Origin: Candidatus Hydrothermarchaeales archaeon | GTDB lineage: Archaea > Hydrothermarchaeota > Hydrothermarchaeia > Hydrothermarchaeales > JAZGAD01 | Direction: 5' to 3' | Assembly (NCBI GenBank): GCA_036444275.1 | Contig: JAZGAD010000027.1 | Span: 1-21,259, forward strand | DNA: 21,259 nucleotides | In this document: positions 1 to 21,259 of the stretch, in pieces | Layout of the letters: every line of letters starts with the position of its first letter | Position numbering within the stretch: the first letter of the stretch is position 1 | The notes under the pieces: generated by a model | Databases searched by the model: none | Told to the model about the DNA's origin: nothing | Seen by the model: only the letters and a program-made list of their open reading frames with translations | Made by a program: the position numbers and the translations under genes

Positions 1-505
1 GGAGTATATTCGACACTAAAAGGACCTCTTCCCTCCAGTGATCAAAGACAATCAAATCCTTCACGAACATGAACTCGGCATCGTTCTGCTGTAGATCATC
101 TACGGTCTGGGCACCAATGTCCTCGAAATACCTTACGATGTCATAGGAGAAGTAACCCAACAAGCCCCCGAAGAACCTTGGCATTTTATCTCTATAGACG
201 TTATAACCTGAGAGCATTCCTCGAAGCACATCAAGTGGCTTCTCTACCTCTTCTTTTTTCACTCCATTTATCGAGAGCACTCTATCCTTTATGCTGAGGA
301 CCTTTTCTGGAGAATTCCCAAGGAAGGAGTACCTTGCTATCTTCTCCCCGGTTATCGCGGACTCCAGTAAAAAGGAGGGTCCGTCCTCCCGAAGTTTGGC
401 ATAGATATCAGTTGGCTTTAGCTCTGACTTCACGGCCTTAATACTGGGTATGACGCAGGGGAAGCCCAGCTCTTCAGAGATCCTTCGAACGTCTTCAAGT
501 TCCAT
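1..505 (-). CDS. trpE: Anthranilate synthase component I, N-terminal part (runs off the window edge)
   Basis: Not in the ORF track. Manual translation from the ATG at 505-503 gives MELEDVRRISEELGFPCVIPSIKAVKSELKPTDIYAKLREDGPSFLLESAITGEKIARYSFLG...PRFFGGLLGYFSYDIVRYFE. LLES, RYSFLG and GGLLGYFSYD are TrpE/PabB N-terminal motifs. The start overlaps the end of trpC. Confidence 0.9.
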   Translation of the reverse strand, partial: MELEDVRRISEELGFPCVIPSIKAVKSELKPTDIYAKLREDGPSFLLESAITGEKIARYSFLGNSPEKVLSIKDRVLSINGVKKEEVEKPLDVLRGMLSGYNVYRDKMPRFFGGLLGYFSYDIVRYFEDIGAQTVDDLQQNDAEFMFVKDLIVFDHWREEVLLVSNIL

Positions 506-1241
506 AGACAAACTCCCTTAATGTTTCCTTTACATTCTCTGCCTTCATCAGGGCACTTCCTACCAGGGCTGCATCGCAGTACTCAAGGACAAATCTAAGG
601 TCCTCTTCAGTGGTTATACCAGATGCACTCACCTTTATGCCGTCTATCCCCTTGGAGAATACCCGGCTCCTGTCCAAGTCAATCTCAAGGGTATCCTTGT
701 CACGGTTGTTTATCGCAAAGAATCTAGCACCTGCTTTATCAGCTTTCGCTACGTCCTTGAGCGAGTGGACCTCAACCAACGGCTCCATACCCCGGTCCCT
801 ACAACTACCGATGAAGCGGCCTAGATCTAAGACCGAGAAAAAGCTGGCTATGAGCAGTAGGGAATCTGCGCCGTAGTAGTAAGACTCCGGTATTTGAGCC
901 TCGTGGAAGATGAAATCCTTCCTTAGCACAGGCACTTTTGATGCCTTAGAGACCCTTTCTAGGTTGTTCAAGCTACCCCCAAAGTATTTTTCCTCAGTAA
1001 GCACCGAGATACCGCAAGCTCCCCCTTCTACAATATCCTGCGCTAAGGCCCCTGGGTCTACTACCTCTCTAAGCTTACCAACTGGTGATGAGGGCTTTAT
1101 CTCAGCTATTATCGGATTATTTGGTTCCTCTAATATAGCGTTTTCAAAACTCCTAGGCGCCCTATCTATCTTAACGTCACCCTCGAATGCCTTATACCTA
1201 GCTTTACAGTCCTCAAGGATAGTGCTGAAATTTACTTTCAT
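495..1241 (-). CDS. trpC: Indole-3-glycerol phosphate synthase
   Basis: Motifs IIAEIKPSSP, SVLTEEKYFGGS, LRKDFI, GADSLLLI, LVEVH, INNRD, LVGSALM. Start placed at 1241 (MKVNF) because GGTGA lies just upstream; the ORF track starts at 1259. Confidence 0.95.
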   Translation of the reverse strand: MKVNFSTILEDCKARYKAFEGDVKIDRAPRSFENAILEEPNNPIIAEIKPSSPVGKLREVVDPGALAQDIVEGGACGISVLTEEKYFGGSLNNLERVSKASKVPVLRKDFIFHEAQIPESYYYGADSLLLIASFFSVLDLGRFIGSCRDRGMEPLVEVHSLKDVAKADKAGARFFAINNRDKDTLEIDLDRSRVFSKGIDGIKVSASGITTEEDLRFVLEYCDAALVGSALMKAENVKETLREFVYGT

Positions 1242-1252
1242 ATCTTCACCAA

Positions 1253-1295
1253 TGTTCATAACTGTACTTTAATGTATAGTTATATACTATATAAA
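1253..1295 (-). promoter_or_regulatory. trp operon promoter with four tandem TRP boxes (TrpY-type operator)
   Basis: TGTTCA (1253-58), TGTACT (1263-68), TGTATA (1273-78) and TATACT (1283-88) repeat at an exact 10-bp period and match TGTACA-N4. The minus-strand TATA box TTTATATA is at 1288-1295. Confidence 0.75.
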
Positions 1296-1428
1296 CATTT
1301 GTAGGGCTTATAACTTAGTAGAAAATTGACTAACCTAAAAAATATGTCGAGCATCTATGGCGATTGGTACCTAACCTAACCGTCACTGGCCAAAAGATAT
1401 TTATCTTGTTGAAAAGCTATCTCAGAGC

Positions 1429-1833
1429 ATGGCACTAGAAGGTCCTCCCGGAGAGGAAAAGAAAGTAGGGGACATAATGCAAGAGGATGTCATCAGTGTC
1501 AATTTCAATACCCCTGTGAGTGAGGTCATTAAGATAATGAAAGGGGAAGGCATATCGGGTTTGGTGGTAGTGGATCTAATTGGGGAGGTGGTAGGGGTGG
1601 TCTCCACTCTGGATGTCTTTAAGACATTCATGAGCAAAACCAAAGTGGATTCTCTCGTCGCTGAGGATATAATGACTCCTTATATCATAAACGTCGTACC
1701 AGAGGATTCCATATTCAATGCTGCTTCCATCATGTTGGAGAACAATATCCACAGGTTAGTGGTTGTCGTATCACCGAGTAGGCGGAGACCCATAGGCATC
1801 GTCACAGCCACTGATGTGATTAATAATATATAG
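1429..1833 (+). CDS. Stand-alone tandem CBS domain protein
   Basis: Two CBS repeats (VGDIMQEDVISV...ISGLVVVD...GVVSTLDV; AEDIMTP...IHRLVVV...GIVTATDV). A TATA-like TATTTATC about 25 bp upstream suggests a leaderless transcript. Confidence 0.9.
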   Translation: MALEGPPGEEKKVGDIMQEDVISVNFNTPVSEVIKIMKGEGISGLVVVDLIGEVVGVVSTLDVFKTFMSKTKVDSLVAEDIMTPYIINVVPEDSIFNAASIMLENNIHRLVVVVSPSRRRPIGIVTATDVINNI

Positions 1834-1859
1834 GTTGGTCACGCCAAAAGAGAGGCCGT

Positions 1860-2048
1860 ATGGAGATCAAAGACACCTGCTGTTTCTGCGGCACTTGTGT
1901 GGATGTGTGCCCCAGGAATGCGCTAGAGCTATTGGATACCGGCAAGGTTGATGTAGACCCCTCAGCGTGCATGGAATACCGCTGCAGGAGATGGAAGTGC
2001 AGTCTATGCGCCATGATATGCCCTGTAGGAGCCATCCTCATCAGGTGA
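1860..2048 (+). CDS. Small 4Fe-4S ferredoxin, probable electron donor to the reductase
   Basis: CxxCxxCxxxCP (CCFCGTCVDVCP) plus a second motif with an insertion (CMEYRCRRWKCSLCAMICPVGA). Directly upstream of the GGR gene. Confidence 0.88.
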   Translation: MEIKDTCCFCGTCVDVCPRNALELLDTGKVDVDPSACMEYRCRRWKCSLCAMICPVGAILIR

Positions 2049-2063
2049 ATTGTGGGTGAATGT

Positions 2064-3230
2064 ATGGACTATGACGTTGTAGTAGTAGGGGCTGGACCCG
2101 CTGGGAGCATGGTTGCTAGGACCCTCGCTGAAAATGGAGCAAGCGTTTTAGTAGTGGAGAAGAGACCTGAGATAGGCATGCCTGTCAGGTGCGGTGAGGC
2201 AACAGGGCTAAGGACTCTACAGGAATTCGCTATTCCAAAGGATGAGCGGTTTATAGTCAATGAGACTAATGGAGTGTATATCTTTTCTCCAGATGGCACT
2301 AGGGCGGAGATGCTGAGCAGCGAGCCTAATACTTATATATTGGAGAGGAGGTATTTCGATAAATACTTGGCAATTCAAGCGGCTAGAGCCGGCGCAGAGG
2401 TTGTGACTAAGGCATATGCTACCGGCCTTTTGAGAAATGAAGGTGCCGTGAGGGTTAAACTCAAGCGCTTCGGGGATAATACTACAATCAAGTGCAAGTG
2501 TGTCGTTGGAGCCGATGGCGTAGAGAGCAAAGTGGGGAGATGGGTAGGTATAGATACGAGGACACCCCTTCAACAGATGTCCTCTAGTGTCCAGTTCGAG
2601 ATAGCGGGAGTTGATGTGGACCCTGATATCTTAGAGTTCTACTTTGGCAACCGGGTAGCGCCCAAAGGATATGTATGGGTCTTCCCAAAGGGAAAAGACG
2701 TAGCCAATGTGGGCCTAGGGGTAAGGGGGCATTCTGCTACAGCCTTCTCATACCTTAAGAAGTTTATAGCGTCAAAGCCGAACCTGAGGAAGGGAAGCGT
2801 AGTGGGAATCGTTGCAGGGGGAGTGCCTGTTGAAGGACCGGTTAAGAAGAGCGTAGCAGATGGCGTGCTCCTTGTCGGAGACGCGGCTAGGCAAGTGGAT
2901 CCTCTCACCGGAGGAGGGATTTATAATGCAATGCACTGTGGCGTTATAGCTGGACAGGTGATAACGGAGGCTCTTGAAAGGGAAGACTTCTCAGCGGCAA
3001 GCCTCTCTATCTATGAGGAGCGATGGCGAGCTGAGATAGGGCAGAAGCTCCTGAAATCCCAACGTATCAAAGAGGCCATGGAAAAGCTCAGCGACAGCGA
3101 TTTGAACAAGATAGTAAAGGCTATGCAGAATGTGAACTGGGGGGACATGAACATAAAGGATGTGACTAAGATGGTATTCCGCATGCCACCTGAGCTCCTG
3201 AACTTCATTAGAAACCTGCTCAAGAAGTAA
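2064..3230 (+). CDS. Digeranylgeranylglycerophospholipid reductase (geranylgeranyl reductase family FAD oxidoreductase)
   Basis: GAGPAG FAD motif, PVRCGEA, PKGYVWVFPK (PxxYxWxFP) and GDAARQVDPLTGGGI. ATG at 2064 follows GGTGA; the ORF track starts at the GTG at 2052. Confidence 0.92.
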   Translation: MDYDVVVVGAGPAGSMVARTLAENGASVLVVEKRPEIGMPVRCGEATGLRTLQEFAIPKDERFIVNETNGVYIFSPDGTRAEMLSSEPNTYILERRYFDKYLAIQAARAGAEVVTKAYATGLLRNEGAVRVKLKRFGDNTTIKCKCVVGADGVESKVGRWVGIDTRTPLQQMSSSVQFEIAGVDVDPDILEFYFGNRVAPKGYVWVFPKGKDVANVGLGVRGHSATAFSYLKKFIASKPNLRKGSVVGIVAGGVPVEGPVKKSVADGVLLVGDAARQVDPLTGGGIYNAMHCGVIAGQVITEALEREDFSAASLSIYEERWRAEIGQKLLKSQRIKEAMEKLSDSDLNKIVKAMQNVNWGDMNIKDVTKMVFRMPPELLNFIRNLLKK

Positions 3231-3303
3231 ACTCAAATTTTAGAGATCCTCATTTGTGAAATAAAACCAAAATATAAAAAGCCGTTAGGCATATCCAATT
3301 CCA

Positions 3304-3660
3304 ATGGAATACAAGCAGGTCATAGTGGTAAGAGGGGACCTAAAGATGAGCAGAGGCAAGACCTGTGCTCAAGTGGCGCATGCATCCCTTGGCAGCGCGG
3401 AGAAGGTGCAGGAGTTTAGAAAGGAATGGCGTGCGGCTTGGAAACGTGAAGGGCAGAGGAAAGTCGTAGTAAAAGTGGAGGATGAGAAGACGCTCTTCGA
3501 GTTACTGCATCAGTCAAAAGAAGCTGGAATTCCATGTTATCTCGTCGAAGATGCTGGCTTAACAGAACTGGAGCCGGGTACAACTACCACTCTAGGTATA
3601 GGCCCAGCACCCGGGGAAATAATAGATAGAATAACCGGCGATCTAGAGTTACTGCGATGA
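3304..3660 (+). CDS. pth2: Peptidyl-tRNA hydrolase Pth2 (archaeal/eukaryotic type)
   Basis: KQVIVVRGDLKMSRGKTCAQVAHAS, GQRKVVVK, DAGLTELEPGTTTTLGIGP, IDRITGDLELL. Confidence 0.96.
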   Translation: MEYKQVIVVRGDLKMSRGKTCAQVAHASLGSAEKVQEFRKEWRAAWKREGQRKVVVKVEDEKTLFELLHQSKEAGIPCYLVEDAGLTELEPGTTTTLGIGPAPGEIIDRITGDLELLR

Positions 3661-4844
3661 AGACGAGAAGTCCTTATCCCCTTGACCGATTTTTAGGTTT
3701 AGAATATTTTATCACTACGACTCCAGGCATAGGTGGGAAGCTACGCACCGTCACCAAGGATTTTGTAGTAGAGGAGCTTCATGGAGATGCTGTCGAAACA
3801 CCTGGAGATTACACGCATTTCACTCTCGAAAAGGAAAACTGGGATGGTATGGGGGCTGTCAAGGCGATGGCTCGTGCACTAAAGGTTTCTCTAAAGCGCT
3901 TCGGTTTTGCTGGCACCAAAGACAAACGGGCAGTGACAAGGCAGAGAGTGTCTGTCTGGAGGATAGAGCCTGAAGAACTCCAGAGATTAAGGATAAAAGG
4001 AATAACCCTTTCGGACTTCGTGAAATCAGATAGGAGGATATCTCTGGGCGATTCCCTGGGAAACAGATTCGAGATAATCATCAGAGACGTGGACATGGAT
4101 CCAGATAAAGCGAGAGAGATAATAGATGAGACAATTGAACAACTCACGGAAAGGGGAATTCCAAATTACTTCGGTTACCAGCGTTTTGGCATCAGAAGGC
4201 CTAACACGCACTTGGTAGGGCGGGAGCTCGTCAAGGGAGATCTAGAGGGGGCTGTGATGGCCTATCTCGGTAACCCAGTTGAAGGGGAGAGCGAAGATGT
4301 ACAAGAAGCCCGGAGGTTCGTGCAGGACACGAGGGACTTTAAAAAAGCGCTAGAGATATTTCCAAAGAGGCTCGGCTACGAGCGCTCTATGCTGGACGCC
4401 CTGTCGAAGAATCCCCGGGACTACGCTGGAGCATTAAGGAGGCTGCCGAAGAAGATAGGTAGGCTTTTAGTACATGCTTATCAGGGCTACTTGTTCAACA
4501 AAGTGTTGAGTGCAATGCTAGAAGAGGATATGGAAATAAGAGGAATAGAGATCCCTTTATTTGGGTATAAGGGTGAATTCAGCAGTGGCAGACAGGGAGA
4601 ACTTGAGAAGAAGATTATTGACGATGAGCATACATCCATGAGGCGCTTTCACATAAAGGCGATGCCCGAACTCAGCTCTGCTGGTGACCAAAGGAACGCT
4701 TGTATAAGCACTAATATAGGCTTCCAGTTATCAAAGGAAGTTACAGACAAGCTCAAGGTTGTGGTAGGATTTGAACTGCCGAAGGGGAGCTATGCCACAG
4801 TTGTACTACGCGAGCTCATGAAGAGTGAGCCATTAAGCTACTGA
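3657..4844 (+). CDS. truD: tRNA pseudouridine(13) synthase TruD/Pus7
   Basis: DFVVEE, catalytic motif FAGTKDKRAVTRQ, GNRFEI, PNYFGYQRFG, FELPKGSYATVVLRE. ATGA overlap with pth2. Confidence 0.96.
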   Translation: MKTRSPYPLDRFLGLEYFITTTPGIGGKLRTVTKDFVVEELHGDAVETPGDYTHFTLEKENWDGMGAVKAMARALKVSLKRFGFAGTKDKRAVTRQRVSVWRIEPEELQRLRIKGITLSDFVKSDRRISLGDSLGNRFEIIIRDVDMDPDKAREIIDETIEQLTERGIPNYFGYQRFGIRRPNTHLVGRELVKGDLEGAVMAYLGNPVEGESEDVQEARRFVQDTRDFKKALEIFPKRLGYERSMLDALSKNPRDYAGALRRLPKKIGRLLVHAYQGYLFNKVLSAMLEEDMEIRGIEIPLFGYKGEFSSGRQGELEKKIIDDEHTSMRRFHIKAMPELSSAGDQRNACISTNIGFQLSKEVTDKLKVVVGFELPKGSYATVVLRELMKSEPLSY

Positions 4845-5820
4845 TCTCCTTCTCTAAAGCTTCAAGGGGATGCTCCATATTCTTCAGCTCTGTCTCAGCC
4901 GCAGTCCTCATATCTATTTTTTTATCCTCTATCGCACTCAGCCGAACTAGTATCTCATTAAGGTCAGTGGCATGTTCCATCAGCCCCTTTTCGATGAGAT
5001 ATTTATCCACCCCCAGTAGCTCTTGGGGATAGTAAGAGATGGTAGGGGTACCTAAGAGGGCACTCTCCCTATTCATAGTTCCGCCTCCGCCCAGAAATGC
5101 CTTGGCGTGGTAGATGAGGCTGAGGGAATCGATATTCTTGACGTTGACTGCGCCGTCGTATTCCTCGCTGCCCCTAGGTATGACTGCACATTCATAGCCT
5201 ATCTCTACGAGGCTTTTGATCAATTTTTGTGTAAGAGAACTCTCCCTGAAGTATGCTGCTGAGGAAGGCTCTGGTCTGATGAGCACGTAATTCCGGCTGG
5301 GGAGAGCGACATCACGGCTGGGCTGGAAACCCCCTATGTTAGCGACCTCGCATATTCCCTTGAAGCTCTGCAGCTGCCCCCAACTTGCCCCCTGCATGAG
5401 GAGCTTTCCACGTTCAAGTGCATCCGGCACTATAATCCTATGACAGAGAGGCAGAAATAGCTTGTTCTGGTGCTCCGCATGCTCGTTGTCCACGAATTGC
5501 AGGACCGGGATACCTAAGCCAAATGCCACCCTAGGGAGCTCTACCGAGTGCTTCGATATCGCCAGATGCACTTTTCCTGCAATTTCGGATATAAGCTCTG
5601 CTAAAACAGTTGCCCTTGTAGAACTCTCAATCAGCTTATCTTTTATGTCTCTGCCGCCGTGTGACCCTACTGGTGTGTTGTCTATCCTATGCTTATTCAG
5701 CATTTCCCGTAGATTCCCGAAGTCCCTAGAAGTAACAAGGACTTCGTCGTCTTCCATGCTTCTTATGAATTCCTTAAAGAACATCACGTGAGGTGGGTTA
5801 GTTATGTCTATCCAGATCAC
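4816..5820 (-). CDS. DUF354 family protein (predicted GT-B fold glycosyltransferase-like)
   Basis: MIWIDITNPPHVMFF, SVELPRVAFGLGIP, DNEHA, RPEP, GGGGTMNRESALLGTPTIS. GTG start overlaps the upstream stop (GTGA at 5817-5820). The 3' end overlaps truD convergently by 29 bp. Confidence 0.85.
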   Translation of the reverse strand: MIWIDITNPPHVMFFKEFIRSMEDDEVLVTSRDFGNLREMLNKHRIDNTPVGSHGGRDIKDKLIESSTRATVLAELISEIAGKVHLAISKHSVELPRVAFGLGIPVLQFVDNEHAEHQNKLFLPLCHRIIVPDALERGKLLMQGASWGQLQSFKGICEVANIGGFQPSRDVALPSRNYVLIRPEPSSAAYFRESSLTQKLIKSLVEIGYECAVIPRGSEEYDGAVNVKNIDSLSLIYHAKAFLGGGGTMNRESALLGTPTISYYPQELLGVDKYLIEKGLMEHATDLNEILVRLSAIEDKKIDMRTAAETELKNMEHPLEALEKEISSLMAHSS

Positions 5821-6749
5821 AGGAACACCTCCAGTGCAAATGCGATGCTACAGAAAACAGCCTCAACTGCCCAAACCCTGTGCACTACATCAATCTCTGT
5901 CATATCATGCCTCACCAGGAATAATCGAGGTAGTGATATATTTCCTCCTTCAGGAGTGTAAAGCTTTCCCTCTCTTACCAGCGTAGGCTTTTGAGATTCC
6001 CTCGTCATAACGCCTACTGAGAAATACTTCAAGGCAGCGTCTATGGCGTAGGGAACGAATACCAAGCTGCCAGCTAATTCGAATTTGCCTAGAATCACGG
6101 CTGTAAAGAGAGCTGCACCAATCGGCAGGGTGCCAACGTCCCCAGGGAAGGCTCTAGCAGGATATCTGTTGTAGTAAAGGAAAGCCAGCAGGACGCAGAA
6201 CATGGTAAAGGCGAGGGCAAAACTGGCTTGCGCATTGTTAAGTAAAGCGAGGAGGGCTATGCCCAGAGATGCTATCGCGCCTGTACCCACTTCCAGGCCG
6301 TTGAAGCCCGCCAGCATGTTGGTGAAGTTGCATGCTATAGCAAAAAGGAGCGGTAGCGCTAGAAGATATATTATTCCAAGATTATAGCCAAAGAGGGTTG
6401 GCTTAGCGTAGGGAACCAAGACCAGCCCAACTATTGTTAGGGAGAGCATCTTCTGCATTGGACCTAGTTTTCTAACGCCGTCGACAATGCCTATTGCACC
6501 TGCCAATATGACTACTAGTGTGCCTATTATGAGCTCTATCCATCCATAGTACAGGTAAGCAGCGGACAGTGATACCAGGAAACCCAAGAGTATCGCGAGG
6601 CCCACCATCTCCGGCACCTCTCGTCCATCTTCTTTATGCAGGTCTATACCTATGACGCCCCTGTTCTTCAGCGTCCTTGCAATGCCGGGCGTAACTGCTA
6701 GCGTTATGAAGAATGACAGGAAACCGAAGGCCAGTAGAAGTAGAAACAT
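5817..6749 (-). CDS. MraY/WecA/GPT-family polyprenyl-phosphate N-acetylhexosamine-1-phosphate transferase (AglH-like)
   Basis: Multi-TM protein with GIDLHK...VPEMVG, GIVDG, NFTNMLAGFNGLE and YNRYPARAFPGDVGT, typical of the GPT/AglH subfamily. Confidence 0.9.
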   Translation of the reverse strand: MFLLLLAFGFLSFFITLAVTPGIARTLKNRGVIGIDLHKEDGREVPEMVGLAILLGFLVSLSAAYLYYGWIELIIGTLVVILAGAIGIVDGVRKLGPMQKMLSLTIVGLVLVPYAKPTLFGYNLGIIYLLALPLLFAIACNFTNMLAGFNGLEVGTGAIASLGIALLALLNNAQASFALAFTMFCVLLAFLYYNRYPARAFPGDVGTLPIGAALFTAVILGKFELAGSLVFVPYAIDAALKYFSVGVMTRESQKPTLVREGKLYTPEGGNISLPRLFLVRHDMTEIDVVHRVWAVEAVFCSIAFALEVFL

Positions 6750-6758
6750 CCCTCTCCC

Positions 6759-7892
6759 CTAAGCAATCTCGAAGAAATAGAGGCTGCCGTCACTAGCTGC
6801 TACCGCGAGGTATTTATCGTCTGGTGAAAACACTACTCGATTCACATAGCTCCCTATGGGATATTTAACAACTAATTTCCCATCCCTATTAAGAAGGTAG
6901 AGGTTCTTATCCCAAGAGCCAACTGCCACATAGCTGGCATCAGAGGAGAGAGCCACGCCGTAGTTCAGGCGCCCTGTCTCGTATTTCCATAGAAGACTAT
7001 TCCCCTTATAGAGATAGACGTCATTGTCATGAGCAGCAACAGCTACGTAGTCTCCATTTGGAGAAACATCTACTCCGAGAACAAGGCTTCTCGACCCACG
7101 GGTATCCTCCCAGCTCAGCTCCCCTGCAGCATCAAAGAAATAGGTGTATGCATCGTCGCTCCCTGCAACAAGCCGGCCGTCAGATGTTAGGGCTACATCC
7201 CAGACACCCCAGGCGCTGTGCCTTGTCTCATGCTCCCATAATATGGCGCCTTTTTTATCCATACGAATGATCTTATCATTATCCAAGCCAAACACGATGG
7301 AATCACCTGTGGGGGAGATTGCTATACCCTTGGAGAGGCTCTCTGTCTCCTTTTTCCAGAGGAGTTTTCCTGACTTATCAAATAGGTAGACGGTGCCGTT
7401 GGGTATCACATAGCTGGTTGCAACTATACGATCCCCGCTTGGAGTAATATCCACGTCATTTACACTGCCCCTGGCCTTAAATTTCCAGAGGAGCTCGCCA
7501 CTCTTATCCAGCACATGCACATGATGATCCCAAGAGCCTGCGACTACTATATCGCCGTTGGTTGAGACTGCAGCACCGTAGACATCCTTTCCGGTTTCAT
7601 AGCTCCAGAGGAGTTTCAGCGGCGTGTAATCAGCCTTTACAGGTGCCTGAGTCTGCTGTGGAGTAGGAGCAGGTGTTGACGGGGGTGTAGGGGCAGGAGT
7701 TGCTGCTGGTGTTGAAGTCGGAGTAGCCCATGGTAATTCAGCTGAGATTGTTGGAAAGGGGGATTCAGTAGGGATTATAGTTTGAGCAGGTAGCTCAGGG
7801 GCAAGTGTAAGGGAAGTTGGAGCAGCTTCTTCTGGGGCCTGGACGCATGCAGCTACAGCCATTAGACACAGAAGCAATAAGGGAAGCCTCAT
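6759..7892 (-). CDS. Putative lipoprotein with Pro/Thr-rich linker and WD40/PQQ-like beta-propeller
   Basis: Hydrophobic signal ending in VAA-C (lipobox-like), a PTSTPAATPAPTPPSTPAPTP linker, then about 7 repeats of the type VxxVAxSxDGxxVxAGSWDxxVYLxDxxGxLLW. ATGA overlap with the polymerase stop. Confidence 0.82.
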   Translation of the reverse strand: MRLPLLLLCLMAVAACVQAPEEAAPTSLTLAPELPAQTIIPTESPFPTISAELPWATPTSTPAATPAPTPPSTPAPTPQQTQAPVKADYTPLKLLWSYETGKDVYGAAVSTNGDIVVAGSWDHHVHVLDKSGELLWKFKARGSVNDVDITPSGDRIVATSYVIPNGTVYLFDKSGKLLWKKETESLSKGIAISPTGDSIVFGLDNDKIIRMDKKGAILWEHETRHSAWGVWDVALTSDGRLVAGSDDAYTYFFDAAGELSWEDTRGSRSLVLGVDVSPNGDYVAVAAHDNDVYLYKGNSLLWKYETGRLNYGVALSSDASYVAVGSWDKNLYLLNRDGKLVVKYPIGSYVNRVVFSPDDKYLAVAASDGSLYFFEIA

Positions 7893-9085
7893 CTTTCTTT
7901 CCTCGCGAGTGCTAGGTATAGCAGGGAGAGATAGAATAGGATACTTGTCAGCTGTAATCCTACTTCGACCAATATAAAGGAATGGGTCAGGGCTATGGCG
8001 TAAAGACAGCTTCGAAACTCGTCTTCCTTAATTCTATACATAAAGCCGAGGTATCCCCCAATGAAGAGAGCTGTCAATGCTATGCCGAGGAGGCCGAAGT
8101 CCAGCATCCCTGGTCCGAAGAGGGTAGAGGTGATTATGTGCGGCTTAGCGTAGAGTTCAGGGAGCACTGTCGTACTGACTATCCTTTGAGAAGGATCTAG
8201 AAGTGCCCCGCCCATGAGATAGCCGAGGGGGTATGCCATCTCCACGATCCTGTTAAATACCGAGAAGGTGAGCCCGGCACGATAGAAAATGTATAAAGCT
8301 GGAGGTATCTTCCAGCTAGCGTAGGATATCCCGGCTATGTGGGTGCTTACAGCTGTTAATATTAAAGCTACGATTGCGAATGCAGAGGCAACCTCTTTGG
8401 TGCTTATCCTGCCCAGCAGCAATCCAGTGATACTAGCTGAGATTAAGACAGCAACTGCATCGGATTTAAAACCTGAGAGAACTCCAAGGGCGCAGAGGAA
8501 TAGCACTCCTGGAATCGCTTTTCTCTTCTCGTAATAGGCTATCAATAGTGCGCCAGCGAAGACAGCAAATCCATGGAATAGCGCCCTAGCGGGAGCTACT
8601 GCAGTACTATCTCTTAAAGAGGCGCTCACGATGGGCACCCCCTGATAGAGAATTGAAAGGGCGAAGAGACAGGCTAGGAAAAAGGCTGCGATGGTAAGGC
8701 TCGCTGTATCTAAGCGCTTGCATATCACCAGTAAGAGTATAGGAAACCCCAAGGAGATACCCAATATCGTTAGCACAGAGACGGGAAGTGCCAGGTACAG
8801 CGCTAGGAAGGTAATGGGGAAGATCAGCACCAGCACTAATCGAGGATCTAGATTTACCTTCAACCGCCCCCCAAGGACCGCTGAGGCAGCTAAGATGAGG
8901 ATACCGAGAAGACTTATTATATACGCCGCGGCAGTTGGACCAGCGAAGTGTCCTTCAGGTCCCAGTAGGAACCTGCTAGTGGCATCTATCCTGAAGGAGA
9001 TGACGGCAAAGCCCAAGAAAATGAGGTAGACAGCCGGCACTGCTATCTCCGGCCTAAGGACCTGCCGAACCTCTAATTTCTTCAT
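7889..9085 (-). CDS. Oligosaccharide repeat-unit polymerase-like (Wzy/O-antigen polymerase family) membrane protein
   Basis: About 11-12 hydrophobic segments with LSGFKS, YRAGLTFSVF and ITSTLFGPGMLDFG, as I recall for the archaeal putative O-antigen polymerase family. Sits among glycosyltransferases. Start uncertain (9085, 9094, 9103 or 9148). Confidence 0.72.
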   Translation of the reverse strand: MKKLEVRQVLRPEIAVPAVYLIFLGFAVISFRIDATSRFLLGPEGHFAGPTAAAYIISLLGILILAASAVLGGRLKVNLDPRLVLVLIFPITFLALYLALPVSVLTILGISLGFPILLLVICKRLDTASLTIAAFFLACLFALSILYQGVPIVSASLRDSTAVAPARALFHGFAVFAGALLIAYYEKRKAIPGVLFLCALGVLSGFKSDAVAVLISASITGLLLGRISTKEVASAFAIVALILTAVSTHIAGISYASWKIPPALYIFYRAGLTFSVFNRIVEMAYPLGYLMGGALLDPSQRIVSTTVLPELYAKPHIITSTLFGPGMLDFGLLGIALTALFIGGYLGFMYRIKEDEFRSCLYAIALTHSFILVEVGLQLTSILFYLSLLYLALARKER

Positions 9086-10085
9086 AGAGTCCATCCACTT
9101 CATTGCTAGCACTCTCCCAGCTGAATCTCTCTGCAGTCTTCCTACCATTTACTATCAATCTCTCCTTTAGAGCATCGTCTTTCAGGACTGAAATAATCTC
9201 TTTAGCTAGTGCCTCCGGATTCTCTCTTTCTACTAAGAGGCCATTTTTGCCGTGCCCCACCACCTCTGGTATCCCACCGGTTCTGCTAGCAACTACGGGC
9301 ACACCCATGTGCATCGCCTCTAGAAGGATCATTCCGAATCCCTCTTCCCTTGAAGGCAGTACCAAGAGGCTGCTTCCCTCTAATACCGAGTTAAGGTCAT
9401 CCCTTTGCCCTAGGAAATACACGTCTAGTAATCCAATTTTTCTAGCTAGTCTAAGTAGCTTCTTCTCCTCCCGGCCCTCGCCAACGATGACAAGCTTCGC
9501 TTCAGGTATTTCACGCTTCACATTTTCAAAAGCCTGCAGGAGGACATCGACCCCTTTCTGCGGCACCAAGCTGCCTATGTACGCTATGATTGTGCCCTCG
9601 ATATTAAGGCTTTCTTTTTGTACTTCCTTACCTACGGGCAAACCGTTGTACACGACCTGTATCTTCTCCTCTGCTACACCCAGCTTAGAAGTCTCCCCCT
9701 TAAGGAAGTTGCTCACAGCTATCACGGCATCTGCGCTCTTCAATGTAAATCTAACAAAGGGCCTTGCCAATGAATTTCTACCTAGCACCGTGATATCTGA
9801 GCCATGGACAGTAACGATGAGCGGCTTCCCCTTTATTTTCTTTAAAATTACTCCTAGAAGGCCTTGCGGTACAGCATAGTGTGCGTGGATGAGGTCGCAT
9901 TCAGTTCTTAAGCCCTTAACGAGGCCGTAGACCAAGAAGCTTAGTGCCCTCAGTATAGGCAGGTCTACGTACTTTTCGTAGGTCAGGATCTCGAATTCAT
10001 TCATCGAGTGCTTCATCAGGTTTTCCACGTGTGCAACCACTCCACCTCTCTTGGGCTTCCATTGTGTTACGAGGAGCACGCGCAT
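9054..10085 (-). CDS. Glycosyltransferase family 4 (GT-B, retaining)
   Basis: GGVVAHV, HAHYAVPQG, TVHGSD, GSLVPQKGVD and EGFGMILLEAM (EX7E). GGAGG RBS and a TATA-like TTTATTA upstream. Confidence 0.92.
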   Translation of the reverse strand: MRVLLVTQWKPKRGGVVAHVENLMKHSMNEFEILTYEKYVDLPILRALSFLVYGLVKGLRTECDLIHAHYAVPQGLLGVILKKIKGKPLIVTVHGSDITVLGRNSLARPFVRFTLKSADAVIAVSNFLKGETSKLGVAEEKIQVVYNGLPVGKEVQKESLNIEGTIIAYIGSLVPQKGVDVLLQAFENVKREIPEAKLVIVGEGREEKKLLRLARKIGLLDVYFLGQRDDLNSVLEGSSLLVLPSREEGFGMILLEAMHMGVPVVASRTGGIPEVVGHGKNGLLVERENPEALAKEIISVLKDDALKERLIVNGRKTAERFSWESASNEVDGLYEEIRGSAGP

Positions 10086-10124
10086 GGAACCTCCCTTAGC
10101 CTAAGAGACTAATAAATCTGCTCC

Positions 10125-11045
10125 TTAGAAGGGGTAAGCCAAGACCTCTAACGCGAACCTCGCCAGTGCCTTCTTGTCCTCAAGGTTATGCATCATGGTC
10201 TTGCCTTTGAAGCACTTCACCCCCGGCACTTTGAATCCGTCCTCGCTTTCATCTAGTATAATAGAGCCTATGAATTCAGAGTAGAGCTGAGCCACTGTTT
10301 TGGAGCAGACCTCCAAGCCCTTTGCTTGCATGAATATTGCAGCTGGGCCCGATACTACTTTTCCGCCTACAATAGGCGATACGGCAAGGCACTTGGATCG
10401 CTTATTTATTAGTGCCTCTTGCATACCGCTGAGAGATGTAATTGGAAGTATGCTTGAAATAGGGTTGCTTGGACCTATTATCACGCTGTCAGCTTTCTTC
10501 AGTGCCTCGACTGCTTTCTCACATGCCCTTGCATTATCTGCGCTCTTATGGTAAACATCGCTAACACGTGGCTTACCTCGATGTGCAATGAGGAATTCGT
10601 GAAGGCCCATCTCCCCTTCATCAGTGGCAACAACTGTCCTAACTTCGTCGTCGCTCATAGGATATACTTCTGTCCTTACTCCCAGCCTCTTCCTCTGGAC
10701 TTCTATGGCCTGGGAAAGCGTTTTGCCTGACCTGAGCAATTGTCCTCGTTGAATATGTGTAGCTCTATCTCTATCCCCGATTCTAAGGACCTCTTCGTGT
10801 CTCAGGTTATTGAGCTGTTCATGGGTAAAGAAAGTGTCGCCCTTTATCCCATACCACGTCTCCTCGTTGATCTGCCCGCTTAGTGTGTAGAGCACTGTAT
10901 CAACATCTGGAGAGAAGTAGCCGTGCGGGAGCCACTCGTCTTCAGATGTATTCACTATTACAGCTATCTCCTCCTCTCCTAGCACCTGTTTTAAGCCCTG
11001 CAGCAGCTTAGGCGTGCCTGTACCCCCTGACAAGAGTGCGAGCAT
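10125..11045 (-). CDS. cofD: 2-phospho-L-lactate transferase (F420 biosynthesis)
   Basis: LSGGTGTPKLLQG, SPDVDTVLYTL, GIKGDTF, IGDRDRATH, PMSDD, IIGPSNPISSI, VSGPA. Confidence 0.96.
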   Translation of the reverse strand: MLALLSGGTGTPKLLQGLKQVLGEEEIAVIVNTSEDEWLPHGYFSPDVDTVLYTLSGQINEETWYGIKGDTFFTHEQLNNLRHEEVLRIGDRDRATHIQRGQLLRSGKTLSQAIEVQRKRLGVRTEVYPMSDDEVRTVVATDEGEMGLHEFLIAHRGKPRVSDVYHKSADNARACEKAVEALKKADSVIIGPSNPISSILPITSLSGMQEALINKRSKCLAVSPIVGGKVVSGPAAIFMQAKGLEVCSKTVAQLYSEFIGSIILDESEDGFKVPGVKCFKGKTMMHNLEDKKALARFALEVLAYPF

Positions 11046-11049
11046 TACG

Positions 11050-11799
11050 TTACCACCTGAAGATGTCTCTCTCTTTCTCCCTTACTAAGTCGCCTGCTTT
11101 CCCCTTGCCCAGCAGATTAAATCCCCTTATCACTACCACTGGCACGTACTCGGCGGCTTCGCCCATAACGAGGTTTGCCGTCGTGGCAAGAGAGTCGGCT
11201 ACAGCTACTCTTGTTACCTTTAATTCCCTGCCGAGCATGTCCTTCTCGCCGCGTCTATCCCACAGAGCTTTGGCACCCGATACGCCTATGGCAATGCCTA
11301 TTGAGCCGTGCCTGAAAGGCCTTCCAACCGAATCAGCTATTACTACACCTATCTGCTTCTCGCTCTTCTTTTCTAGGTAAGCTCTAATCTTTTCAGCACT
11401 TCTATCAGGATTTGTAGGCAGGAGCTTGGCCTTTCCATCCTTAACGTTGCTCTGGTCTATGCCGGAATTAGCCAGTATAACGCCGTCTTTGACCTCGGTT
11501 ATTATGAAATTGTCCCCAACAGCTAGGACCTCTTTGGACTCGCCGAGAATGAGCTCCACTAGCTCCGGATCCTTTCCAGTTATCTTGGCTAGTTTTTTCG
11601 CCTTATCCGATGGTATTACATCCTTTAAGTCTACGACTCTACCCTCTGCCTTCGAGACGATCTTCTCGGTTACTACGACGATGTCCCTATCCTTGAGCAT
11701 AAGCCCCTTTTCCTCTAGGGCTGAGAATATAAGCTCCCCCAAGTCATCTCCCTTCTGTATGATGGGTAGGTTGTCCAAGGCGATGCACTCGATTTTCAT
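11050..11799 (-). CDS. cofE: Coenzyme F420-0:L-glutamate ligase
   Basis: GDDL, TEKIVSKAEGR, ANSGIDQSN, PDRSA, DSVGRPFRHG, VADSLA, MGEAAEYVPVVVIRG. Confidence 0.96.
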   Translation of the reverse strand: MKIECIALDNLPIIQKGDDLGELIFSALEEKGLMLKDRDIVVVTEKIVSKAEGRVVDLKDVIPSDKAKKLAKITGKDPELVELILGESKEVLAVGDNFIITEVKDGVILANSGIDQSNVKDGKAKLLPTNPDRSAEKIRAYLEKKSEKQIGVVIADSVGRPFRHGSIGIAIGVSGAKALWDRRGEKDMLGRELKVTRVAVADSLATTANLVMGEAAEYVPVVVIRGFNLLGKGKAGDLVREKERDIFRW

Positions 11800-11839
11800 T
11801 CACGTCAGGTTTTTAATCTCTTCTTTCAAATAATTAACT

Positions 11840-13078
11840 ATGCGGGTGTATTTCGAGACCTATGGGTGCACAATGAATCAGGGTGACAGCGAGGCCATGA
11901 TGGGTGCCTTAGAGCTGGAACATGAGCTCGTAGAAGACGCTGGGGAATGCGATGTCGCTGTTATCAATTCCTGCGGCGTGATAGAGCACACTGAACGGAA
12001 GATTCTGAAGAGGGTTCGAATATTCAAGGAGATGAACAAGCGCGTTGTAATGGCTGGGTGCTTGCCAGCGATTAATCCTAGTGCAGTAGAGGAAGCAGGC
12101 GTAGACGAGGTAGTGAAGAGGAATCCCGGTTCGATTCTGAGTGCTGTGCAAGGAATAGAAGAATTAAATCAGGATGAGGTTCTCCATGCTCCTCGTAAGA
12201 GAGGAAGTGCTGTTGTAGCAATAGTGCCTATCGCAGAGGGTTGCTTGGGTAAGTGCAGCTACTGTGCCACTAGGATTGCTAGGGGCAGGTTGGAAAGCTC
12301 TCCCATCAACTTTGTAGTGGATGAGGTAAGGCATGTTCTCGAGCAGGGTTTCAAGGAGATTCAGCTGACAGCGCAGGATACTGCTATCTATGGCAGGGAT
12401 CGTGGTACAAGCCTTCCAGAGCTCTTGATGAAGATCAGGGATATACCATCACCATCGAAGTTCAGGGTTCGCGTAGGGATGATGAACCCGAAGTTTGCTA
12501 TCGAGGTCTTGGATGATTTATGTGACGCCTATGACCATGAGAACATCTACAAATTTCTGCATTTGCCTGTGCAGAGTGGAGACGATGCTGTCTTGGAGCA
12601 TATGAAGCGTGGATATAGTGTTCAGGATTTCATCGAGATCGTTAATGCTTTCAGGAGGAGGTTCCCAGAGCTCATGCTGGCGACTGACGTTATAGTTGGT
12701 TATCCAACAGAGGATGAAGAATCTTTTTTAATGACGTATAAACTCATCGAGGATGTCAGACCCGACGTTCTCAACATAACGAGGTTCTCTTCTAGACCCG
12801 GAACTCTTGCTTCAAAGTTGAAGGACATGCCAGATAGGTACAAGAAGGAGAGATCAAGGAAGTTGACGTCACTCCAGACGGACATAGGCTTAAGGATCAA
12901 TGAGAGGTTAGTTGGTAAAGAGCTGGAGGTCCTCATTACAGAGAAGGGTAAGAACGGCACTATGAAGGGGAGGACGAATTTCTATAAAACTGTGGTACTG
13001 GAAAGCGGGAATCTGGGAGAATTTATGACTGTGAGGATTAAGGGGGCTACTTTTTCTTATCTAATTGCAGAGGCCTAA
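11840..13078 (+). CDS. mtaB: tRNA t6A37 methylthiotransferase (archaeal e-MtaB/CDKAL1-like, MiaB family radical SAM)
   Basis: N-terminal UPF0004 cysteines (ETYGCTMN, NSCGV, AGCLP), radical SAM motif GCLGKCSYC, RVGMMNP, HLPVQSG, TDVIVGYP and a C-terminal TRAM domain. Confidence 0.9.
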   Translation: MRVYFETYGCTMNQGDSEAMMGALELEHELVEDAGECDVAVINSCGVIEHTERKILKRVRIFKEMNKRVVMAGCLPAINPSAVEEAGVDEVVKRNPGSILSAVQGIEELNQDEVLHAPRKRGSAVVAIVPIAEGCLGKCSYCATRIARGRLESSPINFVVDEVRHVLEQGFKEIQLTAQDTAIYGRDRGTSLPELLMKIRDIPSPSKFRVRVGMMNPKFAIEVLDDLCDAYDHENIYKFLHLPVQSGDDAVLEHMKRGYSVQDFIEIVNAFRRRFPELMLATDVIVGYPTEDEESFLMTYKLIEDVRPDVLNITRFSSRPGTLASKLKDMPDRYKKERSRKLTSLQTDIGLRINERLVGKELEVLITEKGKNGTMKGRTNFYKTVVLESGNLGEFMTVRIKGATFSYLIAEA

Positions 13079-13159
13079 TAGCGTCTGGGTAGTGTATTGT
13101 AATTAGACAGTTCAAGGAAATCGAAATCTTATTTAACTTTAACACCCCATTTTGCTATC

Positions 13160-13513
13160 ATGACACAGATCCAATTATCCGAGGATACCTTCAAGAAGCT
13201 GGTTGAACTCAAAAACCATTGGTCATTCCATCATAGGAGGGTTACTAATACCGAGGTCATAAAACTGATAGAGGAATTCAAGATGAGGGTCTTCGGATAC
13301 AACAGCTCAACACCAGTCGAGGAGATCGAGAGGATAGCCAACTCAAAGACTAGGGATCAACTTGAAGAAGAAGCAGATAGATTCGCCAAGGGAATCGCTG
13401 AACTGCTCAAATCTGGCCATGACTTCGAGCCAGAGTATACCATTGATGAGCATATAAAGAAGATGCTCGAAGTAATCAATGATAGCGAGGATGTGGCTTC
13501 GCCGGTCTTTTAA
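13160..13513 (+). CDS. Hypothetical protein with a ribbon-helix-helix-like N-terminus
   Basis: 117-aa ORF in an otherwise empty gap, with a TATA-like TATTTAA about 25 bp upstream. MTQIQLSEDTFKKLVELK resembles the RHH strand and first helix. Confidence 0.7.
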   Translation: MTQIQLSEDTFKKLVELKNHWSFHHRRVTNTEVIKLIEEFKMRVFGYNSSTPVEEIERIANSKTRDQLEEEADRFAKGIAELLKSGHDFEPEYTIDEHIKKMLEVINDSEDVASPVF

Positions 13514-13687
13514 TTTTTTAGTTTGGATCAAACTTCGCCTGGTAAGTGCAAATTGAACTCGTATATTGAGTTGATGCCTACCCCCAAATATATTAAGTGT
13601 CTACGTTCCCTCAGGCGTGACCAACCGCTAAATTGAATGGTGCTCTAAACACCCCTGTTATAATCAATCTACTATTTTTTGAAGATT

Positions 13688-13760
13688 TCCTCAAAATTAT
13701 TGCATTTATTTGAGGATTTAATAAGACATACCGAAAAGTATTTAAAGGATATCATATTCT
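13688..13760 (+). promoter_or_regulatory. amt-glnK promoter with upstream inverted repeat
   Basis: BRE-TATA CCGAAAAG-TATTTAAA at about 13731-13746. Inverted repeat TCCTCAAA (13688-95) / TTTGAGGA (13709-16). GGAT-N6-TTCT at 13747-13760. Confidence 0.6.
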
Positions 13761-13802
13761 TTTTCTAAAAACCTGAAGAAAAATACAAAGTTAGGTAGTA
13801 AA

Positions 13803-15399
<1,597 letters not shown>

Positions 15400-15695
15400 G
15401 GGTTGCGATGGTCATAGACGCTCACACAATTGTAAACACGTAACTATTATGAAAACCGCCTTATAAATGGCAACGAAAATAAGCCCGAATTAAGCTCCTT
15501 TTATATCGATTTTGATGAAAACCGAGCAACTGTAATATTTGCTCTGCTTGACTTTCTTCGAAATATGGGTTCCTAATGTACTGAGCGCTCCATCTATAGG
15601 AATGCTCTTTGAAGCCGCATTCGATGGTGAACTTGGATTTGAGGTTATGGGAGGTCCAATTGTCTCGTAGAAGGATAATTCAATCTTTGCCGGGT

Positions 15696-16043
15696 TTATC
15701 CCTTCATTTTGTAATAATCTGCAAAGATATCGCCAAATGCAGAGCAGAAGTAGTCCATGGCCTCTTTTATCCCTTTTTCTCCCTTTTGGGTGAGTGAATA
15801 GATTACCTTCCTGCCCTCCTTCGTTGAAGAAATAGCACCAGTTTCTTTTAGTTGTTTTAGGGCAGGATAGATCGTCCCAGGGGTAGGCTTTCCTCCCTTC
15901 ATCCTCGCTATTTCATTGGCGATTTCGTCTCCATACATTGGTCTTTTTGAAAGTAGCCAGAGGATGCAGAACTGAAGCATGCCACGCATATCACAGCAGC
16001 TTGGAGGGCATATATTGGTTTCAGGACCACATTGTTTTGACAT
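15696..16043 (-). CDS. PadR-family transcriptional regulator with a Cys-rich N-terminus
   Basis: RGMLQFCILWLLSKRPMYGDEI...PGTIYPALKQL...GRKVIYSLTQKG is the PadR winged helix. Start placed at 16043 (MSKQCGP), about 25 bp from the minus-strand TTTTAAAT at 16067-74; the ORF track starts at 16085. Confidence 0.9.
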   Translation of the reverse strand: MSKQCGPETNICPPSCCDMRGMLQFCILWLLSKRPMYGDEIANEIARMKGGKPTPGTIYPALKQLKETGAISSTKEGRKVIYSLTQKGEKGIKEAMDYFCSAFGDIFADYYKMKG

Positions 16044-16066
16044 AATGCTAATTTTTGTTAATAGAT

Positions 16067-16140
16067 ATTTAAAACTATTGGGCATCCGATATATTTATAT
16101 GTGTTAATATCGGATATGCGATATATAGGATGTCCAATGA
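16067..16140. promoter_or_regulatory. Divergent padR/arsM promoters with three ATATCG-N6-CGATAT-like operators
   Basis: CTATTG-GGCATC-CGATAT (16075-92), ATATCG-GATATG-CGATAT (16107-24, perfect arms) and ATATAG-GATGTC-CAATGA (16123-40). TATA-like boxes at 16067-74 (-) and 16094-100 (+). Confidence 0.7.
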
Positions 16141-16160
16141 GTAAAGAGGTGAAAATCAAA

Positions 16161-16982
16161 ATGGCAGATGAAGAAATAAAAAAATCCATAAGAGAAGCCT
16201 ATGGCAGGATAGCTCAAACACAAGAAGGTTGCGGATGCACCTGCGGACCAACATGTGGACCAACCGACGTGCCAGATAATACTGACTTTGCCAAAATTAT
16301 AGGCTATTCAGAAGAAGAACTGAAAGCCATACCAAAAGAAGCTAATCTAGGTCTAAGTTGCGGAAACCCAACAGCAATAGCCAGCCTCAAAAAAGGCGAG
16401 ACTGTTCTAGACCTCGGCTCAGGCGCAGGATTTGATGTTTTCCTAGTAACGGCCAAGGTTGGTCCAACCGGAAAAGCTATAGGAGTGGATATGACACCCG
16501 AGATGCTTGAGAAGGCAAGAGAAAACGCCGAGAAAAACGGGATTGAAAACGTCGAGTTTAGACTTGGCGAAATCGAGAATTTACCTATAGGGGACAACTC
16601 GATTGACGTGGTTATAAGTAATTGTGTTATCAATTTAGCGGCTGATAAGCCAAGAGTCTTCCAGGAGATTTACAGGGTTTTAAAGACAGGTGGGAGAATA
16701 GCTATTTCTGATATGGCTCTTCTAAAAGAGCTGCCTAAAAAAATTCGAGATAGTATCGATGCCTATGTAGGATGTGTTTCCGGAGCTGTGCTTATTGAGG
16801 AGTACAAAAGGATTGTGGAAGCATCTGGATTAAAGGATGTAAAAATCACAATCAACGGCGCGTCTAGCTGCATCGATCCAGACACAAAAGATCCGATAGG
16901 CAGAGCTGTCCTAGATAATATAGGGGAGAATGAATCTCTCGACAGCTATGTGGTCAGTGCAAATGTAGAGGGTCGCAAATGA
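16161..16982 (+). CDS. arsM: Arsenite methyltransferase
   Basis: N-terminal CGCTCGPTCG, GYSEEEL, NLGLSCGNP, SAM motif DLGSGAGFD, GVDMTPEM, ISNCVINL, YVGCVSGA; the catalytic-type cysteines are present. ATG at 16161 follows GAGGTGA; the ORF track starts at 16101. Confidence 0.94.
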   Translation: MADEEIKKSIREAYGRIAQTQEGCGCTCGPTCGPTDVPDNTDFAKIIGYSEEELKAIPKEANLGLSCGNPTAIASLKKGETVLDLGSGAGFDVFLVTAKVGPTGKAIGVDMTPEMLEKARENAEKNGIENVEFRLGEIENLPIGDNSIDVVISNCVINLAADKPRVFQEIYRVLKTGGRIAISDMALLKELPKKIRDSIDAYVGCVSGAVLIEEYKRIVEASGLKDVKITINGASSCIDPDTKDPIGRAVLDNIGENESLDSYVVSANVEGRK

Positions 16983-17071
16983 CAGAAATTGACCAAGAAA
17001 AGAAATGAACACAAAATCAACGGTACCATCTACACAAATGTTTATAATCGCTCATCCATAGAAACCTCGCC

Positions 17072-19009
17072 ATGCTTGAGCTTAAATATAGGGACGCCAT
17101 GGGCAGGATCTGTCTATTGGATTTTGGAAAAGGCAAAGTCTTGGAAACGCCTGCCATCCTGCCGGTGATTAGTCCCAAAGTCCAGCAAGTCTCTACTAGA
17201 GAAATCAAGGAGATGGGTTTCCAGGGAGTTATAACGAACTCATATATCATCTATAGGGACGCTGCACTAAGAGAGAAAGCTTTAAAAAAAGGCGTGCACA
17301 AGCTCATAGGCTTCGACGACTTTGTCATGACTGACTCCGGCTCCTACCAGCTCTATGGCTATGGAAAGGTTGAGATAGCGCCTGAGGAGATAGTCAGATT
17401 CCAAGCAGCCATAGGAAGCGATATGGGCGTGATCCTAGACATACCAACGCCCCCTGATGCCCCTCGTGATAAGGCAGAGGCAGATGTAAAGGAGACCTTG
17501 AAGAGAGCGGAAAAAGCCTTAGATGTAAAGGGGGATATGCCTTTAGCAGGGACAGTGCAGGGATCAACATATCCAGAGTTGCGAGAGGAGGCGGCAAAGG
17601 GGTTAAGCAAATTGCCCCTTGACCTGTACCCGATAGGTGGAGTTGTACCTCTAATGGGAAACTATAGGTTCGCTGACCTAGCCAGGGTGGTACTACATTC
17701 TAAAAAGCACTTGCCTTTAGAGAAGCCTGTCCATCTCTTTGGCTGCGGGCACCCAATGGTCTTTGCCTTCGCAGTAGCATTGGGCTGCGACTTATTCGAT
17801 TCAGCTGCTTATGCGCTCTACGCCGAAGACGACAGGTACATAACGCCGGACGGAACTCTGAGGCTCAGCAAGCTCTATGAATTCCCGTGCAGCTGCGAGG
17901 TATGCACACAGTACTCCCCAAAGGAACTCAGAGAGCTGGATAAGGAGGATAGAGTAACGCTTCTTTCAAGACACAATCTCTCAGCTACTATGCAGGAGCT
18001 GCGCAGGGTTAAGCAGAGCATCCATGACGGATCCCTCTGGGAGCTTGTAGAACGTAGGGGCAGAAGCCATCCATATCTCTTAGACGGGTTGAAGGCAGCC
18101 TTGGAGTATCCCTATATTGAGGAGTTCGACCCAATAACGAAGGGCTCTGCTTTCTTCTACTCCGGTGCTGAGTCTCTGCGCAGACCAGAGGTGGTAAGGC
18201 ACCTTCGGAGGCTTAAGGAGATAGAATTCAAAGCTGAGAAGCTGGCGTTGCTGCCATGGTTAGGAAAGCCCTATTCCAAGTTATATGGCACCTCTAGCAA
18301 TCTAGAATATCACGTATGCGTGGCATCGCCTGTCTTCGGCATTATACCCCTAGAACTAGAAGAGGTCTACCCGTTGAGTCAGCACGAGGCACCAACACAG
18401 CTAGATTCAGACCAGAGGGCGTTCATGAGGACAGAGGTGAAGAAGTACTCAGAGGCTTTCCAAGAGGTATACGTACACAAAGATTTGAAGGGGCTAGAAG
18501 TTAAAGGGGAGCGCTTCGAGGATGCATCTTTTGGCAAGGGTGATGATGAAGTAAAACTGAGAGCGATAGCTGATTATCAATTCGGCAGGGGCGCTGGAAA
18601 GATGCTTATCCGAGATGTCGAAGTGGAGCGCGCGAGGAATGGAAGGATAAGGAGGATACATTCCAAAGGCGAATTACTTGCTACTTTACGGGCCTCTGAC
18701 GGCATCCTAGTGCCGACCGCTAAAGGCGCTGAACGGCTCCTGAAGATGACTTCTCCCAAGAATAGAGTAGTGGTGAGAGACGATATTACAGAATTCGTAA
18801 GAGACGGTAAGAGCGTATTCGCGAAATTCGTCTCGATGTGCGACCTAAAGATACGCCCCTACCAAGAAGTCCTGGTGGTAGACAAGGAGGATGCACTGCT
18901 CGCTACTGGAAGGGCTATTCTAAACGGCAGAGAGATGCTGGCATTCGAAAGGGGTATAGCAGTTAAAGTAAGACACAAAGGCGATAAAGAACATGAAGGG
19001 CTAGGCTAG
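17072..19009 (+). CDS. tgtA: tRNA-guanine(15) transglycosylase (archaeosine TGT) with C-terminal PUA domain
   Basis: ETPAILPV, ITNSYII, MTDSGSYQL, GGVVPLM, HLFGCGHP, DLFDSAAY, zinc site CSCEVC...HNL, ADYQFG and PUA GKSVFAKFV. TTTATAAT at 17041-48 upstream. Confidence 0.96.
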   Translation: MLELKYRDAMGRICLLDFGKGKVLETPAILPVISPKVQQVSTREIKEMGFQGVITNSYIIYRDAALREKALKKGVHKLIGFDDFVMTDSGSYQLYGYGKVEIAPEEIVRFQAAIGSDMGVILDIPTPPDAPRDKAEADVKETLKRAEKALDVKGDMPLAGTVQGSTYPELREEAAKGLSKLPLDLYPIGGVVPLMGNYRFADLARVVLHSKKHLPLEKPVHLFGCGHPMVFAFAVALGCDLFDSAAYALYAEDDRYITPDGTLRLSKLYEFPCSCEVCTQYSPKELRELDKEDRVTLLSRHNLSATMQELRRVKQSIHDGSLWELVERRGRSHPYLLDGLKAALEYPYIEEFDPITKGSAFFYSGAESLRRPEVVRHLRRLKEIEFKAEKLALLPWLGKPYSKLYGTSSNLEYHVCVASPVFGIIPLELEEVYPLSQHEAPTQLDSDQRAFMRTEVKKYSEAFQEVYVHKDLKGLEVKGERFEDASFGKGDDEVKLRAIADYQFGRGAGKMLIRDVEVERARNGRIRRIHSKGELLATLRASDGILVPTAKGAERLLKMTSPKNRVVVRDDITEFVRDGKSVFAKFVSMCDLKIRPYQEVLVVDKEDALLATGRAILNGREMLAFERGIAVKVRHKGDKEHEGLG

Positions 19010-19021
19010 TCTGGCACTACT

Positions 19022-19264
19022 CTAAACAACGGCTTCTTCTTCACTGGGTTTTACCAAGAATTTGATCGATGGGATCTCACCCTTTTTCAGCTGGACGTTG
19101 AACTTTTCGAAACCGACCACTTCCCCTGTTTTAACGTCTTTCTTGATCAAGAATTCCTCTTCTGGCTCCTCGCAGATCGCCTCTCTGGGTTCTCCGAACC
19201 AAACGTCAAGGGTATTTCCAACTGGGTCGAAGACTACTAAGACTTCTTTTGATTTCTTTGCCAT
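19022..19264 (-). CDS. DUF2283-like small acidic protein, putative antitoxin
   Basis: VVFDPVGNTLDVWF...KKDVKTGEVVGFE fits the DUF2283 pattern (YDxxxDxLYI...G.vvG.E). Overlaps the upstream basic ORF. Confidence 0.75.
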   Translation of the reverse strand: MAKKSKEVLVVFDPVGNTLDVWFGEPREAICEEPEEEFLIKKDVKTGEVVGFEKFNVQLKKGEIPSIKFLVKPSEEEAVV

Positions 19265-19578
19265 ATCACGTTCCCTCTCTTTATTTTATCAGCAAGGTAT
19301 GCGGTTACTATGAATCCTTCACCGTTCAGTTGCTTAATCAGCACACAAACATAACGATTCTCTAAGTTCTTGTACCGCCTGTAATAAAGCTGAACCTTTG
19401 GATCTTTCCTGCTTTTCCTGATTTCATCAGGCTCCCTTAGCGTCTCTTTTACCTCTTTTTCGTATCTCTTGATTATCGGATGCTTGGATTCTACGATGAG
19501 CGTCCAGTATTCCTCTGTTGTCCTTATAGTTATGCCCAGGGGCGTTTTAACCTTCAATATTATCCTGCCTTTTATCAC
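19237..19578 (-). CDS. DUF4258/BECR (RelE-like fold) putative ribonuclease toxin
   Basis: TPLGITIRTTEEYW...KHP...TLREPDEIRKSRKDP...LYYR...GFIVTAY; a basic protein paired with a DUF2283-like gene. GTG start, GAGG RBS and a minus-strand AAAAAG-TTTTATA promoter at about 19625-19637. Confidence 0.72.
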   Translation of the reverse strand: MIKGRIILKVKTPLGITIRTTEEYWTLIVESKHPIIKRYEKEVKETLREPDEIRKSRKDPKVQLYYRRYKNLENRYVCVLIKQLNGEGFIVTAYLADKIKRGNVIWQRNQKKS

Positions 19579-19910
19579 ATAAATACCTCAATAGGCCTGG
19601 CCTGTTGGTGTATCTGGCAGGGGGTATAAAACTTTTTATGGAATTGGTCAGGAAAAGAATGGACAGAGGTGTTGAACCTACACAAGAGCTAGATTAGTCC
19701 CAGTAGATGTATGCCACCTATGGAAGCCTTTGTTATCAAATTTGTTTAGCTTGCACCTGTATTTCCCCATCATAGCCAGAATTTCGAGGTCAACATTTAC
19801 TGATAATCGTTCCTAAGTTAAATGCCGCATTAAATCCTAAGGGGAAATGACTTTGATACAAACCCAATTTCAGAAAAACGGAAATAAAAGAGCTTAAAAT
19901 AACGATGATA

Positions 19911-20777
19911 TCAGAAACTATGGTGAACGGTCAAGAATTTCTTTTCTAAAATAAAAATAATGGAAAAACCGAGTGTGGCTGAAATCAAACCAGGTAAAAC
20001 TGAATCCATAGTAGTAACTATCTTTTGATAAGGGAGTCGTAATGCGCCCAACATCAAACCAATAAGAAAAAACATAGTGAATGATCTATATTTATTTAAT
20101 ATATATTCTACGACTCTCGAAAAAGATAAAATACCAATTAAAGCACCGAAACCAAATGTAAACATTTCCAAGAACTGCAAATTCTTCAGTACAAAGAGCA
20201 TATATTCATACTGGTTCAAGAAAAGCAATATGAATGCACCAGAAATTCCAGGTAATATCATTGCGCATATGGCTATGACACCAGAGAGAAAAATAACAGG
20301 TAAAGAATGCCCAATTTGTAGCGCGGCTAACCCCGTGAGTAGAAAGGCGAATAAAAATCCAATAATTAAAAATAAAACATTTTTGACAGACAAGCCATCC
20401 ACCTTTTTATAAATTAAAATTGTTGATGCCAGTATTAATCCAAAGAAGAAAGCGTATGTGGGGGCAGTAAAGTTTTGCAGAAAAAAATATATTATATTAG
20501 ACATGAGCCAAAGTGCTGAACCAATACCTGCAATCAATGGAATAAATAATTTAAAATCTATGTTTCTGATATTTTTATTTGCTTTATTGAGATCGCCTTT
20601 CAGAAAATATAAAATAAATTTAAAATCTATTTTACTTATCGAATGGACCAATCTTTCGTAAATACCAGTAATCAAGGCGATTGTCCCCCCAGAAACGCCT
20701 GGAATTATATCGGCTATTCCCATAAACAGCCCTTTCAGGAATATAATCAAAGTCTCTCTTAATTTCATATTATCCAT
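19911..20777 (-). CDS. DUF368 family membrane protein (PopT-type polyprenyl-phosphate transporter)
   Basis: KGLFMGIADIIPGVSGGTIALITGIYERL, FFFGLILAS, AICAMILPGISGAFILL, FLIGLMLGAL. Visibly more AT-rich than the rest of the window. Confidence 0.92.
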   Translation of the reverse strand: MDNMKLRETLIIFLKGLFMGIADIIPGVSGGTIALITGIYERLVHSISKIDFKFILYFLKGDLNKANKNIRNIDFKLFIPLIAGIGSALWLMSNIIYFFLQNFTAPTYAFFFGLILASTILIYKKVDGLSVKNVLFLIIGFLFAFLLTGLAALQIGHSLPVIFLSGVIAICAMILPGISGAFILLFLNQYEYMLFVLKNLQFLEMFTFGFGALIGILSFSRVVEYILNKYRSFTMFFLIGLMLGALRLPYQKIVTTMDSVLPGLISATLGFSIIFILEKKFLTVHHSF

Positions 20778-20846
20778 GTATCATATTACCTTTTTTTATA
20801 TTAATCATTATGGACATTGTTTTCCCAAAAATGGGTTCGGAATTTC

Positions 20847-20937
20847 TACTAACGGCCGGCGGGTATCTGAAGTTTGTAGAGTGAAGCAAATTTGGGCTGA
20901 ATGTCAAGGCCCGAAGCCAGATACCCGCTTGTTAAGC
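20847..20937. mobile_element. Integron attC-like recombination hairpin (solo)
   Basis: TACTAAC (20847-53) and GTTAAGC (20931-37) flank a perfect 11-bp inverted repeat GCGGGTATCTG (20859-69) / CAGATACCCGC (20918-28), with internal sub-hairpins. Total length 91 bp. Confidence 0.55.
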
Positions 20938-21182
20938 GGAGTTAGACCATTTTTATATCCAACCAAGAGGCAAAATTGAAAAACGCTTAATGCGGAAGAT
21001 GGGTAGATATAATCAATACAACTATCCTTGGCGGATATCCCTTGAAGGCTTCCAAAAGAGCGAGTTCTACAGCCATTTGACATCAATACAATCTCTGAAA
21101 ATATAAATATGCGCCACTAGCCCAAGTTATTCTATTCTTCCAGTTTTGATATTCTTTCCCTTTGATACAAAATGAAAGGTGG

Positions 21183-21259
21183 ATGATGAAGGAATTCTTA
21201 CCACGTTTGATCGCATGGGAAGTGACAGGCCGCTGCAATCTTAACTGTGTTCACTGTCG
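21183..21259 (+). CDS. Radical SAM protein, AhbD/NirJ-like, N-terminus only
   Basis: Not in the ORF track. Manual translation gives MMKEFLPRLIAWEVTGRCNLNCVHC(R): CxxxCxxC preceded by LIAWEVT, as in AhbD-type heme synthases. AGGTGG lies upstream. Confidence 0.75.
   Translation, partial: MMKEFLPRLIAWEVTGRCNLNCVHC

Follow-up and report, generated by a model that had tools for sequence, protein, structure and literature searches.

Introduction

What switches on arsM, the gene for As(III) S-adenosylmethionine methyltransferase, in an archaeal locus where no ArsR gene accompanies it? Arsenic methylation by anaerobic archaea and bacteria sets the amount of toxic, mobile methylated arsenic in paddy soils and sediments, and to our knowledge the switching-on of archaeal arsM is essentially unstudied. 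We approached the question from a stretch of 21,259 nucleotides of a Candidatus Hydrothermarchaeales archaeon (contig JAZGAD010000027.1 of assembly GCA_036444275.1; hereafter the window), in which arsM diverges from the gene for a small, cysteine-rich PadR protein.

Results

A short PadR protein with a cysteine-bearing tail is encoded divergently from arsM

The window carries padR at 15696..16043 on the minus strand (115 aa; coding 15699-16043, stop codon 15696-15698) and arsM at 16137..16982 on the plus strand (281 aa; coding 16137-16979, with the stop included to 16982). The original prediction that a PadR gene diverges from arsM and that the window holds no ArsR gene agreed with the open reading frames, with Pfam and NCBIfam matches of the two proteins, and with an HTH_5 scan, in which the six matches of the assembly fell on contigs C12, C53, C26 and C34 and none on the contig of the window (C27). 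The PadR reading frame spans 15696-16085 (129 aa), and from an internal ATG at 16043 it yields the 115-aa protein, which begins MSKQCGPETNICPPSCCDMRG; we preferred this start because the ATG at 16085 falls within an operator (O1, described below) and because relatives lack such an extension. Similarly, arsM lies within an ORF at 16101-16982, and the ATG at 16137 is its likeliest start, as its spacing from the operator matches that in relatives. The arsM product scored 335.5 bits against the NCBIfam arsenite methyltransferase model NF008823 (cut-off 263), and it contains an N-terminal Cys-rich stretch together with the stretches GLSCGNP, ISNCVINL and YVGCVSGA, whose cysteines may correspond to the catalytic cysteines of characterised ArsM. 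By Pfam scans, the other ORFs of the window are housekeeping only, comprising trp, F420, glycosyltransferases, a MiaB-like radical SAM enzyme, amt, P-II and archaeal TGT.

The regulator belongs to the PadR family and not to ArsR: it matched PF03551 over residues 27-93 with 50.9 bits (cut-off 27), while it reached only 21.9 bits on the ArsR/SmtB model NF033788 (cut-off 55) and gave no match to PF01022 (HTH_5) in the Pfam scan. Translation bore out the six predicted cysteines, C5, C12, C16, C17, C26 and C100. In the AF2 model (overall pLDDT 87.4), a disordered tail of residues 1-19 that holds C5, C12, C16 and C17 and is placed at a pLDDT of only 51-62 precedes a winged helix-turn-helix (residues 20-84; helices 20-33, 38-49 and 55-68, strands 71-76 and 79-84) and a dimerisation helix (86-114) that holds C100. 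This is the short PadR-s2 architecture of about 110 aa, in which the wing is followed by a single long C-terminal helix and a second domain is absent. The top Foldseek matches (4esf, 1xma, RosR, LmrR and Rv3488) are likewise short PadR proteins, with TMq values of 0.62-0.72 against LmrR, BCE3449, Rv3488 and RosR.

Modelled as a pair, two copies of the protein gave an ipSAE of 0.55, as compared to 0.03 in the best of three controls. It thereby passed the mark of the method, which in calibration 20 of 30 proteins solved as one-chain pairs attained, as did 1 of 23 solved as single chains. The model runs shared at least 50% of their contacts, at a partner pLDDT of at least 75, and placed helix 1 and the C-terminal helix in the interface (residues 26, 29, 48-50 and 96-113). 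The protein is thus predicted to form a homodimer through its N- and C-terminal helices, although the pass may reflect its likeness to solved PadR dimers.

The padR-arsM pair recurs across archaea

Upon examining the best 80 of at least 579 PadR relatives, drawn from species-representative genomes, we found that 62 have a divergent ArsM homologue directly upstream of the PadR gene, the aligned ends being 59-653 bp apart. As these 80 are the best-scoring of at least 579, the fraction may overstate linkage across the family. The remaining 18 were counted as unlinked, two of them with too little flank to judge. The NF008823 cut-off was passed by all 23 partner ORFs sampled (50 were called ArsM), at 295-354 bits. 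The linked loci are spread over Bathyarchaeia, Thor-, Hermod- and Promethearchaeota, Methanosuratincola, Methanocellales, Methanosarcinaceae and Thermoplasmata, and their outer neighbours differ (GS, EF-1alpha, TBP, GluRS, amt and others), indicating that the padR-arsM pair is the conserved unit. Because the arrangement recurs in 62 of 80 relatives and comes with a conserved operator, its presence in the window is far from chance. It had been suggested that PadRs with the CC motif be scored for linkage to arsM, acr3 and arsC, and that a lack of association with ars genes would count against an arsenic role. Such an association exists, and it lies with arsM: domains of Acr3, ArsB, ArsC and ArsA were absent from the 205 neighbour ORFs scanned (of 237), so that the acr3 and arsC part of the expectation failed.

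The tree calls for only five or more changes of arsM-linkage state. In the clade nearest to the window's protein (98% SH-aLRT, 9 rows), seven members lack an adjacent arsM, among them the closest named relative (L004), and within the window's own phylum this PadR occurs at none of the other 11 ArsM loci. Unlinked members adjoin genes for FMN reductase, nitroreductase, glyoxalase, DoxX and HxlR, a neighbour set typical of electrophile or redox stress. We had considered the FMN reductases beside these paralogues as ArsH, and dropped the assignment as they gave no NCBIfam match at E <= 1e-10; with no ArsH or other NCBIfam match, they argue neither way. As unlinked members retain the operator and many cysteines, the Cys module is not by itself tied to arsenic.

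Two copies of a 16-bp palindrome lie in the padR-arsM spacer

The spacer between the two genes measures 93 bp and contains two putative operators. The padR-proximal one, O1 (TATTGGGCATCCGATA, 16076..16091), matches the palindrome TATYGG-N4-CCRATA exactly, and the arsM-proximal one, O2 (TATCGGATATGCGATA, 16108..16123), matches it with one mismatch, at a centre-to-centre distance of 32 bp; paired operators across loci are mostly spaced by 30, 32 or 39-40 bp. Between O1 and O2 lies a TATA-like AT-rich stretch at 16092..16100 (TATTTATAT; ATATAAATA on the padR strand), a candidate shared or bidirectional TATA box. A second TATA-like stretch, read from the sequence at 16065..16074 on the minus strand (TTTTAAATAT on the padR strand), sits about 26 nt upstream of the padR ATG and might serve as the promoter of a leaderless padR mRNA. 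O2 starts 29 nt ahead of the arsM ATG, within the commonest spacing of the family (29-31 nt). On the padR side the window departs from its relatives: O1 starts 48 nt from the padR ATG, as compared to the usual 21-26 nt, and in most relatives the PadR-proximal operator ends about 7 nt before that ATG. Of 81 entries, 61 had a TATA-like hexamer no more than 14 nt upstream of the PadR-proximal operator.

The palindrome, allowing at most one mismatch, was found within 270 bp upstream of the PadR gene at all 62 arsM-linked loci, with at least two copies in 54 of them, and at 14 of the 18 unlinked loci (76 of 80 overall). Its density was 7.14 per kb inside this 270-bp upstream window as compared to 0.021 per kb elsewhere in the loci. 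With its presence in padR's own promoter region at these 76 loci and in the window, it is a candidate autoregulation feature. In its exact form, it occurs only once in the 1.49-Mb assembly, as O1, and a complete Bathyarchaeia chromosome of 1.9 Mb likewise has a single exact copy, at its own padR-arsM locus. Other exact copies in eight genomes lay inside genes or upstream of a second Cys-PadR paralogue, and none was located at acr3 or other ars genes in these eight genomes. The assembly's own acr3 (C48:31014-32117) has neither the operator nor an adjoining regulator. A 9-bp inverted repeat, ATCCGATAT-N14-ATATCGGAT (16084-16115), was also considered as the operator and was ruled out by locus comparison, which identified its arms as the inner halves of the two 16-bp palindromes.

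Different Cys-pair regulators occupy the slot upstream of arsM

In the reverse direction, we took the 30 best ArsM loci from 101 Bathyarchaeia genomes and found this PadR directly upstream in 9, an HgcC-like Cys-pair AbrB protein in 6 and an ArsR/SmtB protein in 3. The palindrome was present at exactly the 9 loci with the PadR. An HgcC-like AbrB protein also precedes arsM within the window's own phylum (locus L090; NF040962, 127 bits, cut-off 70). Like the window's PadR, these HgcC-like proteins are small Cys-pair DNA-binding proteins encoded directly upstream of arsM, whereas they have an AbrB/SpoVT swapped-hairpin fold, are co-oriented with arsM instead of divergent and, judged by their family name, are also tied to hgcAB. 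We regard them as candidate metalloid sensors. That three unrelated folds (PadR, AbrB and ArsR), all with cysteine pairs, can occupy the arsM slot would be a clear instance of convergence among sensors.

Linkage to arsM follows the cysteines of the N-terminal tail

Outside the DNA-binding domain, no feature is conserved as strongly as the tail cysteines, which in most relatives form a CC-x3-6-CC motif. A CC pair directly before DMRG is present in all 62 arsM-linked members, as opposed to 12 of 18 unlinked ones; at least three tail cysteines occur in 60 of 62 versus 10 of 18, and two CC pairs in 53 of 62 versus 1 of 18. The contrast between cysteines and linkage gave a Fisher p = 5e-5, a significance that is overstated since the sequences are related and not independent. 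By comparison, C100 is present in 36 of the 62 linked members. As arsM linkage follows the N-terminal Cys cluster and not C100, we place the sensor in the disordered N-terminal tail. The modelled thiol geometry lends no support to a three-sulfur site, because the tail was modelled with low confidence.

Discussion

A repressor model for the control of arsM

Our computational analysis established the fold of the regulator, its conserved pairing with arsM, the operator and its uniqueness, and the link of tail cysteines to arsM adjacency. We suggest that the Cys-tailed PadR is probably the arsenic-responsive repressor of arsM, acting via the two operators and the thiols of its N-terminal tail. The part of the original prediction that assigned this PadR a role at arsM in the place of ArsR is supported, both by the 62 linked relatives and by the ArsR/SmtB proteins that fill the same slot in sister genomes, whereas the response to arsenicals is a step that we infer. 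A dimeric winged-helix repressor of the short PadR-s2 type would bind the two 16-bp palindromes with centres 32 bp apart and, as these flank the TATA-like core, would block access to the promoter and thereby keep both arsM and its own gene off. A trivalent arsenical, As(III) and/or its product MAs(III), would then be bound by three or four thiols of the disordered tail just before helix 1, in the window's protein presumably C12, C16, C17 and possibly C5. Through transmission of this signal to the DNA-binding domain, binding would loosen the repressor from the DNA, and arsM would be induced.

A further-reaching version of this model is possible, although we judge it somewhat less probable than an even chance. 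In it, the disordered four-Cys tail (CC-x3-6-CC, just before helix 1) constitutes a self-contained metalloid-sensing module that arose in archaea independently of ArsR and of the bacterial PadRars, and the repressor is released when the tail folds around As(III) or MAs(III). The padR-arsM pair, with its two operators and TATA core, would then be the main arsenic-methylation switch of sediment archaea (Bathyarchaeia and Asgard lineages), and in the unlinked paralogues, whose tails are trimmed, the response would have shifted to other thiol-reactive compounds. If true, release by tail folding around an arsenical would amount to an allostery not described for PadR proteins.

Other readings of the cysteines have to be weighed against this. 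The tail may be a generic thiol switch that senses oxidants or electrophiles through disulfide formation or S-alkylation, with arsM as one of several stress genes and arsenic not the specific signal. Such a switch would fit the 14 of 18 unlinked members, mainly Methanoperedens-type, that keep the operator, the divergent FMN reductase and the nearby nitroreductase, glyoxalase, DoxX and HxlR genes of the unlinked members, and the appearance of RosR of Halobacterium, which has a role in the oxidative-stress response, among the best PDB sequence matches. We nevertheless consider it quite unlikely, as arsM is the dominant and phylogenetically widest partner among the 80 relatives sampled, the operator is unique to the padR-arsM locus in two genomes, ArsR/SmtB metalloregulators take the same slot in sister genomes, and it is precisely the unlinked members that have fewer tail cysteines. 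It is very unlikely, in our estimate, that the regulator binds a different soft metal (Cd, Hg, Cu(I) or Zn) or else an iron-sulfur cluster and reports on metal or Fe-S/redox status: among the 205 neighbour ORFs there were no metal-efflux or hgcAB genes, save Ca/Mg-type P-type ATPases at three loci and one CDF, the conserved partner is an arsenite methyltransferase above the curated cut-off, and vicinal Cys pairs are, by general chemistry, ill-suited to a single Fe-S cluster and typical of As(III) sites. What does speak for another metal is that a short tail with four to six cysteines could accommodate many thiophilic metals, that Rv3488, a PadR-s2 protein that binds metals, is among the structural matches, and that the HgcC-like regulators found in the same slot elsewhere are named after mercury-methylation genes.

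Where the arsenical would sit is a related question. In the original prediction, the As(III) site would span the dimer, with C16-C17 from one subunit and C100 from the C-terminal helix of its partner. A 45-sequence alignment shows C17 as invariant, C16 as conserved at 90% or more and C100 as common, and in the dimer model C100 lies in the interface (contacting 106', 107', 110' and 111') while helix 1, with residues 26 and 29, packs on the partner's C-terminal helix. Against this, the interface residues that the model places with confidence do not include 16 and 17, although residues left unnamed there are merely uncertain, and 26 of the 62 linked members have L, Y, I, N, F, H, V or D at the position of C100; 22 of these 26 carry cysteines at the extreme C-terminus instead, for example the CxC of Thorarchaeota. 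With C100 so much less constant than the set of at least three tail cysteines, we do not favour this site and regard it as unlikely. The cysteines would matter least if they were structural or incidental and a small organic ligand, maybe SAM/SAH or a methylated product, occupied a hydrophobic pocket at the dimer interface as in LmrR and classical PadR. In fold and dimer, the protein does match PadR-s2 proteins of the LmrR type, which take up their ligands at the dimer interface; yet conservation outside the DNA-binding domain is highest at the tail cysteines, with CCDMR invariant or almost invariant, and the number of tail cysteines tracks arsM linkage, which makes this reading highly improbable.

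If the Cys-tailed PadR indeed acts as the arsenic-responsive repressor of arsM, padR-arsM offers a widespread, compact and directly testable control cassette that combines a regulator, a 16-bp operator and a promoter layout, and that is common to Bathyarchaeia, Asgard archaea and methanogen relatives as well as present in the Hydrothermarchaeota-like genome of the window. The cassette could mark arsenic-responsive transcription in metatranscriptomes or serve as a part in anaerobic arsenic biosensors.

Comparison with known systems

The original prediction took characterised PadRs to sense phenolic acids or drugs. This is out of date, as a PadR metalloid repressor is already known once, in bacteria: going by the title cited in PMC11566425, PadRars of Azospirillum halopraeferens Au 4 is a PadR-family repressor acting on an operon for resistance to trivalent metalloids (Zhang, Wu, Tang, Chen, Rosen, Zhao 2022, Environ Microbiol 24:5139, doi 10.1111/1462-2920.16147), and it is quoted as binding the inverted repeat CCTTGA-N11-TCAAGG. 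As far as the title and this quoted repeat allow a comparison, PadRars resembles the window's protein in its family and in its position at ars genes in place of ArsR, whereas the one is bacterial and the other archaeal, and their operator types differ (the quoted repeat versus TATYGG-N4-CCRATA). The PadRars operon is reportedly padR-arsV-arsW and does not contain arsM, the critical vicinal cysteines are said to be located within a longer protein and close to its C-terminus (about Cys56/57 and 133/134), and the strongest response was reportedly to MAs(III). These positions appear to differ from those in the window's family, with its vicinal pair before helix 1 in all linked members. Within the literature covered, in which subscription journals were mostly not included, we found no report of a PadR at arsM or of a PadR in archaeal arsenic regulation.

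The solved PadR-s2 proteins LmrR, BCE3449, Rv3488 and RosR share with the window's PadR a length of about 110 aa and a winged helix-turn-helix with a long C-terminal helix, and, like the modelled protein, they dimerise via helix 1 and helix 4. Their ligands, drugs or, in Rv3488, metals, are bound at the dimer interface. Their aligned stretches do not include a Cys-rich N-terminal tail, with the best PDB alignments starting only at query positions 10-19. In its proposed role, the window's PadR would match the ArsR/SmtB As(III) repressors (R773 ArsR, AfArsR and CgArsR1) and the metallochaperone ArsD, with autoregulated repression at ars genes and release by three-thiol binding of As(III), whereas their fold family and operator differ from those of the window's PadR. 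ArsR-type three-thiol sites evolved at different positions: AfArsR and ArsD combine a vicinal Cys pair with a third Cys five or six residues away, and CgArsR1 combines an N-terminal vicinal pair with a Cys from the partner subunit.

A conserved padR-arsM gene pair

The PadR-family reading frame of the window (15696-16085, minus strand; PF03551, 50.9 bits, cut-off 27) is divergent from the arsenite methyltransferase gene arsM (start at 16137, plus strand; NF008823, 335.5 bits against 263), and the arrangement described in the original prediction is borne out. Translation from the ATG at 16043 gives a 115-aa protein with the N-terminus MSKQCGPETNICPPSCCDMRG and cysteines at 5, 12, 16, 17, 26 and 100, exactly as had been listed, and the claimed absence of ArsR from the window also held: the six ArsR-type HTH_5 matches of the assembly all fall on other contigs. 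The remaining genes of the window are housekeeping ones (trp, F420, glycosyltransferases, a MiaB-like radical SAM enzyme, amt, P-II, archaeal TGT). Two small genes overlap at 19025-19264 and 19240-19578 (both minus strand) and may form a toxin-antitoxin pair; the similarity of the 113-aa product to PBECR2 (barnase/EndoU/RelE-like nuclease; 22.1 bits, cut-off 27.1) is weak and below threshold, and the 80-aa product matches no family. The host assembly (1.49 Mb in 61 contigs, 81% complete) has a single Acr3 gene, on another contig (C48:31014-32117, plus strand, in G000, the window's own assembly; 373 bits, cut-off 282.8), where we found neither an adjacent regulator nor the PadR operator; two membrane-protein genes precede it. 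ArsB had zero matches in the assembly, and ArsC just one sub-threshold LMW-phosphatase-type ArsC-like gene.

Species-representative genomes hold at least 579 relatives of the regulator, and we analysed the best 80, the top of this larger family. Searching with the window ArsM (tblastn), we found an ArsM homologue directly upstream on the opposite strand in 62 of these 80 (hereafter linked), while among the 18 unlinked loci L017 and L043 have less than 300 bp of upstream flank and are not judgeable; all 23 partner ArsM frames sampled from the 50 called score above the curated cut-off. The outer neighbours vary by locus (glutamine synthetase, EF-1alpha, TBP, GluRS, L7Ae, amt, P-type ATPases and others), and a Pfam scan covering 205 of the 237 flanking frames returned no Acr3, ArsB, ArsC or ArsA domain. 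The predicted linkage to ars genes thus stands for arsM but not for acr3 or arsC. In a 79-row tree built from the DNA-binding core without the cysteine tail, arsM linkage requires at least 5 changes versus 14.8 with shuffled labels, linked members being distributed over the whole tree and unlinked ones forming five small clusters. The conserved unit is the padR-arsM gene pair.

Some loci share wider surroundings. Nine Thorarchaeota loci (L037, L040, L052, L055, L057, L059, L063, L064, L071) show conserved synteny around the cassette, with a ~270-aa protein bearing two retropepsin-like aspartyl protease domains (PF13650) after arsM and, in most of them, a TBP gene after the PadR gene. Two genes that flank the window's cassette (11840-15396), the MiaB-like radical SAM gene and amt, recur elsewhere: amt is near the cassette at L005 (Methanosarcinaceae) and a radical SAM gene at L006 (Methanocellales), a recurrence that hints at an older shared neighbourhood.

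Operator motif and putative promoter layout

The spacers have in common a 16-bp palindrome, TATYGG-N4-CCRATA. When up to one mismatch is allowed, every one of the 62 linked loci has it in the 270 bp preceding the PadR gene (at least two copies in 54), as do 14 of the 18 unlinked ones. This stretch contains 7.14 sites per kb, and the other 755 kb of the loci contain 0.021 per kb. Most of the few palindromes elsewhere lie upstream of particular genes: three (L025:7421-7481) before a second PadR paralogue at 7527-7820 (plus strand), three (L070:6389-6449) before a second methyltransferase of 208 aa at 6582-7205 (plus strand), and one each in L053, L072 and L073 (about 6304-6320) between the PadR gene and a MarR/HVO_A0261-like gene. 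The genome of locus L018 also encodes a second, shorter Cys-PadR paralogue (L085, contig C21 of G002; 3062-3361, plus strand; 99 aa, N-terminus MNCCDMKG), with an exact palindrome at 3006-3021, ~40 nt upstream of its start.

The window has two candidate operators, the padR-proximal O1 (16076-16091, TATTGGGCATCCGATA), an exact match, and the arsM-proximal O2 (16108-16123, TATCGGATATGCGATA), with one mismatch; measured from centre to centre they lie 32 bp apart, with TATTTATAT between. The exact motif is found a single time in the 1.49-Mb assembly, at O1, and a complete Bathyarchaeia chromosome of 1.9 Mb likewise has just one copy, at its own padR-arsM locus; allowing up to one mismatch, the assembly has 8 sites, 2 of them in the window spacer. 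Across the family, the spacing of the two sites is mostly 30, 32 or 39-40 bp, which corresponds to about three or four turns of the helix. In 61 of 81 entries the PadR-proximal site is immediately preceded by a TATA-like hexamer, and this site usually starts 21-26 nt before the padR ATG, implying that the padR mRNA is leaderless and that the operator separates its TATA box from its start. The arsM-side site starts 29-31 nt before the arsM ATG, with a GGTGA-like ribosome-binding site between, and the 29-nt spacing in the window fixes the arsM start at 16137. The window is atypical on the padR side, where the distance from the start of O1 to the ATG is 48 nt; another TATA-like stretch, at 16065-16074, could drive a leaderless padR transcript. 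This layout suggests the promoter elements and points to repression by PadR.

Regulators upstream of arsM

ArsM matches occur in 49 of 101 Bathyarchaeia genomes. Among the 30 best Bathyarchaeia ArsM loci, this PadR stands divergently upstream in nine, and operator sites are found in exactly these nine and in 0 of the 21 others. Directly upstream of arsM are elsewhere an HgcC-like AbrB protein with a cysteine pair (6 of 30: L103, L104, L109, L114, L118 and L119; NF040962, all above cut-off), a true ArsR/SmtB metalloregulator (3 of 30; NF033788, 86-90 bits against 55) or Acr3 (1 of 30), with no recognised regulator in 11 of 30. The window's phylum has ArsM in 10 of 38 genomes, and neither PadR nor operator was found at its 11 other ArsM loci. 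In the same phylum, L093-L098 and L100 carry the ArsM-like domain (NF008823, 243-274 bits) within very long open frames of 730-848 aa, which may be fused multidomain methyltransferases. At the closest ArsM of the phylum (L090, 64% identity to the window's), the gene is preceded by an 86-aa AbrB-type HgcC-like protein with two CC pairs (1220-1477, plus strand; NF040962, 127 bits against 70). Hence, small regulators of three different, unrelated folds, all rich in cysteine pairs, accompany arsM interchangeably, which is the strongest indirect argument that PadR would serve as the metalloid sensor of its cassette.

Predicted fold and candidate sensing cysteines

A collection of 5.8 billion proteins yielded 251 relatives of the regulator, the named ones from Hydrothermarchaeales, Bathyarchaeia, Methanoperedens, ANME-2, Thor- and Micrarchaeota and Methanosuratincola; in a 45-member alignment C17, D18, M19 and R20 never vary, and conservation of C16 is at least 90%. 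No NCBIfam model covers the family (best TIGR03433, 35 bits against 101.8). AlphaFold2 predicts a confident PadR-s2 fold (pLDDT 87.4) with helices at 20-33, 38-49 and 55-68, a beta wing at 71-84 and a long helix at 86-114, preceded by the cysteine-rich tail (residues 1-19, pLDDT 51-62); Foldseek neighbours are BCE3449, Cth-833, RosR, LmrR and Rv3488, and a PDB sequence search concurs. The two-copy model reached an ipSAE of 0.55 versus 0.03 in the best of three controls (in calibration, 20 of 30 proteins with a solved one-chain pair and 1 of 23 with a solved single chain reached the mark), with at least 50% of contacts shared between runs, partner pLDDT of at least 75 and a predicted interface of residues 26, 29, 48-50 and 96-113; as PadR dimers have already been solved, it shows likeness to those rather than proof of binding.

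We tabulated cysteines in all 80 best relatives (62 linked, 18 unlinked). A CC pair directly before DMRG is present in 62/62 linked and 12/18 unlinked members, at least three cysteines in the 20 residues before DMRG in 60/62 and 10/18, two CC pairs in 53/62 and 1/18, and C100 in 36/62 and 12/18, so that arsM is tracked by the N-terminal cluster (typically CC-P-P/E-x-CC) and not by C100 (Fisher p = 5e-5 for cysteines versus linkage, indicative only because related sequences are not independent). The original prediction had pointed towards an intersubunit As(III) site, read here as C16/C17/C100'. While C100 does fall in the modelled dimer interface, its presence in little more than half of the linked members means that such a site cannot be the family-wide solution, and we regard it as doubtful; 22 of the 26 linked members without C100 have extreme C-terminal cysteines, such as the Thorarchaeota CxC. 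The window's tail holds C12-x3-C16-C17 plus C5, which we take to resemble the vicinal-pair-plus-one As(III) sites of AfArsR, ArsD and CgArsR1.

The window's nearest clade is mostly unlinked, its unlinked members being L004 (Hydrothermarchaeales) and six of Methanoperedens type. Among the latter type, L013, L016 and L019 (also L010 and L018) have the tail C..C.PESC, with Ser for the pair's first Cys. Paralogues of the L013/L016/L019 type keep two operators and face a divergent FMN reductase (PF03358), then a nitroreductase (e.g., L019:3328-4017 and 2657-3319, both minus strand), with glyoxalase, DoxX and HxlR also nearby; the FMN reductases of the unlinked loci gave no match to ArsH by NCBIfam. 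These PadRs may be re-targeted thiol sensors. Because such operator-bearing paralogues adjoin genes that look like electrophile or redox stress functions, a generic thiol switch remains a rival, albeit a quite unlikely one. Given the partner gene and the cysteine pattern, a response to some other soft metal or to an Fe-S cluster is very unlikely, and a classical pocket ligand extremely so.

Comparison with known systems

In the literature that we searched, neither a PadR at arsM nor a role of PadR in archaeal arsenic regulation is the subject of any paper. PadRars of Azospirillum halopraeferens is reported as a PadR-type metalloid repressor (Zhang et al. 2022). Its operator, as quoted in a paper citing that work, is CCTTGA-N11-TCAAGG, which differs from the archaeal TATYGG-N4-CCRATA. 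A PadR-type metalloid repressor as such is therefore already known, and the archaeal PadR at arsM is not conceptually unprecedented. PadRars is reportedly also unlike the archaeal protein in target gene (arsM in archaea), size and cysteine location. The archaeal PadR family, widespread in ecologically important archaea and equipped with a defined candidate operator, is probably a solution independent of PadRars.
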